From: Escherichia phage naam
Length of the DNA: 64,000 nt
Strand: one strand, 5' to 3'
Sequence record: MN850630.1
Shown here piece by piece: positions 1-64,000 of the stretch. The position numbers and the translations under genes are program-made. Numbering within the stretch: position 1 is the first letter of the stretch; every line of letters begins with the position of its first letter. The notes under the pieces were generated by a model that did no database searches, had not been told where the DNA came from, and was given only the letters and a program-made list of their open reading frames with translations.

Positions 1-165
1 ATTACCGATGTGCATGTTTACCACAACGGTGAAGAGGTGGACTTCCACAAACTGCCAAACGATATGCGCCACTCAATTTACAAACGTGCAGCCCGTGAAC
101 TAGAGTCCTATCTTGATGCAGCGACGACAGCAGCTGCATTTGCCGAAGAAGTGGGAGGTTTCTGA
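1..165 (+). CDS. hypothetical protein (3' fragment, gene starts left of window)
   Basis: Open frame from window edge to TGA at 163-165; stop overlaps next ATG (ATGA). Confidence 0.4.
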   Translation: MTDVHVYHNGEEVDFHKLPNDMRHSIYKRAARELESYLDAATTAAAFAEEVGGF

Positions 166-560
166 TGATTACAGGTGTGAAGATTATCCAATACCACTTA
201 ACCAAGTTGGAAGATGCTGAGAAAGAGCTTGCAGAAGTTCTGAACAGTGGATATACTTTGCTATCATGCGCCTGTTCAGACACCTACGCTGTGTGGACAC
301 TTATCCGGAAGGAAGAGCCTGCAGGGATCTTGGTGCCAAACCCTAAGATTATTAGTGAGGTGGATGACTACCCCCAAGACGGCCTGCCAGAAGGCTGGGA
401 AGTATGGGAAGGTGGTGAAAACCCTGCACCAGGTAAGTGGGTAAAATACAAACTACGTAGTGGTGCACAGTACGCTGACTACTCTGATGACCTAGACTGG
501 AGTCATTCTTCACCAGGATCGTCTGCAAGTTCATATGATATCGTTGCTTTTCAGGAATAA
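165..560 (+). CDS. hypothetical protein
   Basis: 131-aa ORF, GGGAGG RBS upstream, same strand as neighbours. Confidence 0.55.
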   Translation: MITGVKIIQYHLTKLEDAEKELAEVLNSGYTLLSCACSDTYAVWTLIRKEEPAGILVPNPKIISEVDDYPQDGLPEGWEVWEGGENPAPGKWVKYKLRSGAQYADYSDDLDWSHSSPGSSASSYDIVAFQE

Positions 561-572
561 GGAGAGAGTACT

Positions 573-1055
573 ATGTCAGATTTTATGTGGAAAGTAGGCT
601 ATGCCACTCCTGAAATGTGCGAGGCTTGCTTTGTGAAAATAGGCCGCGAGGATATCGACAAAGTGATCCTTAAGTTTCGTGATGTGGCTGTGATCGGCAA
701 CCGGGTGCTTAAGCACTTAAAGAATCTGAAGCTCACTAAAAAGAAGTTCTTCGGACTTTTCGAAGAGAAAGTTGATGCTTGGACCCATTGCATTCAGGAA
801 GCTAAATCTCACTACAGTGCTATCGTTACTCCAGAACGGGTAGCTAAGATGGAAGGATTCATCAACAGCACAGAATTTGAGTGTCTGAAAGCTGCACTTG
901 ATAGTTATCCGAAATGCCTCAAGCACTTGGACAAGTATGCAGAAAAGGATGGGGAAATGTATCTAACCCTGGACGCATATTATGAGATGCAAGAAATTTT
1001 AAATTTAGATTTGACATTGGTATCCACCGAGTACACAATAGGTATCCGGGTTTAA
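573..1055 (+). CDS. hypothetical protein
   Basis: 160-aa ORF, GGAGAG RBS upstream; followed by terminator hairpin. Confidence 0.55.
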   Translation: MSDFMWKVGYATPEMCEACFVKIGREDIDKVILKFRDVAVIGNRVLKHLKNLKLTKKKFFGLFEEKVDAWTHCIQEAKSHYSAIVTPERVAKMEGFINSTEFECLKAALDSYPKCLKHLDKYAEKDGEMYLTLDAYYEMQEILNLDLTLVSTEYTIGIRV

Positions 1056-1060
1056 CACTA

Positions 1061-1089
1061 GGCCCTGCCCGAAAGGGTGGGGCTTTTTG
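1061..1089 (+). terminator. rho-independent terminator (GAAA-loop hairpin + T-tract)
   Basis: GCCCTGCCC-GAAA-GGGTGGGGC followed by TTTTT; near-identical copy at 11197. Confidence 0.6.
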
Positions 1090-1106
1090 CATTAGGAGAC
1101 AGCAAA

Positions 1107-1871
1107 TTGAAATTTATCTACAAAGAACACTACCATAAAGGTGTTGTGTGGAGTCTATTTGACGGGTCTGGTGGTGCAGTCATTGACTGGGCAAAAGCTG
1201 GGTACCTGTGCCTGTGCTTTAATGCAGAAGGCGCTGATCACGGCAGTTATGCAGAGGTGATCACCGATCATCCCAACATTCACTATGTGGACTATTGGAT
1301 TGACCCGTGGTTCCCTCAGGAAACTTTTTGCATGTATCCGGCTCCAGACTTTATTCTTGCATTTCCTCCGTGCACGCATTTAGCGGTATCAGGTGCTGCA
1401 CATTTTAAGAAAAAGCTGGCTAAGGACCCCATGATCCAAATTAATGCTGTAAAGGATGCTCGGGTTGCGGAAGAGCTGGGAGAGATTTACGATTGCCCGT
1501 GGCATGTAGAGAATCCTGTGGGTGTTATGTCCACACTGTGGCGCAAACCTGATTACCGTTTTCACCCTTCGGATTATGGCGGGTATTTACCGGAAGATGA
1601 TGTAAACCCATGGTTTCCTGAATTTATAGCTCCACGTGATGCCTATCCAAAAATAACTTGCGGCTGGATAGGTAATGGATTTATAATCCCAGCCACAAAA
1701 CCTGTCCCGCAAATAGTTGACGCGGTTAGCGGGTATTCCATGCAACACGCCAAGCTGGGTGGAAAGAGTGCAAGAACGAAGATGATTCGAAGCCTCACAC
1801 CACGTGGCTGGGCAAAAGCCGTATTCCTAGCAAACGAGCCTGTAGTAAGGAGCAGAATTAATGGGAAGTAA
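1107..1871 (+). CDS. DNA (cytosine-5)-methyltransferase-like protein
   Basis: Motifs LFDGSGG (motif I), PPCTHLAVSG (PCQ-like, Q to T), HVENPVG (ENV); TTG start 1107 after AGGAGA RBS assumed, longest frame from 1077. Confidence 0.5.
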   Translation: MKFIYKEHYHKGVVWSLFDGSGGAVIDWAKAGYLCLCFNAEGADHGSYAEVITDHPNIHYVDYWIDPWFPQETFCMYPAPDFILAFPPCTHLAVSGAAHFKKKLAKDPMIQINAVKDARVAEELGEIYDCPWHVENPVGVMSTLWRKPDYRFHPSDYGGYLPEDDVNPWFPEFIAPRDAYPKITCGWIGNGFIIPATKPVPQIVDAVSGYSMQHAKLGGKSARTKMIRSLTPRGWAKAVFLANEPVVRSRINGK

Positions 1872-3939
1872 ATTTATGGCATCTGCATACAACCGTTTCG
1901 GTGAGCCAAACCCGAAAGCAACTAAGTATAAAAGTGGGGGAAGTGTGAAACGAGACTATCGTGATGAAAAAGAAGTTGAAACTGTAGAGACTGTTTTAGA
2001 AAATACTAAAATTGTCCCTGTCCCACAACAAAATATCGGTCTGATGGCTGCACAATATTTTGGTGTGCGATCAGCATTGTCACAAGAAGACGGTGTGACA
2101 GTCACTGCAACATATTTCCCATATTACGACCGCTACGGAAATCTGTCCGGTTTCAAAAAGCGTGACTGGACTATTCCTAAAGAACAAAGGGGCCACTTCT
2201 CCGTTGTTGGCATCGTAAAGGCCAACTCCCAGATGTTTGGTCAAAAGCTGTGTGCATCTTCCAACAACCGTAAGCAGATTAACGTTTGTGAGGGAGAAGG
2301 TGATGTTATTGCAGCATGGCAGGCTGCATATCAGATACAAGTAAAAGGGATTCTCACCAACGCTAAAGCCCCGGCAAAGGTGAAGCAGTGGGCTAAAGAG
2401 GTCCAGGACGGGATCGACGCAGTTATCAACGGTGGTGATCTGGCAGGAAAACCCTGCCTGCCTTTTGTTGGAATTAACTGTGGATGTGCAAACGCAGTAG
2501 ATACTTTTGCAAACAATGAGAAGTTTATCCGTAGCTATGGAACAGTTGTGCTGGCAATGGATAACGATGCAGCTAACGAGGTAGAGAAGCAAAAACACGT
2601 CATTAAAGGTGTCGAGGCCACGCACAATATCGCAGCATTTTTGATGGCTGATAACGTTTACCACGTAGAATACCCTGGTGAAGTAAACGACCCTGACGGT
2701 GTAAAAGATATCCGAGACATGCTGAAGGCTAAAAAGCTGGAAGATATTGTCAACATGTTCCGGCATCCTGTTAAATATGTGCCTGATGCTGTGTCGGATT
2801 TAGAAGACTTCTCTATCGAGTCTTTGCGGAAAAAGACTTCCAACGGGGTAGATATCAGCGCAGAGTTCCCAAAACTGCAAAAAATGCTAAAAGGCTTGCA
2901 CAAAGGTACACTCGTAATGCTTACAGGCCCATCAGGTGGCGGTAAAACAACCGTAGCTAAAAAACTGGAACACTGTATTGCAAGATACCTAATGGACCCG
3001 ACATGCCCGAAGGCTGATGACTATGAAGAGGATGATCGTCTATGTATGATCCATCTTGAGGAGGACCCAGAGGAAGCAATTAACTCCTTGTATGCAAACC
3101 AGTTAGGGTTTGATGTTAAAGAGTTTGTTGAAGATCCTAGCCAGTTTTTAACTGATCAAGAACACGCAGAGATTCATCAGTCATGGGCAAAAGCTGGAAA
3201 AATCAAAGTGTTCAAACATTTCGGGTCTATTCCGGTGGATGAGTTGATTACCAAGCTTAAGCAAATGGTTTGCCTGTACCATTGCCGTTATATTGTGCTG
3301 GATCACCTGTCCATGGTAATTTCAGGGCTTAATGTTAAGGATGAGCGAAAAGAACTGGACATGGCTATGACCCAACTGGCTGCGTTTTGTAAGCAGTTTA
3401 ATGTGTTTATCTTGGTGATCGCTCACCTCAAACGTACAGAGATTGTGCCTCCTAAGGACAAGGATGGTAACCCGTTACCTTTCTGGTATCCTGTGCGAAA
3501 AGAGAATTTGCGAGGATCGGCGGGGCTTGAACAGTTGAGTTGGGTAGTCATAGGTGTCGAGGCCGAAGAAATGGTGGATCGTTCTCGTGGGCGTGTCCGT
3601 CTGGTAGGTCTTAAAAACCGTCCAGCAAAAACTTTAGGTATTGCTGACACTTTAGTTATGGACCCGCACACAGGTAAGTTCCATGATGCCAGTAACTGGT
3701 ACTGGGACAAAGAAATGCAAATGTTTACAGACGGAGAAGGTGGGGAGGTTGTTTGGAGACCTCAGGCTATGTTTGAGGATCAGGAGCATGCAGTTGTAGA
3801 AACACCTATGGGCAAGGTTGTGGCTGATAAGGTTGTAACTCCTACTGTTAAGCCTGTTGACACGCAGGAAGACCTCCAGTACGATGATCCGTCCTCTGAC
3901 CATGTTCCTGGTTTTGAGGATGATGAAACACCTTTTTAA
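1861..3939 (+). CDS. fused DNA primase-helicase (TOPRIM + DnaB-like)
   Basis: TOPRIM-like EGEGD and MDNDAANE; Walker A GPSGGGKTT; Walker B IVLDHL; acidic C-terminus EDDETPF. Confidence 0.85.
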   Translation: MGSKFMASAYNRFGEPNPKATKYKSGGSVKRDYRDEKEVETVETVLENTKIVPVPQQNIGLMAAQYFGVRSALSQEDGVTVTATYFPYYDRYGNLSGFKKRDWTIPKEQRGHFSVVGIVKANSQMFGQKLCASSNNRKQINVCEGEGDVIAAWQAAYQIQVKGILTNAKAPAKVKQWAKEVQDGIDAVINGGDLAGKPCLPFVGINCGCANAVDTFANNEKFIRSYGTVVLAMDNDAANEVEKQKHVIKGVEATHNIAAFLMADNVYHVEYPGEVNDPDGVKDIRDMLKAKKLEDIVNMFRHPVKYVPDAVSDLEDFSIESLRKKTSNGVDISAEFPKLQKMLKGLHKGTLVMLTGPSGGGKTTVAKKLEHCIARYLMDPTCPKADDYEEDDRLCMIHLEEDPEEAINSLYANQLGFDVKEFVEDPSQFLTDQEHAEIHQSWAKAGKIKVFKHFGSIPVDELITKLKQMVCLYHCRYIVLDHLSMVISGLNVKDERKELDMAMTQLAAFCKQFNVFILVIAHLKRTEIVPPKDKDGNPLPFWYPVRKENLRGSAGLEQLSWVVIGVEAEEMVDRSRGRVRLVGLKNRPAKTLGIADTLVMDPHTGKFHDASNWYWDKEMQMFTDGEGGEVVWRPQAMFEDQEHAVVETPMGKVVADKVVTPTVKPVDTQEDLQYDDPSSDHVPGFEDDETPF

Positions 3940-3997
3940 TGTTTAACAAAGAGTGGGAGGGGTAGTACAACCGCCTCCCCTTTAAGGAGAACTGTAT

Positions 3998-6775
3998 ATG
4001 AGCATGTGGTCGTTCGATTTTGAGTCATCCGGTTTGCTGGAAGACCCAGATCTTTATTATCACTGCGGCCTGTTTAAAGAGCTGAATAAGAACCGTTTTA
4101 TGCTGTTCCTTCCTCTGAATGACCGCACACACTACTCCGAGGAGGATATAGAGAAGGCCAAGAACTTTATTCTGGCAAAGAAAACTCTTTATAAGGATTT
4201 TGAAGTTCGCATAGCAGATTTTTCGGAGTTGGAAGGTTGGCTTACAGGAAATTCCGACTGGTCACCAACAGCTTTGAACTGCCATAACTGCTACAGTTAT
4301 GACTTTATGCTGATGGAGAGATTATCCGGTATTCATTTTGATATGTTCCGTGATCCTAAATGTATGGGGACTATCAACGACCACCAGGTTAACCTGTTTG
4401 ATACGTTGGCGATGAGCCGAATCTTGTGGCCTGATCGCCCTTTACCAAAAGGTTGTCCGGACTCCGTATTCAACCCGGTTACTAAGAAAATGCAGCCTGT
4501 TGGTCCTCACGGCCTTATGGCATGGGGCTACGCCCTTGGTAACCAGAAAGTTCAAATTGATGACTGGCGCGATCTTCCGTTGTGGAAGTATGTGGATCGT
4601 GTATTCGAGGACGTTATCATCCAGGAGCTACTCTGGAAAGAGCTGGTAGCGGAATCAAAAGGTGTATTCTACGGCAAATCTGACATGCAGAACTTTATGT
4701 ACGATCCTGCCAAAGAGAAGCCGAAAGGGTTCAAGAAGATCACCTGGAAGAACGCATTGCGCCGGGGTATGCTGCAACACTTCCTGATGGAGCTGCAGGC
4801 CCGTCAGGGTGTGTATTTTGACATAGATGGGGCTATTGCTTTACGTGACCGTTGCGATGCTTGGATGAAAGAAATCGCTGATCGTGTTGAACCACAACTA
4901 CCTTTAAAAGAGCTGTCAATGTCTCAGCGGCCCAAGTTCCCTGAAAAGCCGTTTAACCAAGATGGGACAATCTCCAATAATGGTTGGAAATGGTTAAAAG
5001 ATAAGCTTGGCTATCCTGTGGACATGAGTGCTTTAGAGTTCAAGGCCCCGCCTAAGCGAGCATTTACCTCTACAGGAGATGTCAGTAAGATGGGGATAAA
5101 ATGGTGTGAAGAGATGGGCTGCAAAGACCCAGATAAGATGGCTGATTTCTTGAGAGGCTATATTAAGGGCACCTCCACACCACAACCTTTGCCTAAAGAG
5201 CTAATGGATCAGGCAATAAGTGATCTACAGCAGAAGCGAATGCCGGACTGCAAGATACCTATGAAAATCAGCAACCAGGACGACATTAAGCGATACCTGA
5301 TCAGTGCTGGTTGGCTTCCGACAATGTGGAGAACTAAGGATGTAACTAAAGACAGCAAGAAGAAAGCTCTACCTGATGCAGATGTTGATGCACGAGTATA
5401 TGCATATATGGACGAGCTTTTAGAGTCAGAGTATTGTGACCTGATTATCAACTTCTGGAACAAAACTGATGCTAAGTTCCAGACAACCGTGCACAAGTTC
5501 CGAAGCTTTCCTAACTCCGAAAGGATTAAAAAGGAAGTATTCGGGAAAATACGTAGAAAAGCTAGGGCACTTATTACTTCTCCGCAACTGAAAGATACTT
5601 TTGGACACCTATGTCCAAATCTTGAAAAATTGAACGGAGAGATGGCTAAAGATATCGTCTTGTGGTTATCATTGCGAAACCGCAGATCGGTCCTTGATCC
5701 AATCAAGGAGGATAAGGTTGATACTGGTCTTCTTAATCACCCACGTTTGAAGATTGACCATAAGCTTCCTGCTAAAAGCTCTGGATTAACAAACACTTCC
5801 CGACAGAAACACAGTATTTGTGCAAACATGCCTAAACCATCTCCTAAAGTGGTTATGGGTAAAGAGATGCGTAGTCTGTGGGGTGTTCCTCCAGGATACT
5901 TTGAGATCGGTATTGACGGGTCCAACTTAGAGCAGCTTATCGGGGCTTGGGGTGCCTTTGAGTTCGACAACGGCTTGTATTATGATGTTGTAAGTAACGG
6001 AGACGCACACCAAAACAACGCCGAGGCATATACAAAAGTAGCAGGCAGAGAGGTATCTCGTAACGACGGTAAACCTATCACGTATGGGGTTATGTACGGG
6101 GCACAAAAAGACAAAGTTGCAGACATGCTGGATATCTCCCCAGAGTTGGGACAAAGGGTAATTGATGCACTTTGGGATGCCAACCCTGGTCTTAAGGGGC
6201 GTAAAGAAGATCTGGAGAAATTCTGGGAAGCAACGGGTAAGAAGTTTATCTACTCTTTTGATGGTCATGCTATCTGGACCCGATCTAAACACTCTTTACT
6301 TAATGCATACCAACAGAATGGTGGTGCATCGTTGTGTGACTTAGTTGGGATACTCATGCACCACCAAATGGTGAAGCGTGGGTGGTACGATGAAGGTGTT
6401 CGTCGTATTATTTATTACCATGACGAATATCAGCTTCAAGTCCCTGACACACCTAAGTATAAGACTGTGTACACCTTCGACACAATTGAAGAACTGGAAG
6501 CATTTAAGGCAGAGCAGGAGTCCAAACTTCATGTGTTCGACGGTCATAAGTACAAAAAGGCACGCAAGGATGAGGACGGAAACGAAGTGGTTGACAGAGA
6601 CGGAAACACGGTGTACGATCCTATCCTGAACGATGACGGAAAGCTTGAACTTATCTGGAGCCCTGTGGGTGAAATGGTGGTGCATTGCTTCTGGCAAGCT
6701 TCTAAAATGATGGGCGTCCCGTTTCAGATCACAGGTGAATACCTGTGTGGTCGTAATTGGGGTGATTGTCACTAA
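3998..6775 (+). CDS. DNA polymerase, family A, with 3'-5' exonuclease domain
   Basis: 925 aa; exo motif FDFESSG; PolA motif B K..YGVMYGAQ; motif C YYHDEYQL; AAGGAG RBS. Confidence 0.9.
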   Translation: MSMWSFDFESSGLLEDPDLYYHCGLFKELNKNRFMLFLPLNDRTHYSEEDIEKAKNFILAKKTLYKDFEVRIADFSELEGWLTGNSDWSPTALNCHNCYSYDFMLMERLSGIHFDMFRDPKCMGTINDHQVNLFDTLAMSRILWPDRPLPKGCPDSVFNPVTKKMQPVGPHGLMAWGYALGNQKVQIDDWRDLPLWKYVDRVFEDVIIQELLWKELVAESKGVFYGKSDMQNFMYDPAKEKPKGFKKITWKNALRRGMLQHFLMELQARQGVYFDIDGAIALRDRCDAWMKEIADRVEPQLPLKELSMSQRPKFPEKPFNQDGTISNNGWKWLKDKLGYPVDMSALEFKAPPKRAFTSTGDVSKMGIKWCEEMGCKDPDKMADFLRGYIKGTSTPQPLPKELMDQAISDLQQKRMPDCKIPMKISNQDDIKRYLISAGWLPTMWRTKDVTKDSKKKALPDADVDARVYAYMDELLESEYCDLIINFWNKTDAKFQTTVHKFRSFPNSERIKKEVFGKIRRKARALITSPQLKDTFGHLCPNLEKLNGEMAKDIVLWLSLRNRRSVLDPIKEDKVDTGLLNHPRLKIDHKLPAKSSGLTNTSRQKHSICANMPKPSPKVVMGKEMRSLWGVPPGYFEIGIDGSNLEQLIGAWGAFEFDNGLYYDVVSNGDAHQNNAEAYTKVAGREVSRNDGKPITYGVMYGAQKDKVADMLDISPELGQRVIDALWDANPGLKGRKEDLEKFWEATGKKFIYSFDGHAIWTRSKHSLLNAYQQNGGASLCDLVGILMHHQMVKRGWYDEGVRRIIYYHDEYQLQVPDTPKYKTVYTFDTIEELEAFKAEQESKLHVFDGHKYKKARKDEDGNEVVDRDGNTVYDPILNDDGKLELIWSPVGEMVVHCFWQASKMMGVPFQITGEYLCGRNWGDCH

Positions 6776-6824
6776 TGTAAACTATCAACACATGGAAGTG
6801 TTGTTGAGCAAAGAGGAGACTTTT

Positions 6825-7109
6825 ATGGTAGTAGAACCAACAAAAACATTTACATCCATGACTATCCCTGTTATTATGCAGGTGGAGTGTGTTCAGGTAT
6901 CTCAAGTGTGGCCAGGCACTAAAATCCCAACAGGGCCTGATTTCTTTCAGGTTGGGAAAGTGTACAATGTCTGGAAGGCACCAGATTGTCACCCTTTCAT
7001 CAAAGATGACCGTGGAATGCTGTGGTATCTTGGAAATGATTTGACACTGCACCTTGGGAATGCTATTATTGCAGTATTCAGACTTAACAAGAAGGAGACT
7101 GATCAATGA
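6825..7109 (+). CDS. hypothetical protein
   Basis: ATG at 6825 six nt after AGAGGAG; longest frame (6735) overlaps polymerase 3' end. Confidence 0.5.
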   Translation: MVVEPTKTFTSMTIPVIMQVECVQVSQVWPGTKIPTGPDFFQVGKVYNVWKAPDCHPFIKDDRGMLWYLGNDLTLHLGNAIIAVFRLNKKETDQ

Positions 7110-7333
7110 CGACTTTGGTTAAAGCTACCTTTGTAGAAGAAAAGATGACAGACCTGTCATTCTTTAAAGAAGGAAAGACCTACGAGGTTTATTACGATAA
7201 AGCTCGTGCAAACAAGATGATTAAAGACGAGGAAGGGATTGCCTGGTTTATCTCCCATCTGGCAAACGGTGAGTATCATATCTACGGAACCACCCTGCTT
7301 GCCAAGTTTGTAGCTGTTGAAGAGGACCTATGA
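7106..7333 (+). CDS. hypothetical protein
   Basis: 75-aa ORF, AAGGAG RBS, ATGA overlap with upstream gene. Confidence 0.55.
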   Translation: MTTLVKATFVEEKMTDLSFFKEGKTYEVYYDKARANKMIKDEEGIAWFISHLANGEYHIYGTTLLAKFVAVEEDL

Positions 7334-7524
7334 AAGTAAAGTATCTGGCTGAGGGTATGAGTAGGTATTTCACCCTTGGTGAAGAATATTGGCCCTTTAC
7401 AAGCAACGGCGATGTCTACGTGAAAGATAATTTCGGCACGCCGTGGTTTCTGCACCCTAATGGGCTGGGATACTCCATTTACTGCGGTGCAGTGAACAAC
7501 ACAACACTTGCAGAGTTTGTATAG
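7330..7524 (+). CDS. hypothetical protein
   Basis: 64-aa ORF, start overlaps upstream stop; weak RBS. Confidence 0.45.
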   Translation: MKVKYLAEGMSRYFTLGEEYWPFTSNGDVYVKDNFGTPWFLHPNGLGYSIYCGAVNNTTLAEFV

Positions 7525-7534
7525 AGGAGGTAGA

Positions 7535-7906
7535 ATGTTAGTAAAAGGTACCCACACAGTCAAACAACGTATTGAAGTTGAGATTGATGACTGCGAGCTG
7601 AAGCATATTTTACGGTCATGCTCCAACGTTTTGCTCCTTAGCATTCTTCAGGAGCGAGCAGAGAACGAGTTCTTAAATGCACTGGCAGGCCGTCCTGGTG
7701 ACTTCTGTGTGCGTAAGCGTGGTGACAACAAGTCATGGCTGTGGGAGATAGACGCAGAATGGGATTACCACAAAAATGAGGGTATAGATGAGCCTATTCG
7801 TGAATTGACAGACAAAGAGGTTCAGATGTACAATGAAGTTTGTCATTGGGCAACACGCCAACAAATTTACCTCGACCCCGTGTGGCTGATTGAAAATAGT
7901 CATTGA
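7535..7906 (+). CDS. hypothetical protein
   Basis: ATG 7535 after GAGGAGG RBS, in frame with track ORF 7508. Confidence 0.5.
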   Translation: MLVKGTHTVKQRIEVEIDDCELKHILRSCSNVLLLSILQERAENEFLNALAGRPGDFCVRKRGDNKSWLWEIDAEWDYHKNEGIDEPIRELTDKEVQMYNEVCHWATRQQIYLDPVWLIENSH

Positions 7907-7930
7907 CAAGAAGTAAGATTAGATATAAGA
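7903..7930 (+). promoter_or_regulatory. sigma70-type promoter (TTGACA / TATAAG)
   Basis: TTGACA then about 16 nt then TATAAG, upstream of 7983 gene. Confidence 0.5.
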
Positions 7931-7982
7931 TGCTTCACACAAACAGAGCGTTGATTTTTAAATAACTAAGGAGACTGCTAAG

Positions 7983-8237
7983 ATGAAAATTACTTTGAAG
8001 TCAGAATGCGTTGCAAATGACCGAGCTTTTAAAGATTGCACAGTCGGTGCAATTTATGAAGCAGAGTTTTGTGAGAACCCTCTGGTAAAAGCCCTCCTGG
8101 AAGAAGGGGCCCCTTTATCACAAGAAGAGATCGATGAGCTGGAAAACTCAGCACAGTGCCTTACCTTTAAAGATGATGAAGGAGACTCTGTCTGGTGCAC
8201 TGTTAATGAAGTAGTTTTTGTAAAACCTGAACATTAA
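7983..8237 (+). CDS. hypothetical protein, tandem paralog 1 (AF(K/R)DCT family)
   Basis: 84 aa; AAGGAG RBS; shares DRAFKDCT and GDSVWCT motifs with 8301..8561. Confidence 0.55.
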   Translation: MKITLKSECVANDRAFKDCTVGAIYEAEFCENPLVKALLEEGAPLSQEEIDELENSAQCLTFKDDEGDSVWCTVNEVVFVKPEH

Positions 8238-8240
8238 TAC

Positions 8241-8269
8241 TTGACAACAGTGATGGGGCCTAATATAAT
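8241..8269 (+). promoter_or_regulatory. sigma70 consensus promoter (TTGACA-17-TATAAT)
   Basis: TTGACAacagtgatggggcctaaTATAAT directly read. Confidence 0.65.
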
Positions 8270-8300
8270 GGCCCTATCAAAACGAAAGGGGACCACAGCA

Positions 8301-8561
8301 ATGACCAAACAATATCAACGAATTAAAGCCAAGGTTAAGCCAGACTATCTGGAGAAAGACTCTGCTTTTCGGGACTGCACAGCCGACAAAGTTTACACAG
8401 GGGCTGTCCTGTTGAACGATAAGCTTGAAGTAGATGTGCTGGGTAAAGAGGCCGTTATCGAGGATGACAACGGTGACTGTGTTTTCTGCACCACACGGGA
8501 GCTAGAAGTCTTAGAATACTTCGGTGAAATCTTCAACTCCTTAGACGACGAGGAAGCGTGA
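8301..8561 (+). CDS. hypothetical protein, tandem paralog 2 (AF(K/R)DCT family)
   Basis: ATG 8301 after AAAGGGG RBS and downstream of promoter; DSAFRDCT and GDCVFCT motifs. Confidence 0.55.
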   Translation: MTKQYQRIKAKVKPDYLEKDSAFRDCTADKVYTGAVLLNDKLEVDVLGKEAVIEDDNGDCVFCTTRELEVLEYFGEIFNSLDDEEA

Positions 8562-8950
8562 TGAAAAATATTTGGGATATTGATATCTTTGAAGCCTCTA
8601 AGCTTGACGGTGCTGATGGAGTTATTATGGTGTCTGATGGCAAGGCAACACTAACTTCCGGAGATATCATCTATGCCTTGGACGAGCTGGCGCTTCTGAA
8701 ATCTACCGGTAACACTTTAGAGGAGCGTCTTCAAGGCTTCGCCTTCAAAGAAGGCACAAATACCGCCATGATGTGCACCACACGGACAGTTCAGGTTGGT
8801 AACGGTGTCTATATGATCATTGCTGTGTGTCCTAAATTCAGCAACGTCAACAAAGATGATGCTGACGCTGTCAACGATGTGGTTGTTCTCTTCGTGGGTG
8901 ACGCTATGGCAGACCTGATGAATGCAGGAGAAGCGGCAAATGAAGACTGA
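8558..8950 (+). CDS. hypothetical protein
   Basis: 130 aa, GAGGAAG RBS, ATGA overlap. Confidence 0.5.
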   Translation: MMKNIWDIDIFEASKLDGADGVIMVSDGKATLTSGDIIYALDELALLKSTGNTLEERLQGFAFKEGTNTAMMCTTRTVQVGNGVYMIIAVCPKFSNVNKDDADAVNDVVVLFVGDAMADLMNAGEAANED

Positions 8951-9242
8951 AAACATTACCCCAGCAGGGTTCTTAAAAGTATACCGTGAACTGCTATATA
9001 CTACAGAGGACAGTGTTCTAGAGTATCCAGAATATCTTTTGCTGTATAAGTATCTACAGGAAGCTGGTGAAAATCTGCCAGTTAGTGCAGAAGGCGGTCC
9101 GAACTGGGTATACAGCGCATGGAGAAAGGTTGACATTCTCCCAGATCCAGGTAAAGATATGGTAGTTTGGCAGCTTATCAACAACATCGGGATTCCAATC
9201 TTTGATGAAGCTGTTAAAATCTATTTTGAACTTGACGATTAA
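8940..9242 (+). CDS. hypothetical protein
   Basis: ATG 8940 after AGGAGAAG RBS, in frame with track ORF 8922. Confidence 0.5.
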   Translation: MKTENITPAGFLKVYRELLYTTEDSVLEYPEYLLLYKYLQEAGENLPVSAEGGPNWVYSAWRKVDILPDPGKDMVVWQLINNIGIPIFDEAVKIYFELDD

Positions 9243-9259
9243 TATCAGGAGACCTTAAG

Positions 9260-9505
9260 ATGACTGAAGTAGTTGCTCGCGCAGGACAGAAAGTACGTTG
9301 TGTTGAAGTAGGTTTTGGTGGCAAAGGGTGTCAAAACTTGACTCAAGGTAAGGAATACGCTGTTATTTCTGGTGGTGGCGACGAAAGTATTGTGTTCGAG
9401 GGCCACATCCTGGATGCTGAAAACTTTGAAATCTTTGACGACGATGGGGATCCGATCACCTGCCTGCTGGACGGGAATTGGGGAACTTTTGAAGTGATTG
9501 GCTAA
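9260..9505 (+). CDS. hypothetical protein
   Basis: 81 aa, CAGGAGA RBS. Confidence 0.55.
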   Translation: MTEVVARAGQKVRCVEVGFGGKGCQNLTQGKEYAVISGGGDESIVFEGHILDAENFEIFDDDGDPITCLLDGNWGTFEVIG

Positions 9506-9588
9506 CAAATATCTATTGTAATTTACAGAAGGGGATGCTAAAATAGTGTCTCCTTCTATGTTGTTCAAATAAAATCGGAGATTCCATA

Positions 9589-9954
9589 ATGGAACAAATG
9601 AACGATCAAGCGTCGGTTGCGATGAACGAGCAAGAACAACCTCAAGAATTTTTCTTAGGGTTAAGTAAAGATCAAGTGTCTCTTCTGCTAGTGCTTTCTT
9701 CTTTCATGGGAAGACTTCAGGAGCTTACACAACAGCCAGAGGCTGAACAATTATTCCAGGCTCTGCGTGAAGAAGAAAAATATCGTCGTTTGGACTATGC
9801 CTTAGGTTGGGTAGCTCAACAACGGGATATGCTGATGGCCCTCTCTGGGACCACAAGTTTTGCAATGGGCCTGCTGGCTCAAGTTCAGGACAAATTAATT
9901 CAAGCAGGGTTTGCACACACGGCAAACACTAACGAAGAACAAGGAGACAAATAA
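9589..9954 (+). CDS. hypothetical protein
   Basis: 121 aa, coiled-coil-like, GGAGA RBS. Confidence 0.5.
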   Translation: MEQMNDQASVAMNEQEQPQEFFLGLSKDQVSLLLVLSSFMGRLQELTQQPEAEQLFQALREEEKYRRLDYALGWVAQQRDMLMALSGTTSFAMGLLAQVQDKLIQAGFAHTANTNEEQGDK

Positions 9955-11180
9955 TGAGCGTTATCCAACAATTCGCTAACCCGATGAATCCGCGTGAAAC
10001 TGTTTTACTGGCTCACGGCATGATTAAACGTGTCAGCATCAAGCCTATCAAAGGTGCTGATCCTACAACAGGTATTAAAACCACTGTGTGGCAAGGTAAG
10101 AAAATTGAATCCAGCCACACCATCTCTTTACTGATTTCTGAACTGGATTCCTCTGATAACCTGCTTCAAGGTGGTGAAGAAGTCTGGATCAGCATGGGTG
10201 ATAAACTGCTTAAACCGGGTCATCAAGACTCTGTCTCTGTTAAGATTGATGACAAGTGGGAAACCGTAACGCCAGGATGGATCGTAAATATCCCTTTGAA
10301 GGCAAACGAGCATAACGGTAAGACCTATTACAAAGGCTCACTGGCTAAGATGGTTAAGCTGGGTGCAGGAGAGGCTCCAGCAGCGGCTCAGCAGCAAAAA
10401 CAGCAACAAGGTGCACAATCACAAGGCCAGAAGCAGAAACCTCAGCAGAATGCCAATCAGGACGTTTTACGCATCTATGGTGATGTGACTCAGATTGTTG
10501 GCAACGTGGTTACTGTTAATGACCACAAGATTGGCGAAGGTGCTATGGTTGTCACTGATGAGCAGCTTAAAGACCTGGTGGTAGGTGGTCGTGTTGCAGC
10601 CATTGTTGACAAAGACACCGGAAACATTATCAGTGGTTTCAAGGCCTATCCTCCTAAGGCAGAGAACGGCACTCAAGGCTCTGGTGGCAAGCGTAAATCC
10701 TCTTACGACCCTATCGGTGTGGAGACGGGACATAGCATCAATGCGTTGCAGATCATCCTGGATCGCGGGTTTAAGGTGGACGACCCACTAGGCGTGGCTA
10801 AAACACTGCACGTAGTCACCATTGAGCTTAAGAAAGAGTATGCTCAAGCCACCAACCGAACTGAAGATGAAGTAGGTGCCAGTGTCGGCAATGCGGTGTT
10901 GAACGCTTGTCGCCGTATTGACAAGAAAACGAAAGTTGATGATTTTGCAGCGGCAATTACTGCAGAAGCAAAAGATGTCTTGACTAATCTGGCTGAGCCG
11001 TTGTACGATTGGATCAAGAACGGTGCTGGGTCCACTGACCATCAAGAACCTCAAGCTGCCAAACAGGAAGCAGCTCCACAGCAAAACACTGTAGACGCTC
11101 CTCCTGTAAATGACGAGGAAGATGACCCGATGGATCAGAATCCAGCACAGTACGCCTTTGATGATGACATCCCATTCTAA
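9954..11180 (+). CDS. single-stranded DNA-binding protein-like (acidic C-terminal tail DDDIPF)
   Basis: C-terminus ends DDDIPF as in bacterial SSB; Q-rich linker; AAGGAGA RBS; replication neighbourhood. Confidence 0.5.
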   Translation: MSVIQQFANPMNPRETVLLAHGMIKRVSIKPIKGADPTTGIKTTVWQGKKIESSHTISLLISELDSSDNLLQGGEEVWISMGDKLLKPGHQDSVSVKIDDKWETVTPGWIVNIPLKANEHNGKTYYKGSLAKMVKLGAGEAPAAAQQQKQQQGAQSQGQKQKPQQNANQDVLRIYGDVTQIVGNVVTVNDHKIGEGAMVVTDEQLKDLVVGGRVAAIVDKDTGNIISGFKAYPPKAENGTQGSGGKRKSSYDPIGVETGHSINALQIILDRGFKVDDPLGVAKTLHVVTIELKKEYAQATNRTEDEVGASVGNAVLNACRRIDKKTKVDDFAAAITAEAKDVLTNLAEPLYDWIKNGAGSTDHQEPQAAKQEAAPQQNTVDAPPVNDEEDDPMDQNPAQYAFDDDIPF

Positions 11181-11196
11181 CATCTAGTTAACATAG

Positions 11197-11225
11197 CCCT
11201 GCCCGAAAGGGTGGGGCATTTTTGT
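11197..11225 (+). terminator. rho-independent terminator (same cassette as 1061)
   Basis: GCCCTGCCC-GAAA-GGGTGGGGC + ATTTTT after SSB-like gene. Confidence 0.6.
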
Positions 11226-11242
11226 ATAAGGAGATCTGAAAA

Positions 11243-11659
11243 ATGACATTAGAAGATATCATTGTTAAACCTGAGAACTATGACCAATACAACCTGTCAA
11301 CTCAATCTGTAGACCTTGGATGCGCCACGGTCAGTGCGTGGATGGTTAACGGAAAAGAGCTGGATAAATGCTTAGAAGCTCACATGTCTATTAACAAGTT
11401 TCTGGATGAAAATACTCACTGGCTTGAGGGTGCAGGTGTGTATGCTTCATGGTTGGAGAGTATGGGATTCGACTACCAATCTGAAGAGGGGTGGTGGAGC
11501 TATTTAGCTATCTGCCCAGAGACGCTGCAATGCTTCATGAAATATTCTGAAGATTTGGAGTACCGGGCGGTGGTTGATAGTGCTATTGCCCGTTATAGCC
11601 GTAAACCTTTTTCCCACGACATTAAAACTGTGGAAGAATTTGTTGAAGTTTTCTGTTGA
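11243..11659 (+). CDS. hypothetical protein
   Basis: 138 aa, TAAGGAGA RBS. Confidence 0.55.
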   Translation: MTLEDIIVKPENYDQYNLSTQSVDLGCATVSAWMVNGKELDKCLEAHMSINKFLDENTHWLEGAGVYASWLESMGFDYQSEEGWWSYLAICPETLQCFMKYSEDLEYRAVVDSAIARYSRKPFSHDIKTVEEFVEVFC

Positions 11660-11755
11660 CACAAGTTGAAAGGTGTGCAATTATAACTTCATAGAACGGG
11701 AGGACGTGATGAACGAAGAAAACTGGGATGTATAACTAACAGGAGGCCACTGCCC

Positions 11756-11953
11756 ATGATTTATCGAATCCGTGTAAGAGAAGATGCACCAGGCTGTTAC
11801 TTTGACTGGCGTGGGTGGTGGTTTCTCCACCCGATGGATGGACTCACAGATAGAATGCTGGATGCTGCCCTTTATACAGATACCGATATAGAATATAATC
11901 TCTATCTGAAGGATGGTATAGATAACGGTCTATTTGAAGCAATTCCTGTGTAA
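11756..11953 (+). CDS. hypothetical protein
   Basis: 65 aa, CAGGAGG RBS. Confidence 0.5.
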   Translation: MIYRIRVREDAPGCYFDWRGWWFLHPMDGLTDRMLDAALYTDTDIEYNLYLKDGIDNGLFEAIPV

Positions 11954-12021
11954 GAAACTGTGATAGCCATGTTTTATGATCTTCCTGTAGCACCACCACC
12001 TGTTGAACCCGGAGAACTAAG

Positions 12022-12447
12022 ATGATCTATGAAATGCCAAAACTGATTCGTGACGATGCCCAAAACGCTCACACCATTATTATGGGCAAACGAATGGATA
12101 TTATTTGTCATAAAGATTTCTGGGAAGGAAGTTACTTCACAGAGTATTTTGGTAAACTGGACAATGGTCTGCTGATCCAGTTCTACACCGATGCGGAAAA
12201 CAACATTCACTGGGAGTTCGAAACTGAAGATATCCATAAACTTTTCACCTTCCTCGATATTAAGGTTGAGGCCAAGTTTGAAGAAGGTGAGTGCGACGAT
12301 TGTGGATTCTATGAGGTAACAGATTTCTATCTCCCGAGTGGTGAGAACCTTTACTATGAAAGCCACTTCGGTAACTCCAATATGCCACAGTGCTGGACTG
12401 AGTTTTTTGAAATTGCGGAAGAGGAGCTGGCATACCGTGATTATTGA
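12022..12447 (+). CDS. hypothetical acidic protein
   Basis: 141 aa, GGAGAA RBS; preferred over antisense ORF 11974..12498. Confidence 0.55.
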   Translation: MIYEMPKLIRDDAQNAHTIIMGKRMDIICHKDFWEGSYFTEYFGKLDNGLLIQFYTDAENNIHWEFETEDIHKLFTFLDIKVEAKFEEGECDDCGFYEVTDFYLPSGENLYYESHFGNSNMPQCWTEFFEIAEEELAYRDY

Positions 12448-12895
12448 TACTGTAGAGGGAGATCTAATCTCCATTTTCAAGAAAGGGTCAGGCCACATGA
12501 TCCACGGTTGTAACTGCTTTCACACAATGGGTGCAGGTATAGCGAAAGATATTGCCCGTGAGTTCCCTCAAGCACTGGCAGCCGACAAAGAGACTGCTTA
12601 TGGTAATCTAGACAAGTTGGGTATGTTTTCTTGTTGGGAGCATTTTGCCAAGAACAGGGTCGTATATGGAATCAACCTGTATACCCAGTTCTACCCAGGG
12701 CCCAATGCTGAATACTTCTCAATCATGAAAGGTTTTGAGCGAGTCAACGAGGTATTCAAAGGTGTGTCATTGCCGTTCTACATTCCTAAAATCGGATGCG
12801 GTATTGGCGGTCTAAAGTGGGAACATGTAGAAGATGTAATTAATCTTGCAACCACAGATATTGATGTGGTTGTGGTAGAGTACAAAAAGTGTTGA
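12437..12895 (+). CDS. macro-domain-like protein (putative ADP-ribose binding/processing)
   Basis: GDLISIF...HGCNCFHTMGAGIAKDI resembles macro-domain GDIT...NAAN..GGGV..AI motif; GTG start 12437 after GAGGAG. Confidence 0.45.
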   Translation: MIIDTVEGDLISIFKKGSGHMIHGCNCFHTMGAGIAKDIAREFPQALAADKETAYGNLDKLGMFSCWEHFAKNRVVYGINLYTQFYPGPNAEYFSIMKGFERVNEVFKGVSLPFYIPKIGCGIGGLKWEHVEDVINLATTDIDVVVVEYKKC

Positions 12896-12920
12896 CGACC
12901 ATCTTCTGAGGTGATATAGT
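12892..12920 (+). promoter_or_regulatory. sigma70-type promoter (TTGACG-17-TATAGT)
   Basis: Hexamers with 17-nt spacer read directly. Confidence 0.5.
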
Positions 12921-12949
12921 TCCCACAACAGCTAAGAGAGGAGAGCACT

Positions 12950-13120
12950 GTGGAGACTAAAATCTTAATTCTTGCTGTGGTAGATACAACCGAAGGAGCT
13001 ATATTCGAATCTGCAGGAGGGTATTTCTACCTACCATACGGAAAAAGAACTTCCGAGCCAAGTAAAGATTCAATCCTCAAAGTGTTCCCGTGTGCTTTCT
13101 GGCTGGAGATTTTGGTATAA
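12950..13120 (+). CDS. small hypothetical protein (56 aa)
   Basis: GTG start after AGAGGAGAG RBS, downstream of promoter; not in ORF track (under 60 aa). Confidence 0.35.
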   Translation: METKILILAVVDTTEGAIFESAGGYFYLPYGKRTSEPSKDSILKVFPCAFWLEILV

Positions 13121-13146
13121 GATTGCAGAGGATTTGGGAGAGAATT

Positions 13147-13341
13147 ATGAGAAACAAGAAAGAGCTTTACTCTGGTGAGTGGATCAACGATCAACAGGTG
13201 GGAGAGGTAACCTGCTTCAGATGTTTTACCAGGTACAATCTTAAAACTGCACCAAAAAGTGTTCCAAAGACTGATGGTTATTACATAAAAGAACCTCATT
13301 GCCCAAAATGTAAATGCCGATTGTGCTGGAGCAATCTGTAA
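13147..13341 (+). CDS. small Cys-rich (zinc-ribbon-like) protein
   Basis: CFRCF ... CPKCKCRLC cysteine pairs; ATG 13147 after GGGAGAG. Confidence 0.45.
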   Translation: MRNKKELYSGEWINDQQVGEVTCFRCFTRYNLKTAPKSVPKTDGYYIKEPHCPKCKCRLCWSNL

Positions 13342-13345
13342 GAGG

Positions 13346-13373
13346 TTGACATCTGAAAACTGCAGTGTATAAT
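13346..13373 (+). promoter_or_regulatory. sigma70 consensus promoter (TTGACA-16-TATAAT)
   Basis: Read directly upstream of 13405 gene. Confidence 0.65.
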
Positions 13374-13404
13374 ATACGCATAAACTAACAGAGAGCGATG
13401 CATT

Positions 13405-13596
13405 ATGGTAATTTTTAACCGGGATGGTATCATAGTTAGACAGCACCCGTTCCTTGAATACTATCAAATTGAGCAATGGTGCTACGGGGATTGCAGTCAC
13501 TCCTATGGGCAAAGTTGGGGATATCGTACAGTTTTTGAATCAACAGATCTTGACAAAGTAAGACAGAAAGTTTTAGAACTTATTAACAACAAGTGA
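13405..13596 (+). CDS. hypothetical protein
   Basis: 63 aa downstream of consensus promoter. Confidence 0.5.
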   Translation: MVIFNRDGIIVRQHPFLEYYQIEQWCYGDCSHSYGQSWGYRTVFESTDLDKVRQKVLELINNK

Positions 13597-13603
13597 GTAT
13601 GAT

Positions 13604-13939
13604 ATGGTAACATTAGAAAGACGTAAAGCTATCGCCGCCACACTGGCAGACATCTTTTGGGAGTGCAATTTAAAAGATACCCGATATTGTGGCGCATCTG
13701 TAGATGCATTATTCCCACGGCCCACTATTGTTGCAATGGGAAACCTGTCAAACGTGGTGTATGGAGCATGGGACAAAGAAGGTGGATTTTATATCTGGCA
13801 ACCTGACTACGGGACCTGGAAAGAGGTAAGGGGTGCGGATGACTTTGGGCCTGCAGTTGCCAAAACGATGGATGGCTGGCAAATTTATGTTGGAAATGAC
13901 ATGAAGCTGAAAGGCGAGATTGTTTACTGGTTACCTTAA
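13604..13939 (+). CDS. hypothetical protein
   Basis: 111 aa, GTGAG RBS. Confidence 0.55.
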   Translation: MVTLERRKAIAATLADIFWECNLKDTRYCGASVDALFPRPTIVAMGNLSNVVYGAWDKEGGFYIWQPDYGTWKEVRGADDFGPAVAKTMDGWQIYVGNDMKLKGEIVYWLP

Positions 13940-13959
13940 GAAAGTGCAGGAGATAAAGT

Positions 13960-14205
13960 ATGAACAAAGGGTGGACATTTGTAGACGGCGTTGAAAACAT
14001 GCCTCTAGGAAAGTATATTGTAGCCATGGCAGATGAGAATGGCAAGGTTGATTTCGGAGCTTGCGAGATTGTTCTTGCAGGATCTGGTGACCATGTGCAC
14101 AAAACTGGGATAATTAACGGTCATTTCTACTTTGATTACAACCCTGTTGTGGCGTATATGGCTATGCCAGAGTTAGAGCTCCCAAAGGAGGGTGCAGATG
14201 TTTAA
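13960..14205 (+). CDS. hypothetical protein
   Basis: 81 aa, CAGGAGA RBS. Confidence 0.55.
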   Translation: MNKGWTFVDGVENMPLGKYIVAMADENGKVDFGACEIVLAGSGDHVHKTGIINGHFYFDYNPVVAYMAMPELELPKEGADV

Positions 14206-14395
14206 GCTTAAATCTGCATGGAACATCGCTGTGGGGGACGAGATCCGCATCCCAGGTGGAAAGACCATTATGAAGATATCACGTATCGAGTATGAAGGTG
14301 ATCGTGTATTTCATATCTTTGCAGAAGATGGTCGAGAAATTTATATACAGGCAGGCTCTCATATCTATATCCATAAGAAAGGGGACGACAAATGA
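14192..14395 (+). CDS. hypothetical protein
   Basis: 67 aa, GGAGGG RBS. Confidence 0.55.
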   Translation: MQMFKLKSAWNIAVGDEIRIPGGKTIMKISRIEYEGDRVFHIFAEDGREIYIQAGSHIYIHKKGDDK

Positions 14396-14724
14396 CAGAG
14401 ATCATCGTTTCAACTGCAGGGTATGTATTCCTGACAATCATTGCGTTGGCTATTCTGGTGGCGGTGTATGGATTTGTTATCCTGCCTATTCTTGAGACAT
14501 TTAGCTTGTGTCGGTGTTGGAGAAAAGCTTACGGACCACAACCGTGGAAAGACTGGTTTCATTTGGTGCGTATAGCGTTCTCTTATGCCTATGATCACTC
14601 CAGCAGTGCATGCGTAACCGGGTACCATGCCTACAACTGGAACTGGGAAGGGCTGGGGAGATGGACTGTTACAAAAACTATACCCTTACGGTTGTATAAA
14701 GGAAAGAACACACTGGGAGCCTGA
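14392..14724 (+). CDS. putative membrane protein
   Basis: 110 aa, hydrophobic N-terminal helix, AAGGGG RBS, ATGA overlap. Confidence 0.5.
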   Translation: MTEIIVSTAGYVFLTIIALAILVAVYGFVILPILETFSLCRCWRKAYGPQPWKDWFHLVRIAFSYAYDHSSSACVTGYHAYNWNWEGLGRWTVTKTIPLRLYKGKNTLGA

Positions 14725-14759
14725 TATTTTAAGTTATCAGGTTGCCAGAGATCAGGAGG

Positions 14760-15260
14760 ATTTCTAAAATGGATTTCCTCCTTTTGATATTTTACCTACC
14801 AGGATATTTTAAAATCCTTAGAAAATCAGAAAATGGATCGAAAACTAAAATGGATTTTTCAGAGCAGGCACGACGAGATGAACCACTCATCCTATCGTCT
14901 GCACCATATTCCAGACCACCATTACAGATTTCCCGCACATGCTCACACCCTTCTACTAGAACTTCCCCCACTTACCCTTGACCTTTTATAGTAATAATCC
15001 AACCACTACCTTGAAGTTGTGGCGCAGCTTTCCAAGTACTCGATCTGTTTTTCGTTTCAAAGATTGAATTTTCTGAAAATTTTTCTCGATAAATTTCTCA
15101 GTACTCGATCTGTTTTTCGTTTTCTGAATCGGATTTTCTGGAAATCGTTCCGGCTCTCGACCTGAAATTTTTGGGGACGAAATCGATTTTTCGTTTTCAG
15201 AAATGGATTTTTAAAATTTCTATATGGGAATATTTTAGTGGATACTATTTTATAGGAAAT
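14760..15260. repeat. AT-rich non-coding region with iteron-like direct repeats and palindromes
   Basis: AAATGGAT(T/C) four times; 23-nt direct repeat AGTACTCGATCTGTTTTTCGTTT at 15038 and 15100; palindromes ATTTTCTGAAAAT, AGGATATTTTAAAATCCT. Confidence 0.6.
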
Positions 15261-15358
15261 TGTTACGGAGGGTAATTAGCGTGCTAATTAAATTTATTAA
15301 ATGCGAGGAGTTCTCATTTAGAATTTTGAATGATAATCATTCTCGTTTGCAGAATAAC

Positions 15359-15400
15359 GGGCAGGCCCGGTGATTGTCTCCCGGCCCCTGTTGCCCCGGC
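15359..15400. repeat. GC-rich conserved hairpin element, copy 1
   Basis: GGCAGGCCCGGTGATTGTCTCCCGGCCCCTGTT; conserved core GGTG(A/G)TTGTCTCCC. Confidence 0.55.
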
Positions 15401-15498
15401 TTGTTATTATAGTATCACACAGGACAAAGAAGGCAAGGATTTTTTGCATAAATTTTTAAATGATAATGATAACCGTTCTCATTTTATGCAGCGCCCAT

Positions 15499-15535
15499 CC
15501 CCGGTGGTTGTCTCCCCCGTCACCGGTGCCTGCCG
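15499..15535. repeat. GC-rich conserved hairpin element, copy 2
   Basis: CCGGTGGTTGTCTCCCCCGTCACCGGTGCCTGCC; stem CCGGTG/CACCGG around TTGTCTCCC. Confidence 0.55.
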
Positions 15536-15737
15536 TCCTTTCGATAGGTATATTGTGCCACCTGGCGGGGCCGCTGTCAACACCTTTTCAAAAAATTTTT
15601 CTAACCTGATGCGCTAACCGTTGCAACCTGGCGGGGCCAGCCTGGCAGGACCTAACTGACCAGGTGGGAGAGGGTGAAATCTTGCAAACCTGGTAGGCCC
15701 ATGCTGTAGGGTAAACAATTGAAGAGGAGGTACAAAA

Positions 15738-15980
15738 ATGAAAGGTAATGCTACTCACCTGGGAAATGTAGCGATTAATGACGCTGAGGCTATCACCCTG
15801 GTTGAAAAGGCTATGGCGGGAGCGTTGGAACATAAAGAAGAGTACGAAAAAATGATGGTTAACCTGGCAGGGGCGGCGGCTGGAGAATTCTGCCCAAAAA
15901 ATAATTCTAACCAATGGTTGACAGCTCGGATAGTTCTGTTATTCTTATCCTCGCAAGGTGAACAACACCACACTAATTAA
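15738..15980 (+). CDS. hypothetical protein
   Basis: 80 aa, GAGGAGG RBS. Confidence 0.55.
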   Translation: MKGNATHLGNVAINDAEAITLVEKAMAGALEHKEEYEKMMVNLAGAAAGEFCPKNNSNQWLTARIVLLFLSSQGEQHHTN

Positions 15981-15997
15981 CAGAGAGGATAAAAATC

Positions 15998-16195
15998 ATG
16001 AACGCCTACGGAATTAAAGTACGTCGCAACACTCGCCAGGCCGTCACCGATCAAATGGTTTGCCAGGTGGACGTAACCATCAACAACGGGCAAGGCCTTT
16101 ATAAATTCCGTCGCGGTCAGAGCTATACCCGGCAACAGCTTAATCGTTGCGCCCTGACAAAAGGCCAGATCAACCACTGGTTTAATAAAAAATAA
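15998..16195 (+). CDS. small basic protein
   Basis: 65 aa, R/K-rich, AGAGGA RBS. Confidence 0.5.
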   Translation: MNAYGIKVRRNTRQAVTDQMVCQVDVTINNGQGLYKFRRGQSYTRQQLNRCALTKGQINHWFNKK

Positions 16196-16198
16196 GTA

Positions 16199-16227
16199 TT
16201 GACATATAGTCCGACACCAAATACACT
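16199..16227 (+). promoter_or_regulatory. sigma70-type promoter (TTGACA-17-TACACT)
   Basis: Read directly upstream of 16260 gene. Confidence 0.5.
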
Positions 16228-16259
16228 AAAAGCACAAAAGACACTAAGAGGATAAAATC

Positions 16260-16658
16260 ATGAAAACCACTACCTTTAATTTTGATAATGCGGACTTTTC
16301 TTTTTCTGATGTCAAGAACTGCCGCCGTGATCGTGGATTCTACAAGGCTTATAATCTGGTTGGCCTGGACGATGACAATAATTTGCACGAAGTAGCTGAG
16401 ATCCGGTATTATGCCGCCGCCAGCGGGAACACTCACTACTGCGTGTTTTGGATTCACGACAACAAGAACAATAAGTACGGTTATACTGGCGGCAAGGCGA
16501 GCGGTCACGGTTACGATAAAGCTAACGCAGCACTTGAGAGCGCATTAAATGCTATGGGGATCACTGCCGACGGCTGGATCTACGAAGAAGAGTTTTTGTC
16601 GGCACTTGCTGACCACCTGGGCTATAAAAAACACATTGTAACATGCGCCCACGAATAA
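16260..16658 (+). CDS. hypothetical protein
   Basis: 132 aa, AAGAGGA RBS. Confidence 0.6.
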   Translation: MKTTTFNFDNADFSFSDVKNCRRDRGFYKAYNLVGLDDDNNLHEVAEIRYYAAASGNTHYCVFWIHDNKNNKYGYTGGKASGHGYDKANAALESALNAMGITADGWIYEEEFLSALADHLGYKKHIVTCAHE

Positions 16659-16664
16659 AAATCA

Positions 16665-16692
16665 TTGACACGCTGCAAAATTTAAGTAAACT
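16665..16692 (+). promoter_or_regulatory. sigma70-type promoter (TTGACA / TAAACT)
   Basis: Read directly upstream of 16741 gene. Confidence 0.5.
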
Positions 16693-16740
16693 AGACACAA
16701 AAGGCGGGAATGTTTCCCGCCAGCACAAAGGAAAAAGATC

Positions 16741-17136
16741 ATGAATAAGAACGTACGCCGCATCATGAACGAACTGGCAAACGATGAAAAAATTATTGAT
16801 ATGCATTTGGTCAACATTTGCCGCCGTTGTGTAACATATAACAACCGCGCCGCAAAAGCGCGTGAGATGAACGCAAAAGGCACCTTAAAGCCCTTTCAGG
16901 TGGTTGTAAAATCTATAACTAGCGCAGCAGGCCAGGCGCAGGACCACAACAACGAGAGCGCTAATATTGATCCGTCTTACGTAATGAAACGGATCCGGAC
17001 TTGCAAGAATAAAGAGCAGGTATATAACGTCATAGATTGGCTGGACTCCCTGGGCGATGTGGTTTACAATAGGTTTTCTGCAGCTATCGAGATCCAGCTT
17101 GACAGATTGGACGGGAAAGTACTAAAAACTTATTGA
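16741..17136 (+). CDS. hypothetical protein
   Basis: 131 aa, AAAGGAAA RBS. Confidence 0.6.
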   Translation: MNKNVRRIMNELANDEKIIDMHLVNICRRCVTYNNRAAKAREMNAKGTLKPFQVVVKSITSAAGQAQDHNNESANIDPSYVMKRIRTCKNKEQVYNVIDWLDSLGDVVYNRFSAAIEIQLDRLDGKVLKTY

Positions 17137-17138
17137 GT

Positions 17139-17184
17139 TTATTTTTAGATGGCCTTGACACCAGGGCCATCAATAAAGTAAACT
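17139..17184 (+). promoter_or_regulatory. hairpin-embedded promoter element, copy a
   Basis: TTATTTTTA-GATGGCC-TTGACACCAG-GGCCATC-AATAAAGTAAACT; -35 TTGACA inside a 10-bp stem, TAAACT -10-like. Confidence 0.5.
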
Positions 17185-17216
17185 AACCACAGTTGAGCGG
17201 AAAAGGAGGCTTAAAG

Positions 17217-17336
17217 ATGAGCACTACACGCCAGCACACAAAGGTAACCATCATCGTTTGCATCATTGGGTACATCCTGGCGCAAATGTTGATGGGTAGC
17301 GCCAACGGTGTCGCAAAATTTTTCTTAAACTTTTAA
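17217..17336 (+). CDS. small membrane peptide (39 aa)
   Basis: AAAGGAGG RBS 6 nt before ATG; hydrophobic core; under track length cutoff. Confidence 0.4.
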   Translation: MSTTRQHTKVTIIVCIIGYILAQMLMGSANGVAKFFLNF

Positions 17337-17364
17337 TTGACAAGCTAACTTAAATCGATATAAT
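17337..17364 (+). promoter_or_regulatory. sigma70 consensus promoter (TTGACA-16-TATAAT)
   Basis: Read directly upstream of 17416 gene. Confidence 0.65.
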
Positions 17365-17415
17365 AAGCACATAAACGGGAAAACTTCCCAGAACACACAA
17401 AAGGAGAAAAACACC

Positions 17416-17757
17416 ATGACTACTATGACCGCCTCAGAAAAAGCTATGCAGATCGCTGAACTGAAAAAACAGATCGCAGACCTTGAGAATAAGATCGATA
17501 ACTTTGAAATCGACGAGGACAAGTACGACGAAAACTATGATGAATGGTTAGACGAGATCTACGGCGAAATTATGATCGGAAACATTTCTTTTCTTCCGTC
17601 GCGTATCCTCAAGGAGCTAGATCCTATCGCTTACCGCTGCGGATTTAGCGACTACATCGACAGCCTGGATATTGAGGACGATGAAGAATACCAGGAATTA
17701 CAGACAGAGTTAGAAGAAGCAAAAGAAGAGCTTGCGGAGCTGGAAGAAAACGAGTAA
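17416..17757 (+). CDS. hypothetical acidic coiled-coil protein
   Basis: 113 aa, AAGGAGAA RBS. Confidence 0.6.
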   Translation: MTTMTASEKAMQIAELKKQIADLENKIDNFEIDEDKYDENYDEWLDEIYGEIMIGNISFLPSRILKELDPIAYRCGFSDYIDSLDIEDDEEYQELQTELEEAKEELAELEENE

Positions 17758-17759
17758 GC

Positions 17760-17805
17760 TTATTTTTAGATGGCCTTGACACCAGGGCCATCAATAAAGT
17801 AAACT
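17760..17805 (+). promoter_or_regulatory. hairpin-embedded promoter element, copy b
   Basis: Identical 45-nt element to copy a. Confidence 0.5.
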
Positions 17806-17846
17806 TTATACTGTTAACACTGAACTAATGCATAGGAGTTAAAACC

Positions 17847-18092
17847 ATGGCAGCACTAATCACCAAATATTATGCCCCTACCAACACCAAAAGCGCCCGT
17901 ATCATGGTAAAAGGCTTCGGACGTAAAAAGGTGTACACCTGGGATTATGCCTTAGACACGGAAGACAACTACACCAACGCGATGACCGATTTTATTAATG
18001 ATCTGAACACGCGGATCTTGACAAATTATAAAATTACCGATATTGCCTATATAGGGGAAGGCGGGATCTGTTTTGTCGGTATCGTCAAATAA
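17847..18092 (+). CDS. hypothetical protein
   Basis: 81 aa, TAGGAG RBS. Confidence 0.55.
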   Translation: MAALITKYYAPTNTKSARIMVKGFGRKKVYTWDYALDTEDNYTNAMTDFINDLNTRILTNYKITDIAYIGEGGICFVGIVK

Positions 18093-18103
18093 GCTGTTTT
18101 TTC

Positions 18104-18127
18104 GGTGGTCCTGGTAGCAGGGCCATC
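18104..18127 (+). promoter_or_regulatory. degenerate copy of hairpin element
   Basis: GGTGGTCCTGGTAGCAGGGCCATC preceded by T-tract, followed by TATAAAGATAG. Confidence 0.3.
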
Positions 18128-18167
18128 TATAAAGATAGTTTATCAATACAATGAAAGGAGAAAGTAC

Positions 18168-18521
18168 ATGATCAGCGGGGCAAGTTTTATTATTGGCGCT
18201 ATTGCTACGGCTTTAATTGTAAACAAGATCCAATCTAAAAACGAAAAAGATAGCAACGCCCTTACAGAATACCCGTTTTGGGTATTCAACGACAATGAAG
18301 ACTATATTATCAAGTACAAGAATGAGAAGGGCGACCAGGTAACACCGCGACCGATCCCGGCTTACAAGATGCAAGAAACACTATACCGCCTAAAGGCTGG
18401 AGGCGCAAAAATCGTAGACTTTTGGGGATACGATCACACAGATCAGGAAGTTATAAAGCGCCGTATCCGGGCTATTCAGGCCAATATTGAAGTTAGCAAG
18501 GGGGGAATATATGAAGATTAA
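18168..18521 (+). CDS. putative membrane-anchored protein
   Basis: ATG 18168 after AAAGGAG; N-terminal hydrophobic helix. Confidence 0.55.
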   Translation: MISGASFIIGAIATALIVNKIQSKNEKDSNALTEYPFWVFNDNEDYIIKYKNEKGDQVTPRPIPAYKMQETLYRLKAGGAKIVDFWGYDHTDQEVIKRRIRAIQANIEVSKGGIYED

Positions 18522-18708
18522 TTTTGAGAAGATTGTAAAGCGATCTCATGATTCCGAAGAGCTGCCGGAACGCCGCCAGCGCAACAATAAACTGAATAAG
18601 CCAAAAAGATTTGGGAAGATCTGGCGGAATCATTATGATCGCAAATTACCGGGCCTGCTTTTGGAACGTGAACGACAGGCGGAACGATACCGCCACAAAG
18701 GCAAATAA
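18511..18708 (+). CDS. small basic protein
   Basis: ATG 18511 after AAGGGGGG; R/K-rich 65 aa. Confidence 0.5.
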   Translation: MKINFEKIVKRSHDSEELPERRQRNNKLNKPKRFGKIWRNHYDRKLPGLLLERERQAERYRHKGK

Positions 18709-18716
18709 CAACCAAC

Positions 18717-18742
18717 GCCCCGCCATTGTGCGGGGCTTTTTA
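18717..18742 (+). terminator. rho-independent terminator
   Basis: GCCCCGC-cattgt-GCGGGGC + TTTTT. Confidence 0.65.
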
Positions 18743-18879
18743 TTTCTATCCTACGAATAGCGCCCCTGGTTGGCCCTGTAAGCGCCAAAAAGGCCCCACC
18801 TATACAATCGCCCCCCTTTAACCTGAAAACATCGCTTAGGGCCGTTTTATGGCGTTAAAAATATCATTGACAGTGATTT

Positions 18880-18907
18880 TATTTAAAGCTTGACATCTTA
18901 AACAGGT
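18880..18907 (+). promoter_or_regulatory. sigma70-type promoter (TTGACA / TATACT), second TTGACA 23 nt upstream
   Basis: Read directly upstream of 18950 gene. Confidence 0.5.
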
Positions 18908-18949
18908 TAGCTATACTAACCACATCAAAGAGAGAAAGGAGTAAACGCC

Positions 18950-19210
18950 ATGCGTAAATTAAAAAATTTTGATAAAGTTGATGTTGTCCTGAATAATTTT
19001 TACTACTGCAACAACAAGGCCATTTGGTGGCGTGATAGTTCCACCGATAAAGTTAAAGCTCGCTTTCTCCAAGGGCACTGGCAAGGCCGTCCAGTGATTA
19101 AAATACTGGGGCAACTGGTAGCGTTTAAAAATTGCCGCCGTGTTGATGACGTTGAAGAGATCTTGAACATTTTACGCCACAATAATTTAAAAAATAGTGT
19201 TGACAAGTAA
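18950..19210 (+). CDS. hypothetical protein
   Basis: 86 aa, AAAGGAG RBS. Confidence 0.55.
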   Translation: MRKLKNFDKVDVVLNNFYYCNNKAIWWRDSSTDKVKARFLQGHWQGRPVIKILGQLVAFKNCRRVDDVEEILNILRHNNLKNSVDK

Positions 19211-19227
19211 ATCTCGATAAGTATACT
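19200..19227 (+). promoter_or_regulatory. sigma70-type promoter (TTGACA-16-TATACT)
   Basis: Read directly upstream of 19285 gene. Confidence 0.55.
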
Positions 19228-19284
19228 TAAACACACAGGCGGGAAAACTTCCCGCCACTAACAAAGAAAATAGGAGAAAATATC

Positions 19285-19908
19285 ATGACCACCGTTAACA
19301 TTACCACAGGTTACAATTTATCTTTCGACGTGCTGACCGACGAACAAAAAGAAAAAGCTATTGAAATGGTCCGCGAAAGAGAAGAACACAGCGGGGATAA
19401 TTTTTTTGCAGAAAGTGTAATTGAACACTATAAAGAATATGTCTTTCCAGAGTACGGCCTTGAAGATACCGAAGTACGTTGGTCCGGCTTTTGGTGTCAA
19501 GGCGATGGCGCGTCAATCAGTGCTGAAAACGTGGATTTAGAAAAATTCTTGCGTAAAGTAAAGGCCCTGACCAAGTTCCGATCAATTCGTCACTTGTTCG
19601 GCACAATGCACGATGGCGAGTTATCAGCCAGTGTTGAACGTATCCCGTTTAGCCATTATCATCACGAAAACACAATAGGAGGGTGCATCGATACTAATTG
19701 GCTAGACCTGACCACCAAGCAAGAGGACAAAGTTGAAGAGCTGGAAGAGCTGATCACCGAGACGGTACGGGAGCTATCACGCAAGGTTTACGTAGACCTG
19801 GAGGAGGCCTATCTTGAACAGTTTACTACCGAAAACCTGATCGGCCTTATTGAAGCCAATGATTGGCGGTTTGATGTGGATGAATATGGGGAGATGAGTT
19901 TTTCATAA
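19285..19908 (+). CDS. hypothetical protein
   Basis: 207 aa, TAGGAGAA RBS. Confidence 0.6.
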   Translation: MTTVNITTGYNLSFDVLTDEQKEKAIEMVREREEHSGDNFFAESVIEHYKEYVFPEYGLEDTEVRWSGFWCQGDGASISAENVDLEKFLRKVKALTKFRSIRHLFGTMHDGELSASVERIPFSHYHHENTIGGCIDTNWLDLTTKQEDKVEELEELITETVRELSRKVYVDLEEAYLEQFTTENLIGLIEANDWRFDVDEYGEMSFS

Positions 19909-19998
19909 ATAAAGTGTTGCAATAATCTAAAAACCTGCTATATTAAAAACTCAAGGGGCGAGATGACTTGCCCCCCACAAAACAAAGAGGAAAACATC

Positions 19999-20379
19999 AT
20001 GAAAAACACTACTAAAGCTATTGACACCGTTATGTTTAACCTGGTTACATTCCGTGAAGATATGAAAGATCTTCCACGTGAAACAGTGTGCGACCATATC
20101 GAAAACTATCGCAAACTAATCAAAGAGTTGCCTTTAAAACGTGACCAGTACGCGGCTAACGCTATGCTTAACGCCATGATCAAAAAGATGATCCAGTGTG
20201 ATTTAACTCTGGCCTATGATTATGCAGGCGGTCGTTTTGCAGTATACAATCAGCCCGTGCCCGGTATGAGCACCACCGAAGAATTGCACGCGTTAAATCT
20301 GAAACAAGATGTATGGGATAACATGCCCCGCGTGGTGGTGTGGGCAGAAAGCGGAAAGATTTACGGCGATAATTTTTAA
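19999..20379 (+). CDS. hypothetical protein
   Basis: ATG 19999 after AAAGAGGAAAA, in frame with track ORF 19963. Confidence 0.55.
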   Translation: MKNTTKAIDTVMFNLVTFREDMKDLPRETVCDHIENYRKLIKELPLKRDQYAANAMLNAMIKKMIQCDLTLAYDYAGGRFAVYNQPVPGMSTTEELHALNLKQDVWDNMPRVVVWAESGKIYGDNF

Positions 20380-20389
20380 TCAGGTAACA

Positions 20390-20415
20390 GGCGGCATATT
20401 TGCCGCCTTATTGTT
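20390..20415 (+). terminator. rho-independent terminator
   Basis: GGCGGC-atattt-GCCGCC + TTATTGTT. Confidence 0.5.
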
Positions 20416-20443
20416 AAACAGAACTGCAAAAGAGGTACATAGA

Positions 20444-20815
20444 ATGGAATTTATTATTTTGGCTGTAGTAGTTGCCTTGTTCAACGCCTGGATCGCTGGC
20501 AAGATGGGTAGATCCGCCTTTTTATGGTTTATTATATCTATTTTCCTGGGGGTGGTTGCAACTATTGTACTTGTTATCCTTGCAATTGTTGACAAGGGGA
20601 ATAATAGAAAGGGTAAAGTATTTTCAGACCTGTACGACGCTCAAACATTTGTCAACGCCTACTACAGCGATCTTCCAGTCTCCCTACGTTGCAGCCTTGC
20701 ACAACAGGTTTTCGATGAAGCTAAAACCAGAGATCACGCCCATGAGATTTGTTTAACTGAGGCGGATCGCCTATTTGAGAGGAATAGAAAATATGTGGAC
20801 CAGCCGTTTAAATAA
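20444..20815 (+). CDS. putative membrane protein
   Basis: ATG 20444 after AAGAGG; two predicted hydrophobic helices. Confidence 0.55.
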   Translation: MEFIILAVVVALFNAWIAGKMGRSAFLWFIISIFLGVVATIVLVILAIVDKGNNRKGKVFSDLYDAQTFVNAYYSDLPVSLRCSLAQQVFDEAKTRDHAHEICLTEADRLFERNRKYVDQPFK

Positions 20816-20925
20816 TGCCACGTTAATTAACCCCTTTAGTGAAGATTTGAAGCCAGCCGCCTGGCGGGATGGATTCAATAACGAAAGCTTTATTTTCAGG
20901 CCTGATCTTAAGGAATTTTATAACA

Positions 20926-21051
20926 ATGGATCGAACAACGACAGAGATAATTTTTCTTGTAATGTGCGTGGTGATAATACTCCTGGGGGCCATTGCAAAC
21001 CACGTCACTGCTAACAGGAGGAAAGGGGGAGACGATGACACCCAAGGATAA
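20926..21051 (+). CDS. small membrane peptide (41 aa)
   Basis: Hydrophobic helix then charged tail; AAGGA RBS about 11 nt upstream; alternative frame 20775..21014 not favoured. Confidence 0.35.
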   Translation: MDRTTTEIIFLVMCVVIILLGAIANHVTANRRKGGDDDTQG

Positions 21052-21154
21052 GCCCCGCACCGATAAGGCGCGCCGTGTTATGGTATGGCTTGAGATCATC
21101 GCCCTTGAAATATTGTTAGGCGTAGGGATGTATTTTATCGCTGTAAGTAACTGA
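21035..21154 (+). CDS. small membrane peptide (39 aa)
   Basis: CAGGAGGAAAGGGGG RBS; basic N-terminus then hydrophobic helix; followed by terminator. Confidence 0.4.
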   Translation: MTPKDKPRTDKARRVMVWLEIIALEILLGVGMYFIAVSN

Positions 21155-21168
21155 TAACGGCCCCGATC

Positions 21169-21200
21169 CCTGGGGCCTAACTTTTCAAATTTTTTTCTCC
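21169..21200 (+). terminator. rho-independent terminator
   Basis: GGCCCC-gatccct-GGGGCC followed by T-rich tract. Confidence 0.5.
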
Positions 21201-21294
21201 CTGAGTGTTGCAATCCGATCCAGAATATGGATAATAACAATCAACGGGGAGACACTCCCCACCGCATAGACAAAGTTCCAAAAGGAGAAACAAA

Positions 21295-21495
21295 ATGAGC
21301 AACAATATCCGCGTTATTAACTTCAAAAAAGAAGAAAAAATTGCCGTGCTGATTGACGGTCAAGAAATCTTTAAAGGTGATTATGAAGATCATCAAACGG
21401 CGATTAGTATCACTCGCGTGATTGGTTACCATAATTTTTACCCTCAAGGCGCTGAGGCAGCAGTAAAACGAATTAAAGAGATTGTAGGCCTGTAA
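21295..21495 (+). CDS. hypothetical protein
   Basis: 66 aa, AAAGGAGAA RBS. Confidence 0.55.
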   Translation: MSNNIRVINFKKEEKIAVLIDGQEIFKGDYEDHQTAISITRVIGYHNFYPQGAEAAVKRIKEIVGL

Positions 21496-21498
21496 AAT

Positions 21499-21544
21499 TT
21501 ATTTTTAGATGGCCTTGACTCCAGGGCCATCAATAAAGTAAATT
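21499..21544 (+). promoter_or_regulatory. hairpin-embedded promoter element, copy c
   Basis: Same element, TTGACT variant in loop. Confidence 0.5.
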
Positions 21545-21586
21545 TAAACCCTGTTAAAATAATCAGTGCAAAAAGGAGTAATGATC

Positions 21587-21886
21587 ATGTTTATCCAGGC
21601 TAATAATCTTTATTTCTTTGATGGTCAGATCGTAGACGGCGTGGAGGTGGAAATAACCGGGTGCCCTGGCGGTCAGGTTATGACTTTTCGGAATAATGCC
21701 TTTGATGATTCTCATATCGTTATGAGAATGGAAGTTAGTAAGCTGGATGACAAGAAAACACTTATCGACTATTCCGTCAAAGATCATCCAGACTACCACA
21801 TGATCTATGGTGATTTGTGCATTGTTGACCGTGACAAGGTGAACGGCATTGTTATAGCCATTGTGAACGATGTTTTCTCTGAATAA
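21587..21886 (+). CDS. hypothetical protein
   Basis: ATG 21587 eight nt after AAGGAG. Confidence 0.55.
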   Translation: MFIQANNLYFFDGQIVDGVEVEITGCPGGQVMTFRNNAFDDSHIVMRMEVSKLDDKKTLIDYSVKDHPDYHMIYGDLCIVDRDKVNGIVIAIVNDVFSE

Positions 21887-22110
21887 TTCCGGCAAATGAT
21901 GCAAAATAAGGCCCCTAGCAGGGCCTGCAGCGATATAATCACATAAAGGCTATGCGGTTGCATGGCCTTTATTATTTTAGCGTTACAGCGGCCCCAAGGC
22001 GCTTAAAAAATTTTTAAAGAAGTACTTGCATCAAGTCCTACAATATGGATAATAGGACGTGTCAGGGGGGCGGCCCCCAATCATTAACCGGATAGATAGG
22101 AGTTAAAATC

Positions 22111-22395
22111 ATGGCTATTGTCACCGTTGGCGATGTAGTGGAAATGGAAGCAAAATACTTAAAAGCGGGTATGCATATCCTACGGAATGATCAAGAATTG
22201 TTATTAACGATGGTAGACTATAATCCCGGCCAGGATTATCCAAGCATCGACTACTTTTTTGAGTATGTTGATGAAGAATTGAAAGAGGATGAGACTTATC
22301 AGGGTGAATTCTGCAATTTCTTTTGCCCTGATGAGGTTGTAAAAGTTATCTATCAACCTGGCGTACCTTTCCCGCTGCACGCTATCAATAAATAA
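22111..22395 (+). CDS. hypothetical protein
   Basis: 94 aa, TAGGAG RBS; GC hairpin after stop. Confidence 0.55.
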   Translation: MAIVTVGDVVEMEAKYLKAGMHILRNDQELLLTMVDYNPGQDYPSIDYFFEYVDEELKEDETYQGEFCNFFCPDEVVKVIYQPGVPFPLHAINK

Positions 22396-22457
22396 ACCTG
22401 GCGGGGCCGAAAAGGCCCCCGCCTGAAATTATGAAAAATAAAAAGAGGCAAACTATC

Positions 22458-22688
22458 ATGATGGAACAAATTAAACGCGCTGAGGCTATTAATGGCAATG
22501 TGATCTATTTTGTCAGCAATAACGAAAAAGGCGTACCATATGCGGCGGTAATAGTACAGCCTGACGGCAATTATTGGTTTACTGTATACGGATCTTATTC
22601 TTTCGGGCGTCCGGTGCATGATAGAATTTTAAAAGTAGCGAACCCAACCGGGAAGAATATCACAGCAGAAAAATTTTTTGAAAAATAG
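22458..22688 (+). CDS. hypothetical protein
   Basis: ATG 22458 after AAGAGG. Confidence 0.5.
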   Translation: MMEQIKRAEAINGNVIYFVSNNEKGVPYAAVIVQPDGNYWFTVYGSYSFGRPVHDRILKVANPTGKNITAEKFFEK

Positions 22689-22716
22689 TTGACATGGCCT
22701 TATAAGACTGTAGAAT
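22689..22716 (+). promoter_or_regulatory. sigma70-type promoter (TTGACA-16-TAGAAT)
   Basis: Read directly upstream of 22764 gene. Confidence 0.55.
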
Positions 22717-22763
22717 ATAAATCAAAGGGGCAAGCCCCATCAACGGCAAAGAGGATAAAAATC

Positions 22764-22943
22764 ATGGCTATTATTGCAAAGACTGAGATCGTAGGCTTAG
22801 ATTCTATTCTCCTCGCATATGAGGAAGCTATAGAAATGTATGTGGTTTCCTATGGTGAGTATATCCGTGAATATAAATCTATTGATCTGGCTTTTGAATG
22901 TTATATTCGCCAGGTTAATAAAGCGTACGATGATTATCGTTAA
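22764..22943 (+). CDS. hypothetical protein (59 aa)
   Basis: ATG 22764 after AAGAGGATAAAA, downstream of promoter. Confidence 0.45.
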   Translation: MAIIAKTEIVGLDSILLAYEEAIEMYVVSYGEYIREYKSIDLAFECYIRQVNKAYDDYR

Positions 22944-23034
22944 AATAGTTTGACAACAAACAACCATCTAACAAAGCATAACACATAAGGTGGTAGAATG
23001 ATCCGCCACCTGGAACAAAGAAGAGGTAAACACC

Positions 23035-23280
23035 ATGAAAAGCAATAAAGGTTATAACGGTTACAAAAACAAAACTCATTGGAATGTAAGCCTTTGGATT
23101 AATAACGATGAGTCCTTGTACCGGTTGGCCCAAGGCTTTATTAACGCTAATGCTAATCGTAATGATGCGGCGCGGGATATGATGCTTTTTCTGGAGCTAA
23201 CCGGACAAGATAAGACCCCGGACGGCTTCAAGTACAGCACTACGGCGATCCGTGCCGCGATGGTTGGAATGAAACACTAA
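23035..23280 (+). CDS. hypothetical protein
   Basis: 81 aa, AAGAGG RBS. Confidence 0.55.
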   Translation: MKSNKGYNGYKNKTHWNVSLWINNDESLYRLAQGFINANANRNDAARDMMLFLELTGQDKTPDGFKYSTTAIRAAMVGMKH

Positions 23281-23357
23281 AAGCACATAGCCGCCTTACC
23301 CTGGGGCTGTAGTAGCGGTCCCATGAATAAGGTTACTAACAGAAGAGAATAAACACC

Positions 23358-23462
23358 ATGAAACAGAAATTAATTGATGCGGTGATCCTGGTTATTGCCC
23401 TGGGTATTGGCCTGATTGCAACCATGGCTAATGTGATCTTGTCTTCCAACGGTATCGGGTGA
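23358..23462 (+). CDS. small membrane peptide (34 aa)
   Basis: AGAAGAGAA RBS; single hydrophobic helix. Confidence 0.4.
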   Translation: MKQKLIDAVILVIALGIGLIATMANVILSSNGIG

Positions 23463-23471
23463 GGTTGGCAA

Positions 23472-23687
23472 ATGATCACTAACAAAACAGGCAAAACGGA
23501 ATTTTTACGCAACTTACAGATCGGCAAGCCTGAGATCTGGTATTGCACTAAAACACCACGTGACGAAATGAAAGACTTCACCGCCACGCTGCAACGGGTA
23601 AAGATATCCATCACGCAGAAAAAGGCCTTATTAGTGGTGGAAGGTGAGATCCCCCAAACCGTTGTTATAGTTGAACGTACAGCATAG
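23472..23687 (+). CDS. hypothetical protein
   Basis: 71 aa, GAGG RBS. Confidence 0.45.
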   Translation: MITNKTGKTEFLRNLQIGKPEIWYCTKTPRDEMKDFTATLQRVKISITQKKALLVVEGEIPQTVVIVERTA

Positions 23688-23778
23688 TTTAATTTATACC
23701 GATACCTGAAAATTAACCAACAAGGCATAAACAGGCTGTTACCGCCGCCTTAAACGTAGCAGAAAGAGGATAGACACA

Positions 23779-24063
23779 ATGAAAAAGATGATCGCAGTGG
23801 TTGCCCTGGTTGTTGGACTTAATGCGCCTGTAATGGCTAAAGAGCTGGCAAAAGAGGTTAATCTAACGGATATTCATGCCGTCAATCGAATCGGGGTTAC
23901 TTATCGCTTATGCCTTGCCGCTAAAACTTTTAAGGACGGCACGACAGAGTACTACGGATTCGAGGGTGTCCGGTGCGGTGAACTTGCTCGCGACCTTAAG
24001 GAAGATCCAGACCTGGAGGATCTGCCCATCACCGTAAACGGGAAAACTTACGTAAACCGTTAA
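23779..24063 (+). CDS. putative secreted protein (signal peptide)
   Basis: N-terminus MKKMIAVVALVVGLNAPVMA signal-peptide-like; AAAGAGGA RBS. Confidence 0.55.
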   Translation: MKKMIAVVALVVGLNAPVMAKELAKEVNLTDIHAVNRIGVTYRLCLAAKTFKDGTTEYYGFEGVRCGELARDLKEDPDLEDLPITVNGKTYVNR

Positions 24064-24065
24064 CC

Positions 24066-24200
24066 ATGAGAAAGATAATTATTACCATGGGGATCGTGGC
24101 GGCAATGTTGGCGATCTTTCCCTTTATGGTTAGGTATGTGCTGATTAATGTTGTCCTGGTAGTCAGCGATCTGGTGTTATATATTAACTCATTGTTTTAG
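24066..24200 (+). CDS. small membrane peptide (44 aa)
   Basis: Hydrophobic; weak RBS. Confidence 0.3.
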   Translation: MRKIIITMGIVAAMLAIFPFMVRYVLINVVLVVSDLVLYINSLF

Positions 24201-24208
24201 GCGCGATA

Positions 24209-24400
24209 ATGACAGCGGAAGAAGTTAAAAAAGTACTGGCGGTACTGCGTTATCATAATCATTGCAAGGTGAAGAATGATCCTGATTATCTTGATTCATC
24301 CCTTGAAGAGGATACACTACAAGCCATAAGCAACATGCAAGAATTGCTTAAGCGTATGACAGAGAAAAACCGACCGGACTACATAGGGGGTAAAATATGA
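24209..24400 (+). CDS. hypothetical protein
   Basis: 63 aa ORF; weak RBS. Confidence 0.45.
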   Translation: MTAEEVKKVLAVLRYHNHCKVKNDPDYLDSSLEEDTLQAISNMQELLKRMTEKNRPDYIGGKI

Positions 24401-24708
24401 TCGCTATTACGCCAACCGTTTTAGATTGGTATCGGCAACGCATAGCGCCTCCGCTGGCTATCTTCAAAGATGCGGAAGCAAAACAACGCCGGATCTCAAT
24501 ACATGAGATCATCAACCTTAACGCTGGAGGCACACCATACCGCCCAGGACCTGGCCGTGAGATGGACAATACGTTAGCGATCCTGAAGATACGCCGTAAA
24601 CGGTCCTCCCTTACGCTGGACTCATTACACACAATGCAGCCTCCGTTCCAGGTGACCGGGAAACGGATCGCCAGGTCCTGGACAAAGGCCAATGATCGGA
24701 CCGTATAA
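24397..24708 (+). CDS. hypothetical protein
   Basis: 103 aa, ATGA overlap, GGGGG RBS. Confidence 0.5.
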   Translation: MIAITPTVLDWYRQRIAPPLAIFKDAEAKQRRISIHEIINLNAGGTPYRPGPGREMDNTLAILKIRRKRSSLTLDSLHTMQPPFQVTGKRIARSWTKANDRTV

Positions 24709-24794
24709 ATAAAAGTGTTTTGGTACTGATTTTGGGGTTGACTTGTTCGGCCCCTTTTGCTATTCTTATTAAACGGGCGGCACTTGGGAACAGG

Positions 24795-24817
24795 GGGAGA
24801 CAATCACCAGGCCTGCC
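24795..24817. repeat. GC-rich conserved element, copy 3 (inverted relative to copies 1-2)
   Basis: GGGAGACAATCACCAGGCCTGCC is reverse complement of copy-1 core with one mismatch. Confidence 0.55.
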
Positions 24818-24842
24818 TGTCATATAAGAACTATAAAAACCG

Positions 24843-24871
24843 TTGACATCTGCCATGGGGTGAGGTAACAT
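24843..24871 (+). promoter_or_regulatory. sigma70-type promoter (TTGACA-17-TAACAT)
   Basis: Read directly upstream of 24926 gene. Confidence 0.5.
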
Positions 24872-24925
24872 TTATCTTGAAGGGGCAAAAGTGCCCACAC
24901 AACAACCAGAAGAGAGGAAAACATT

Positions 24926-25198
24926 ATGTCAAGCTGGATTAATCAAGAAGTCGAATCACGTTTTAATGCTATTTGGGATCTCATCGAAAAAGAGGACGGA
25001 ACATCAAGCCCTTATCTCAATAATCTTGAATTCCATTTCGTGGAAGCGATGAACGCAGAACATGATCACGAAGGTGGTGCGGATGAATTCGCTAAAGGAT
25101 ATGGCTTCAACAATGCCAACGAAATGATCGAGGCGGTTGTACTCCAGGCTGAGGAAGATTATCAATTAAAAACGCTTGAATTCTGCCGCCGTAAGTAA
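24926..25198 (+). CDS. hypothetical acidic protein
   Basis: 90 aa, AGAGAGGAAAA RBS. Confidence 0.55.
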   Translation: MSSWINQEVESRFNAIWDLIEKEDGTSSPYLNNLEFHFVEAMNAEHDHEGGADEFAKGYGFNNANEMIEAVVLQAEEDYQLKTLEFCRRK

Positions 25199-25260
25199 TA
25201 AGATAATGACACGGGCCAAAAGGCCCACTAAACAAAAACCACATAAAGAGGAAAAACATC

Positions 25261-25524
25261 ATGAAACGCCTTGATCAGCTCAAATTAGTTCAATATATGG
25301 CTTATCGTGTTCTTGAAGTCCAGAAAGGTAGCAAAAAAGAGGTTTGCGAGAAAGCTTATAAGATCTTCACTCGCAAAAAAGATGACTGGATGCTACGCCA
25401 GACCAAAAAGGCTGACATCTTGGGGTACCTGGAAGAAGAGATCCGCCTTGAAGAGCAAGAAGAGATCCGCCGTAGTGAGGCAGATTATCAGGCAGCTTGG
25501 GAAAACTGGATGAGCAACAAATAA
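25261..25524 (+). CDS. hypothetical protein
   Basis: 87 aa, AAAGAGGAAAAA RBS. Confidence 0.55.
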   Translation: MKRLDQLKLVQYMAYRVLEVQKGSKKEVCEKAYKIFTRKKDDWMLRQTKKADILGYLEEEIRLEEQEEIRRSEADYQAAWENWMSNK

Positions 25525-25590
25525 TACAACAAGTTACGGTCAGGGGGGTAATAAAGCCCCTTGATCGCATAAAAATTATGCCATCTCTGG

Positions 25591-25619
25591 TTGACAGGGA
25601 TCGGCAGTTTTGCTATATT
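25591..25619 (+). promoter_or_regulatory. sigma70-type promoter (TTGACA-17-TATATT)
   Basis: Read directly upstream of 25669 gene. Confidence 0.55.
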
Positions 25620-25668
25620 CTTTTTTGAAGGGAAGTTGTAAGAAAATTAACTAAGAGGTAAAAACACC

Positions 25669-26088
25669 ATGAACATTAAATCTAATAATCCGGCATATAG
25701 CTTTGATAACGCTTTTTGTCACGGTCCGGCGGCGAAAGGATTCGAAATCGATGGTAAACTAATTATTGTCAATGTTGACGGGGAAGAGGTTGCAGTATAT
25801 CCGGTGGCAGACGTAAAAAGCCGTTTACAATGCCGCATGGATGTTACCGCCTATCAGCTTGATCCGGTCCGCATAGTTGCCCTGGTCCTGGAAGAAGAAA
25901 TTAAAGCCATGCACCATAGCAACAGATTTATTGGTGACGCGCAGGATAATATGAAAGTATGCCGCCATAAAGTTAATGAAGTGCTTAAAGAGTACGGCTA
26001 TAAAGATCTTATGATCAAACGTGAGGAAAAATTCCGCTACCGTAACGACCTGGCAAATCGGATTTTTGAAATATACGAATCATTATAA
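25669..26088 (+). CDS. hypothetical protein
   Basis: 139 aa, AAGAGG RBS; last gene of plus-strand block. Confidence 0.6.
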   Translation: MNIKSNNPAYSFDNAFCHGPAAKGFEIDGKLIIVNVDGEEVAVYPVADVKSRLQCRMDVTAYQLDPVRIVALVLEEEIKAMHHSNRFIGDAQDNMKVCRHKVNEVLKEYGYKDLMIKREEKFRYRNDLANRIFEIYESL

Positions 26089-26106
26089 TTTTTTAACTGA
26101 ATTATC

Positions 26107-26132
26107 AAGGGGCTTAGGCCCCTTTCTTTTTG
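26107..26132 (+). terminator. rho-independent terminator
   Basis: AAGGGGC-ttag-GCCCCTT + TCTTTTTG. Confidence 0.65.
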
Positions 26133-26135
26133 TCT

Positions 26136-28580
26136 GCTCTTCCCCCTACCATAAACGGCCCTACCTGGCAAGTGGAATAATTGACGAGCCATCAATCCTA
26201 CACACTGTACAAACATACATGTAAAATAGCTATTGCATAACCTTTCATTGTGTGGTAGCGGTGCTATTTTTTACCAGTTTTCCTTCCAAAATTGCACGTA
26301 ATGCCGCTATTGCACAAATTTTAACCTGATGCACATCTCCAATATCTTGTCAACAACTAAAAATCTTTATAAGTCATACACTTACACAGCATCGAAAGCG
26401 TGTTCTACGCGAAAAATCGAGTATAACTATAGCCGCCAGATCTCAGAATTCACGTACGCACGCCATTCTATAGCCTGCAAAGTATTTATTCCAACCACAG
26501 AATAACGGAATAGTCAATACCTGCATAAAATAATTATTAGTGTAAACTGCATAACATAAATCAGCTCAGGTGTCAACATTTTTCGTAAACAGTCCGAAAT
26601 TATCACGATGAGTTATCATAAACAGAGAAATCTTTAGTCGTCTAATGTTTACTGTACATTACTATACTGACTGGAATCATTAGATGACTAAGAGAAAGAT
26701 AAGAAATAATTAATAATGTAATTGTTTTACCTGTAACAATAAGGCAACTATGCAAACGAATGGCATGGCGCGACGGAGTCGCGACATAATATAAAAGCAG
26801 TAACCATCACCCCCGTGATAGTTTGTCTGCAATCTATTAATCAGATCATAGTTGCCTTGTATTCAGTTAATCATGACATGATAAGCAAGGCAACTATAGA
26901 TCTTCTAATAGTTGCCCTGCTTTTATATTATGTCATAGAAACACCCGAAGGGGTGACCAAAGGTCACCTGGCATAGCCAGTGAAAGATTATTAACTTGCT
27001 AATAGTTATCATGCAAACGAATGGCATGGCTGATTATCGGTGTGTAAACAGTCAATCATGTAAATGGTTAGCATGTGAACAATCAGAAATGTAAACAATC
27101 CAGTGTGTAAACTAATAGGTGTGTAAAAGTGTCATGTTGTGTCAGTTAGGTCACATTATGTCAGACAAGTTTTTCTCCTCTTTGTCAAGTGCTGCATGAA
27201 AAATTTACAAGCTTGTATGGTAGCATTTTTGCGGCCCTGTTTACATTCAGTGTTGTATGTATAATCCTTGTTGTGTGGGCGTTTAGACGTCTGGACGGTC
27301 AGAAGTCTGCAGGTTAATATCTAATCTATCGGCTGCTAACTATATCCCACACAAATAGTAAGAAATATAATTGTTATGTGCGTAAACAGTAACCCATGTT
27401 ATCAATCCCTGTATGTATCGCCAGTGGTGCGCATAATGGGTATTATGTTAAATTGCCCGTAATGATAACAGTTCTCACAATGATAGGTATTCTCATTCAC
27501 CCCCACAAGATAGGTTGCAAATGTTGTGCCACTGTGTGAACGGCCTGGCCTATTAATTTGCCTCACTGCCTTGATATTTGAGAATTATTATAAGAATGAG
27601 AAGTATTCCCATTTCGTCCGCCTGGCAGCACTCCTGTAGGTCAGGTCAAAATCGTGGTAGAACTAGACCTATCCGGATATTTCTGGCTGACTCTTCAGGT
27701 CTGTGTGGGAAAAGCCAACCTCTCCGGCGGGGCAGGGGGAGGTCAATTAAAAAATTTACGTGGTGTATGAAGCGCTCTTCAGGTAAGGCAGGTATTATGG
27801 GATGAAACCCGCTTCAGGCAATGATATTTGTGGGTGTGATATTTGCTGGAAGGCCAGATATGACGGGACTCCCGGCGGGGCAGGGGTAGTACAGACAGGG
27901 AAAATATGGGGATGTAGTTGGGGAAATTGATCAGACAGGTAGAGTATGGAATATGTTACAGGTATGTTAAATATGGAGGTTGAATATCTGTAGGATTTGT
28001 GTGTAAAATCAAAGACTTAAGGGGTGTTGTGGTATTTTCTATAAATAATTCAAGTTTAATAGGCAATATTTGTCTCTATCCGCTTTGTGTGGTAAACAGA
28101 TTCAGATGAGATTGGTTTACAAGTGTATACATAATATACAAATTAAAGATACAAGAAACCCCCCTCCCCCTTCGGCTACCATTCACCTTTTCCTCTGACT
28201 GGTACTTAAACACTTATTCAGACTCTTCAGGTTATCACCCATATATCATATGGCAGTGACTGGTGTCCTCCGGCCCCTCTTTCGTCACCCGTCCGCTTCG
28301 CCATGCTAATGCCATAGCTAATGGTTCGGTTGTTCACCCTGTTCACTCAGGTGTATCTCTATACCCCTTCAAACCGAAGAGAACAGAAAACCCGAATTAC
28401 TCGGTAAAAGAAAAGAGAAGAACTTAATTTTATCAGGATAGGCAAGAATGTCAAGGCATGACTGCTCACTAAACAAGCAAACAGTCATGTGTGGGAGGTA
28501 AGTGATTGTGGTGGTAGGAAATTTAGTTGAAAGATGTGTTATAGGTGCTTCCAGCACTTTAGCCGGGCAGCTAATTGTGT
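26136..28580. other. repeat-dense non-coding region between convergent gene blocks
   Basis: No convincing ORF; direct and inverted repeats, GTGTAAAC-like motif cluster, GC-rich direct repeats. Confidence 0.6.
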
Positions 28581-28581
28581 G

Positions 28582-28797
28582 TCAGTCCAGCGGTTCATCC
28601 TCTACTTCACTGAAATCAATGTTCATGGTCTCTTCCCAACCATCGATCTCAGCACAAGAGTGGAGTTCTTTAGGGTTTACTCCCAAAGCCTCAGCAACAG
28701 AGTCTATATTTAACACCTCTGGCAGGTATGATTCATCGAATTCAAGGTAAATCAGGCCACGAGTGTTGTCAGCTCCACCAAATATCTCTATCTTCAT
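28582..28797 (-). CDS. small acidic protein
   Basis: 71 aa, GAGGAG RBS. Confidence 0.5.
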   Translation of the reverse strand: MKIEIFGGADNTRGLIYLEFDESYLPEVLNIDSVAEALGVNPKELHSCAEIDGWEETMNIDFSEVEDEPLD

Positions 28798-28918
28798 AAA
28801 ATCTCCTCTGGGAATGAGAGTGTGAACAGGGTTTTATACGTTCCAATACGCTGGAATTATGCACGTTTGCCTCTTCAGGCCATGCTTTAGCATGAGGAAC
28901 CTGTGTGGGCTCGGTGCT

Positions 28919-29131
28919 TCATAGTCTACCACCTCTGAACTCTTCGTGCTCAGGCATAATAGAGAACCAGATATCTACGATGTCCTCCCACGTCAGGTCA
29001 TCAGCCTCAGGATCTGTCTGGGACGAAGATGAAGAGTCCTCAGAATCTAAGTTTTCCTCTTTAACTGGCTCATCCAAGGGACATATGGTCACTCCTTTGG
29101 ATGTCTCTTCAGATGCATGTGTGTTGATCAT
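28919..29131 (-). CDS. small acidic Ser-rich protein
   Basis: 70 aa, AGGTGGG RBS. Confidence 0.5.
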   Translation of the reverse strand: MINTHASEETSKGVTICPLDEPVKEENLDSEDSSSSSQTDPEADDLTWEDIVDIWFSIMPEHEEFRGGRL

Positions 29132-29229
29132 GTCCCACCTGTGAGTATTCCGGCAACAGCCGCTATGGACGTAATGATCATCAGGATCACCACTAAAACT
29201 TCGGACAATGTTCTCATTGTGTATTCCAT
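29128..29229 (-). CDS. small membrane peptide (33 aa)
   Basis: Hydrophobic; stop overlaps next ATG (ATGA); weak RBS. Confidence 0.35.
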   Translation of the reverse strand: MEYTMRTLSEVLVVILMIITSIAAVAGILTGGT

Positions 29230-29249
29230 ATTCTACAAACTATGTGTGG

Positions 29250-29278
29250 ATACTATCACGAGAGCGGTAATGTGTCAA
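29250..29278 (-). promoter_or_regulatory. sigma70-type promoter (TTGACA-17-TAGTAT)
   Basis: Hexamers on minus strand with 17-nt spacer. Confidence 0.5.
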
Positions 29279-29440
29279 CAGAAACGCCGCGAGGGTTTGG
29301 TTAAAATCCGAGCGTATGGTGATTTGGGTCAAAACGGACGTGCGTTCTCGCTACGCTCGAAAGAGAGATTTGTTTGTAGGAAGCTCTTAAACGCTCTGTA
29401 ATGAGATTATCTGTCCAAGGTATGCAATCGTGCACCAGAT

Positions 29441-29466
29441 AAAGAAAAGGACGCCACAGAGCGTCC
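29441..29466 (-). terminator. rho-independent terminator
   Basis: GGACGC-tctgtg-GCGTCC + TTTTCTTT on minus strand. Confidence 0.55.
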
Positions 29467-29491
29467 TAGGTGTCTTAAATTTGATATTTTG

Positions 29492-29803
29492 CTATACCCA
29501 TGAGGGCTTATCAAGGTTGGAGTAGCTGAAAGGTGTCAAAAGGTGACTGTCAAAATCTCTCAAACTATCTAAATCTTTTTCCTCGTCCTGACACCATCTG
29601 TGCCTACATTTATTGTTGTAGTGCATAGAATGCATAGCGTTCTGCAATTTAACAGGCACAAGTGATTCAGGAGTAGATAGTATTGTTGGGTATGCCAGAA
29701 CCACCTCAAACAGTGGAAACACATCGAAACTAAAGTCTACCTCTGCAGAGGTTGATGGCATGTAAGAGTATTTAGCCGCCTTTGTAGACATAATCCACCT
29801 CAC
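29492..29803 (-). CDS. hypothetical protein
   Basis: 103 aa ORF, start overlaps upstream stop. Confidence 0.5.
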   Translation of the reverse strand: MRWIMSTKAAKYSYMPSTSAEVDFSFDVFPLFEVVLAYPTILSTPESLVPVKLQNAMHSMHYNNKCRHRWCQDEEKDLDSLRDFDSHLLTPFSYSNLDKPSWV

Positions 29804-30126
29804 ACAGGTTTGATAATACCTTTACCGAATAACTCTTCGTATCTAATCTTATCCGGATCCCACTCCTGGATAATTTCGAAGACAATATCCAACCCTGGGA
29901 TAATCACTTCTCCAGTGTCGAGCTTAGCAAGAACAAAACCGGAAGGTTGAATGGTTTCCCAGTTGCGCCGATTGGAATAGAAGACCTCGAAAATATCGCC
30001 GACCTTTATCTGTTGATCAAGATGTTCAAGATTCTCTTTCATATAGACGCAGCGGATTTTTCGTGCAGGCCATAGACCACCTGCATCACGTTCATTTAGC
30101 TCTTTTACAGTAATCGGTATACCCAT
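29800..30126 (-). CDS. hypothetical protein
   Basis: 108 aa, GAAGGAGA RBS. Confidence 0.55.
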   Translation of the reverse strand: MGIPITVKELNERDAGGLWPARKIRCVYMKENLEHLDQQIKVGDIFEVFYSNRRNWETIQPSGFVLAKLDTGEVIIPGLDIVFEIIQEWDPDKIRYEELFGKGIIKPV

Positions 30127-30147
30127 CTCAAATCTCCTTCATAGATA

Positions 30148-30176
30148 GTAAAAAGAGGGGCCCAAGCCCCCCTCTT
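30148..30176 (-). terminator. rho-independent terminator
   Basis: AGAGGGGGC-ttgg-GCCCCTCT + TTTT on minus strand. Confidence 0.6.
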
Positions 30177-30181
30177 TGTCA

Positions 30182-30487
30182 TTATTCTACAGAGCGTTTG
30201 AACAGAATGTCTGCCTCAGACATGTGCTCAACCTCTTCTTCGATTTTAGCGCGACGTTTTTCAGCCTCATAGCGGATATCGAACTCGGTAGCCACCAGAG
30301 ATTTGATGAATTTAGGAGAATACAGGTGATCCTGCTTCTCAACGAGAATGATATCCTTAATGGCATCTTTCAGATCTTTAATCTGAAGTTGGAGTTCCAC
30401 CAGTTCTTCGATTGTTTTGCGAAGGCGATCACGCTCTGCAGTGTCAGAAGGAAGAGAGGTGAACAGTTCAACTTTAGATTTAGCCAT
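30182..30487 (-). CDS. hypothetical coiled-coil protein
   Basis: 101 aa, AAGGAGA RBS. Confidence 0.55.
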   Translation of the reverse strand: MAKSKVELFTSLPSDTAERDRLRKTIEELVELQLQIKDLKDAIKDIILVEKQDHLYSPKFIKSLVATEFDIRYEAEKRRAKIEEEVEHMSEADILFKRSVE

Positions 30488-30515
30488 AGTAAGAGTCTCC
30501 TTATGTTGTTTTAAA

Positions 30516-30767
30516 TTAGCGTTCTACAAAAATACCGTTCAGTTCAATAACCAGGAATTTCTGGTCTTCACTATCGTCTCGTGCCAGCACCTCACAGACG
30601 TATCGGTCATCCCCATCATCATCGCAGTCAAATACAAGACTGAGGACTTTATCATTATAAACCTTCGCCACTACCGCCTCGTAAGTATTGCCGATTGTGA
30701 ATCCAAGATAATCTCCGATGCATTTGACAACAACATGGTCGCCAGCATTCAAGTCAATCTTCGTCAT
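30516..30767 (-). CDS. small acidic protein
   Basis: ATG at 30767 after AAGGAGCG; D/E-rich. Confidence 0.5.
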   Translation of the reverse strand: MTKIDLNAGDHVVVKCIGDYLGFTIGNTYEAVVAKVYNDKVLSLVFDCDDDGDDRYVCEVLARDDSEDQKFLVIELNGIFVER

Positions 30768-30894
30768 TACTGCGCTCCTTGGGTAATAATACTGTATGTA
30801 AAACTTTAACCAGAGATGTGAATAACGCCCCAAAACACACCGATAGCGCTAAAACAGACAAGGCCATCATCAAAGCTTCAGTAAAATCAGTCAT
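30754..30894 (-). CDS. small membrane peptide (46 aa)
   Basis: GAGGTGAGGA RBS; hydrophobic helix; overlaps next start by 14 nt. Confidence 0.35.
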   Translation of the reverse strand: MTDFTEALMMALSVLALSVCFGALFTSLVKVLHTVLLPKERSNDED

Positions 30895-30913
30895 TCCTCA
30901 CCTCTTGTTAGTC

Positions 30914-30942
30914 ACTATACTATCATTTATCCTTGCCGTCAA
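30914..30942 (-). promoter_or_regulatory. sigma70-type promoter (TTGACG-17-TATAGT)
   Basis: Hexamers on minus strand. Confidence 0.5.
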
Positions 30943-31186
30943 GAACTTTTTTAAATCTTTCAGGGATATCCCCCGTTCTTAGATAGTTCATGACCTCACA
31001 AGGTTCCCACTTGAATTTCTTACAGAGCAGGGCGGCTGAGATTGTTTCATTGCGAAAAGAAAGGATATTAATATCCCACTCTGAGAACCCCAACTTCCGA
31101 AGGGTAGCTACAGAAATCCTCACCGCAACCCAGCAGCAAAAACATGCAACAAACGCCACTGCTACAACCCACATCAGGATGTTCAT
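30923..31186 (-). CDS. putative membrane-anchored protein
   Basis: 87 aa, N-terminal hydrophobic helix, AAGGTG RBS. Confidence 0.5.
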   Translation of the reverse strand: MNILMWVVAVAFVACFCCWVAVRISVATLRKLGFSEWDINILSFRNETISAALLCKKFKWEPCEVMNYLRTGDIPERFKKVLDGKDK

Positions 31187-31275
31187 ATAAGCACCTTACT
31201 GAAATACAAGACACAGTGTTAAGGTTACTGACCAGCAAATAATTAGCAGGACCATTGCAACCTTGGCAAGATTTA

Positions 31276-31563
31276 TCATAGTGCCTCTAAGATTTCATAT
31301 CCTTCAGGTCGAAATACAAGCCACTCCGTGGCTCCGTTTGGTCGATACGCTTTATACAGAACAACCTGATCTCGGCACATGCACATGGCTACATAGTTTT
31401 CATCCACACCTGCAGCCTGCATTGCATCTTCTTCTCCGGCAACTGCTTTGCTTACAACTTCCTTGGTAGGCAGGTGTGCGATCAGCTCGTCACCATCATT
31501 AATTCCAAAATGACTGAGTTCTCCATTGGTATCTTTAATCTTAATCTTAACCAGATCTTTCAT
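31276..31563 (-). CDS. small acidic protein
   Basis: 95 aa; in tightly packed array with stop-start overlaps. Confidence 0.5.
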   Translation of the reverse strand: MKDLVKIKIKDTNGELSHFGINDGDELIAHLPTKEVVSKAVAGEEDAMQAAGVDENYVAMCMCRDQVVLYKAYRPNGATEWLVFRPEGYEILEAL

Positions 31564-31892
31564 TAGTCTTTCTCCAGGTTCAAAGGTCCTAAGATTTCAT
31601 ATGCCAGATTAGAAGTTACCAGAGGGTCTTCTGCATCTTTAGTATTGTACCACCCGTGAATAACCAGAGTCCCACTTTGTTTCATATCCAACTGGAACTG
31701 TTCTGCAGTTTCCTCATCCATCTCTAAGATCTCCATGAGGTATTTGATGTTAGGAAGGTATGCAGCTGTTACAGTTCCCTCTACCAAACCTTCGGGCCAA
31801 CCTACATCCGGATGACAAGTAGGAACCAGATTAGTCAGCTTAATAGTGTACGCTTTTTCTGCACGAGCCTTCAGTAACGGGTCAATCTTCAT
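31563..31892 (-). CDS. small acidic protein
   Basis: 109 aa. Confidence 0.5.
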   Translation of the reverse strand: MKIDPLLKARAEKAYTIKLTNLVPTCHPDVGWPEGLVEGTVTAAYLPNIKYLMEILEMDEETAEQFQLDMKQSGTLVIHGWYNTKDAEDPLVTSNLAYEILGPLNLEKD

Positions 31893-32242
31893 TATTCGTC
31901 CTCCTCTTCGGTGCCTGCTTCCAGTAATAAGTTAAGAATATCTTCTGCACAAGGTTCATAGAACTCTTGGCCTTCATTATCGATGATTTTGTAGTCATCT
32001 CCACGAATAATCAGGGGATCACTCTCAAAATTATCGAGACCTTTAACAACGACAACACGATCGATTGCCATCATTGTAAGAACTTTATCGACATCTTCCT
32101 CTGCTACACCATACTGCAGCAGAATGTCTTTGGTAGGAGGAACAGCATCCACCACAACGCCGTTACCAAAACCTTCTGGGAGTTTAGCTAAAATATCTTC
32201 CGGAACCACATTCACATCAAAACCGGTAATTTCTACTTTCAT
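31892..32242 (-). CDS. small highly acidic protein (paralog family C)
   Basis: 116 aa, very D/E-rich; similar to 32243..32503 and 33667..33936. Confidence 0.55.
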   Translation of the reverse strand: MKVEITGFDVNVVPEDILAKLPEGFGNGVVVDAVPPTKDILLQYGVAEEDVDKVLTMMAIDRVVVVKGLDNFESDPLIIRGDDYKIIDNEGQEFYEPCAEDILNLLLEAGTEEEDE

Positions 32243-32503
32243 TTACAGCACCTCTTCGTCAACTACTTCATAAAAATGGCCTGGGATTGCAATAGCGTTC
32301 TCACCTTCACCTACAAACACAGTTCCGTCAAGAATCAACATCATAAGAATTTCTGTAATATCCTCTTCCGGAACGTTGCCAAAACCTTTAATCAGCTCGT
32401 AGGTTGGAATATTTACCTCTAAGATGTCACCATCTTTAGAACGGAAATCAACACCGTCCTGAATCTCTGCCGTTTCAAGGTTTTTCAATTTAATCTTCAT
32501 CAA
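32243..32503 (-). CDS. small acidic protein (paralog family C)
   Basis: 86 aa. Confidence 0.55.
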   Translation of the reverse strand: MMKIKLKNLETAEIQDGVDFRSKDGDILEVNIPTYELIKGFGNVPEEDITEILMMLILDGTVFVGEGENAIAIPGHFYEVVDEEVL

Positions 32504-32579
32504 TCGGTCTCCTGTCTTGTTAAGATGAAGGTATTATTTCACACAGGGTTGGCGTTGTCAACACCTGTGTGCAAGAAAA

Positions 32580-32975
32580 TTACTGAAACAGTGCGGATAA
32601 ATTACCTTCTGGTGGGAACTTATCTGCCAAAAACGGTGTTAGCACAGTAGCCTTCTGAAGATCTGGGGTCCACTCGTTGTTCAGAACATCCCAGTAGTAC
32701 GCAATGTTGCTGTGTGGGTGCCGCATTACGAACTTTTTTCCTTCGTAGTCATCTGAAACCTCTACAGAAGAAATAACAACAGAATCTTCAAGGGTTTCTT
32801 CATAGAAAGATCCGCCTTCAAATTTCCAACGAGATGCAAGAGCCCCTGCCTTGAACGCTGCAGATAACGGACTGTCGGCAAGAACATACATTTCTTGCAC
32901 TCTGTCGCTGCGATCTTTGCTTCTTACGTTGTATACAGTATCTGAGCTATACTCAACACGGTATAGGCTTACCAT
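32580..32975 (-). CDS. hypothetical protein (paralog family B)
   Basis: 131 aa; shares HP..YW..W-TP motif region with 34782..35180. Confidence 0.55.
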   Translation of the reverse strand: MVSLYRVEYSSDTVYNVRSKDRSDRVQEMYVLADSPLSAAFKAGALASRWKFEGGSFYEETLEDSVVISSVEVSDDYEGKKFVMRHPHSNIAYYWDVLNNEWTPDLQKATVLTPFLADKFPPEGNLSALFQ

Positions 32976-33307
32976 TACCGCACCTCCTCAATAACTTCCA
33001 CATCTGAACCTACCACAAATGCAAAAGGACAGGTTTCATGAAAGACATCCGGATCGCCGCCAAGCTTGCTAACAATCTCTCCACCACTAATAAACACAAG
33101 CTCACCGATATTCATCAGATTGCTGAAATAGTACCCATAATGATTAAAGAATGCAGCAGGGTCAGGTAGACTAGTAGCCTCAAGCACTACATCAGTTGAG
33201 GTTACTTTCTTATCATAACCTCTCGCCTTTTGAGATGCAAGATCTGCAGAATCCTCAGGCGACCGGAGATGCACAGGAATTGTTTCACCAATAAAGCGTA
33301 CTTTCAT
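32975..33307 (-). CDS. small acidic protein (family A-like)
   Basis: ATG at 33307 (MKVRFIGE...), track start 33334 is TTG. Confidence 0.5.
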   Translation of the reverse strand: MKVRFIGETIPVHLRSPEDSADLASQKARGYDKKVTSTDVVLEATSLPDPAAFFNHYGYYFSNLMNIGELVFISGGEIVSKLGGDPDVFHETCPFAFVVGSDVEVIEEVR

Positions 33308-33311
33308 ATTA

Positions 33312-33575
33312 TCACCCAACAACCATAGCTTCAAAAGGGGTCATGAACGAATAAACGGCATCATCATCTGCTTCAGGGAATGCTCCCAAAGACTTCATGT
33401 CTGAGCCCTTGACAAATACAAGGTTTTGATCAAAAGCTTCTTGAGGATCAATCCGATACATATTTCGTAGAATATCGCCTACCTCCTCATCAAGAGGTGA
33501 GTATGCTGTGCACGTTTTTCCGATCAAGCTTTGAGAATCAGGGTATCCACCTGAAGTTTTAAAATAAACAATCAT
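33312..33575 (-). CDS. small acidic protein (family A-like)
   Basis: 87 aa. Confidence 0.5.
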   Translation of the reverse strand: MIVYFKTSGGYPDSQSLIGKTCTAYSPLDEEVGDILRNMYRIDPQEAFDQNLVFVKGSDMKSLGAFPEADDDAVYSFMTPFEAMVVG

Positions 33576-33666
33576 ATAGTATCACCTCTGGTAAGAGATT
33601 GGGATTCCTTTCCCACAAATAATTACAAACCTTCCTTATCGAGGAAGTATGCTAATCCAAGCAGGA

Positions 33667-33936
33667 TTATTCCTCTACAATCTCATACACATCCGGAGTT
33701 ACAATCAACTCTTCTCCGTTACCCGGTGCAACAAACACCACCATGCCTTCAGGTGTGTGCTTTTTAGCCATCTCGATAACATCTTCTCGCAGAGCTGGCT
33801 CCATCAGATCAAAACCTTCACCCAGGGCATCACGAACCACCTTCATATAGTCAACTGGTTGTGCTTCGACAATCATACCTTCAACCAGTTCACAGTTTTT
33901 GTCTGCCAGCTCAGTTTTGAATAATTTAATTTTCAT
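33667..33936 (-). CDS. small acidic protein (paralog family C)
   Basis: 89 aa. Confidence 0.55.
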   Translation of the reverse strand: MKIKLFKTELADKNCELVEGMIVEAQPVDYMKVVRDALGEGFDLMEPALREDVIEMAKKHTPEGMVVFVAPGNGEELIVTPDVYEIVEE

Positions 33937-33962
33937 TTAGAGGTCTCCTCAATTATTTGATA

Positions 33963-34064
33963 TTAATAGCCGTAACCTAACACATTAACTACAACTGCGA
34001 TTGCAAACATAATTTCAAAGCATGCAATCTCTACATTTGGGACTAATTTCTTGATCACACCCAT
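33963..34064 (-). CDS. small membrane peptide (33 aa)
   Basis: GAGGTG RBS; hydrophobic. Confidence 0.35.
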   Translation of the reverse strand: MGVIKKLVPNVEIACFEIMFAIAVVVNVLGYGY

Positions 34065-34073
34065 TGTAGCACC

Positions 34074-34391
34074 TCATTCTCTAAAGTCAATCTTTACTTT
34101 GCCTTTCCCCTTACCTTTCTTTCCACCGCATTTAGCCAGTTGACGTGCTGCAACATCTACCATACGGTCAGTTGCCTCGTAAGCATCACTGCCTTTAGCT
34201 TTGGCAATAACTTCTTTTCCAGAATTGTCAAAAATGAACGCCATAACTTCCTGGTGATCATTTTCAACTTTTACACTCACACGTGCATAGTTGGCAGAGG
34301 GATGCAAACGCTCCAGCTTAGACATTTTGTGGGAAATGAAAGACACCATACCTTCAGTGATTTCTACGTTGCCAGTGATTTCAATTTGCAT
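34074..34391 (-). CDS. hpf: ribosome hibernation promoting factor / RaiA-like protein
   Basis: N-terminus MQIEITGNVEITEG matches HPF/YfiA MQLNITG..VEIT; KLER and ARQLAK motifs; 105 aa with Lys-rich tail. Confidence 0.75.
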   Translation of the reverse strand: MQIEITGNVEITEGMVSFISHKMSKLERLHPSANYARVSVKVENDHQEVMAFIFDNSGKEVIAKAKGSDAYEATDRMVDVAARQLAKCGGKKGKGKGKVKIDFRE

Positions 34392-34473
34392 AACGTGTTC
34401 CTTTTAAAGAAGAGGGAACCAAACCCTCTTTGAAAACAATGATACTAAATCTGAAGCGTTGTGTCAACAGTTT

Positions 34474-34764
34474 TTACAGATTGTTGTCGATAGTTTTTAA
34501 AATATCCACAGCAAGATCTGCCATTTTTCGAACATACTCTGCAAACTCAACAGGATCCTTGATCAAAGAATTCACAGGGTCGTACCCTAGAGCGTTCAAA
34601 ATGGCTGCAGCATCTACAACCTTCTCATCATTTGCGAAGATCTCTCCATCAAACTTGTAGGTCCATTTTGAGTCAATCTTGGCAGGGAATGATTGGTCAA
34701 CGCTTGTTACACCATCCTTTTTAAACGCTCCGGTGTTATCAGTGTCTAGAACTAAATCCATCAT
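34474..34764 (-). CDS. small acidic protein
   Basis: 96 aa. Confidence 0.5.
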   Translation of the reverse strand: MMDLVLDTDNTGAFKKDGVTSVDQSFPAKIDSKWTYKFDGEIFANDEKVVDAAAILNALGYDPVNSLIKDPVEFAEYVRKMADLAVDILKTIDNNL

Positions 34765-34781
34765 GTTAGTACCTCACCGTT

Positions 34782-35180
34782 TCAGTTTAGCTTTTCTTCA
34801 ACAACCCCATAGCTCGGGACAGAGTCAAGAGCTTTCTGGTTTAAAAGTGGTGTAGCAGAATCTGCAAACGGTGTCCAAGTTTTTGTTCTGGCATTCCAGT
34901 AATGCTTCACTCTGGAATCTGGATGCACTATAACAAAAACTTTTTCACTTGTCAACACATTAATTTCTTCTACACCCTTGCTGATAATTTCTCCGTCATA
35001 GCCACCAGTCTGGTATCCTTCGTACCAGGTTCTTGCATATGCATAGCCAGCCTGCCAGCATGCAGCCTCCTCCGAGGTGGAGACTACGTAGAAGTCTTTC
35101 TCAAATTCTGGGATACGCCCTTGCTTTACGCTCCAAGCTCCGCGAATTTTCATTGTAACTTTGAACAGTTTATTTTTCAC
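34782..35180 (-). CDS. hypothetical protein (paralog family B)
   Basis: 132 aa, paralog of 32580..32975. Confidence 0.55.
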   Translation of the reverse strand: MKNKLFKVTMKIRGAWSVKQGRIPEFEKDFYVVSTSEEAACWQAGYAYARTWYEGYQTGGYDGEIISKGVEEINVLTSEKVFVIVHPDSRVKHYWNARTKTWTPFADSATPLLNQKALDSVPSYGVVEEKLN

Positions 35181-35192
35181 AACGGTTACCCA

Positions 35193-35447
35193 TCACAGCT
35201 CTACAATCTCTGCATCTGACCCTGCCCCAAAGGCATAATAGGATTCTTCCCCGAAATAATATTCCGGTGCACCAGCAGCGATCAGGTCTGATCCCAAGAT
35301 AAACACCACGTTGTGGCCTACATAACTGTGATGTTGCCGCACAGGATCATCCCACGGCAACCCTTCAAAGTATACCGCAGGAACGACCTTTCCCTTCAGG
35401 AAGGATTGTCCCAAGTAGACGTTAGAATCAAGAATTTTAACCTTCAT
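35193..35447 (-). CDS. small acidic protein (paralog family A)
   Basis: MKVKILDSNVYLGQ...GKV N-terminus shared with 35437..35664 and 39075..39308. Confidence 0.55.
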   Translation of the reverse strand: MKVKILDSNVYLGQSFLKGKVVPAVYFEGLPWDDPVRQHHSYVGHNVVFILGSDLIAAGAPEYYFGEESYYAFGAGSDAEIVEL

Positions 35448-35664
35448 TCTCGTCCTCCACTATCTCTACATCCTCACCAAGGGCAAAGTTGTAGGTCCAC
35501 TGGCTGTCAAAGCAGTCCTGAGATGCACCAGCGGAAATAAGATCTGCACCTTTTATTTTTAAAAGGTCAGGATAATCTTCGTTAGGGATAGCGGTAAACA
35601 CTTTCCCCACTAAGGGCTCCTGACCAATATAGAAGCTTGAATCTAAAACTTTAACTTTCATCAA
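35437..35664 (-). CDS. small acidic protein (paralog family A)
   Basis: MKVKVLDSSFYIGQ...GKV. Confidence 0.55.
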   Translation of the reverse strand: MMKVKVLDSSFYIGQEPLVGKVFTAIPNEDYPDLLKIKGADLISAGASQDCFDSQWTYNFALGEDVEIVEDENEG

Positions 35665-35948
35665 CGGTCTCCCTCAGGCGGTTGTGGGACGTAAACACTG
35701 TTACGAATATCGTCAGCAGTGTAGTAATAAGTGGTTCCAACCCTATCTCGGGCTGCAATGTACTCTGCTATACCAATAAGTGCCATTGATTTGGTGGCGT
35801 ATCTTCCCCACTCGTTAGCTCCCCAGTAGAATTTAGACCAGTAGGGAATAATACCGAACAAATATACCTTTTGACGAACTTCCCAGTAAGTGCCTTTTCC
35901 GACAAGTTTAAACTCTACTTCACCACTGTTAATCTTTTTCATTATCAA
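35661..35948 (-). CDS. hypothetical protein
   Basis: 95 aa, W/Y-rich. Confidence 0.5.
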   Translation of the reverse strand: MIMKKINSGEVEFKLVGKGTYWEVRQKVYLFGIIPYWSKFYWGANEWGRYATKSMALIGIAEYIAARDRVGTTYYYTADDIRNSVYVPQPPEGDR

Positions 35949-36241
35949 TCTCCCTCTACCGTGGTCGGATTGTCAGTAAGAAATTGAGCATTGGCTGGAG
36001 GCACGCCTGACATTTTCCACACAACCATAAGTTTGTAACCAGGAACTCTATTAAGTGCAGATCGAGTAGAGTTTGTGCACGTATACTTTCGCTTTCCAAA
36101 CCCGTTCTCCATCATAATCCAGTACCCAGTATCTTTGTCACCAGGTATCGGTAGACCACCTTCATCAACCCACTGAATGGACCACGGCACGATGGCTACA
36201 GCTTTATATTTAAACTTTTTAAACCACTCAAAAAGTTTCAT
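35945..36241 (-). CDS. hypothetical protein
   Basis: 98 aa. Confidence 0.5.
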   Translation of the reverse strand: MKLFEWFKKFKYKAVAIVPWSIQWVDEGGLPIPGDKDTGYWIMMENGFGKRKYTCTNSTRSALNRVPGYKLMVVWKMSGVPPANAQFLTDNPTTVEGD

Positions 36242-36244
36242 AAT

Positions 36245-36334
36245 TCAGCCTCGCATAGACATAATCACTATAAACAGGCAAACAATGAATCCGAATGCCA
36301 CGCCACCCATAAACGTTAATATTGATGCAATCAT
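36245..36334 (-). CDS. small membrane peptide (29 aa)
   Basis: Hydrophobic; fills gap between adjacent genes. Confidence 0.35.
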   Translation of the reverse strand: MIASILTFMGGVAFGFIVCLFIVIMSMRG

Positions 36335-36336
36335 AG

Positions 36337-36522
36337 TCAATCAGCCTCGCTTGGCAACTCTTCTACCTTAACATGCCGAAAAGTGTTACCGTAATGGTTG
36401 ATCCATGACATCAGCTCGCTTTCTTGCTCTTCCTCTGGGATGAACTCTCGAATGCTGACAAGTTTTAAGAAAACCCAATCACAATCTGCACCCATTCTAC
36501 CAGACAGGCAATAGTGCTTCAT
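36337..36522 (-). CDS. hypothetical protein
   Basis: ATG at 36522 after GGCGGGGG, avoids overlap with upstream gene. Confidence 0.45.
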   Translation of the reverse strand: MKHYCLSGRMGADCDWVFLKLVSIREFIPEEEQESELMSWINHYGNTFRHVKVEELPSEAD

Positions 36523-36538
36523 AAAACCCCCGCCTGGT

Positions 36539-36733
36539 TTAGAATATTGCTTCTTCCATTGCACCTGAGAGCAACAAAGAGGTGATCTGGCTAACATTCA
36601 TCTCAGACTCTACTTCCTCCCCTTTGAAAGGTTCGCGGCAGAATAGGACTGTTTCAGGACTTTTACTTCGAACAATATAATACAAATCATTCAATGTGTT
36701 GTAGTAATAAGTGTTAAAACGTAAGTTTTTCAT
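36539..36733 (-). CDS. hypothetical protein
   Basis: 64 aa. Confidence 0.45.
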   Translation of the reverse strand: MKNLRFNTYYYNTLNDLYYIVRSKSPETVLFCREPFKGEEVESEMNVSQITSLLLSGAMEEAIF

Positions 36734-37017
36734 TTTCTAGTCCCCTTCTTAGATTTTTGTGTAGAAACGCTTTCTGCAATACGAGACAAACGTTCTTCTG
36801 AAGCCTTGCCTATTCCAGGTTTTTTGAGTGGGTTATCTTTATGACCACAATCCAATTGGATATTGGATACCTCTCCAACCTTGTAAGTCAATTCTAGCAA
36901 AAGGTTGTCGTCCTTGTCAAATGTTCTTACGATAAATTTTTTATCGTTCTCCTGAACTTCGTATCGGGTACCCGCAGTATACAGCATGGTGCCATCCGCA
37001 TAGGATATCCAGATCAT
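36730..37017 (-). CDS. hypothetical protein
   Basis: 95 aa, basic C-terminus. Confidence 0.5.
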   Translation of the reverse strand: MIWISYADGTMLYTAGTRYEVQENDKKFIVRTFDKDDNLLLELTYKVGEVSNIQLDCGHKDNPLKKPGIGKASEERLSRIAESVSTQKSKKGTRK

Positions 37018-37361
37018 TGAACCTCCTTCTGCTGCAACAGCATTAACTCTTTGTTGGAGATTTTTACTGCTGTTTTTATTGTTCCATCTTCACGAAACCA
37101 CGACCAGAACTCTACAGTGTCCCCACTGTCAAGCAAAGCATACCCGTGGTAGAAGTCTTTGTCCTTAGACAGTTTCTCATCTATGTCTGCATCGACACAT
37201 TCGTGATCCATAGCATTTTGCCTGAATGCATCGGTTATACCAATGCACGCCTTGCTCTCAAGACTGGTATATCCGATATCTTTTAATTCAGTTTCCCAAG
37301 TCCAGTACCCTATAAAAGCTAAAACAGCTACCCACATTAATAACGTTTTAATCTTTGGCAT
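37014..37361 (-). CDS. putative membrane/secreted protein
   Basis: N-terminal hydrophobic segment LLMWVAVLAFIGYWTW. Confidence 0.5.
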   Translation of the reverse strand: MPKIKTLLMWVAVLAFIGYWTWETELKDIGYTSLESKACIGITDAFRQNAMDHECVDADIDEKLSKDKDFYHGYALLDSGDTVEFWSWFREDGTIKTAVKISNKELMLLQQKEVQ

Positions 37362-37423
37362 TCTCTCTACCTCTTTCTTAGTTTATTTCACTATGGCACA
37401 TCCTTTGTGCCATATCTCAACCA

Positions 37424-37885
37424 CTACTTAAATAGTAGTCCAAAATAGTGCAAAATTAACAGAAGTTGAACTACACCTAGTGCAACGGCGAGTATGTTAA
37501 TCTTAGAATCGAAAAACTTCTTAACTTTTACTCTAAAAGGTTCCTTAATGTCCTTTACGATCCTATTTATAGATGATTTCATATCCCTGATTACCATCCT
37601 AAACATTAGAGACGGATCTTCCTTCTCTGTAATAGAATCGAAAACATACTCTCTTCGGTCATAAGGACCTCCAGATCTGCGTATTAACCTCTCCACAGAG
37701 ACCTCGTACGACACACCTGTAACGTAATCATCTATGATAAGTAGTGACGGGTCTTTATCGTCCAAGGGTATTAAAGTTATCTTTCCAGATTTTGTTAAAA
37801 TTTCTCCTTTTTCAAGCAAGGTGTACCAATGCTCTCTACCAAGATTGTTGAGGCACGTTTTTACATATTTAACAAACATCGTCAC
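37424..37885 (-). CDS. putative C-terminally membrane-anchored protein
   Basis: 153 aa; C-terminal hydrophobic helix ILAVALGVVQLLLILHYFGLLF. Confidence 0.5.
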   Translation of the reverse strand: MTMFVKYVKTCLNNLGREHWYTLLEKGEILTKSGKITLIPLDDKDPSLLIIDDYVTGVSYEVSVERLIRRSGGPYDRREYVFDSITEKEDPSLMFRMVIRDMKSSINRIVKDIKEPFRVKVKKFFDSKINILAVALGVVQLLLILHYFGLLFK

Positions 37886-38067
37886 CCCTCATCGCACGTC
37901 TGATATAACCACTCTATGAAATCTTGATACCATTCGCCCTCTGAGCGCTCCGTAGGCCAATAATCTTCACCCTCTCGTGCATTAAAATCTGAGTATTCAA
38001 CTTTCCACTCCTTTACCAGCTCGTGGAGAAGGTTTTCAGCCTGCTCTAAAGATTTATTTTTTGCCAT
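37882..38067 (-). CDS. hypothetical protein
   Basis: ATG 38067 after AAAAAGGAGA; track start 38085 is TTG. Confidence 0.45.
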   Translation of the reverse strand: MAKNKSLEQAENLLHELVKEWKVEYSDFNAREGEDYWPTERSEGEWYQDFIEWLYQTCDEG

Positions 38068-38150
38068 TGCTGTCTCCTTTTTCAAGATAGTTATACATCA
38101 GAACTGCACCACCTAAGATGGCTACCAGTAACAATATCCCAGATAGCATC

Positions 38151-38303
38151 TCAATAAACATGGCTTGAAACACTGGAAGGTCTCCCTAAATTAACGCACC
38201 ATTTTAAATACATGCTCTTTTCCCATAAAGGTGCCTGGCTAAGATCTGCGTAGAACGCAATCTCTTTAAGAACAGTATAGATAGTTTTAGGTGCGGTCTC
38301 CAT
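38151..38303 (-). CDS. small hypothetical protein (50 aa)
   Basis: ATG 38303 after AGGAAGGAGAG. Confidence 0.35.
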   Translation of the reverse strand: METAPKTIYTVLKEIAFYADLSQAPLWEKSMYLKWCVNLGRPSSVSSHVY

Positions 38304-38514
38304 CCCTACTCTCCTTCCTGATATTCTTGTAGTAATCAACTAGGCACATTATTACGATGAAGATAACAACAGGCCAAAAAGGTGCAGCAGTGATGATGGT
38401 GATAAAATCATCAAACTTCACCCTTCGTCTGGACACGATGCATACACCTGTCAAGAATACCGCTGTTATAACGGACATTACCAGGTAACCTATTAGCACA
38501 ACATTTATACTCAT
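38287..38514 (-). CDS. putative membrane protein
   Basis: 75 aa, two hydrophobic segments. Confidence 0.45.
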   Translation of the reverse strand: MSINVVLIGYLVMSVITAVFLTGVCIVSRRRVKFDDFITIITAAPFWPVVIFIVIMCLVDYYKNIRKESRDGDRT

Positions 38515-38544
38515 TGGTCCTCCCTTTGTAGGTTAAATTGTATA

Positions 38545-39078
38545 CTACAAATGGTCGCTGAGGGTGTCAAGAAAATTATCCCGTTCTTTCTCAGAGTTTT
38601 CATGTGTGTAGCTGAAAAACATATCGAGAATAACCTTATTGATATATTCCAGCTCCTCTGTGTTCAGATGCTTAGCAGGATCTACAATGACATCCCAAAT
38701 ATCATACAGACCACACTCATGATACCCATAACGCCACTCAATTGTCAAGCTGAGCGGCAAATCTTTACCTTCACAAACAACCTTCCATCTACATATGTTG
38801 GTATCTGGTCGTACCTGTGCACGGTACACCTGCACAAAATCCAATTTGAATTTGAGGTACTCGTCATACAATTTAAGCACAAAGCTCTCGATTTGTGGAG
38901 ACACTTTTGCAGCAAACTGTGCGTATTTGTACTTGCACTGGATGATCTTTCTGCGTTTTGCAGTTAAATTTTTTGCCGCCAGTTGTTCTTCAGTGTATCT
39001 CCACCTACGATCAACAAACGCAACAGGGTCTTTGTCCCCATAGAGGTCTTCCCAGTTAATCAGAAGCATACCTGTCAC
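38545..39078 (-). CDS. hypothetical protein
   Basis: 177 aa. Confidence 0.55.
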   Translation of the reverse strand: MTGMLLINWEDLYGDKDPVAFVDRRWRYTEEQLAAKNLTAKRRKIIQCKYKYAQFAAKVSPQIESFVLKLYDEYLKFKLDFVQVYRAQVRPDTNICRWKVVCEGKDLPLSLTIEWRYGYHECGLYDIWDVIVDPAKHLNTEELEYINKVILDMFFSYTHENSEKERDNFLDTLSDHL

Positions 39079-39308
39079 TCCTCCACAACTTCAAGGCCTT
39101 TACCGCCTCGCTCTGGCAGATTACTTAAAGATAGGTAATACATATAATCAGGAGAGATCCTGCCAGACTCTGCACCTGCAGCTAGTAAATCCTTCCCTTT
39201 AACCAGGACAACATTCTCGTTTGCAGATAGCCGTTTTGCTTCCACAATTTTACCGACACAGTCAACCAAGGAAGGGTACCCTAAATCTGTAAGAAATTTA
39301 ACTTTCAT
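39075..39308 (-). CDS. small protein (paralog family A)
   Basis: MKVKFLTDLGYPS...GKIV; KGKDLLAAGA resembles family A. Confidence 0.5.
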   Translation of the reverse strand: MKVKFLTDLGYPSLVDCVGKIVEAKRLSANENVVLVKGKDLLAAGAESGRISPDYMYYLSLSNLPERGGKGLEVVEE

Positions 39309-39345
39309 GCTACCTCCTACCTACCGTCCCTGGTAAGATAAATTA

Positions 39346-39744
39346 TTACTGAACAGAGCGCGGTGCTGGGAAGGATAACTCTTCTAAAGAGAAGATTTCA
39401 TTTCCTACCACCCAAGTTGCTGGGTCATCTGGATCAACAGGTTGGATAATCATTACCTCATCCGCCTCGCACACACGTTTCCCACCCATAGTAGCGTCAG
39501 CCACTAACATACGCGGCTCTTCAGAAATGCACAGGTAGCCACCTCGGCCCACTGTTCCTTCCACGGGATCCTGCCCTTTGACCACAATGAATACCTTCTC
39601 TCCTGTGGCGATATTACTTTTCACACTAACAGTTTGACCAACTTTAGATGTACCGATCTTGGTGGCTTCAAACATTAAATCCCGAATTACTGTTGCATAG
39701 TTGCCGGACACTTTCTTACCTTCTTTAGTAATCTCAATCTTCAT
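39346..39744 (-). CDS. hypothetical protein
   Basis: 132 aa. Confidence 0.5.
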   Translation of the reverse strand: MKIEITKEGKKVSGNYATVIRDLMFEATKIGTSKVGQTVSVKSNIATGEKVFIVVKGQDPVEGTVGRGGYLCISEEPRMLVADATMGGKRVCEADEVMIIQPVDPDDPATWVVGNEIFSLEELSFPAPRSVQ

Positions 39745-40013
39745 AATCTAGGCTCCTTAAATGAATCTATGTAATCAATTAAATCCCAAGCATCCCTATG
39801 ACCTGTCAGAGGGTATACTTCTCCAAGAGGGATCATAGCAATAAGTCTATCAAAAACCCAATCTGGACGCAACATTTTATGGTGATACTCCCACTCACCT
39901 TCTACAGACTTTTTCTGAGTGATCAGGATCTCTGTGTAGTGTTTCGCCTGTCTTGAGTAGATTGAGAATGACTTGTACATAAATGGCCCCCTCTTGTTGA
40001 AAACAAAATACAC
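39741..40013 (-). CDS. hypothetical protein
   Basis: 90 aa. Confidence 0.5.
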   Translation of the reverse strand: MYFVFNKRGPFMYKSFSIYSRQAKHYTEILITQKKSVEGEWEYHHKMLRPDWVFDRLIAMIPLGEVYPLTGHRDAWDLIDYIDSFKEPRL

Positions 40014-40015
40014 TA

Positions 40016-40303
40016 CTACCAGGTCACTGTCAAGTAGGCAACTGTGTTATTTTTCTCCGGAGAGATGCCAACAACATCCACCTGCAGACCTCCTGCCCTC
40101 AAATCCCCAACAATGTGTGGGAAGTAGTCTGAGAGGTGTGATGGGAGATTTATCGAAAATCCACATCCCAGAAAGCCTGCTAACGCTTTATTTTGTATCT
40201 CCCCAACAATCGCATCATAAATAGAGTTAAGCTCGTCAGGAAGCGTTACAGGACGTTTTAGCGCTAACTGGTGCAACTTGTCCTTAGCACTCATTTTCAT
40301 TTC
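40016..40303 (-). CDS. hypothetical protein
   Basis: Internal ATG chosen to limit overlap with MTase gene. Confidence 0.45.
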   Translation of the reverse strand, partial: EMKMSAKDKLHQLALKRPVTLPDELNSIYDAIVGEIQNKALAGFLGCGFSINLPSHLSDYFPHIVGDLRAGGLQVDVVGISPEKNNTVAYLTVTW

Positions 40304-40830
40304 AAGTCTGCCTCTGGTGGTGCCAACCACATAAATGGCGGCAAGTCTAGACGGTTTTTCTTGTCCCATACAAAATATGCATATGCCTGCCCATCCGTTC
40401 TACCATTAGATTGGAATGACGGACGCTTAGATATTGTGATCACAGTGGTAGGTGCATTATCAAGCCACCATTCAAATCTGGCCTTGCTTTCCAGAAAATT
40501 AAGACGCAAAAGCATAATAACTACGTCGGCATCTTTCAACGCCTTGTCCACAAACTCACGAGCCAGGCTGTACGGCGGGTTGGTGATAATACAGTCAACA
40601 TGGTTGTATTCTGTATTCAGATAGTCAACACCTTCTTGGATTTCTCCCCATGCAGATCCTAACGGCATACGGGAGTAGAACACACCTGAGGCACTATTCC
40701 TGCAAGGCTCTAAGTAGGTCCAGTCTTCTGGGAACGGAATAAGGTAATACAGCCCTTCTGCACACCACTCCGGTGTCACATACTCATCGTAGGCGTTACG
40801 TTGTTCATCAGGTTTTCTAGCACAAGTCAT
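40297..40830 (-). CDS. DNA N6-adenine methyltransferase-like (small amino-MTase)
   Basis: Motif ITNPPYS (NPPY catalytic motif), YVTPEW N-terminal motif. Confidence 0.6.
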   Translation of the reverse strand: MTCARKPDEQRNAYDEYVTPEWCAEGLYYLIPFPEDWTYLEPCRNSASGVFYSRMPLGSAWGEIQEGVDYLNTEYNHVDCIITNPPYSLAREFVDKALKDADVVIMLLRLNFLESKARFEWWLDNAPTTVITISKRPSFQSNGRTDGQAYAYFVWDKKNRLDLPPFMWLAPPEADLK

Positions 40831-40844
40831 GCAAATCTCCAGAT

Positions 40845-40868
40845 CATAAAAGCCCTCCGAAGAGGGCT
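40845..40868 (-). terminator. rho-independent terminator
   Basis: AGCCCTC-ttcg-GAGGGCT + TTTTAT on minus strand after ClpP-like gene. Confidence 0.55.
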
Positions 40869-40881
40869 TTAGAATTAATGT

Positions 40882-41931
40882 TTAAGCTTCTTCGACAATT
40901 CCTGCACCCAGGATTTTTTCATTGAGCTCTTTTGCTGTTTTAATAATATTGTCCACAAGACGCTTGCGAGTCTTATCTTTCACCTTAACCTCTTCACCGC
41001 CGTTCAGAGTAGTCTTCAATTGAGACAGAATATCCTGAAGTTCAACGACAGAGAATCTCTGCAGATCTTCTGAAGTAATCTCACCCAGGGCAATTCGGAC
41101 GGTCTCGCCACTTTCCATCTGCAGATTCAGGAACACAGTGTGAACATCACCTTTCGAACCACCCGCTTTTGCAGATTCAACAGCATGAACTAACTCATCT
41201 AAAGATGTGCACTGATGAATCTCCGGAAGACCTGCTTCACCTAACACGCCTTCTTCATCACCTTTTGCCAGAAGCTTTTTCGGTTTTTGTCCGTTCTGGA
41301 TGCGTTGTATGTTGCCTTCATCCAGAATAATAGCTCCAGTGCGTGCTGCCAACTCTTCTCCGTCCAACCACACTTCGCCACCAGCTGTGATGGATGCGAT
41401 CTCATCTTCTGTCAGCACCCCACCGTAGTATTTTTCGATCAGGTGTTCAAAACGTTTTTTCCAGTAGCTGACCTGAGTATTCATGTTAACACCGTTACCA
41501 TAAGTGCCACCTTGATAGTAGTGGAACATAAATTCTGTGTCCGGAGCCACAGTACGTTCTTTGCAACCAAGCCATAAGATTGTTCCAGCAGAGCAGCACA
41601 TCCCTTCAGCATGTGCAACAACGCTTGCCTGAGACTCGCGGAATGCCTGCAGATAGGCCATTGCAATGTGCACGCAACCACCAGGGCTATTGATGATCAC
41701 ACGAATGCTTTCTTCCGGCTGCGCCATACGGATCGTCTGCAGACGAGACATATGATCCTGCAGGTCCTCCAAATCGTCGATATAAAGAACGTGGTCAACA
41801 ACAGGTGTTGGGTAGCTGTATGTTTCCATGATACCGCCCGGCATACCAAACATTTTATTACTCATAGGTTCGAAACCGTTCTGTTTTTCTTTCATGCCGT
41901 GTACCATGGTGCTGCGAGGTGTTAAATTCAT
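40882..41931 (-). CDS. ClpP-family serine protease-like protein with C-terminal extension
   Basis: INSPGG, GMCCSAGT (Ser motif), FHYYQGG (His motif) as in ClpP; about 150-aa coiled-coil-like C-terminal region. Confidence 0.7.
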   Translation of the reverse strand: MNLTPRSTMVHGMKEKQNGFEPMSNKMFGMPGGIMETYSYPTPVVDHVLYIDDLEDLQDHMSRLQTIRMAQPEESIRVIINSPGGCVHIAMAYLQAFRESQASVVAHAEGMCCSAGTILWLGCKERTVAPDTEFMFHYYQGGTYGNGVNMNTQVSYWKKRFEHLIEKYYGGVLTEDEIASITAGGEVWLDGEELAARTGAIILDEGNIQRIQNGQKPKKLLAKGDEEGVLGEAGLPEIHQCTSLDELVHAVESAKAGGSKGDVHTVFLNLQMESGETVRIALGEITSEDLQRFSVVELQDILSQLKTTLNGGEEVKVKDKTRKRLVDNIIKTAKELNEKILGAGIVEEA

Positions 41932-41991
41932 GAGAAATCCTTAATATTGGAAGTTGAAAGCTATTTATTTAAACCTGATTCACATTTACCT

Positions 41992-42426
41992 TTATTTAGC
42001 AATCACTATGGAGTACTTACGATTGTCAGAAGCATCACAACTCAATGATTGCCAATCTACCACATACCACGTATCATTGTCAACAATTACTTTATCGCCT
42101 GTTCTGTAGCAAGTGCTGCTTTCAATAATTCGAGACTCGATAAAGAATCTGTGTCGGCGCTCACGTAGCAACGCTAAGTTGATTATATTACCACCGCTGT
42201 CCTTGGTCCACACATTCTTGGATCCTTTATTTGCCAAAATTGTCTCACCGTTATAGACAAATAGGCAGTATATTTTATTCAGTTTCTCTTGTATTGTAGC
42301 CATACTGTCCTTCTCTTTGTTTTGTCCGATAATAATATCTAAAGCTTGCCTATTTGTCAACAACTGTTTTAGATATTTAAGGGTGGAATAACCACCCTTC
42401 TGTATTACTCGGAAACAGGGGTCCAA
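41992..42426 (-). CDS. hypothetical protein
   Basis: 144 aa; start uncertain. Confidence 0.45.
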   Translation of the reverse strand: MDPCFRVIQKGGYSTLKYLKQLLTNRQALDIIIGQNKEKDSMATIQEKLNKIYCLFVYNGETILANKGSKNVWTKDSGGNIINLALLRERRHRFFIESRIIESSTCYRTGDKVIVDNDTWYVVDWQSLSCDASDNRKYSIVIAK

Positions 42427-43193
42427 ATATGATTTGCACGATCCTCAATAAGATTGAGTGCGATTTGACGACCCAACCCGGAACGAACGACATCGTCTGG
42501 ACTATCAAAGCTGATCATTCCAACCTCAGGATCTGGATGACGAGTAAAGAAATCCGTCACCCATGCAAGGCCAGATTTACCAGGGATGTCACGTTGGCTA
42601 TTATCACCCATAATTACAAGGGTGGCTTGATCAGAGATCCTTGTGATAATTGACAACATTTCTTCAGGGTTAGTTTGCTGTGCCTCGTCAATCAGGACAA
42701 AGCATCGCTCATCGAAACTACGACCACGAATGCTTTCAACTTCACAAATCTCGATACGACTGTTCTGACCGTCTCCCAGCATTGCGGCAAAAGCACCTTT
42801 GCCAACACGACGACAAATCGTGTCCATCATGCTTCGAAGATAGGGCCACAGTTTCTGCATTGCATTTCCTGGTTTAAATCCTGAAGTCTTTCCTGTCTGG
42901 ACGTAAGGACGTGCAACAATGATCTTATCAATCTCGTTCTTACGCAGAAGATCACCTGCATATGCAGATGCCATAAATGTCTTACCGGATCCAAACACAC
43001 CGTTTACAATAATAATCTTACGTGACCCTAGATAATCAAGATACTTTTGCTGCTTCTTATTCATTGGTCGGAGAGCTGGAGCGGTGTGCTCTCTTTCGTC
43101 AGCAAATTTCTCAGCAGCCTTACGCAGGCGATCAGATTTGCGAGCCTCTCTAGCTTCATCACGCATGCGTTTTGTTTCTTTAGCTCGACCCAT
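42405..43193 (-). CDS. phoH: PhoH-like ATPase
   Basis: Walker A GVFGSGKT; LIDEAQQ Walker B region; 262 aa. Confidence 0.8.
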   Translation of the reverse strand: MGRAKETKRMRDEAREARKSDRLRKAAEKFADEREHTAPALRPMNKKQQKYLDYLGSRKIIIVNGVFGSGKTFMASAYAGDLLRKNEIDKIIVARPYVQTGKTSGFKPGNAMQKLWPYLRSMMDTICRRVGKGAFAAMLGDGQNSRIEICEVESIRGRSFDERCFVLIDEAQQTNPEEMLSIITRISDQATLVIMGDNSQRDIPGKSGLAWVTDFFTRHPDPEVGMISFDSPDDVVRSGLGRQIALNLIEDRANHIWTPVSE

Positions 43194-43231
43194 GTTGGGA
43201 CTCCTTTCAGATTGAGATGTGCCAAGTACTT

Positions 43232-43582
43232 TTACTGCAACAGTTTTTCAATAGCCGCTTCCATGCTGCTTGCAACAGCCTGAACTCGGATATTCATCTC
43301 TTCTTGGTGGATCAGCTCCTTAAGCTCTTTAATGGTAAATTCTTTAGAGAAACCTTCCACCATAATCTTGTGCAAGGCTTCTTGCGTGTCTACTTGCAAG
43401 AACTTTTCCAGTTTGTTGGCAGAGGCTTCTAAATCAGCCCGAATACGAGGGTCATCTGTGCGATTCAGCATTAGGCGTAAGCCATCAAGATTAGTAGAAA
43501 TAGCATCTGCATGTTGAGTAACTAACCGTGGCAAAATGAGATCTACAAACTTATTAGCCAAATCGATACGTTCTTGTGTCAC
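43232..43582 (-). CDS. hypothetical protein
   Basis: 116 aa, GTG start. Confidence 0.5.
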   Translation of the reverse strand: MTQERIDLANKFVDLILPRLVTQHADAISTNLDGLRLMLNRTDDPRIRADLEASANKLEKFLQVDTQEALHKIMVEGFSKEFTIKELKELIHQEEMNIRVQAVASSMEAAIEKLLQ

Positions 43583-43692
43583 TGTTGCACCCCCTCTTCA
43601 TCTTCATGATGTTTCTTTTCACGCTTGTGTTTTTTCTTAAGCTCAAGCGCAATCTCTTTCTTGTACGCCTTCTTCAAGGCTTTTTTAGCCAT
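43579..43692 (-). CDS. small Lys-rich protein (37 aa)
   Basis: GGAGGTG RBS; stop overlaps next start. Confidence 0.35.
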   Translation of the reverse strand: MAKKALKKAYKKEIALELKKKHKREKKHHEDEEGVQQ

Positions 43693-43754
43693 TTGGCACC
43701 TCCTCTGCTTTCATTACGACAATTATAACCGACTTAACAAAGCTTTGTCAACGA

Positions 43755-44228
43755 TTAGTCAACCTGAACCCAACCATCTGCTACCTTTTTAAACATTCTT
43801 TGGTTATCACTGCCTCTAAAGGGTTTTTTGGTGGGGTTATCTTTTTCGTACTTACCGTCCATAATGTAATCAACACTATCTTTAATGTAATCGGGGACTT
43901 CTTCAAACAAATACCCTGTGTACACCCAGATAGTTTTTGTGTTGCCGAAGTGTTCACGGATAGCGCGAATGATCGAGTACATACCATCAATATTGTAAGG
44001 CGCTAAAGGTTCGCCACCGCATAATGTAACGCCAGTAATGTGTTTCGGCTCTATAGAGTGAAGTATACTCTCAATAGTGTCATTTGTTAACGGTTCCCCT
44101 TTAGCTGGTGACCAAACACTTTTGTTTTGGCAACCGACGCAGTGATGTGGGCAACCAGAACAGAACACCGTTGTCCTAATGCCTGGGCCGTCAACCATGC
44201 TACACTCTATAATATTAACAACATTCAT
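43755..44228 (-). CDS. nrdG: anaerobic ribonucleotide reductase activating protein (radical SAM)
   Basis: DGPGIRTTVFCSGCPHHCVGCQN cysteine motif; near nrdD. Confidence 0.85.
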   Translation of the reverse strand: MNVVNIIECSMVDGPGIRTTVFCSGCPHHCVGCQNKSVWSPAKGEPLTNDTIESILHSIEPKHITGVTLCGGEPLAPYNIDGMYSIIRAIREHFGNTKTIWVYTGYLFEEVPDYIKDSVDYIMDGKYEKDNPTKKPFRGSDNQRMFKKVADGWVQVD

Positions 44229-44461
44229 TCCTTATCCTCTTTTAGGTAAGGATATTCAGGCCCACAATAAGCTCTATCCAAGAAAACAGCTTCTTCCCCT
44301 CTGGAATCAGTAGATCTATAATACCCATCACCATGGTAACTAACGAACCAGTGGCACCCATCATCGCTTTCTACTGTTGTGGCTCTGTCCGAATGAAAGA
44401 TAATTTCGTAATCCTTACCGAATGTAAACCATCTGTTAGCTTTTACACAGACACCTATCAT
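44225..44461 (-). CDS. hypothetical protein
   Basis: 78 aa, ATGA overlap with nrdG. Confidence 0.5.
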   Translation of the reverse strand: MIGVCVKANRWFTFGKDYEIIFHSDRATTVESDDGCHWFVSYHGDGYYRSTDSRGEEAVFLDRAYCGPEYPYLKEDKE

Positions 44462-44612
44462 AAGGAACCTCTCTTCTGTGATGTGCTTCTATTCAAGATA
44501 AACCTATAAAAGTCCATTTGATGAAGCCGTATAACTTTTTATACTTACGCTTCAGTGCTAACAATTTTATCTTGATTTTCTTGATAGATTTCCGCATTTC
44601 GACCCCTTATGC

Positions 44613-44729
44613 TTATAAGTACTCCGCATCGCATTCAGGGCAATGCCAAATAAAATCGTCCAGTGCCTTGCACCAACGAAGATTGCAACGACAACCACAC
44701 TTGCAAATTTTATAAATACCTGATGACAT
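44613..44729 (-). CDS. small Cys-rich peptide (38 aa, zinc-ribbon-like)
   Basis: GGAGGTG RBS; CKCGCRC ... CPEC cysteines. Confidence 0.4.
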   Translation of the reverse strand: MSSGIYKICKCGCRCNLRWCKALDDFIWHCPECDAEYL

Positions 44730-44781
44730 ACTGCACCTCCTTAGTTAATAGCATGTTTAAGATATGCATATCTTTCTACAA

Positions 44782-45714
44782 TCATTTACCACAAATCTTC
44801 TTGTATACCTCTTCTACCGTGTCAAACACTTCAGGCCTGTAGTAGAAAAACTCAGTGCTACCGTCAAATTTTACAGGAAAGTTTATTTTATACTTGCTCA
44901 AGGCCTTATGCACAGATTTTTCTAAATCTACCATGTTTTGAGTTGATCCGCTCCATGTTTTTACTACGTGAAGAGTGTGGACACCTGCGCCAGATTTACG
45001 AGCACTGTTAAGCACCTCATTTTTCCTCCTGTGCATTTTAACGCATACACCGATTTTCATAAGTGTTGGCACTTCTAAGTCATCAACCATAATGTAGAGT
45101 TTACCGTACTCATGAGATAAGAATCCATTTTGTGCGCATTTACAGCAGCCACGACCACTTTTTAGGTTATTAGGTTTAGCAGACCACTTATACCCACAAA
45201 TTTTGCACCTACATTGCACTTTTGTGTTATCATTGGCAATTTTCTCTAATATTTCTATGTCTGGGTTGGCTTTGTGGATAATTGCAGCGTGCTCCTTATG
45301 GGTTAACGCTTGACTTTGCCCACGTCTTAAGTCATAGCACTCTGGGCAGCCGTTTCTTTGGTATAAGTGGTTTTCAGGGTATTGTTCAAACACACCGTGT
45401 TCAGGGCAAACAATTTTTACAGGCGTTCTCATGTTCGCATATTTGACTAATGAGTAATCGTACTTGTCCCCATGAACAGCCATAGCCTCTTTTATGAACT
45501 CTTCAGTGTTCTTTTTCGCTGACCCACCACACCTTGGACAACCATGATTCTTGAAAGCATGTGCCACAGGGGTTTGCCAGAACTCACCGTGCTCAGGACA
45601 AATTATACACACAGGTGTCTTGTTGTTTTTATACTCCACTTTGAAGTAATCATATTTGTCACCATGTATAGTCTGAGCTTTTTCTATAAACTCTTCGGTT
45701 GTTAGTCTTCTCAT
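44782..45714 (-). CDS. T5orf172/GIY-YIG-like domain protein with repeated zinc ribbons (homing-endonuclease-like)
   Basis: Three repeats of GDKYDY...CPEHG...GCP.CG; C-terminal KIGV...TEFF resembles T5orf172 domain. Confidence 0.5.
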   Translation of the reverse strand: MRRLTTEEFIEKAQTIHGDKYDYFKVEYKNNKTPVCIICPEHGEFWQTPVAHAFKNHGCPRCGGSAKKNTEEFIKEAMAVHGDKYDYSLVKYANMRTPVKIVCPEHGVFEQYPENHLYQRNGCPECYDLRRGQSQALTHKEHAAIIHKANPDIEILEKIANDNTKVQCRCKICGYKWSAKPNNLKSGRGCCKCAQNGFLSHEYGKLYIMVDDLEVPTLMKIGVCVKMHRRKNEVLNSARKSGAGVHTLHVVKTWSGSTQNMVDLEKSVHKALSKYKINFPVKFDGSTEFFYYRPEVFDTVEEVYKKICGK

Positions 45715-45785
45715 TACCAGACCAGACCCTTCCGCTATTCACTTTATATTGCATACTATAGAAAAGAGGAATAGAAGTCAATAAA

Positions 45786-45817
45786 AACAAAAAAAAAATG
45801 AGAGCATCCTTGCTCTC
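45786..45817 (-). terminator. rho-independent terminator
   Basis: GAGAGCA-aggatg-CTCTC + 10-nt T-tract on minus strand after nrdD. Confidence 0.65.
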
Positions 45818-45828
45818 CACCTCTTTCC

Positions 45829-47967
45829 TTATTTACTCAACGGACAACAGTCTACATTCCCAACATGTTTAACACGTTCGATAACCTCTGCTTGTTTACC
45901 TGTGTTATACGGCCTACTGTTCGGGCTGGAGAGATAGCCAGACACTCTTCGGATCACTGAGATATATTGTTCATCGTGGCATCCGCACGCAGGGCAGCAG
46001 AACCCTTTAGCTGTTGCACTGAACTCACCAGAGAAACCACACTTGAGACATTTATCCACAGGTTGGTTAATACCAAAATACATAATGTGTTTATACCCGA
46101 AGTCAACAAGAGCCTCTAAAGCATCAAGGTTGTTTTTCAGGTTAGGTGTCTCTACGTATCCGATGTTGCCACCGGAGGAGATCATAGCAAAACCTTCCTC
46201 ATACTCCCACTTATCAAAAGGAGAGCTATTGATCCATACTGGCTGATGGAAACTGTTGGTGAGATATTCATGCTCGTGCTTTAACACTTCTGGATATTCA
46301 CGATCCAGACAGGTTGCAGCTTTATAGCATAGACTCTCAGAAGGAGTGCCGTACAAGCTAAATGCTAGTCTACTTTCCTTCTTGTATCGCTCACAAGCAT
46401 CTCTCATGTGCTGAAGGATTCCAAGAGCTAAAGCCTTGTCACCTTCTCTGCCCAAAATCTGACAGGTTTCATACACACCAATGTACCCAATGCTGATGGA
46501 AGCGTACCCGTCATAGAAGAGTTTATCAATACTTTCTTCAGGATCCAGGCGAGCAAGAGCGCCTTCACACCACATGATGGGGTTCTGCCCTGACTTTGTT
46601 CCTTTTAGACGGTTAACCCTTACAAGGTGAGCCTCGTATGCAAGATCCAAGTATTCGTCAAGAACTGCAAAGAAATCAACACCTTCCGTCTTAGCTTTTG
46701 CCGCAATCATTGGCAGGTTAAGGCTAACAACGCCTAAGTTAAATCTGCCAAGGTATTTCTCCTCGCCTGTTTCCAAGTCATTGTATTTGCTAAGAAAACT
46801 CCGGCAACCCATGCTCGTTACTTTGCCATCTGTCGAGCCTGTCACTTTTCTATTTAGTGGTACAGATACGAAGTCAGGATAGATACGTTCTGCACAGCAT
46901 TCCAGAGCTAATCGTTTCAAATCATAGTTAGGATCTCCAGGGTTCATGTTGACACCCTCTTCTAGGAAGAACAGCACTTTAGGGAACACAGGTGTGATCC
47001 GTTCTTCACCAAGACCCATTTTGTGGACTTTCAAGTAATTTTTGGTAATCATTCTACCAAAGACCGAGGTATCCAGTCCTAAACTTAATGTGATGAATGG
47101 AGTTTGCCCGTTGACAGAAGTTAACGTATTGATTTGATAGAGCAAAGTCTGCATGCTGTCAAATACGTCTTTATCTGTCATTTGCATTGCAACAGTCTCA
47201 GCATCTGGCAACCAATGTTCCTGGCAAAATTTAAGGTTCTTCTCATAGGTCGCTTCAGCATACTGTGCCAGATAATGATCAATATGGCTCATAGTCTGAC
47301 CCCCATATTGAGCACTAGCTACTGCACTAGAGATTTGGCTAAGGATTGTTGTTGCAACCCCTATTGACTTAGGCTTACTGACATGGGCGTTACCAATGTT
47401 GAATCCGTTTTCCAACATATCTGGATAATTTACCAAACAACAGTTTGTTAACGGACTGATCAAGTAGTCAAGATCATGCACATGGATGAAGCCTCTATTG
47501 TGCTCTTCTGAGACACGGTCTGGCAGGATCTGTGTTGATGCAAGGTGTTTGCTAAGAATACCTGCAAGCAGGTCGCGATGAGTGTGTACATGATTAGTAG
47601 GCTTATTTGCGTTTTCTTTTGTAAATTCATCACAAGTTCGATCCAAGAAGCCACTAATATCTGCAAGCAGTTTTCCACCTGCCTCTCTGTTATTATCTCT
47701 TGTCTGTCTATACTGGATGTATTCTCTGGCTGCACATTTTAAACCCATATCCATAAGAGCATCTTCAACAAGGATATGGATATTTTTTACAGAGATCGTG
47801 CACTGGTCGGTTGGTAGATTGTTAGCAACAACTTCATTAACCGCGCAGGCGATCCGGTAAGCTTCTTCTTCAGTATGCCCAGACTCAAGTAAGGCGGACT
47901 CTGCCGCCTTGATCACCTTAATTCCGTTATAGAACTCTTCTCTACCGTCCCGTTTTACAACTTTCAC
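45829..47967 (-). CDS. nrdD: anaerobic ribonucleoside-triphosphate reductase
   Basis: 712 aa; C-terminal glycyl-radical motif RVSGYL and Zn-binding CxxC pairs. Confidence 0.85.
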   Translation of the reverse strand: MKVVKRDGREEFYNGIKVIKAAESALLESGHTEEEAYRIACAVNEVVANNLPTDQCTISVKNIHILVEDALMDMGLKCAAREYIQYRQTRDNNREAGGKLLADISGFLDRTCDEFTKENANKPTNHVHTHRDLLAGILSKHLASTQILPDRVSEEHNRGFIHVHDLDYLISPLTNCCLVNYPDMLENGFNIGNAHVSKPKSIGVATTILSQISSAVASAQYGGQTMSHIDHYLAQYAEATYEKNLKFCQEHWLPDAETVAMQMTDKDVFDSMQTLLYQINTLTSVNGQTPFITLSLGLDTSVFGRMITKNYLKVHKMGLGEERITPVFPKVLFFLEEGVNMNPGDPNYDLKRLALECCAERIYPDFVSVPLNRKVTGSTDGKVTSMGCRSFLSKYNDLETGEEKYLGRFNLGVVSLNLPMIAAKAKTEGVDFFAVLDEYLDLAYEAHLVRVNRLKGTKSGQNPIMWCEGALARLDPEESIDKLFYDGYASISIGYIGVYETCQILGREGDKALALGILQHMRDACERYKKESRLAFSLYGTPSESLCYKAATCLDREYPEVLKHEHEYLTNSFHQPVWINSSPFDKWEYEEGFAMISSGGNIGYVETPNLKNNLDALEALVDFGYKHIMYFGINQPVDKCLKCGFSGEFSATAKGFCCPACGCHDEQYISVIRRVSGYLSSPNSRPYNTGKQAEVIERVKHVGNVDCCPLSK

Positions 47968-48242
47968 TTTTTCTCTCCAAAACCATTCTTAACAAAAGAG
48001 ATGAAATCGTCGGCACCGCCTATATGGACACTGTCAAGATCGCTTTCTAAGAAGATCTGCGGCAACGTTCTGGGGACAATTGGACTGCACTTCTCAATAA
48101 GCTCTTCTTTTGTGTAGCCCTCGCCAAGTGTCTTATATACAAAAGGCAGACCTTTGCTGATTGCAAATTCTTTTGCTCTGACACAATGTGGGCAGTTATC
48201 CTTACCGTAAATGATGATGAAAAAAGATTTTTCGCAGCTCAT
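47964..48242 (-). CDS. glutaredoxin/NrdH-like redoxin
   Basis: CPHC active-site motif, 92 aa, between nrdD and nrdB. Confidence 0.7.
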   Translation of the reverse strand: MSCEKSFFIIIYGKDNCPHCVRAKEFAISKGLPFVYKTLGEGYTKEELIEKCSPIVPRTLPQIFLESDLDSVHIGGADDFISFVKNGFGEKK

Positions 48243-48245
48243 ATA

Positions 48246-49334
48246 TTAAAACTCCCAAATTTCTTCTTCAGCGTCGTTAACAGTTGTGTTGACGCGGTAG
48301 TCAGTGTTCGACATTTCTTGGTTCGCCGTCTGTTGTAATGAAGGTTTCATCCACACCTGCATAAACGGTAGCGGGTCCTTTGTTGGCGGCACAAAGTCTT
48401 TGTCGATGTCGTAGTAATCATAAATCGGTGAGCAGTTATAGTCAACCCACTCTTTAAGCAACGGTGAGTTAAGACCTATAATCGCTCTTCCTTCGCTGAA
48501 AATATAGTCACTCCAACCGTACTCTTTGGTTCGTACTTCATCAAGAATCTCTTTTAACTCCCCTTTTATCTCCAGGAAGCTTTTCTCCCATGCGGGATCG
48601 TTAAGCAAGATATCAATGATGGCAAAATCACCTTTCGAATGTAGCATTTCGTCAAGCATGATTTTTTGAACAAGCTGCGCCACCTGAACAAAAATACCCT
48701 GTTCAGCTACTGCGAAAGTGCATGCAAAACTTGCAATAAACTCAATACTTTCTAGAGCTAAAAGTGCAAAAAGCGCTCTAAGAATGCATTTCCGCACAAT
48801 ATCTTCTTCAACACTAGAAGGATCCAGGCGGTATTTTGCACCAATAACCTCAAGCTCTTGCATGTATTTGACAATAACGCCGGATCTGCTCAGAACGTTT
48901 TGGTTTTCCTGAATCTCTTCTATAATCTCACGGGCATTGGGGAGGCATTGTCTAACAATCTCTGAGTAAGTTAGTGCGTGAAGAACTTCAATCTCTGACT
49001 GTTTCATCAATAGAGTGAAAAGCTCACTATTAGTGATGAATGGTGAAAAGAGGCAGATGATCGATCTTGCCGCAACGCTATCAGCCTCCCATTGCCACAT
49101 CAAGGTCTGCACCATCACGTCATAAGTTGACTTTGAGCATGTTACAAAATCTGAAATAGATTGCGACAAATCCACTTCATCCTCTGTCCAATCTTGCTCT
49201 TTTTGTTTTTTGTATAGTTCAAACAGTTGTGGATATTTTTTGTTGATAGAGTCGTACATACCCATTTGCTGTCCCAGAAACAACGGATAGTCACCAGTTT
49301 TATGAGCGGTGTTCTCAGCATTAAATACAGCCAT
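48246..49334 (-). CDS. nrdB: ribonucleotide reductase small subunit
   Basis: About 360 aa downstream of nrdA; ATG 49334 after GAGGT (longest frame overlaps nrdA). Confidence 0.75.
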   Translation of the reverse strand: MAVFNAENTAHKTGDYPLFLGQQMGMYDSINKKYPQLFELYKKQKEQDWTEDEVDLSQSISDFVTCSKSTYDVMVQTLMWQWEADSVAARSIICLFSPFITNSELFTLLMKQSEIEVLHALTYSEIVRQCLPNAREIIEEIQENQNVLSRSGVIVKYMQELEVIGAKYRLDPSSVEEDIVRKCILRALFALLALESIEFIASFACTFAVAEQGIFVQVAQLVQKIMLDEMLHSKGDFAIIDILLNDPAWEKSFLEIKGELKEILDEVRTKEYGWSDYIFSEGRAIIGLNSPLLKEWVDYNCSPIYDYYDIDKDFVPPTKDPLPFMQVWMKPSLQQTANQEMSNTDYRVNTTVNDAEEEIWEF

Positions 49335-49372
49335 TATTCTACCTCTAAAATGGGGCCGAAGCCCCTTTAAAA

Positions 49373-51688
49373 TTATAGTGCACAGCTTTCGCAATACGGA
49401 TCTTCAACTGAACTATCTGCAATCAAAGGATAGTTCTTTCTGGTTTCATCTTCAGCCTGTTTCTTGGCATGAAGTTCCTCTGCCAAGGAGTCACCAGCAC
49501 CAACCCTGGAGTTTAAATAATACCATGTCTTCATCCCGAATTTAGTGGCACGGATAAGGTACCCTAGCTGCTCCTTCATTGAAATTTTACCATCTTTCAA
49601 CTTGGTGTAGTCTATGTATAAATCCGCGCTGATTGCCTGACCTGTGAATTTTTGAATCACAGCATACATATCGATCATGTCGTTAGTATCAACGTCCCAA
49701 GCCGAGGTGTAATACTCTTTCAACTCATCATAGTCAGGAACGATAAACAGCACCTGCCCTTGTGGCGACTTTTTAAAGATAATGTGCTCACGGACAGGAT
49801 AAACCCCGTTAGTGGTGTTTGTTGCCAGCGAAGAGCTTTCATTAGGCATATATGCTTCAAGAACGCTATTACGTAGCCCACCATTTTCAATGATTTCTTT
49901 ACGTAACCCTTCCCAATCCTGTTTAAGAGAAGGATCTTTCACCACGCTATCGACCTCTTTGTTATAGGTGTCGATTGGTAACCAACCTTCTGGATATTTT
50001 GTTTTATGCATCCACTCGCAGACACCACGCTCTTTTGCCAACCGTAAACTTGCCTTATGCAAGCTGTAGCTGTGAAGTTCTGCAAGATCGTGAACGAGCT
50101 GTTTACTCTCAGGAGATCCGTAAGTAACCTTGTGGCTGGCAATAAAATGTGCAACATTGGTAAGGCCAACCCCGATGGATCTGCGTTTTTTAACTGTGCT
50201 TTCCATATTTTCATACGGATATGTCATGATTTCCATAACATTGTCAATCATAAGCACCGTATAGTATGCAACATCCTCATACTCTTCTGGAGTAACCCTT
50301 CCGGCTACAAGAGATGACAGGAAGCACAATGCAACCTCTCCATCATCAGCATCGTACTTGAAGATATTACGCATATCTGAATAGCCTTTTGTCGGGAGGG
50401 CTATTTCTGCACACAGGTTACTTGAATAGATCACATCTTTAAAAGGTGTATGTCTATTCATCTCATCTGTCCAGTATACATACAGCCTTCCCACCTCAGT
50501 ACGCTGCGTGATCAGCTCAACAGCAAGATCTCTAGCTCGGATCCATGTTTTAGGAATACTGTCATCTTTAGCGATACGATCAACCTCTGCATCAAACTCC
50601 TCCATAGACATGGTGAAGATACCCTCATGTAGTTGAGGCGCGTGCTTATAAGAAACAAGCATCCAATCTAAATTCTTAGCCACACGGTTGATAAACGACC
50701 TATTAATACCGATGGAGTAGTCCATGGTGTTGATTCTTTTTGAAGCAACAGTCATAGGGTTTCTCAAACGGATTAGCTCATCAATCTGCGGGTCTAGTGC
50801 AAGGAATGATACTGTTGCAGAACCGCCACGTGATTGTTGTCTGTTCTCCTTAACCCCAGCATCAATACCTCGATAATATGGAATCTTACCCATGTGTTTA
50901 ATAGTGTTACCACGAACACCATCACCTGCAGATCTTGATGATAAATAGTAGCCGATACCCGCTTGGTTAACCGTCATTGTGTACGCAACTTCACGTGCCA
51001 CACCAATAGATTTTGCTGTATCGTCAGCTTTTATTACACAACAAGATGCATACCCTGTCTTACCTGTGCGCAGCCCGTTTAAGTACGGTGTCGGGGCATT
51101 GATCTTTAAGTCGGACAGATAAGTGTATAATTTTACAACATCGTTGATACGACGTTCTTTCGGCATATTCTTCATGACAGCCATTGCTATCCCCATAAAC
51201 ATCATCTGGGGAGATTCAAACAGGGTGTCTTTAAGAGTATCCTTGATCCCGTATTTGTCGCGAAACTGTTTAAGGACTGCATAGCCATAACCGAGATCTT
51301 TACTGTGGTCAATAACAGCGTCTAAAGTGTTTAGCTCGGTAAAGCTATAGCCCATATTCTCCCAATACCCTTTCTCAACCATGGTATTGTAAAATGATGG
51401 TAAGGAAGGGATCTTTGTAAACCCTCCAAAAGCCTCTTTATAAATCTGACCAATAAGAACACGACCAGCCATACGGGAATGTGCTTCGTCTTTACGGCTA
51501 ACACAGGAGTCTATGATAGCTTGGTTAACTTCTTTGGTTGTACATCCATCATACAGTCGTTTGTATGCATCCAGTGCAATGTGTGACCAATTGCCGTTAC
51601 CGTCGTCACCGAAAATAGCTGCCTTATTTAAACGTTCTGGATCGAATGCCACTTCACATCCGTTGCTTTTAATTACCTTGGTGATCAA
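49373..51688 (-). CDS. nrdA: ribonucleotide reductase large subunit, class Ia
   Basis: SNLCAEIALPT active-site motif, C-terminal CESCAL; 771 aa; TTG start after GGAGG. Confidence 0.9.
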   Translation of the reverse strand: MITKVIKSNGCEVAFDPERLNKAAIFGDDGNGNWSHIALDAYKRLYDGCTTKEVNQAIIDSCVSRKDEAHSRMAGRVLIGQIYKEAFGGFTKIPSLPSFYNTMVEKGYWENMGYSFTELNTLDAVIDHSKDLGYGYAVLKQFRDKYGIKDTLKDTLFESPQMMFMGIAMAVMKNMPKERRINDVVKLYTYLSDLKINAPTPYLNGLRTGKTGYASCCVIKADDTAKSIGVAREVAYTMTVNQAGIGYYLSSRSAGDGVRGNTIKHMGKIPYYRGIDAGVKENRQQSRGGSATVSFLALDPQIDELIRLRNPMTVASKRINTMDYSIGINRSFINRVAKNLDWMLVSYKHAPQLHEGIFTMSMEEFDAEVDRIAKDDSIPKTWIRARDLAVELITQRTEVGRLYVYWTDEMNRHTPFKDVIYSSNLCAEIALPTKGYSDMRNIFKYDADDGEVALCFLSSLVAGRVTPEEYEDVAYYTVLMIDNVMEIMTYPYENMESTVKKRRSIGVGLTNVAHFIASHKVTYGSPESKQLVHDLAELHSYSLHKASLRLAKERGVCEWMHKTKYPEGWLPIDTYNKEVDSVVKDPSLKQDWEGLRKEIIENGGLRNSVLEAYMPNESSSLATNTTNGVYPVREHIIFKKSPQGQVLFIVPDYDELKEYYTSAWDVDTNDMIDMYAVIQKFTGQAISADLYIDYTKLKDGKISMKEQLGYLIRATKFGMKTWYYLNSRVGAGDSLAEELHAKKQAEDETRKNYPLIADSSVEDPYCESCAL

Positions 51689-51915
51689 TTTGCTTCCTCC
51701 ACTTCATTAACGTATTTATCAAGGCAGGTATCAGTATCTTGCTGGATAAAGGTATCCTCTTCTACAGAGATATTTATAATTTTACCTGTATACTCGTCAT
51801 AATAAACATCATCATACATTTTAATATCGTTTGTCAGGCCGTTGAACCAAAGCCAACCAACATACTCTGCCCGACTTGCAAAACCAAGATCCTTCCACTT
51901 GGAGTTATGACTCAT
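51685..51915 (-). CDS. hypothetical protein
   Basis: ATG 51915 after AAGGTGG; longest frame 51993. Confidence 0.4.
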   Translation of the reverse strand: MSHNSKWKDLGFASRAEYVGWLWFNGLTNDIKMYDDVYYDEYTGKIINISVEEDTFIQQDTDTCLDKYVNEVEEAN

Positions 51916-51925
51916 CTTCACCACC

Positions 51926-52387
51926 TTAGCTTTCAATACCGAATAATTTTTCCAGGCGATGCAGATCTTCAAAATTAAAAGGTTCATCAACAATATGAAT
52001 ATCTTCAGCCTTTTCAGATTGTTTTGTATACTTTCTTACATTAACACGATCCTCTACAGGGATATCATACGGAAGATCTTGAACAAGCATTGCCTCACCG
52101 GGTGCTTTATCTACATCTAAAATATCTACACCGTTATACATTTGCGGGTATCTAAAGTCTGCACGCATGACACCAGCAAATACATCTGCCTTTCGATAAT
52201 GTGTTGGCTTATTTTTGCATCGAACGTTTTTTCCACGAAGAACATCAATACTTTTTAAATCAAACCCTACGGCAAAGAGTGCAGCTCGGAGACCGTTTCG
52301 TGTGCGAACGTTAAACCCGGGAACGGTAGATAGGAAATCCAAAGTAACTGAAATAAATGTCTTTTTAGGAATCATAACATTACTCAT
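51926..52387 (-). CDS. hypothetical protein
   Basis: ATG 52387 after GGAGAC, downstream of consensus promoter. Confidence 0.45.
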   Translation of the reverse strand: MSNVMIPKKTFISVTLDFLSTVPGFNVRTRNGLRAALFAVGFDLKSIDVLRGKNVRCKNKPTHYRKADVFAGVMRADFRYPQMYNGVDILDVDKAPGEAMLVQDLPYDIPVEDRVNVRKYTKQSEKAEDIHIVDEPFNFEDLHRLEKLFGIES

Positions 52388-52427
52388 ATCTGTCTCCATT
52401 TCTGGCCCACTAACAAAGTGAGCCATT

Positions 52428-52456
52428 ATTATAGATTATCTAATACTATTAGTCAA
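52428..52456 (-). promoter_or_regulatory. sigma70 consensus promoter (TTGACT-17-TATAAT)
   Basis: Hexamers on minus strand between ThyX-like and next gene. Confidence 0.6.
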
Positions 52457-52485
52457 CACAAAAATTACCTATCGCTGTGATAGGA

Positions 52486-53469
52486 TTAACCTTTCACGAA
52501 GTGGTTATTAAGCAGTTGTCTGTGCTGAACCCACCCACAAAAGTTGGCAGACCAGAATTTACCATCACGATCTTGATGGGTTACACCTTCCTGCCAAGTA
52601 CTGATGTCTTGTGTGATTTCACATGAAGACAGGTAGTAGTTTAAACGTTCCATTGCGTTATCGTGATCCATAGGTGTTGCCTGGTGCTCGTAAGGGCTTG
52701 CATGAATACGATCCCCACCAATCAATTTTTTAGCCACACTGTCTGCCTTTTCAAACGTGCTGTCAATATTTCGATAAGATACTTGTGCACAGCAACTAGC
52801 ACTGATAGACAGAGCTTCTTTAGTATCGAGAATGCAGAGCTTTCCTTCTGTGTCACGTACAGCGTAGTTAAACTCCCCGTCCAAATAAACGTGCTCTACA
52901 TATGGAGTGTGCCATTGACCCGGTTTAAGGATTTCAGGAGTGCTATTCACAAGAGCCTCCCACATACAATTAGCCAACATCTGAATCGTAGGATCCGCAT
53001 CGTGCCAGCAACGGAGGTGGAAAAAATTATTCCACTCGGTGCTTGTTACAACTGTTTTCATGCGTTGAAAAGGCTCCACTAAGCGGTTACATACTTGCTT
53101 ATGGTAACCAGCAAGGGCGAACTTCTCTGCATGCCAAGCGGCGTTTTTTGCAGCTTCTTTCCAAAATTCTTCAGGAGTTAACTCCATGTCAGTGTACTCT
53201 ACACGGATCTTTTGATCGTGTTCCCCACCATCTTCCATCCCTCGCTTATTTGCACCGAAGCGAACTGGCATTGCCGGATTCTCCACAATCTGTTGCAGCA
53301 TCTTGCCGACAGGAACTGCACGGGAAGACATGGCGTTTCGGCTGAATACTCGATGCGTCATAAGCTCTGAGTGAATAATTCGAGGATACTCTAGCTCAAA
53401 AGTGGTGATGCGCTTACCTTTCTCGGAAATGCTGTCAGCAATGATCTTTGCAGTGCACAGTTTTAGCAT
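52486..53469 (-). CDS. thyX: ThyX-like protein (putative flavin-dependent thymidylate synthase)
   Basis: THRVFSRNAMSSR resembles ThyX RHRx7S motif; nucleotide-metabolism neighbourhood. Confidence 0.55.
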   Translation of the reverse strand: MLKLCTAKIIADSISEKGKRITTFELEYPRIIHSELMTHRVFSRNAMSSRAVPVGKMLQQIVENPAMPVRFGANKRGMEDGGEHDQKIRVEYTDMELTPEEFWKEAAKNAAWHAEKFALAGYHKQVCNRLVEPFQRMKTVVTSTEWNNFFHLRCWHDADPTIQMLANCMWEALVNSTPEILKPGQWHTPYVEHVYLDGEFNYAVRDTEGKLCILDTKEALSISASCCAQVSYRNIDSTFEKADSVAKKLIGGDRIHASPYEHQATPMDHDNAMERLNYYLSSCEITQDISTWQEGVTHQDRDGKFWSANFCGWVQHRQLLNNHFVKG

Positions 53470-53669
53470 TATTTAGCTCTCCTTGTTTTAATTTTGGAAA
53501 TTTCGTCTGGGTTTATGTTGGCCTTAAATGCAAGGTATCTGTTGAACATATCGGAGCACATGTCTTGGGTGATCCTGGAGGCATACACCAGCTTACCTCC
53601 CAGATCATACACCTCTAGCCAGTCACCGTATCTGACTACAGGATCGCCACCTTTAGAACATCTGCCCAT
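53469..53669 (-). CDS. hypothetical protein
   Basis: 66 aa. Confidence 0.45.
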   Translation of the reverse strand: MGRCSKGGDPVVRYGDWLEVYDLGGKLVYASRITQDMCSDMFNRYLAFKANINPDEISKIKTRRAK

Positions 53670-53670
53670 T

Positions 53671-54264
53671 TCAAATACCTTCTAAAAACTTTCCTATTTT
53701 ATACCAGCTATTAGCGGTATAGTCAACACTGACCTTTAACTCCTCGAATTGCTCATAAGGCGTATCTTTTAGGATTTTAATAACTTCAGGTCGTGAAGCG
53801 AATTGGTTCAGGTATTCATGCCTGTCGTCAATTATAACATCTACAGCCACATTTCCTTTGAAATGTGTGGCGTAGAAGCCGTGACCCTGGGTGTGATCGT
53901 CCAGATCCATAAAATCACTGGTCCAACGCTTTAAGAACCTTGATTTAGATGCAAGGTGACCTTTCTTGCATACCGAGATAAATGCAAGCTTGTGACCACG
54001 AGCCACCAAATCTTTCATAACCTCAATAGCCCCCTCTTCGGGCTTAAGAAAGTCGTAGAGGAACGGGTCACTCCAGAAATCAAAAGGCCCTATGATGTTT
54101 TCTTTGGGGCGATCAGGCCAATACTTTGACAGATCGTAATACATTAACCCATTAGAAGGTTTAGTGACTGTCTTACTGGCTGGACCATACAAACGCTCCA
54201 ACCACTCCCACCATGCTGTTCCTGAATCTACCAGTGTCAGATCTACATCAATTCCGATTAACAT
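53671..54264 (-). CDS. HAD-family phosphatase (putative 5'-deoxynucleotidase)
   Basis: N-terminal IGIDVDLTLVD (DxDxT HAD motif I). Confidence 0.55.
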   Translation of the reverse strand: MLIGIDVDLTLVDSGTAWWEWLERLYGPASKTVTKPSNGLMYYDLSKYWPDRPKENIIGPFDFWSDPFLYDFLKPEEGAIEVMKDLVARGHKLAFISVCKKGHLASKSRFLKRWTSDFMDLDDHTQGHGFYATHFKGNVAVDVIIDDRHEYLNQFASRPEVIKILKDTPYEQFEELKVSVDYTANSWYKIGKFLEGI

Positions 54265-54875
54265 TCTTCTTGGGCCTCTTTAGCATCAATATACTTGCAC
54301 ACAATCTCCGATGCACACTCCCAAGGTGCACCTTCAGGGTTTACAACATCAAACTCAACCCCTTTTATTCCGTTCTTTTCCAGACTTAGATAGGTTCTGG
54401 AATCATTTCCCCAGTCATATCCGACACGGTGAATACGGAACAACAACAGATCTCCACCTGTGCTGTATGCGTACTCACTAAGGCATGCCAGCTCCTCTTT
54501 GAATCCACCATCGGAGTAAACAACAACCCCTTTACCTTTAGGGAAATCTTTCTTCAAGGATGTGACTGCGGCCTTACCGAAAGCATCTTCACCAAAGATA
54601 GGTTTAATCAGATTTTCACTACAATGGATCATCCATTCTCGCGGAGAAACATGCTTGCCGTCTATCATTAAGAAAGGGCAAGGCTCTTCTTTGTAGTGGC
54701 GGTCATAAAGTGCATTCCAGAGTTGAGGAGTTACACCAGCTGCCTTAATTGCCACGCTGAAGAGCATCTCCTTAACCTCGCGGTGGTGTGAGTTAGGAAT
54801 AGCTTCCAACAAGAGATCTGCAATGTGATCCTTACCACTGCTGGGTGGGGCGTTAAGAACAATAATATCCATCAA
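54258..54875 (-). CDS. P-loop kinase-like protein (putative dNMP kinase)
   Basis: N-terminal LNAPPSSGKDHIADLL P-loop-like motif. Confidence 0.45.
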   Translation of the reverse strand: MMDIIVLNAPPSSGKDHIADLLLEAIPNSHHREVKEMLFSVAIKAAGVTPQLWNALYDRHYKEEPCPFLMIDGKHVSPREWMIHCSENLIKPIFGEDAFGKAAVTSLKKDFPKGKGVVVYSDGGFKEELACLSEYAYSTGGDLLLFRIHRVGYDWGNDSRTYLSLEKNGIKGVEFDVVNPEGAPWECASEIVCKYIDAKEAQEEC

Positions 54876-55075
54876 AAACCTCCGTGGTATTCTTCAACTG
54901 CATCAATAATACTTTTACACTTATCTACCAGCTCGTTAGCCACTACAGCATCGTCCTCCCAAACAGCTTCCTCAATCTGATCAAGCAATGATCGCATCTT
55001 ACCCATCATTTCTGGGATAAAGTTTTCTGAAAAACTGTCTGGAATTGTTAACTTTAGTGTCATTGTGGTCTCCAA
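54872..55075 (-). CDS. hypothetical acidic protein
   Basis: 67 aa. Confidence 0.45.
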   Translation of the reverse strand: METTMTLKLTIPDSFSENFIPEMMGKMRSLLDQIEEAVWEDDAVVANELVDKCKSIIDAVEEYHGGF

Positions 55076-55090
55076 TCATACCATGCGTTA

Positions 55091-55549
55091 TTAGAAGTTT
55101 GTTTTTACACGTCCCTTTTCATCAACTTCGTTGTTAGCTAAAAGCGTTACAAAGTCTGTGAAACGGACATGAAGAACTCTTTTCTTATCAAGGTATCCTA
55201 AAGCCACCCCTGAGAAATTTAGCATCAAAGGGGCTAAAGAAGCTCTAGCACTGAAATGCTGTTGTTCTACCCTTCCAACACCCTTAGTATAGGATGGGTT
55301 GAGATTGTAAGTTCTGAATCCAAGTTTTGTTGGGGCTTTAGAATTAAAAACAACTTTGTAGCGTTTCTTACTCAACTTATGCTCCAGGATAAGTATTCCC
55401 TTATCGCCCTTGATAAGTTGAAAATCTGTAAAGTGCTCTTTTAAGACGAAAGGTAGTGCCAGTCCCATTGCCTGCCCCCTTTGTACCGCTGTCTCACCAA
55501 AAGCTTTCGCATCAGTGAGTTCTTTGGTCAAGTCTATGCTTTTGATCAT
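55091..55549 (-). CDS. hypothetical protein
   Basis: 152 aa. Confidence 0.5.
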   Translation of the reverse strand: MIKSIDLTKELTDAKAFGETAVQRGQAMGLALPFVLKEHFTDFQLIKGDKGILILEHKLSKKRYKVVFNSKAPTKLGFRTYNLNPSYTKGVGRVEQQHFSARASLAPLMLNFSGVALGYLDKKRVLHVRFTDFVTLLANNEVDEKGRVKTNF

Positions 55550-56360
55550 ACCTGGTCTCCAAAATGTATTGTAGTTCTTTCTTACCTATACTCTTCATTC
55601 CGGCAGTCTTACCTGCTTCTTCTTGAAAAGAAGAATAGCATTCAGCAAACACTCTGTCAACACCGTCAACTAAAGATTTTATGAAATATGTCGATTCTTC
55701 AGATTTTGGGTCATCATCCTCCAATACTTTTCCAGCATTATACCCAACACGTCTTACACAGAAGTCGTAGTCATCTGGAGTGCTAAAAGAAAATAACTTA
55801 TTCTCTCCAATCTCTACAGGATCCCTATTACACGCCTTTTTCTCCCAAATTTGGAAAACACACGGCACGTCATAAGGTTTGCCATTAAGTAAAAACGAAT
55901 TCTTAGGGCACCTTTCGCTGTAGACAAGGTGCATCGACATGTCCAATTTGTTTGCAAAAAATATTTTTTCAAATGTCCGTGGCAAGATGAAGGCTATGGC
56001 CCCTCCAAGCTCTAGCAATGATGCACAATGGTTGAAGAATTTGCAAGCTAGAGATGAATTCTTGCCAAATGGTGGGTTACCTATGAAGACATCTGCCTTG
56101 GGGTGCACCTCCAAGAAGTTTGCCTGAATGCACGGTGTTGGCCCTTCAAATTCAGGATCTGGTACTAAATCGTACGACAGTATCTCTGAAAATAGTTTTG
56201 AAAAAGAACCCCTCCCAGCAGAGGGCTCAACGTATGCACAATTCCCATAGTTATCTTTTACTTTACCAACAAGATATTCTGCATACTCAGGGTTTGTGTA
56301 ATATTTGTCGTTGGACTCTTTCTTGCTCAAAGTGCCTCCAAAAGGAAAAGGGAGGCGCAA
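55512..56360 (-). CDS. DNA amino-methyltransferase (N6-adenine or N4-cytosine)
   Basis: Motif I EPSAGRGSF, motif IV GNPPFG, N-terminal YYTNPE. Confidence 0.55.
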   Translation of the reverse strand: MRLPFPFGGTLSKKESNDKYYTNPEYAEYLVGKVKDNYGNCAYVEPSAGRGSFSKLFSEILSYDLVPDPEFEGPTPCIQANFLEVHPKADVFIGNPPFGKNSSLACKFFNHCASLLELGGAIAFILPRTFEKIFFANKLDMSMHLVYSERCPKNSFLLNGKPYDVPCVFQIWEKKACNRDPVEIGENKLFSFSTPDDYDFCVRRVGYNAGKVLEDDDPKSEESTYFIKSLVDGVDRVFAECYSSFQEEAGKTAGMKSIGKKELQYILETRYDQKHRLDQRTH

Positions 56361-56375
56361 GCCTCCCTATAATTG

Positions 56376-57359
56376 TTAGATTATCTGAATCAGGGTGTTT
56401 TTCATTTCTTCTCTGGTGCGGATGTTGTTACGGTCACGAACAACAGATCCACAACCTTCGCAGCGATATGTTTTAAATGCACTCAGTTGAGTATACGCCA
56501 AAGCTTCTTCCTCGTGAAGGTGCTCTCCACCACAGCGTGGGCAACGAACTTTTGGCTCCTCATCCTGGTAGTACAATGACATGTTGGGGTGCTGCTTAGC
56601 AAACGGGCGAGCCAGCAAATACAGGCCTTCCAGAGATAGGATATCGCCAACATTGTACTCCCGCATCTGTTTAAACGCCTCAAGATCACCGTGAACACAC
56701 TTGATCCACATTTCAAATGTGTGGTCAATCAGTTTCTGTCGGGCAAGTTGGAAGTATTTGCATGCATACTCCAAAGTGTTTGCATTCAAACGGAATGCCT
56801 TCTTGATCATTTTAAGGGTGTCAACCTCTTTGTAGGGGCTTGTTGGAGGCAATCCGTGAAATGCAAATCGTTGGTTGGCCCACCCACAGTCAAAACCTGA
56901 ATTGTGGGCTACTGCGACATCACATTTATCCAGATAATACCACAAATCCTGAATCAATTCGAGATCATTGTGAATATCCTCATCCCACATTTTGTAATCA
57001 GGAAGAGCGCAGTCAACCACACTAGGACTGTCTAACCACTTACCTGCGAAAGTTAGCATGTAGGGCATAATTTCAATACCGCAGGTTTGAATGTTGGTCT
57101 TATAGTGCCCAAAGAACCAGCCGTTTGTTGGAGATGTCTCTGTATCATACACCCAAACTTTAGCACCTTTGTGCTCTTCAAGGAAGCGCTCCGTTGCTTC
57201 TCCTACAATCTCTGACATATTCTCTTGTGCACGTTTAAGCTGTAGTCGGATCCAGCTCTCACGTGACTCACGGCCTAAAAATTCACGAGCAATTTGTCTA
57301 TTAGTGTATCCCTGTTGCTTTAGTGTTAAAATTTGCTCAAGAGTTAACTTTGTCATCAT
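56376..57359 (-). CDS. DEDDy-type 3'-5' exonuclease-like protein with N-terminal HTH
   Basis: YDTETS (Exo I), AHNSGFD (Exo II), YNVGD (Exo III); C-terminal CPRCGG...CEGCG. Confidence 0.5.
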   Translation of the reverse strand: MMTKLTLEQILTLKQQGYTNRQIAREFLGRESRESWIRLQLKRAQENMSEIVGEATERFLEEHKGAKVWVYDTETSPTNGWFFGHYKTNIQTCGIEIMPYMLTFAGKWLDSPSVVDCALPDYKMWDEDIHNDLELIQDLWYYLDKCDVAVAHNSGFDCGWANQRFAFHGLPPTSPYKEVDTLKMIKKAFRLNANTLEYACKYFQLARQKLIDHTFEMWIKCVHGDLEAFKQMREYNVGDILSLEGLYLLARPFAKQHPNMSLYYQDEEPKVRCPRCGGEHLHEEEALAYTQLSAFKTYRCEGCGSVVRDRNNIRTREEMKNTLIQII

Positions 57360-57371
57360 CGTTAAGATTCC

Positions 57372-57593
57372 TTAGTAAAACTGAAGAATGTCTTTTAAAG
57401 CGAAGTCACGATATTCGCCCTTGTCTACATCGAAGGCACGCATCAACCACTGCTCTTCTTTATGATACTCTGTAGAGCCAAACCATAAATTAGGCTCAGT
57501 AACGCAGCGATCTGCAACAACACCTTTCCAGTTACGGTATTTCATCCTGATCAGGACTGAGTCGCAAGGATTGAATACCTTTTTCATCCCCAT
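57372..57593 (-). CDS. hypothetical protein
   Basis: 73 aa; start uncertain. Confidence 0.4.
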   Translation of the reverse strand: MGMKKVFNPCDSVLIRMKYRNWKGVVADRCVTEPNLWFGSTEYHKEEQWLMRAFDVDKGEYRDFALKDILQFY

Positions 57594-58137
57594 AGAAATC
57601 TCTCTCCTCAGTTTTCTTTATAAACTCCTGCATGTAGGACTCAATAGCCTCATGCTTGGTGCACTCTGGATTAATGACAAGATTGAGATCTGATTCTGCT
57701 CGTGCAATGATCGTAGCTTTAGAGCATCTCCTCAAGAACTTTGTCATATCATCTCTGTAGTTTTTGTGGAGCGGGAAGTCGCTGTAGTCTTTCTCCAAAT
57801 AGTCAGCCATCCGGCGCAACGCCTCTGATAAACTGCAATCTGTATACTCGTTACAGTATTTCATCCAGTATTTAAGCACATACCCCTCAAAGGTATTAGT
57901 GCATTGTGACAAAACACCCCTGCAACGACCAGTCAGATGGTCATGATCCAAACAAGGCTTACGAAGTGGCTCGCACAAGATCGGATCAAGACCATCCTGC
58001 TCCTCTGACAATTCTTTTCGAAAGTTGGCTATGTCCTTAGAATCTTTTAACCACCCGTTATGAACGGGGGCTTTGACAGCTTTCTTTCTTATTTTACGCT
58101 TTGCGATAATCCCTCCAGATGCGCCCTGCCTATCCAA
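57532..58137 (-). CDS. endonuclease VII-like (Holliday junction resolvase)
   Basis: CLDHDHLTGRCRGVLSQCTN matches T4 endo VII HLDHDH...RGLLCNLCN. Confidence 0.7.
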   Translation of the reverse strand: MDRQGASGGIIAKRKIRKKAVKAPVHNGWLKDSKDIANFRKELSEEQDGLDPILCEPLRKPCLDHDHLTGRCRGVLSQCTNTFEGYVLKYWMKYCNEYTDCSLSEALRRMADYLEKDYSDFPLHKNYRDDMTKFLRRCSKATIIARAESDLNLVINPECTKHEAIESYMQEFIKKTEERDFYGDEKGIQSLRLSPDQDEIP

Positions 58138-58718
58138 TAAGCATCTGCGAGATCGGCCTTACCTTGTACCAAATTGATCCCATCTAGGAACCCAGGTTCA
58201 GATACTTCGCAGGCCTTAACCATCAACTTTTTATCCATCGTAACAGGTTTCTTCACAGTATGCTCTTTACCTGTCTTTTTGTCAAGCTTTTTCTTCTCCT
58301 CGAAAGCAAGTTCCTCAGGAAGATGACTACGAGCAAACTTTTTGGCAGTTGTTGGTGTCACTGTGTGGACCTTAAACAGGCCGTCATTTTCACAATCGGC
58401 TAAGGCATCCCAAAGCATAACTTCAAGACCGTAAAACAACCCAGCCAGTTCACGTGTGGCATCCCCGCGTGATCCAAAGGAAAGCCCTTCCATAACTACG
58501 GTGTCAACGCCGTGAGTGTGGATATAATATCTGACCTGTTTGCAGATCCAGTCAATACGCTCAGCCGCTGTTGCAAAAGAAACCGTCCCTGGTTTCTTCT
58601 CTTTTGCAGATGAGCTTTGAGTTCGTAACACAACCTTATGAACAGGCTTTCCATCGTCCCATACAACGCAAGCTGTGTGTGTCAACGACTGGTCTATGGA
58701 TAATAGACGCTCTCTCAT
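58089..58718 (-). CDS. RuvC-like resolvase/nuclease
   Basis: LSIDQS..T, VVMEG, ADLADAYWIG resemble RuvC catalytic segments. Confidence 0.45.
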   Translation of the reverse strand: MRERLLSIDQSLTHTACVVWDDGKPVHKVVLRTQSSSAKEKKPGTVSFATAAERIDWICKQVRYYIHTHGVDTVVMEGLSFGSRGDATRELAGLFYGLEVMLWDALADCENDGLFKVHTVTPTTAKKFARSHLPEELAFEEKKKLDKKTGKEHTVKKPVTMDKKLMVKACEVSEPGFLDGINLVQGKADLADAYWIGRAHLEGLSQSVK

Positions 58719-59050
58719 GCTTCCTCATCCTCCTCTCCTTCATCAGGAGCATAAGCCTTATCTTTGAACAATACGAGAGAGCAAAGCTTAACATCTGTTT
58801 CCACACTGGTGAACATGCATAACCGCTCGCCCTCAATCAACTCACAATCCTCTTTTAAAACAGCAGACCATACACGGTCATCTGCGTAATCATCCGTGTA
58901 CAGGATGTATGAAATGGTGTCATCTTCATACAACCGCCACATACCTGTGGCAACAACGAATGTATTTTTTGTTTTAAGTGTCCCTGTTGTGTGATCATCC
59001 TCAAAAACAGCTTCCATAATTGCGTTATCTACAGAATTTTTAGTCATCAA
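58715..59050 (-). CDS. hypothetical acidic protein
   Basis: 111 aa. Confidence 0.5.
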   Translation of the reverse strand: MMTKNSVDNAIMEAVFEDDHTTGTLKTKNTFVVATGMWRLYEDDTISYILYTDDYADDRVWSAVLKEDCELIEGERLCMFTSVETDVKLCSLVLFKDKAYAPDEGEEDEEA

Positions 59051-60186
59051 ATTGCTCCAACATTTCTAAGAACGTTAACAAGTTTTGTTTGATCATTGAA
59101 TGTTCGCTTCATATACAAACAGTCAAAAATTATACTCATCCATTGACCTACGGAAATTCTACGATCAATACCATTGAAGTCAGTATACTTAACAACACCT
59201 TTCGGGAACCACTTCTTGTACTGATCAATAATAGCCATCCACATCTCCTTTGGAGTGCTGCACTGAGACAGTAGGTAGAATGCTGAGGCATCTCCAAACT
59301 TACCCTTACCGATAAGTCCCTGATACGGCTTGATGTTGTCAGCAGAGTCACCACACAGCATTTGGTATCCGAAGAACAGCATTCCGTAACCACCAACCTC
59401 TCCATTAGGCTTCATGAAGATGTTCCCCATACCGTTATCGATCAGCATAGGGGTTTCTCTTACAAAATCTCCCTTATCGTTTCGCATGGGATCGAACACA
59501 AGCCCCGGTAGTGTTCTTTGGTCCTTATCAATAGAGATAATAAACTTGTTGAACTTACCTGTTTTTTGGTAGTGGTTCCAACCTTCAAATTGCTGGATAG
59601 CTAACCAGTCGTCAGCCTCGATACCGTTGATCACTTGAGCATTATACTGCTTTTGGAGATACTGTCTTGCATCTCCAAGCAGCAGTGGTCGAAGAGTATT
59701 GTTACGGTTGGCTTTATATCTTTCCGGCATGGGAAGATCTAGTCTGAAATTACCTGTGCCTCCAAGTACCCCCACGCACCGATCTTCCGGAATACCGAGA
59801 TAATTAAGGACTGCATTAGCTTTACACTTAATTGTGTGCAAGCAGTTCTCTACAGGATCAGGGGTTTGGATATCCAAGACATCGAAATCTTCTCGTGTCC
59901 ACGGAATAAACTCCTTGCCAGCCTTTTTACATGCAGCTTCACGGTTGGTATTCTCAGCTTTTAACCAACCACCAACGGTGTTCTTCTGCCGCCCCCAGAA
60001 CTCTGTTCGTGTTTTAAACATCTTCTTACGTCCGGAGGCTTTGTGTGTTACCTCAATTGTCCTTTTTTCACAACTTGCTGCAGCTTGATATGCAACCTGA
60101 TCGAAGTCATAATAAACTATAGCGTCAGGTTCAAGAAGATCAGCCAGACAATCTATGGACTCAATAAGTGGATATTCTCTACTCAA
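59047..60186 (-). CDS. 5'-3' exonuclease / flap endonuclease (RNase H-like)
   Basis: RYKANR, GIEADDW, LCGDSADNI, GLIGKGKFG match PolI 5'-nuclease/FEN motifs. Confidence 0.8.
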   Translation of the reverse strand: MSREYPLIESIDCLADLLEPDAIVYYDFDQVAYQAAASCEKRTIEVTHKASGRKKMFKTRTEFWGRQKNTVGGWLKAENTNREAACKKAGKEFIPWTREDFDVLDIQTPDPVENCLHTIKCKANAVLNYLGIPEDRCVGVLGGTGNFRLDLPMPERYKANRNNTLRPLLLGDARQYLQKQYNAQVINGIEADDWLAIQQFEGWNHYQKTGKFNKFIISIDKDQRTLPGLVFDPMRNDKGDFVRETPMLIDNGMGNIFMKPNGEVGGYGMLFFGYQMLCGDSADNIKPYQGLIGKGKFGDASAFYLLSQCSTPKEMWMAIIDQYKKWFPKGVVKYTDFNGIDRRISVGQWMSIIFDCLYMKRTFNDQTKLVNVLRNVGAI

Positions 60187-60487
60187 AGACCCTCCTGTTA
60201 GTTATTCTGCAAGATGGTTGGATGCTGTAATGGAAGGCATCATCACTCTCTGCAATAAGTGACTCAACATCCCAATACTTTTCAAAAAGGAACGGATTAG
60301 ACCCCCAGTGGTGGGTTATTTTCATCAAGGAGTCTGGTATCATATAACCACAGATCTTAATTACATCGCCAGGTTGAATTGTGTTTTCATGAAGGTTGCT
60401 TGCCTTCTTCAGAATCATACCTTTATGATTCTCGTTTGCATACAACTGGACAATATCTTTATCTTCAACAATAAAAATTTTAAGCAT
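60179..60487 (-). CDS. hypothetical protein
   Basis: 102 aa. Confidence 0.5.
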   Translation of the reverse strand: MLKIFIVEDKDIVQLYANENHKGMILKKASNLHENTIQPGDVIKICGYMIPDSLMKITHHWGSNPFLFEKYWDVESLIAESDDAFHYSIQPSCRITNRRVFE

Positions 60488-60546
60488 ATCTAGTTCTCCT
60501 AGTTTATAGATATTTGACCGATAATATCAGATTAATAACACTTTTG

Positions 60547-60840
60547 TCAAGACTTTTTAGTCTTTCTTGGAGAGCTTTTTGTTGATCTTTTCCTTTTGTG
60601 GTAGATTCCAAGTGCAGCGTTTTCTTGGGCGCACGTTTTAACAGTTCTCAGACAAGAACTTTCAGCTTTAGGCAGGTTTAACTCCCACCAACCAAGCCAG
60701 TAAAGTTCTGATTCAGACAACTGCTCAGATTCAGCCTTCCGATACAAGGCTTGCATACCTCTGATGATATCGTCCAGAGGTGTATCGAATACAAAAGCTG
60801 TCTTATCGAATTTCTCTTTTACAGGTTTCTTAGCCATCAA
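60547..60840 (-). CDS. hypothetical protein, basic C-terminus
   Basis: 97 aa. Confidence 0.45.
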   Translation of the reverse strand: MMAKKPVKEKFDKTAFVFDTPLDDIIRGMQALYRKAESEQLSESELYWLGWWELNLPKAESSCLRTVKTCAQENAALGIYHKRKRSTKSSPRKTKKS

Positions 60841-61294
60841 GGTAACCCTCTATCCACGAAAAGTCAGTCTTCCACTCTGGAACTTTACTAAGCTCACGCC
60901 ACTCTGCAAAGCAGTCTCGGTAATACGCCTCTGCCATACCTTTGGTGATCTTATTCACCTTAGCCAACTGATTAACTGCCTGAGCATACTTTCCACGAAT
61001 ATTTGCTAATCCAGGATGCACCGATGTGTGACAATCTGGGCACAACGCTATCAGTCCGACAAGCCGGATCACTCCCTCTTCGAAAGTGTAAAGTTCATGA
61101 CACTCCACTGGGTGTTTGCTGCCTTTACCGCCGCACACCTCACAGGTGTAGTTGGCTTCTCTATAGCACTTCTTGCGGATCTTATCCCACTCACTCTTCT
61201 TTACAGCGTTTCGGAGGTTATTATACCAAGCTGTTTCTGGGATCAGTTGCACAATAAGCCTGCGTTCAGACTTCATTAAACGTCCGTCTTCCAC
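60830..61294 (-). CDS. putative HNH/zinc-finger nuclease-like protein
   Basis: CEVCGG...ECHE...CPDCH arrangement. Confidence 0.4.
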   Translation of the reverse strand: MEDGRLMKSERRLIVQLIPETAWYNNLRNAVKKSEWDKIRKKCYREANYTCEVCGGKGSKHPVECHELYTFEEGVIRLVGLIALCPDCHTSVHPGLANIRGKYAQAVNQLAKVNKITKGMAEAYYRDCFAEWRELSKVPEWKTDFSWIEGYLDG

Positions 61295-61303
61295 GTATCC
61301 TCC

Positions 61304-61510
61304 TCATTCAAAGAAATGGGTACGAGGGCAGGAACCTGCCTCTCCTTGTTTCACAAGTTCGTAGAGCTCACCTTGGCTTGTCTCATAAAGGCAAATACGT
61401 TTACCATTGTCCCGATATACATCGACAAGATACGCTGTTTCACCTGCAAACACTACACCACAGGCCAGACATGCCGCCATGAACAAAATTGCCAACAGAA
61501 AATCTTTCAT
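61304..61510 (-). CDS. small secreted/lipoprotein-like Cys-containing protein
   Basis: Signal-peptide-like N-terminus MKDFLLAILFMAACLACG; next to endolysin. Confidence 0.5.
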   Translation of the reverse strand: MKDFLLAILFMAACLACGVVFAGETAYLVDVYRDNGKRICLYETSQGELYELVKQGEAGSCPRTHFFE

Positions 61511-61573
61511 GGTTAAACCCTCTCAAACATTTTATGAGGTGACAATACCACGTCCGTGTGGTTATGTCAATGA

Positions 61574-62044
61574 TCAATCCAGGACAACACCGCCTGCCTT
61601 TTTAAACACCTCGATCAACTTCTCGATCTTCTGTTCATGCTGACCATATCCAGCGCCGGGTAACGAAGCCCAGCGGGAACGGCATTTGCGGATAGCTTCG
61701 TGGATACGCCCTTCGTCAATGTCGGCGAGAGCCTTGCACTCACGGATCAGTTGCAACGCAATCTTGTCCTGACTGGCATGGCCAAAATCTGGTAATCCTA
61801 ACTGTTTCATGTAGTGTTTAGCAAACTTCTCCAAAACCTGGTAACGCCCAGCAGCGGAGGAGGTAAGCTTAGCATTTAGCTTAACGTAAACACCGGGATG
61901 CTTGCTGTAATCGCTGAACAGCTTGCCTCCGACTATGACATCGTACCCTCGATCCTTGGTAGGTTGTCTACCATTATCTGTGCCTTCCGAATATGCGATC
62001 ATATCCAAGAAAGCTTTTCGTTGAACATTTTTATCAAGTTTCAT
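61574..62044 (-). CDS. endolysin, lambda R-type lytic transglycosylase
   Basis: QRKAFLDMIAYSEGTDNGRQ...GYDVIVGG nearly matches lambda R. Confidence 0.85.
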   Translation of the reverse strand: MKLDKNVQRKAFLDMIAYSEGTDNGRQPTKDRGYDVIVGGKLFSDYSKHPGVYVKLNAKLTSSAAGRYQVLEKFAKHYMKQLGLPDFGHASQDKIALQLIRECKALADIDEGRIHEAIRKCRSRWASLPGAGYGQHEQKIEKLIEVFKKAGGVVLD

Positions 62045-62168
62045 TTTTCATACTCTCCAGTTTACTAATAACTAACCCGATCAACAACACTGCATAGTGT
62101 GGTTATGCAGGTGCCAATTGAAAAACCATTATTCAATTGGCTACCGTTACCTACTGAACCTTCCTACA

Positions 62169-63452
62169 TCATTCCAGCACCTCCCAAGTGTCCGGGTTAA
62201 CATTTCGGACGCAGATACCGACAGGGAATTGGTAATTGTTGTCTTCTGTCCTTGCTTGATATTTGAAGGTGACAAACTTGCCGATCATTTCCTGCATCCT
62301 GTCATAGCTACGCTCCTCGTGCGTGCCTTTCATCTTCATTTTAACAACAACACCTTCCTTGTCAACACAGATAAGAACACCTTCATCATTCTTATCTTTC
62401 TCAACGTCAATAACTTTCACCTCTGAGTCGTTGAACTTTTTCCATTTCAATGCTTCAGATGTTCGCTGACCATACTCATATTTACCACAGAAGTTACGCA
62501 TAATGGTACCTTCATATCCCTCAGACATAAATATACCAACAGACTCTTCGCACCGATCAACTGTGTATGCAAGCTCTGCATCAACAACCTTAATATGATC
62601 AAGCATCAAAGAAGCAATAGCACCATTTGCCTCCATAAGATCCTTACAGCGTCCAGACTCTGTTTCAGGATCCCACCACACCTTATCGCTAGGAATATCG
62701 AAAATATGATACTCTAAGTCGTAGCTGCAGTACCCTCCGTAACGCAAATCATCACGAACAGGCTCAACATCAACAGGAATGTCCATCTTGTTGAAGTTTT
62801 TGTATGTTGCTAAACCTGCTTTAATCGCAGCCTGACGGCGTTTTTTATCTGCCTCGTAGTCTTTATCGATCTCGGCCTGAATTTCTTCCTGTGTGCGCCA
62901 CCGTTTAGCAAGAGACACTATTTTCTGCAGAGGCAGACCATGAATATAGAGCTCTCCGTCGAGCTGTTTAATCCCGGTGGTTAGGTGGAAAGAGCGAAGT
63001 TGCTCCAGAAGCTTCCCTTGAATAGGGTAGGACTTATTACCACGGGAAATAAATTTAGGCTCACCATTCTGGAAAACAACAAGTAGACGAAGGCCATCTA
63101 ACTTACGCAAGATCCAGCAAGGTAATTTAAGTGCCTTGCCACGCTTCAGATAGTCATGCACCAACATGGGTAGAAGATCAACACCTTGCTCACAATCTTC
63201 CATACTCTCCACGTACCCAAGTCGGACCTGTTTTTCCCACTTACTGATCGCTTCCAGCTCGGCCTGTTGCTCAGCTGTAGTTTCATTGGCGCGACCCACG
63301 TTCTTAGGTGTGCAGATCGTCTCTTTGTATTGCAGTTTACCATCAAGCTTGCCAAACTCTACGATAACCTTATCACCATCCGTGAATACTTTCCACTGTT
63401 GGTAGCTGCCATCTTTATTCAGTGCGTACAGTGTTGTTTTGATTTGATGCAT
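62169..63452 (-). CDS. ATP-dependent DNA ligase
   Basis: Adenylation motif RKLDGLR (KxDG); 427 aa. Confidence 0.75.
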   Translation of the reverse strand: MHQIKTTLYALNKDGSYQQWKVFTDGDKVIVEFGKLDGKLQYKETICTPKNVGRANETTAEQQAELEAISKWEKQVRLGYVESMEDCEQGVDLLPMLVHDYLKRGKALKLPCWILRKLDGLRLLVVFQNGEPKFISRGNKSYPIQGKLLEQLRSFHLTTGIKQLDGELYIHGLPLQKIVSLAKRWRTQEEIQAEIDKDYEADKKRRQAAIKAGLATYKNFNKMDIPVDVEPVRDDLRYGGYCSYDLEYHIFDIPSDKVWWDPETESGRCKDLMEANGAIASLMLDHIKVVDAELAYTVDRCEESVGIFMSEGYEGTIMRNFCGKYEYGQRTSEALKWKKFNDSEVKVIDVEKDKNDEGVLICVDKEGVVVKMKMKGTHEERSYDRMQEMIGKFVTFKYQARTEDNNYQFPVGICVRNVNPDTWEVLE

Positions 63453-63721
63453 TACTCGGCCTCTTCCTTAAAAATTTTAAACATCTCTTCTTTACTCATT
63501 ACCAACCAGTCTCCCATAAAGTCAACTAACCAATCTCCCTGGTACAAGACTAGGTTACCAAACGGCTCTACAAGCTCACACATGCGACGAAGATCTCTGG
63601 TCCGAACAGGTGACGATGTAAACACACCTGTATCAATCCACCGTTGCAGATCAGATACTGATGAAGAGCTTCCGTCAAACTGGTGTGCTTCTACAGGTTT
63701 AGCAAGATTAAATAACGGCAT
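63452..63721 (-). CDS. hypothetical protein
   Basis: 89 aa. Confidence 0.5.
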   Translation of the reverse strand: MPLFNLAKPVEAHQFDGSSSSVSDLQRWIDTGVFTSSPVRTRDLRRMCELVEPFGNLVLYQGDWLVDFMGDWLVMSKEEMFKIFKEEAE

Positions 63722-63980
63722 TGCAGTCCTCCTTATCTAATAGGTCTTTTATCGGGTAAACAAGCAGGTGTGGATCGTAATAATTTATAGTTTTATTCTG
63801 CCACACTATGAACTTAATTACAACTAAATTTACCACATCTTTATCTCCATGTAGTCCAACACACAGATTTGTCCATATTTTGTGGTTGAATACTTTGCTG
63901 TCGATGTAGATCTTAGTGTCAAACTTATCCTCTATCCTGCCTATGAGTTTAACCAACTCTTTCATCTGATCCCCAAACAC
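63708..63980 (-). CDS. hypothetical protein
   Basis: 90 aa; true start may lie further upstream near window edge. Confidence 0.4.
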   Translation of the reverse strand: MFGDQMKELVKLIGRIEDKFDTKIYIDSKVFNHKIWTNLCVGLHGDKDVVNLVVIKFIVWQNKTINYYDPHLLVYPIKDLLDKEDCNAVI

Positions 63981-64000
63981 AGCATCGTTTTCAAGATCTC

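What the first reader, a model, noticed from the sequence alone, without database searches (positions are those of the whole stretch)
14760..15260. AT-rich iteron-like repeat region lacking genes
About 500 bp with no credible ORF contains four direct copies of AAATGGAT(T/C), a 23-nt direct repeat (AGTACTCGATCTGTTTTTCGTTT at about 15038 and 15100), and several AT-rich palindromes. Direct repeats plus AT-rich palindromes are the classical signature of a replication origin, but could also be a cluster of regulator binding sites. The track ORF 14742..14981 has no RBS and a low-complexity product.
Basis: partly seen in the sequence, partly recalled or inferred. Interest (0 to 1): 0.45.

Follow-up and report, generated by a model that had tools for sequence, protein, structure and literature searches.

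The report
Conserved repeat-rich non-coding phage control region
The flagged repeats are real and are the left part of a 1-kb gene-free control region that rV5-like phages have kept almost unchanged across several genera; it looks most like a transcription-primed replication origin, but that is not proven.

Summary
Four of the five AAATGGATY copies in the 64 kb lie within 450 bp, and the exact 23-mer occurs only at 15035 and 15100. No reading frame in the region evolves like a gene. The window is an rV5-like Vequintavirus. The finding is the left part of a larger gene-free element (14725-15737). From left to right it holds a GATATTT/AAATGGAT repeat block, a fast-evolving C-rich spacer, three tandem units of 65-74 nt, Fur-box-like palindromes, and sigma70-like promoters on the minus strand that point back into the AT-rich repeats. 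The same order, copy numbers and similar spacing recur in Seunavirus, Mydovirus, Henunavirus and Certrevirus, and partly in Phapecoctavirus, although the flanking genes are unrelated. The repeat blocks are as conserved as neighbouring genes (86-100% against 82-100%), while the spacer drops to 53-71%. My best reading (about 0.38) is a replication origin of the T4 oriE/oriF or T7 kind, with promoters feeding an unstable, iteron-bearing stretch. A transcription-control hub is nearly as likely (about 0.3). There are no DnaA or IHF sites and no adjacent initiator gene. The same motifs also occur in a second non-coding region (about 26.1-28.9 kb). I found no paper describing the element.

The parts
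14755..14800 (+). Hairpin AGGAGGA...TCCTCCT followed by TTTTGATATTTT. Likely an intrinsic terminator for the upstream + strand gene 14392-14724. It encloses the first AAATGGATT copy.
   Evidence: Fold -15.6 kcal/mol, z -1.8 on + against -1.2 on -. rV5 has an A-to-G change that keeps the pair as G.U only on the + strand. Function is inferred.
14755..14862 (+). Block A: same-orientation short repeats. GATATTT at 14786 and 14803 (a third copy at 14723 overlaps the upstream stop codon), and AAATGGAT at 14767, 14831 and 14848.
   Evidence: Identity to divergent Vequintavirus relatives is 92.6-96.3%, although the sequence immediately to the left is unrelated in rV5 and L004. Homologous GATATTT arrays with mostly 11-13 bp spacing, followed by GAAATGGTTTTC-type arrays, sit at the same distance from the palindrome anchor in most other genera.
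14863..15035 (.). Fast-evolving spacer, strongly C-rich and G-poor on the + strand. It contains most of the spurious 'track ORF'.
   Evidence: 53-71% identity with indels. G minus C is -17 to -23 per 60 nt, and this bias is retained in rV5 and L004 despite sequence divergence. It is weak or absent in most other genera.
15026..15235 (+). Three tandem units (15026-15090, 15091-15164, 15165-15235). Each has a head GTACTCGATC (degenerate in unit 3), T-tracts, and a tail box of the AAATGGATTTT family. The exact 23-mers lie at 15035-15057 and 15100-15122.
   Evidence: Three-unit arrays with 65-78 bp spacing occur in GAP31, SSE121, KNP2, Mydo, Hena1, CR3 and F2M1E. Units 1 and 2 have no RNA structure beyond shuffles on either strand. 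Identity within the genus is 86-94%.
15167..15204 (+). 16-bp hairpin inside unit 3, followed by GGATTTTTAA. Terminator-like on the + strand.
   Evidence: Flagged by the terminator scan. RNA fold -18.0 kcal/mol with z -3.3 on +, against z -0.9 on -.
15043..15343 (.). Low-stability, A+T-rich stretch. Candidate DNA-unwinding element.
   Evidence: One of the three least stable 300-bp windows in 64 kb (99.9th percentile); AT 68-70%. Not unique: 26.46 kb scores slightly lower and 60.3 kb the same.
15278..15293 (.). Palindrome AATTAGC-GT-GCTAATT. It is a perfect 16-mer, AATTAGCATGCTAATT, in rV5 and L004.
   Evidence: Read directly from the sequence. Function unknown.
15300..15347 (.). Two palindromes of the family AATGA(G/T)AATCATT(C/A)TCATT, 29 bp apart: 15300-15318 (weak) and 15329-15347. 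They resemble Fur boxes.
   Evidence: The 29-bp register (-6, -35, -64, -93) is conserved across genera. The window's best sites match the Fur consensus at 15/19 and 16/19, while mononucleotide shuffles give about 0.35 sites of 15/19 or better per window. The core is identical to listed natural Fur boxes (PMC10665472).
15348..15411 (-). Module 1: a minus-strand -10 TATAAT at 15411-15406 with a weak -35, followed leftward by the GC-rich leader motif GGGAGACAATCACCGG (15382-15367 on the minus strand).
   Evidence: The homologous promoter in seven other genomes scores 9-10 of 12 at the same position. The hairpin itself is not supported by covariation. The window's own copy falls below the scan threshold (-35 TTGCCT with a 19-nt spacer, read from the sequence).
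15459..15483 (.). Palindrome of the same family in module 2: AATGATAACCGTTCTCATT at 15465-15483. The overlapping Fur-consensus register GATAATGATAACCGTTCTC at 15462-15480 scores 16/19.
15484..15580 (-). Module 2: minus-strand promoter TTGACA-17-CACAAT with a TG extension (15580 to 15552), followed leftward by the leader motif GGGAGACAACCACCGG (15516-15501 on the minus strand).
   Evidence: A minus-strand promoter is found at this relative position in 11 of 11 genomes scanned.
15559..15737 (+). Right edge: four ACCTGGCGGGGCC-type repeats (15559, 15625, 15639, 15687) and the putative + strand promoter TTGCAA-17-TGTAGG (15682-15710) for gene 15738-15980.
   Evidence: Read from the sequence; the promoter is inferred. 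PMBT16 has a natural 47-bp deletion between two of the repeats.

Best explanation
The flagged repeats are part of a 1-kb cis-acting, non-coding DNA element, 14725-15737. I think it is most likely a replication origin of the transcription-primed kind. Proposed mechanism: host RNA polymerase starts at the conserved sigma70-type promoters on the minus strand (-10 at 15411-15406, and 15580-15552) and transcribes leftward, against the flanking genes, into the unstable A+T-rich three-unit array (about 15040-15340). There the RNA forms a hybrid with the template, or simply opens the duplex, and is used to prime leftward DNA synthesis by the phage's T7-like replisome (primase-helicase 1861-3939, family-A polymerase 3998-6775). 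The same-orientation repeat arrays (GATATTT, the AAATGGATTT family, and the CTCGATC unit heads), held at fixed distances, would bind a phage or host protein that shapes or licenses this complex. The Fur-box-like palindromes lying just downstream of the promoters (to their left) may gate it. Shown: the repeats exist, are non-coding, are under purifying selection, and share order, orientation and spacing across genera; the promoter-like sites are positionally conserved on the minus strand only; the DNA is among the least stable in the window. Inferred: that the promoters fire, that an R-loop or primer forms, that any protein binds the repeats, and that replication starts here.
For: Non-coding and constrained. 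The same architecture occurs in Seunavirus, Mydovirus, Henunavirus and Certrevirus, and partly in Phapecoctavirus, with unrelated flanking genes. Repeat positions relative to the palindrome anchor agree within about 10 bp over 600 bp in most genera although the spacer sequence is free to vary (SSE121 and Hena1 are offset by about 30 bp). GATATTT arrays show mostly 11-13 bp spacing, all on one strand within the element. Only minus-strand sigma70-like promoters are positionally conserved (7/7 and 11/11 genomes), and they lead to no conserved ORF. In Seunavirus and Mydovirus a third such promoter abuts unit 3. Segment 15043-15343 is in the top 0.1% for duplex instability. Units 1 and 2 lack RNA structure, so they act as DNA. 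The leftward transcript over the spacer would be very G-rich in Vequintavirus, which favours RNA-DNA hybrids: (the link to hybrids is my inference). A T7-like replisome is encoded 8-13 kb upstream. [quoted passage not shown] The rV5 authors could not locate an origin by skew analysis, so the question is open (PMC3606486).
Against: There is no replication data of any kind. No DnaA boxes or IHF sites occur above background. No recognisable initiator gene is adjacent. No skew change is reported here (PMC3606486), and in the window GC skew is lower to the right of the gap, the opposite of a simple leading-strand expectation. The palindrome and GATATTT families also occur at about 27.46-27.84 kb, so the factors that bind them are not specific to this locus. 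That second non-coding region is at least as AT-rich and unstable. The 65-78 bp unit spacing is not typical of iterons. This window's module-1 promoter is weak by consensus. Terminator-like hairpins and operator-like palindromes fit a purely transcriptional role equally well.
Confidence: 0.38

Rival explanations
1. A transcription-control hub at the boundary between two + strand gene sets, the replication and metabolism genes to the left and small early-type genes to the right. Terminator-like hairpins stop rightward transcription. The palindromes act as operators for host Fur or a phage repressor. The repeat arrays bind a phage regulator or nucleoid proteins. The minus-strand promoters make antisense or interfering RNAs that time the early-to-middle switch.
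For: Terminator-like hairpins on the + strand at 14755-14800 and 15167-15204. Other genera have a well-supported + strand terminator to the right of the palindromes. Palindrome arrays in a strict 29-bp register look like classical operators. They match documented Fur boxes. The same motif families occur at a second non-coding locus, as expected for a trans-acting regulator with several targets. In an EC152 training study, changes in unit 1 and in the second non-coding region co-occurred with a change in a PHROG-639 'transcriptional regulator', whose homologue is at window 30182-30487 (PMC13307863). A third copy of the promoter-plus-leader module drives an ordinary gene at 24752-24925.
Against: It does not explain why about 600 bp of ordered repeats with conserved spacing are needed, nor why all conserved promoters point away from the next gene into DNA with no ORF. 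In Certrevirus the units lack T-runs, so they are not three terminators. The EC152 changes convert the record's first bases to the consensus, so they may be reference errors or standing variation.
Confidence: 0.3
2. A DNA-handling site tied to the genome ends. It would be either a packaging recognition (pac) region or a boundary for DNA entry like the injection stop region of phage T5, lying about 8-9% of the genome in from a terminus located in the second non-coding region.
For: Klebsiella phage KPP-1 has a 514-bp terminal repeat (twofold coverage, PhageTerm) at 116,316-116,829 (PMC9862379). That maps to its counterpart of the second non-coding region, 8 kb from its copy of this element. In the window the two regions are about 12 kb apart out of roughly 137 kb. 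The T5 stop region is a 1.2-1.7 kb untranslated stretch 7.9% from the end, with ordered repeats more conserved than the nearby ORFs (10.1101/866236). The EC152 GenBank record is opened exactly at the head of unit 1.
Against: The reported terminal repeat is in the other non-coding region, not this one. rV5 is described as circularly permuted, and a close relative as headful-packaged (PMC3606486; PMC13211470). The terminase gene is about 72 kb away in EC152. The paired DnaA boxes and 131-bp inverted repeats that mark the T5 region are absent. Two-step entry has never been reported for these phages. The EC152 break may be arbitrary, and its two record ends share no repeat.
Confidence: 0.1
3. The repeats are the body of one or more non-coding RNAs, for example a protein-sponge RNA with repeated motifs or small RNAs made from the Fur-box promoters, and they act as RNA rather than DNA.
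For: Promoter-like sites lead into the region and no ORF follows. GGA-containing motifs looked frequent on the + strand when I read by eye; this was not counted with a tool. Unit 3 and the 14755 hairpin fold better than shuffles. Other genera carry a structured, terminator-ended block nearby.
Against: No Rfam family matches. Units 1 and 2 show no structure on either strand. The GC-rich leader hairpin shows no covariation, and its variable tetranucleotide changes without compensation. The GGA motif is not kept in other genera, where the box reads AAATGGTTTT or AAATCGTATT. Conservation of absolute spacing and orientation is more typical of DNA sites.
Confidence: 0.1
4. Chance repeats in a neutral intergenic spacer, with no function.
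For: Some of the short AT-rich matches are at chance level, and AA/TT periodicity is only at about the 99th percentile.
Against: The repeat blocks are conserved as well as or better than the flanking genes, while an internal spacer decays. The same architecture is found in at least five genera. The region is retained in 112 of 121 matching phage records at 80% coverage or more.
Confidence: 0.02

Closest known systems
Bacteriophage T4 oriE
   Same: It depends on an early, sigma70-type promoter that needs no phage factor. [quoted passage not shown] Here, GATATTT repeats show mostly 11-13 bp spacing next to host-type promoters and are conserved across genera.
   Different: There is no sequence similarity and the phage family is different. 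This element also has three units of about 70 bp and palindrome arrays. Even in T4 the role of the repeats in origin activity is unproven. No repEA/repEB-like genes were identified here.
T4 oriF/oriG and the T7 primary origin (promoter plus downstream A+T-rich unwinding element, with the transcript as primer)
   Same: Promoters are directed into an A+T-rich, easily melted segment. Tandem promoters are a feature of the T7 origin (my own knowledge: phi1.1A and phi1.1B followed by an AT-rich region). The phage has a T7-like replisome with a gp4-type primase-helicase and a family-A polymerase (PMC3016281).
   Different: Those origins are about 100 bp and need no repeats. Their promoters are phage-specific (MotA-dependent, or for T7 RNA polymerase), whereas these are host sigma70-type. 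R-loop formation and priming were not tested here.
Iteron-type origins of plasmids and lambdoid phages (for example lambda ori and the R6K gamma origin)
   Same: Several same-orientation direct repeats lie next to an A+T-rich stretch.
   Different: The repeats here are 7-11 bp motifs or units of about 70 bp, not 17-22 bp iterons. No initiator gene is adjacent or overlapping. There are no DnaA or IHF sites.
Injection stop (iss) repeat region of phage T5
   Same: It is a large untranslated region with an ordered set of direct repeats and palindromes, conserved better than the neighbouring ORFs across divergent relatives. It lies roughly 8% of the genome from a probable physical end (10.1101/866236).
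   Different: Paired DnaA boxes and 131-bp inverted repeats are absent. The element is not inside a long terminal repeat. Two-step injection is not known in these phages.
Fur operators of Enterobacteria (iron boxes)
   Same: The palindromes match the 19-bp consensus GATAATGATAATCATTATC at 14-17 positions. They share their core with listed natural boxes GATAATGAGAATCATTATT and TGTAATGATAACCATTCTC. Their strong conservation across phages of six host genera would fit a conserved host protein.
   Different: About half the copies carry a symmetric T-to-G / A-to-C change relative to the consensus. They form 29-bp-phased arrays of one to four sites, and they lie downstream of, rather than over, the best-supported promoters. 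Binding was not tested, and a phage-encoded repressor is equally possible.

Membership tests
Transcription-primed phage origin (T4 oriF/oriG, T7 primary origin) | A promoter oriented into the element | tested here: met
   Sigma70-like sites at conserved positions occur on the minus strand only, in 7/7 and 11/11 genomes. The window site is 15580-15552, with a second -10 at 15411-15406. These are consensus matches only; no transcript data exist.
Transcription-primed phage origin (T4 oriF/oriG, T7 primary origin) | An A+T-rich unwinding element immediately downstream of the promoter | tested here: met
   Segment 15043-15343 is one of the three least stable 300-bp windows in 64 kb, with AT 68-70%. 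It begins about 55 nt downstream of the nearer promoter.
Transcription-primed phage origin (T4 oriF/oriG, T7 primary origin) | A persistent RNA-DNA hybrid used as primer, with replication starting at the site | not testable with these tools
   This needs R-loop mapping, marker-frequency sequencing or a plasmid amplification assay.
T4 oriE-type origin | A cluster of evenly spaced direct repeats of about 12 nt, conserved in related phages | tested here: inconclusive
   GATATTT spacing is 12/12 in GAP31 and Mydo, 13/12 in CR3 and F2M1E, and 11/18 in KNP2. In this window it is 63 and 17, with only 3 copies. The array is clearer in other genera than here.
Iteron-type theta origin | An initiator (Rep/O-type) gene adjacent to or overlapping the repeats | tested here: not met
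   The flanking ORFs 14392-14724, 16260-16658 and 16741-17136 have no Pfam family, and neither does GAP31_042. Flanking genes differ between genera. Only Pfam was used, so a novel initiator is not excluded.
Iteron-type theta origin | DnaA boxes and/or IHF sites next to the repeats | tested here: not met
   There is no exact TTWTNCACA or WATCAANNNNTTR in the window's gap. One-mismatch DnaA hits number 3 against 3.1 expected, and none is positionally conserved across all genera.
T5 injection stop region | Eight DnaA boxes in pairs within long inverted repeats | tested here: not met
   One search found no DnaA boxes. One search found no inverted repeat longer than 19 nt.
T5 injection stop region | Location in a terminal repeat about 8% from the genome end, with A1/A2-type genes | tested here: inconclusive
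   The distance to the presumed terminus region is about 12 kb of roughly 137 kb. That terminus is inferred from a different genus (PMC9862379). A1/A2 homologues were not searched for.
Fur operator | A match to the 19-bp Fur consensus well above chance | tested here: met
   16/19 at 15462 and 15/19 at 15326. These are the best and joint second-best matches in 64 kb. Mononucleotide shuffles give about 0.35 sites of 15/19 or better per window.
Fur operator | The operator overlaps the -35/-10 of the regulated promoter, and Fur binds it | tested here: inconclusive
   A + strand TTGAAT-18-CAGAAT overlapping the 15329 palindrome scores only 8/12 (read from the sequence). The supported promoters are on the other strand, 50-110 nt upstream of the palindromes in the direction of transcription. 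Binding cannot be tested here.
pac site of headful-packaging phages | Proximity to the terminase genes, or packaging-series ends mapping to the site | tested here: not met
   The terminase large subunit is about 72 kb away in EC152. The only mapped terminal repeat in the subfamily lies in the other non-coding region (PMC9862379). No read data are available for this phage.
CRISPR-like mini-array or solitary repeat units | Conserved repeats separated by variable spacers of foreign origin | tested here: not met
   The inter-repeat segments are themselves conserved across genera, for example GAAAAAATTTTT. The copy number is fixed at three.
Cluster of intrinsic terminators | Each unit forms a stable hairpin followed by a U-run | tested here: not met
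   Only unit 3 does so (z -3.3). Units 1 and 2 fold no better than shuffles. Certrevirus units end in CGTATTCTC with no T-run.
Known RNA families (Rfam) | A covariance-model match | tested here: not met
   There are no hits at gathering score in the window. The only hits are chance-level, at E 0.18 and 1, in 14600-15800. Five related loci gave none.

The most novel reading that the evidence does not exclude
A host-iron-gated phage origin. Under this reading, the 29-bp-phased palindromes are genuine Fur sites that control whether the leftward sigma70 transcripts can enter the three-unit A+T-rich array and prime replication. rV5-like phages across Enterobacterales would then couple the start of DNA replication to the host's iron status, through a conserved nucleoprotein assembly built on the GATATTT, AAATGGATTT and CTCGATC repeats.
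Probability: 0.1. Interest if true: 0.8.

Novelty: new variant of a known kind. Interest (0 to 1): 0.5.

Why it matters
rV5-like phages (Vequintavirinae) are widely isolated and are used in phage-therapy and biocontrol cocktails. Their origin of replication is unknown, and the original rV5 genome paper tried and failed to find it. This element is the best conserved non-coding DNA near the replication genes. It is shared by phages of Escherichia, Klebsiella, Cronobacter, Salmonella, Enterobacter, Erwinia and Proteus, and I found no paper that describes it. GenBank records cover it with inconsistent small 'hypothetical protein' ORFs. If it is the origin, it gives a defined 1-kb fragment for engineering, for replication assays, and for interpreting coverage profiles in metagenomes. 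If the palindromes are Fur sites, it would be a rare case of a virulent phage reading host iron status. If it is only a regulatory hub, the annotation of more than 100 genomes should still be corrected, and the shared motifs link it functionally to a second non-coding region that probably holds the genome ends.

Tried and rejected
1. Coding potential. tblastx between genera gave hits in all six frames with similar scores, so there is no conserved reading frame. ORF 14742-14981 sits in the least conserved DNA.
2. Known RNAs. Rfam found nothing at gathering or relaxed thresholds, and there are no tRNAs.
3. A leader hairpin with covariation around CCGGTGRTTGTCTCCC. RNAalifold found no consensus pairs, and the variable tetranucleotide changes without compensation. 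It is a conserved sequence motif, not a proven structure.
4. Three tandem terminators or three tandem promoters as an explanation for the units. Units 1 and 2 do not fold. Certrevirus units lack T-runs. No -35/-10 pair is conserved inside the units.
5. A CsrA-type sponge RNA with GGA motifs. The GGA is not conserved in other genera.
6. A CRISPR-like mini-array. The 'spacers' are conserved.
7. DnaA and IHF sites are absent.
8. Host or plasmid origin of the sequence. There is no match in 5,426 E. coli genomes, and the only 'plasmid' hit is an rV5-like phage genome deposited as a plasmid.
9. Identity with the terminal repeat reported for KPP-1. That repeat lies 8 kb away, in the other non-coding region.
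10. A+T-tract phasing as a distinctive bend signal. It is only at about the 99th percentile and is not exceptional.
11. The strand-biased spacer as a universal feature. It is specific to Vequintavirus.
12. Literature searches for a described origin, transcriptome or Fur regulation in Vequintavirinae found none.
Full report
IDENTITY AND CONTEXT. The window is an rV5-like Escherichia myophage of the genus Vequintavirus, 96% identical over the test region to phages bov10K2, rV5_ev168 and JeffSchatz. Genes run rightward from 1 to about 26 kb and leftward from about 29.5 kb to 64 kb. Upstream of the finding lie a DnaB-like primase-helicase (1861-3939) and a family-A DNA polymerase (3998-6775), which together make a T7-type replisome. 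The finding sits inside the rightward block, between gene 14392-14724 and gene 15738-15980.

CHECK OF THE OBSERVATION.
- AAATGGATY occurs at 14767, 14831, 14848 and 15201. The only other copy in the 64 kb is at 45122 on the other strand, and about 2.4 copies are expected by chance across both strands of the whole window.
- The 23-mer is exact at 15035 and 15100 and occurs nowhere else, even allowing three mismatches.
- The two 23-mers are the cores of three tandem units starting at 15026, 15091 and 15165, with spacings of 65 and 74 nt.
- The region is 68% A+T at both ends but only 53% in the middle.
- The gene-free stretch is twice as long as reported, from 14725 to 15737.

IT IS NON-CODING. 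GenBank records place different small 'hypothetical' ORFs across the gap. Translated comparison with other genera gives similarity in all six frames at similar scores, which is the signature of DNA-level conservation. An alignment of close and moderately divergent relatives, summarised by block, separates the gap into three kinds of DNA:
- Block A (14755-14862) is 92.6-96.3% identical in the divergent relatives and 100% in JeffSchatz.
- The units and the palindrome/promoter modules (15036-15585) are 84-100% identical. The flanking genes compared are 82-100% identical (one short downstream gene falls to 60% in L003).
- The spacer 14863-15035 is only 53-71% identical in the divergent relatives and carries 1- and 2-nt indels.

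ANATOMY, left to right on the + strand.
1. A hairpin with a T-run at 14755-14800, probably the terminator of the upstream gene. An rV5 substitution keeps the stem only as a + strand G.U pair.
2. Block A, with GATATTT at 14723, 14786 and 14803, and AAATGGAT at 14767, 14831 and 14848.
3. The spacer, which is extremely C-rich on the + strand. G minus C is -17 to -23 per 60 nt, and the bias persists in rV5 and L004 although the sequence diverges.
4. The three units. Each has a head GTACTCGATC, T-tracts, and a tail box of the AAATGGATTTT family.
5. A palindrome, AATTAGCGTGCTAATT, at 15278.
6. Two modules. Each has a palindrome of the family AATGA(G/T)AATCATT(C/A)TCATT (15329 and 15465, plus a weak one at 15300), the GC-rich motif CCGGTGRTTGTCTCCC (15367 and 15501), and, on the minus strand, a sigma70-like promoter (-10 TATAAT at 15411-15406, and TTGACA-17-CACAAT at 15580-15552).
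7. Four ACCTGGCGGGGCC-type repeats, and the promoter of the next gene.
A third copy of the promoter-plus-GC-motif module lies in the opposite orientation at 24752-24830, upstream of an ordinary gene. This shows that the promoter and the motif belong together on one strand, which in the gap is the minus strand.

COMPARATIVE EVIDENCE. A sensitive DNA search showed that about 60-160 bp around 15290-15445 is recognisable in distant genera, mostly in DNA with no annotated feature under the match. I fetched loci from the following phages:
- Seunavirus: GAP31, SSE121 and LNA4.
- Mydovirus: KNP2 and Mydo.
- Henunavirus: Hena1.
- Certrevirus: CR3 and F2M1E.
- Phapecoctavirus: ESCO13 and phiWec186.
All have a gene-free gap of 0.8-1.2 kb. 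The flanking genes have no homologue in this window.
- Outside Phapecoctavirus, every genus has exactly three units with 65-78 bp spacing and CTCGATC-type heads.
- Every genus has a left-hand GATATTT array, usually with 11-13 bp spacing and all on one strand within the element. Outside Phapecoctavirus this is followed by an 11-12 bp periodic GAAATGGTTTTC-type array.
- The positions of these elements relative to the main palindrome agree within about 10 bp in most genera: GATATTT at about -612, -556, -545 and -532, and unit heads at about -295, -221 and -154. SSE121 and Hena1 are offset by about 30 bp. This holds although the intervening sequence is not conserved.
- The palindromes form arrays of one to four copies in an exact 29-bp register.
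- A promoter scan found no positionally conserved + strand promoter in the gap. It found minus-strand promoters at +102 to +75 (7 of 7 non-Vequintavirus Vequintavirinae), at about +245/+270 to +217/+242 (11 of 11 genomes, including this window), and at -53 to -82, directly abutting unit 3, in Seunavirus and Mydovirus.

PHYSICAL PROPERTIES. Segment 15043-15343 is one of the three least stable 300-bp windows in the 64 kb. The others are at about 26.46 kb and 60.3 kb. Units 1 and 2 have no RNA structure beyond shuffled controls on either strand, while unit 3 forms a strong + strand hairpin. There are no exact DnaA or IHF sites, and near-matches are at background. Rfam finds nothing. The sequence has no relative in E. 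coli chromosomes or true plasmids.

A SECOND LOCUS WITH THE SAME MOTIFS. The stretch from about 26.1 to 28.9 kb, where the two gene blocks converge, also lacks credible genes. It is the most A+T-rich part of the window. It carries three palindromes of the same family (27461, 27479, 27595) and four GATATTT copies (27572-27837). Apart from one marginal site at 24071, these are the only other copies of the palindrome family in the window. In Klebsiella phage KPP-1, a 514-bp stretch with twofold read coverage that PhageTerm called a direct terminal repeat lies at 116,316-116,829 (PMC9862379). That is KPP-1's counterpart of this second region and carries the same palindromes. KPP-1's copy of the element under study is 8 kb away. 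So the genome ends, at least in that genus, are probably in the second region and not in the flagged one.

OTHER PUBLISHED HINTS.
- The rV5 genome paper looked for an origin by skew analysis. It found only changes that track transcription direction, and it describes the genome as circularly permuted (PMC3606486).
- A close relative is reported as headful-packaged (PMC13211470).
- A 2026 training study of the Seunavirus EC152 reported co-occurring changes at record positions 4 and 23 and at 11597/11603, together with P14T in a 'transcriptional regulator' (PMC13307863). I found that positions 4 and 23 lie in unit 1 of this element, because the EC152 record is opened exactly at the head of unit 1. 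Positions 11597/11603 lie in EC152's second non-coding region. The regulator is a PHROG-639 protein with a 56% identical homologue at window 30182-30487. Both unit-1 changes convert the record to the consensus seen in GAP31, so they could be reference errors or standing variation. I treat this as weak evidence.
- The palindromes match the Fur consensus at 14-17 of 19 positions. They share their core with natural Fur boxes listed in PMC10665472.

INTERPRETATION. It is well supported that this is a functional, cis-acting, DNA-level element that predates the split of several genera. I put this at about 0.85.

What the element does is not settled. The feature that most discriminates between the readings is that every conserved promoter points leftward, against the genes, into unstable repeat-bearing DNA with no ORF. 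That is the logic of T4 oriF/oriG, which consist of a promoter plus a downstream A+T-rich unwinding element with an R-loop primer. It is also the logic of T4 oriE, which has an early promoter plus evenly spaced 12-nt repeats conserved in relatives (PMC3016281). From my own knowledge, the T7 primary origin works the same way, with tandem promoters followed by an A+T-rich region. The phage's T7-like replisome fits this. I therefore rank a transcription-primed, iteron-bearing origin first, at 0.38.

A transcription-control hub is close behind at 0.30. Operators, terminator-like hairpins and a shared motif set at two loci are exactly what a regulator with several targets would produce. A packaging- or entry-related site gets 0.10. 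It would resemble the T5 injection stop region (10.1101/866236), but the defining DnaA boxes are absent and the mapped terminal repeat is elsewhere. A non-coding RNA body gets 0.10, and chance gets 0.02. The remaining 0.10 is left for other or combined roles.

NOVELTY. I found no paper that describes this element. In kind, whether origin or control region, it is familiar. Its specific build is not: three units of about 70 bp at fixed distances from short-repeat arrays, Fur-like palindromes in a 29-bp register, and inward-facing host-type promoters. I therefore rate it a new variant of a known kind and give it moderate interest (0.5).

Noticed in passing
window 26090-28900: A second, larger non-coding stretch lies where the + and - gene blocks converge. 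It is the lowest-GC and least stable DNA in the window. It has an 18-nt perfect inverted repeat (26783/26917) and a 20-nt exact direct repeat (26750/27011). It also carries three palindromes of the same family (27461, 27479, 27595) and four GATATTT copies (27572-27837). It probably corresponds to the 'non-coding' box in the rV5 genome map and to the 514-bp terminal repeat reported for KPP-1. It is a rival site for an origin or packaging signal.
   Followed up: partly
window 15300-15347 and 15459-15483; L005, L008, L010 and L021 at about 1440-1560: Palindromes AATGA(G/T)AATCATT(C/A)TCATT occur in arrays with an exact 29-bp register and match the Fur-box consensus at 14-17 of 19 positions. Fur control of a virulent phage locus would be unusual. 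A phage repressor is an alternative.
   Followed up: partly
window 24709-24925: A third copy of the promoter-plus-GGGAGACAATCACC module lies in + orientation. TTGACT-17-TATTCT overlaps a terminator-like hairpin, GGGGTTGACTTGTTCGGCCCC followed by TTTT. A second promoter and gene 24926-25198 follow. The overlap of a stem-loop with an early promoter recalls the 'promoter-early stem-loop' cassettes described in T4-type phages (from memory).
   Followed up: partly
L005:1636-1767 and the equivalent positions in L007, L008, L021, L022 and L010: In the other genera, the space between the two rightmost minus-strand promoters holds a highly conserved block (CTTTACAAATCTTTACAAAT, then CTACCGGCGATCCACCTTCC). 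It ends in an 11-bp + strand hairpin with four conserved G.U pairs, one compensated pair and a U-rich tail, which looks like a + strand terminator. This could mark a roughly 200-nt + strand RNA starting near the palindromes. The block is absent from this window, which instead has a duplicated palindrome/hairpin module.
   Followed up: partly
window 14863-15035: This spacer is extremely C-rich and G-poor on the + strand, and the bias is retained despite only 53-71% identity within the genus. It could be a Rho-loading site for rightward read-through RNA, or it could make the leftward RNA G-rich and prone to forming hybrids.
   Followed up: partly
window 15086-15095: TCGATAAATT is an exact match to the high-affinity H-NS nucleation motif, as I recall it from the literature. 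It lies at the junction of units 1 and 2 and is conserved within Vequintavirus. A single 10-mer could be chance.
   Followed up: no
window 30182-30487 (minus strand): This 101-aa protein belongs to PHROG 639, 'transcriptional regulator' (E 1e-21), with a sub-threshold hint of a GapR-like DNA-binding domain. Its EC152 homologue acquired P14T together with changes in both non-coding regions in a phage-training study. It is a candidate binder of the shared motifs.
   Followed up: partly
L027:1-30 and L028 end (EC152, PP681140.1): The EC152 GenBank record is opened exactly at the head of tandem unit 1, about 8 nt (TACTCGAT) are missing relative to GAP31, and there is no terminal repeat between the record ends. 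Either the assembly broke there or a real end maps there.
   Followed up: partly
search results: Sixteen to nineteen records named 'Campylobacter phage' (host Campylobacter jejuni) are 92-96% identical to this E. coli rV5-like phage. The host labels look doubtful.
   Followed up: no
hit H79, CP057073.1: A 137.5-kb rV5-like phage genome is deposited as a non-mobilizable 'plasmid' of an E. coli isolate from cattle faeces. This could reflect a carrier state or contamination of the culture.
   Followed up: no
window 15649-15695 compared with L002 (PMBT16): PMBT16 has a natural 47-bp deletion between two of the CCTGG(C/T)(A/G)GG repeats. This part of the right edge is therefore dispensable, and the repeats are prone to recombination.
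   Followed up: no
window 15552-15580, 15682-15710 and 24752-24780; L005 and L008 promoters: Many sigma70-like promoters in these phages share a GC-rich spacer containing GGCCCC or GGGGC between the -35 and -10. This may be a lineage-specific promoter feature.
   Followed up: no

Follow-up and report, generated by a model that had tools for sequence, protein, structure and literature searches.

Background

Fur boxes are well known from the iron genes of bacteria and from a small number of prophage cargo genes (for example stx1 and sitABCD). A Fur consensus derived from Fur-regulated TonB receptor genes is AATGAGAATCATTCTCATT, and the published form that matches the first site described here is AATGAgAATcATTctCATT (PMC1790865). 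In the footprinted Fur clusters of E. coli, overlapping registers are spaced 6 (or 3) bases apart, and 83% of these clusters overlap sigma-70 promoters (PMC2189734). In the searchable library of papers, none was found that describes Fur boxes as a conserved component of control regions in strictly virulent phages. Davison's analysis of the T5 injection stop signal (iss) never mentions Fur, and the rV5 genome paper only marks a box labelled 'non-coding', which probably represents another gap than the one described below (PMC3606486).

The window, i.e. the whole 64-kb stretch of DNA that was analysed, is from an rV5-like Vequintavirus. A GC-rich island in one of its non-coding gaps is read here as a duplicated, phage-specific promoter and leader module that would be controlled by the Fur protein of the host; a probability of about 0.5 is given to this reading.

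The non-coding gap

The following features lie in the gap.

15026-15211, no strand: three iterons of ~65 bp (AGTACTCGATCTGTTTTTCGTTT...) in the left, AT-rich half of this gap
15330-15617, plus strand: spurious ORF, annotated as ORF 198 in rV5, with its ATG inside Fur box 1
15559-15706, plus strand: repeat copies with 76-92% identity, i.e. poorly conserved

The GC content of 0.575 at 15500-15699, as compared with 0.33-0.38 to the left at 15000-15300, bears out the GC-rich island described in an earlier note on this DNA. Identity among the rV5-like phages is 94-100% across 15050-15550, which equals or exceeds that of the flanking genes, and is not accompanied by a coding signature. These data support strong constraint on a region that is non-coding, as the earlier note had also proposed. 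ARAGORN found neither a tRNA nor a tmRNA. None of 5,426 complete E. coli genomes showed similarity to the sequence, and a host origin was rejected on this ground and on that of the pattern search in bacterial genomes described below. Another non-coding region, larger and likewise with iterons and Fur-like boxes of its own, lies at ~25.8-28.4 kb.

The ORF at 15330-15617 is spurious, because its frame is closed in relatives in which the DNA is conserved (after 7 codons, by TGC TGA, in Mydovirus, and by TAG in the Phapecoctavirus ukendt), substitutions are spread evenly over the codon positions (14/14/11), an A-run at ~15588-15596 varies in length by non-multiples of 3, and no Shine-Dalgarno sequence precedes the ATG at 15330. 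The suspicion voiced earlier about this ORF was thus justified. The annotations of the ORF 198 type carried by about a hundred genomes are spurious, and this sequence is better annotated as regulatory.

Right of the constrained part, four ACCTGG(C/T)(G/A)GG... copies and five CCWGG sites are found at 15559-15706, and a further repeat, TGCNACCTGGCGGGGCC, occurs at 15556 and 15622. In a by-eye comparison with ukendt alone, this segment resembles a degenerated relic of the region that holds small minus-strand ORFs in the relatives. The recurrence of CCTGGCGGGGCC that had been pointed out is real: 0.09 exact copies are expected, and three are present, at 15561, 15627 and 22397. The first (15561-15572) forms the 88% GC spacer of a minus-strand promoter, the second (15627-15638) belongs to the ACCTGG-type copies, and the third is one arm of a terminator-like hairpin. 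As the copies stand in different contexts, CCTGGCGGGGCC is not one recurring element, and a shared functional motif was rejected.

The repeated units and their Fur boxes

The features of the units, of the promoters around them and of a third, distant copy are as follows.

15300-15318, plus strand: weak upstream Fur-like site or half-site AATGCGAGGAGTTCTCATT (15/19), the conserved half being TTCTCATT
15326-15347, plus strand: Fur box 1, with the 9-1-9 palindrome AATGATAATCATTCTCGTT at 15329-15347 (18/19)
15350-15355, plus strand: -10-like CAGAAT, 18 nt after TTGAAT, with a predicted start near A15363 of the conserved GGCA
15366-15382, plus strand: core motif copy 1, CCCGGTGATTGTCTCCC (family consensus YGGTGWTTGTCTC)
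15402-15410, plus strand: P2, a predicted extended -10, TGTTATTAT, with a predicted start near 15417; its position is conserved in the alignment
15459-15483, plus strand: Fur box 2, with overlapping registers 15459-15477 (16/19) and 15465-15483 (17/19), 6 nt apart
15500-15516, plus strand: core motif copy 2, CCCGGTGGTTGTCTCCC, from the repeat search and the rV5-like comparison
15501-15545, plus strand: unit 2 stem (CCGGTG at 15501-15506 with CACCGG at 15521-15526), then the pyrimidine/U-rich GTCCTTTCGAT
15552-15580, minus strand: sigma-70 promoter TTGACA-N17-CACAAT, convergent with the units, with a predicted start near 15545
24760-24835, minus strand: third module copy, TTATAT-GACAGGCA-GGCCTGGTGATTGTCTCC...TAATAAGAAT, without a good Fur box

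Two direct units spaced ~135 bp apart each have their own Fur box ahead. They share a 17-nt core, CCCGGTG(A/G)TTGTCTCCC, at 15366-15382 and 15500-15516 (16/17 identical), and a 33-nt preamble at 15316 and 15452 (73% identical). This agrees with the two repeats reported in the earlier note and is far beyond chance.

Fur boxes were scored against the E. coli 19-bp consensus GATAATGATAATCATTATC and the 9-1-9 form AATGAnAATnATTnTCATT. At the level of sequence, the preamble, AATGATAAT...TTCTC, is a Fur box, and no other sites in the 64 kb match Fur as well as those at 15329-15347 and 15465-15483. In the register of the E. coli 19-mer, box 1 (15326-15344) matches at 15/19 positions and box 2 (15462-15480) at 16/19, the latter being the best in the window and its sole site with at most 3 mismatches from GATAATGATAATCATTATC (0 expected). 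Three TTCTCRTT half-sites fall within 170 bp against 0.19 expected. Box 1 has a second register 6 nt upstream (15323 and 15329), and the registers of box 2 begin at 15459 and 15465; both pairs have the 6-nt spacing of the footprinted clusters. Box 1, which overlaps the -35-like TTGAAT (15326-15331), is kept in all relatives examined. Relatives carry the perfect palindrome AATGAGAATCATTCTCATT, often in arrays of 3-5 boxes, and the exact Fur-box 20-mer was found in at least 120 unrelated viral contigs, with a chance expectation, by our own estimate, of <1. The suggestion of a protein-binding operator made in the earlier note fits the preamble, as a predicted Fur box.

The -10-like CAGAAT at 15350-15355 keeps the 6-nt phase of the Fur hexamers as well, and could simply be one more of them. 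Its GAAT is nearly invariant in 26 homologues, and the TTG of the -35-like hexamer is also conserved. The critical -11 A is replaced by T or G in Mydovirus (CTGAAT) and in locus L111 (CGGAAT), the matching place in unit 2 holds only TTTTAT, and a simple promoter scan did not call TTGAAT-N18-CAGAAT. The -10 of P2 is a perfect TATAAT in Certrevirus and Mydovirus and TGTGATAAT in Hena1 and 4MG. W70, ukendt, Certrevirus and 4MG have the promoter of the minus strand too, in the same position. A scan of the window for intrinsic terminators found no canonical one, with none called in 15300-15720, and the U-tract after unit 2 is short. The unit 2 stem with GTCCTTTCGAT sits where element B of the relatives, described below, has a terminator-like stem and a U-rich tail.

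A third exact copy of the 13-nt GGTGATTGTCTCC, which the earlier note had overlooked, lies at 24796-24808 on the minus strand, and the rV5 genome has exactly three copies. The third copy faces a plus-strand promoter, TTGACT-N17-TATTCT, at 24738, and its homologue in locus L237 has a Fur box. As copy 3 lacks a good Fur box and is oppositely oriented, the motif can act without Fur and regardless of the orientation of the neighbouring genes. No complementary target of the motif was found in the phage genome except its own antisense copies. Compared by eye, the core motif does not fit a CRP, ops/RfaH, LexA or mar-box site or a P2 -35. A scan of the gap for CpxR sites found none.

Conservation of the module in relatives

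Homologues were collected from Vequinta-, Certre-, Mydo-, Seuna-, Henuna- and Phapecoctavirus and one Aeromonas phage. From the Fur box through the motif, the 26 distinct sequences are colinear and ungapped, and the geometry is fixed: the Fur box is followed by the -10-like GAAT hexamer, the motif YGGTGWTTGTCTC and a second -10. The distance of core copy 1 from the Fur box is constant at 21 nt and that to the next -10 is 36-39 nt, and 15490-15545 is invariant in 8 rV5-like phages. The module is conserved in Vequintavirinae, phi92-like and Aeromonas phages, and the search of related genomes for conservation, which had been proposed earlier, gave a positive answer for its primary sequence. The two repeated units represent copies, in tandem, of a non-coding control module that these phages conserve, with a predicted Fur box at the head of each.

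A search for the composite pattern in 185,579 bacterial genomes returned two contigs only: an apparent chance match, and what seemed to be a phapecoctavirus-type contig binned into a MAG. The module is phage-specific, being absent from bacterial genomes and from Rfam.

In relatives, element B on the plus strand pairs in 92.5% of cells as compared with 36-60% when slid. It has four G.U/U.G positions, U.G-to-C.G changes and an 11-bp stem (97.7% paired) followed by a U/C-rich tail at its end. Support for element B as a structured RNA of the plus strand with a terminator-like stem is good, and these features suggest that the relatives transcribe this strand.

RNA folding of the units

Two structures can be drawn on the units.

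15358-15398, plus strand: local stem-loop of unit 1 (CGGGCA...TGCCCCG outer, CCGG/CCGG inner), drawable and not significant
15360-15534, no strand: 13-bp inverted repeat with a 1-nt bulge, GGCAGGCCCGGTG at 15360-15372 with CACCGGTGCCTGCC at 15521-15534

The stem-loops of the earlier note can be drawn, but neither stability beyond that of shuffled sequences nor a conserved structure was found. The unit folds have z = -0.88 and -1.16 on the plus strand and -1.94 and -1.17 on the minus strand. Minimum-energy structures vary among 28 homologues, and RNAalifold over 26 homologues gave no consensus structure (3 pairs, -1.5 kcal/mol). When the window hairpin was mapped on the family, 65% of cells were paired as compared with 50-57% in slid controls. 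The check for compensatory changes in relatives revealed no excess covariation for this hairpin: both partners had changed in two pairs, as compared with an average of 1.8 in shuffles, with an uncertain alignment in the variable 3' half. A conserved hairpin presenting TTGTCTCCC is thus unsupported by single-sequence folds, RNAalifold and pair counting alike, and the conservation of the units is that of primary sequence.

The GGCAGGC/GCCTGCC arms that had been assigned to each unit do exist, but they form one inverted repeat enclosing both units, which closes a two-unit domain at 15360-15534. In rV5 and locus L122, the alternative allele GGCACC pairs with GGTGCC in a shifted register. The region as a whole folds with z -2.1 on the plus strand and z -3.1 on the minus strand (0/200 shuffles).

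The Rfam and covariance-model search suggested in the earlier note found no family. There was no match at the gathering threshold in the whole 64 kb, a permissive search (up to E = 5) of 14700-15800 gave only two weak sub-threshold matches to unrelated families, both elsewhere in the gap and neither of them over the units, and a permissive search of seven related loci returned nothing relevant.

A proposed Fur-operated leader module

In the proposed explanation, Fur would bind the box or boxes that overlie a weak sigma-70-like promoter, made up of TTGAAT, an 18-nt spacer filled by the box, and CAGAAT. A GC-rich discriminator ending in the conserved GGCA is then followed by the conserved 13-nt motif GGTGWTTGTCTCC, which lies at ~+8 to +20 of the upstream promoter or at -48 to -36 of the next, and the good -10 of P2 follows ~36 nt past the motif. 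With iron, Fur-Fe2+ on the boxes would shut the upstream promoter and, at box 2, block elongation from P2; without iron, rightward non-coding transcription would run. The transcript would end at a stem and U-rich tract near 15545, where it would meet the strong convergent promoter at 15580-15552 on the minus strand, whose RNA would be antisense to the units. The product would be a non-coding RNA or a sense/antisense pair, and no protein. The tandem repeat in the rV5-like phages would result from replacement of the ancestral 3' half, element B, by a second copy of the 5' half. This suggests that a virulent E. coli phage may link part of its early programme to the iron status of its host.

Several observations count against the Fur-operated module. 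The minus-strand RNA folds more significantly than that of the plus strand, a canonical terminator is absent from the window and the U-tract of unit 2 is short. In addition, the -11 A is missing in Mydovirus and L111, no good Fur box accompanies the oppositely oriented copy 3, and the explanation leaves the 13-nt motif without a role.

Alternative explanations

A tentative alternative, unlikely as a whole, is that each unit is the gene of a Fur-repressed sRNA. The conserved 5' segment GGUGAUUGUCUCC would be an anti-Shine-Dalgarno-like seed that pairs with GGAGACAAUCACC-type ribosome-binding regions of host mRNAs, and the three copies would make a family analogous to RyhB/PrrF1/PrrF2. The position of the Fur box in the promoter and the tandem layout are consistent with such genes, as are three copies per genome that share only the 13-nt motif, which is the best-conserved transcribed part and lies at the predicted 5' end. 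So are the terminator-like stem downstream on the plus strand in relatives and the phage-specificity of the module. However, RyhB, PrrF and all other Rfam families remained unmatched even at permissive E-values, the window has no canonical terminator with a poly-U tail, the phage genome holds no target, and the predicted promoter is weak or defective in some lineages.

The evidence speaks neither for nor against the replication or packaging signal suggested in the earlier note. It is quite doubtful that the 1-kb gap is an origin or origin-activating region. Leftward transcription from the minus-strand promoter, passing through the G-rich antisense, would activate or prime replication at the iterons and the AT-rich 15026-15300, with the Fur boxes as a gate or roadblock. 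The iterons, kept at 96-100% among the rV5-like phages, lie in sequence of 0.33-0.38 GC, so that direct repeats adjoin an AT-rich stretch at 15026-15211 as in an iteron-type origin; they are directly downstream in the path of the minus-strand promoter, and this architecture is kept in Hena1 and ukendt, which have analogous triple repeats. The minus-strand promoter has no protein-coding gene to express, its G-rich RNA folds significantly, and the gap is in a transcription unit with replication genes, with the DNA polymerase gene ~10 kb upstream. Against this, no DnaA or IHF sites were found in the gap, and the GC skew has no turning point here; in rV5, skew changes only at strand switches (PMC3606486). 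Furthermore, no adjoining initiator gene was identified, the 10 flanking or syntenic small proteins matching only DUF7170 or PHROGs of unknown function, and the region at ~25.8-28.4 kb is an equally good candidate.

Less probable still is an array that docks host proteins on the DNA in the manner of the T5 injection stop, with Fur boxes that would tether, pause or organise the incoming genome, or titrate Fur. The annotated injection stop signal of T5 holds ~8 repeats that appear Fur-like, a reading made here and not in the literature. A similar colinear variant of the module is found beside this region, and T5 relatives carry it, as Fur box-GAGAAT-GGGGGCAC...GGTAGTTG, at the inner edge of the terminal repeat. 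Both phage groups place their boxes in large, conserved, repeat-rich non-coding regions, and arrays of 3-5 boxes occur in the relatives. However, the paired DnaA boxes that define the T5 signal are missing (no TTWTNCACA or TNWTNCACA in 14725-15737), terminal repeats or stepwise injection are not indicated for rV5-like phages, for most genomes the place of the element in the sequence record is arbitrary, and the fixed spacing to -10 hexamers better fits promoter control.

Finally, a coding gene whose conservation would explain the repeats is extremely improbable: a 92-97-codon ORF is annotated there in rV5, EduardKellenberger, WalterGehring and others, but its frame is closed in Mydovirus and ukendt, the substitution and A-run patterns are not those of codons, and its ATG, which lacks a Shine-Dalgarno sequence, is within a Fur box.

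Significance and comparison with known systems

Phages of the rV5-, phi92- and T5-like groups are common therapy and typing phages, and the gut and the course of an infection bring sharp changes in iron status. If Fur binds, these phages would read the iron status of the host. This would provide a testable handle on the dependence of phage efficacy on host physiology, as well as a concrete hypothesis to account for the palindromes of the T5 injection stop, which have long lacked an explanation. If so, a new family of non-coding RNAs of phages might also come to light. It is conceivable, though unlikely, that at least two unrelated virulent lineages (Vequintavirinae/phi92-like and T5-like Demerecviridae) captured the Fur signal of the host and placed box arrays in their main non-coding control regions, including the T5 injection stop. 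In the rV5 group the boxes would, on this equally unlikely reading, drive a small family of non-coding RNAs that are induced by iron starvation and have the 13-nt anti-Shine-Dalgarno-like seed in common, so that the phage would sense iron and reprogramme host or phage expression.

The tandem units presumably resemble PrrF1/PrrF2 of Pseudomonas and RyhB, the comparison having been run against Rfam only. Like the phage units, PrrF1/PrrF2 are tandem copies with their own Fur boxes that share a short conserved segment, and a short non-coding product is expected. However, the PrrF1/PrrF2 copies are near-identical, whereas the phage units share only ~17 nt, match neither RF00057, RF00444 nor any other Rfam family in sequence or structure, and have no clear terminator and no identified targets.

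The T5 iss region is, like the region described here, a large, highly conserved, repeat-rich non-coding region of a virulent coliphage with multiple Fur-like palindromes, and some T5-like phages have a colinear module of Fur box, -10 and GGGCAC...GGTRRTTG. The T5 iss is defined by paired DnaA boxes and its location in the terminal repeat, neither of which is seen here.

Fur-repressed promoters of the iucA/fhuA/fepA type have in common with the phage module a 19-bp inverted-repeat operator with overlapping registers 6 nt apart, which fills the spacer between -35- and -10-like hexamers there and here; box arrays occur in the phage relatives. Unlike in that type, the carrier is a strictly virulent phage, neither an iron gene nor any protein-coding gene is controlled, the Fur sites are predicted, and the module adds a conserved 13-nt motif and a second promoter.

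The region also resembles the locus that holds element B in Certre-, Mydo-, Seuna- and Phapecoctavirus, which is not in Rfam. It has the same slot and upstream Fur-box module, the same convergent promoter downstream and the U-rich tail in the same position. Where these relatives have a covariation-supported, two-hairpin plus-strand RNA, the rV5-like phages have a second copy of the Fur-box module.

A repeated unit in a non-coding gap

The sequence belongs to an rV5-like myovirus (Vequintavirus), and its stretch 14700-16300 matched 121 phage records at 80-99% identity in a similarity search. Among these matches, sixteen 'Campylobacter phage' GenBank records, many of them UNVERIFIED, are rV5-like coliphage genomes (90-95% identity) and are probably mislabelled or contaminant isolates. 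The island lies inside a ~1 kb gap without credible genes (14725-15737), which is itself part of a long run of small plus-strand early genes. The homologous stretch in rV5, the surroundings of 'ORF 198', belongs to a long early transcription unit with the DNA polymerase gene roughly 10 kb upstream and, downstream of the locus, dozens of small genes with their own sigma-70 promoters. The 64-kb window includes no tRNAs and, on the structured RNA considered in the earlier note, no Rfam family at the gathering threshold.

The two repeated units and the GC-rich island described earlier were both recovered. GC content climbs over the region from roughly 0.35 to 0.575. A repeat search found the core, 17 nt long with 16/17 positions identical, at 15366 and 15500, a 33-nt preamble before each core (15316 and 15452), and TGCNACCTGGCGGGGCC twice (15556 and 15622). 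The GGCAGGC and GCCTGCC arms exist, but as the two sides of a single inverted repeat of 13 bp (15360-15372 and 15521-15534) that encloses both units and, in the folds predicted for each strand, forms the closing stem of the full two-unit domain.

Features of the window
15026-15211: three ~65-bp iterons, two with GATC
15329-15347: Fur box 1, AATGATAATCATTCTCGTT
15402-15410, plus strand: terminal -10 of unit 1 (P2), TGTTATTAT
15465-15483: Fur box 2, AATGATAACCGTTCTCATT
15580 to 15552, minus strand: strong predicted promoter, TTGACA-N17-CACAAT
24796-24808, minus strand: third, inverted copy of the 13-nt motif within the core

The preamble is a Fur box

By sequence identity, the preamble is a Fur box, and the protein-binding operator suggested earlier would fit this part of the unit: boxes 1 and 2 agree with the 9-1-9 Fur palindrome in 18 and 17 of 19 positions. 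Read in the 19-mer register of E. coli, their scores are 15/19 and 16/19, the highest in the 64 kb, where box 2 is the sole site with three or fewer mismatches and none is expected. A second register lies 6 nt away at each box. Footprinted Fur clusters in E. coli have this same spacing, and 83% of those clusters overlap sigma-70 promoters (PMC2189734). Within 170 bp there are three TTCTCRTT half-sites, where 0.19 would be expected. The identity of the motif is beyond doubt because the perfect palindrome AATGAGAATCATTCTCATT stands at the corresponding position in Hena1 and in PVP-SE1-like, Certrevirus, Mydovirus and Phapecoctavirus phages, whose boxes often form arrays of three to five. This palindrome is letter-identical to the Fur consensus from Fur-regulated TonB-dependent receptor genes of Xanthomonas, which its authors tied to the Shewanella and Bacillus Fur boxes (PMC1790865).

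All four Fur sites of at least 17/19 in the window fall within its two non-coding regions. The second, larger region, 25800-28400 (rV5 104013-106618, which the rV5 paper probably marks as its 'non-coding' box), has Fur-like boxes at 27461-27497 and 27579-27613 (17/19) and a run of TGTGTAAAC-type iterons, the regions of note being 27040-27130 and 27461-27613. L-numbers denote related phage loci and viral contigs, with coordinates within those sequences. The exact 20-mer AATGAKAATCATTCTCRTTT is present in at least 120 very different viral contigs (IMG/VR; L005-L124), with a chance expectation, by our own estimate, below 1. It often stands in tandem arrays (L081, L073, L048), immediately downstream of TTGACA-N17-TAnAAT promoters, or next to DnaA boxes (L044, L098). 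Judged by sequence, Fur boxes seem widespread in phage genomes.

A conserved, phage-specific module

From Fur box through core motif, 26 distinct homologues align without gaps. The module opens with TTG-AATGAKAATCATTCTCRTT, followed by T-NN-GAAT, RRCRGGCA, five variable bases and YGGTGWTTGTCTC; a variable GC-rich segment of 23-26 nt then leads to a good -10, which is TATAAT in Certrevirus and Mydovirus and TGTGATAAT in Hena1 and 4MG. The hosts are Escherichia, Klebsiella, Salmonella, Cronobacter, Enterobacter, Pectobacterium, Erwinia, Serratia, Proteus and Aeromonas, and non-coding DNA that stays 80-88% identical over so many hosts suggests strong constraint. Within the rV5-like group, identity over 15050-15550 is 94-100%, no lower than in the genes on either side, and 15490-15545 shows no variation in eight genomes. 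The module is phage-specific: nothing similar was found in any E. coli genome searched, and in 185,579 bacterial genomes the composite pattern gave just two hits, one that looks like a chance match and one that looks like a wrongly binned phage contig.

The 13-nt motif occurs exactly three times in the rV5 genome, in units 1 and 2 and in the inverted third copy. The latter is flanked by plus-strand promoters TTGACT-N17-TATTCT (24738) and TTGACA-N17-TAACAT (24843), spanning 24738-24870; the 24738 promoter shares its -10 with the AT-rich 3' end of this copy, and the two face each other. The rV5 third copy has a unit-2-type 3' half, GTCGCCAGGTGCCTGCCG, which suggests exchange between copies.

Conservation in related genomes, which the earlier note proposed as a check, is present, but a conserved hairpin is not supported. 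Local stem-loops did not exceed shuffled sequence in stability, the homologues differed from one another in their minimum-energy folds, and the RNAalifold consensus yielded essentially nothing (3 pairs, -1.5 kcal/mol). When the window hairpin was imposed on the family, 65% of cells were paired versus 50-57% in slid controls, with no excess of compensatory change. Together, the failed stability, consensus and covariation tests place the conservation at the level of primary sequence. Immediately ahead of the motif (15364-15365), a recurrent two-base change from GGCAGG to GGCACC separates very close relatives in several genera, and the downstream partner is unchanged; both alleles are complementary to GGTGCCTGCC (15525-15534) in shifted registers, a pairing that is suggestive only.

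Coding at ORF 15330-15617, earlier regarded as spurious, is excluded for practical purposes. Its ATG lies within Fur box 1 without a Shine-Dalgarno sequence, stops interrupt the frame in Mydovirus (TGC TGA) and in ukendt (TAG) though the DNA is conserved, substitutions among the eight rV5-likes fall 14/14/11 by codon position, and the A-run near 15590 varies in length by non-multiples of three.

Element B and the right flank

In all relatives outside Vequintavirus, the unit 2 slot holds a structured-RNA locus, element B, which is absent from the window.

Features of relatives
L249 1340-1440, L003 1678-1775, L004 1675-1770 and L245-L252, plus strand: element B
L249 ~1315-1335, L003 ~1650-1672, L004 ~1645-1668: TCTTTACA repeats
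L245 1480-1746, L250 1474-1740, L252 1479-1745, L246 1519-1710, L003 1819-2004, minus strand: small protein

Element B (~95 nt, no Rfam entry) consists of CTACCGGCGATCCACCTTCC, a variable, covarying first hairpin, an 11-bp second stem (GTTAGCCCCGCC...GTGGGGTGGCG) and a U/C-rich tail. Overall, 92.5% of cells are paired versus 36-60% in slid controls; the second stem is 97.7% paired, with four wobble positions compatible only with the plus strand. These observations imply that in relatives the locus is very probably transcribed rightward into a non-coding RNA. Sequence comparison indicates that rV5-likes have replaced the 3' half of the locus by a duplicate of its 5' half, and, in a comparison by eye, the U-rich GTCCTTTCGAT that follows unit 2 corresponds in position to the element B tail of W70. 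The 5' part of element B resembles the 16S rRNA 3' end (GATCACCTCC). Just upstream of it are two direct TCTTTACA repeats, 10 bp apart, reading GTAAA-N5-GTAAA on the reverse strand, the CpxR box consensus; they may be another host regulator site and are absent from the window.

The minus-strand promoter at 15580-15552 is also present, in the equivalent position, in W70, ukendt, Certrevirus and 4MG, and has no gene to express. Its predicted RNA would be antisense to the units and head for the iterons in AT-rich DNA, which are 96-100% conserved among rV5-likes, have analogous triple repeats in Hena1 and ukendt, and are possibly an origin or a protein-binding array. The recurrence of CCTGGCGGGGCC noted earlier is real (three copies versus 0.09 expected), but the contexts differ: the first copy is the 88% GC spacer of this promoter, and the one at 22397 makes up one side of an unrelated terminator-like hairpin. 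Just right of the promoter, relatives encode a small minus-strand protein of 88 aa (phrog_19316) or 61-63 aa (DUF7170). The window is without this gene, and by eye 15600-15737 appears to be a degenerate remnant of its region.

Proposed function

A Fur-controlled promoter or leader is the explanation to which we assign a probability of about 0.5. Host Fur-Fe2+ would occupy the boxes, with box 1 filling the spacer of TTGAAT-N18-CAGAAT in the classic repression geometry and box 2, ~45-65 nt downstream of the predicted P2 start (near 15417), blocking elongation. Rightward non-coding transcription would be released when iron runs short or when the multiplying phage genomes titrate Fur; it would stop near 15545 and meet the convergent minus-strand promoter. 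P2 is the better conserved of the two -10 elements; the upstream one has no A at -11 in some lineages and could be no more than a further in-phase Fur hexamer. The 13-nt motif would be either an RNA 5' end or a protein site at -48 to -36 of P2. Fur recognition appears the most secure piece of this explanation and RNA function the least.

An attractive special case, a RyhB/PrrF-like multi-copy small RNA with the motif at its 5' end, would fit the tandem Fur-boxed copies and the shared 5' motif, but is unlikely given that no Rfam match, clear terminator or target within the phage genome was found. Somewhat less likely still is a replication origin with the minus-strand promoter as its activator, a reading that agrees with the iterons and the AT-rich DNA; the gap has no DnaA boxes, no skew signal and no identifiable initiator.

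Comparison with known systems

The Fur box is an element of known kind. In the literature searched, conserved Fur boxes in non-coding control regions of virulent phages appear to be undescribed, as does a phage-specific motif attached to a Fur box; the rV5 genome paper marks only a 'non-coding' box (PMC3606486), and the published T5 injection stop signal (iss) analysis does not mention Fur (bioRxiv 10.1101/866236). Yet the annotated T5 iss includes about eight Fur-box-like repeats (GAATGATTCTCATTTAAAAAG and similar; AY692264 about 9510-9750, L253 1893-2130) adjoining its DnaA boxes. The T5-like contigs L010, L048, L051, L067 and L104 were compared as well, and chee24-type T5 relatives carry, at the terminal repeat edge, an arrangement of Fur box-GAGAAT-GGGGGCAC...GGTAGTTG that is colinear with the rV5 unit. 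This striking parallel suggests a DNA docking array of the T5 type, which would be improbable in the window, where the gap is missing the DnaA box pairs that define the T5 iss.
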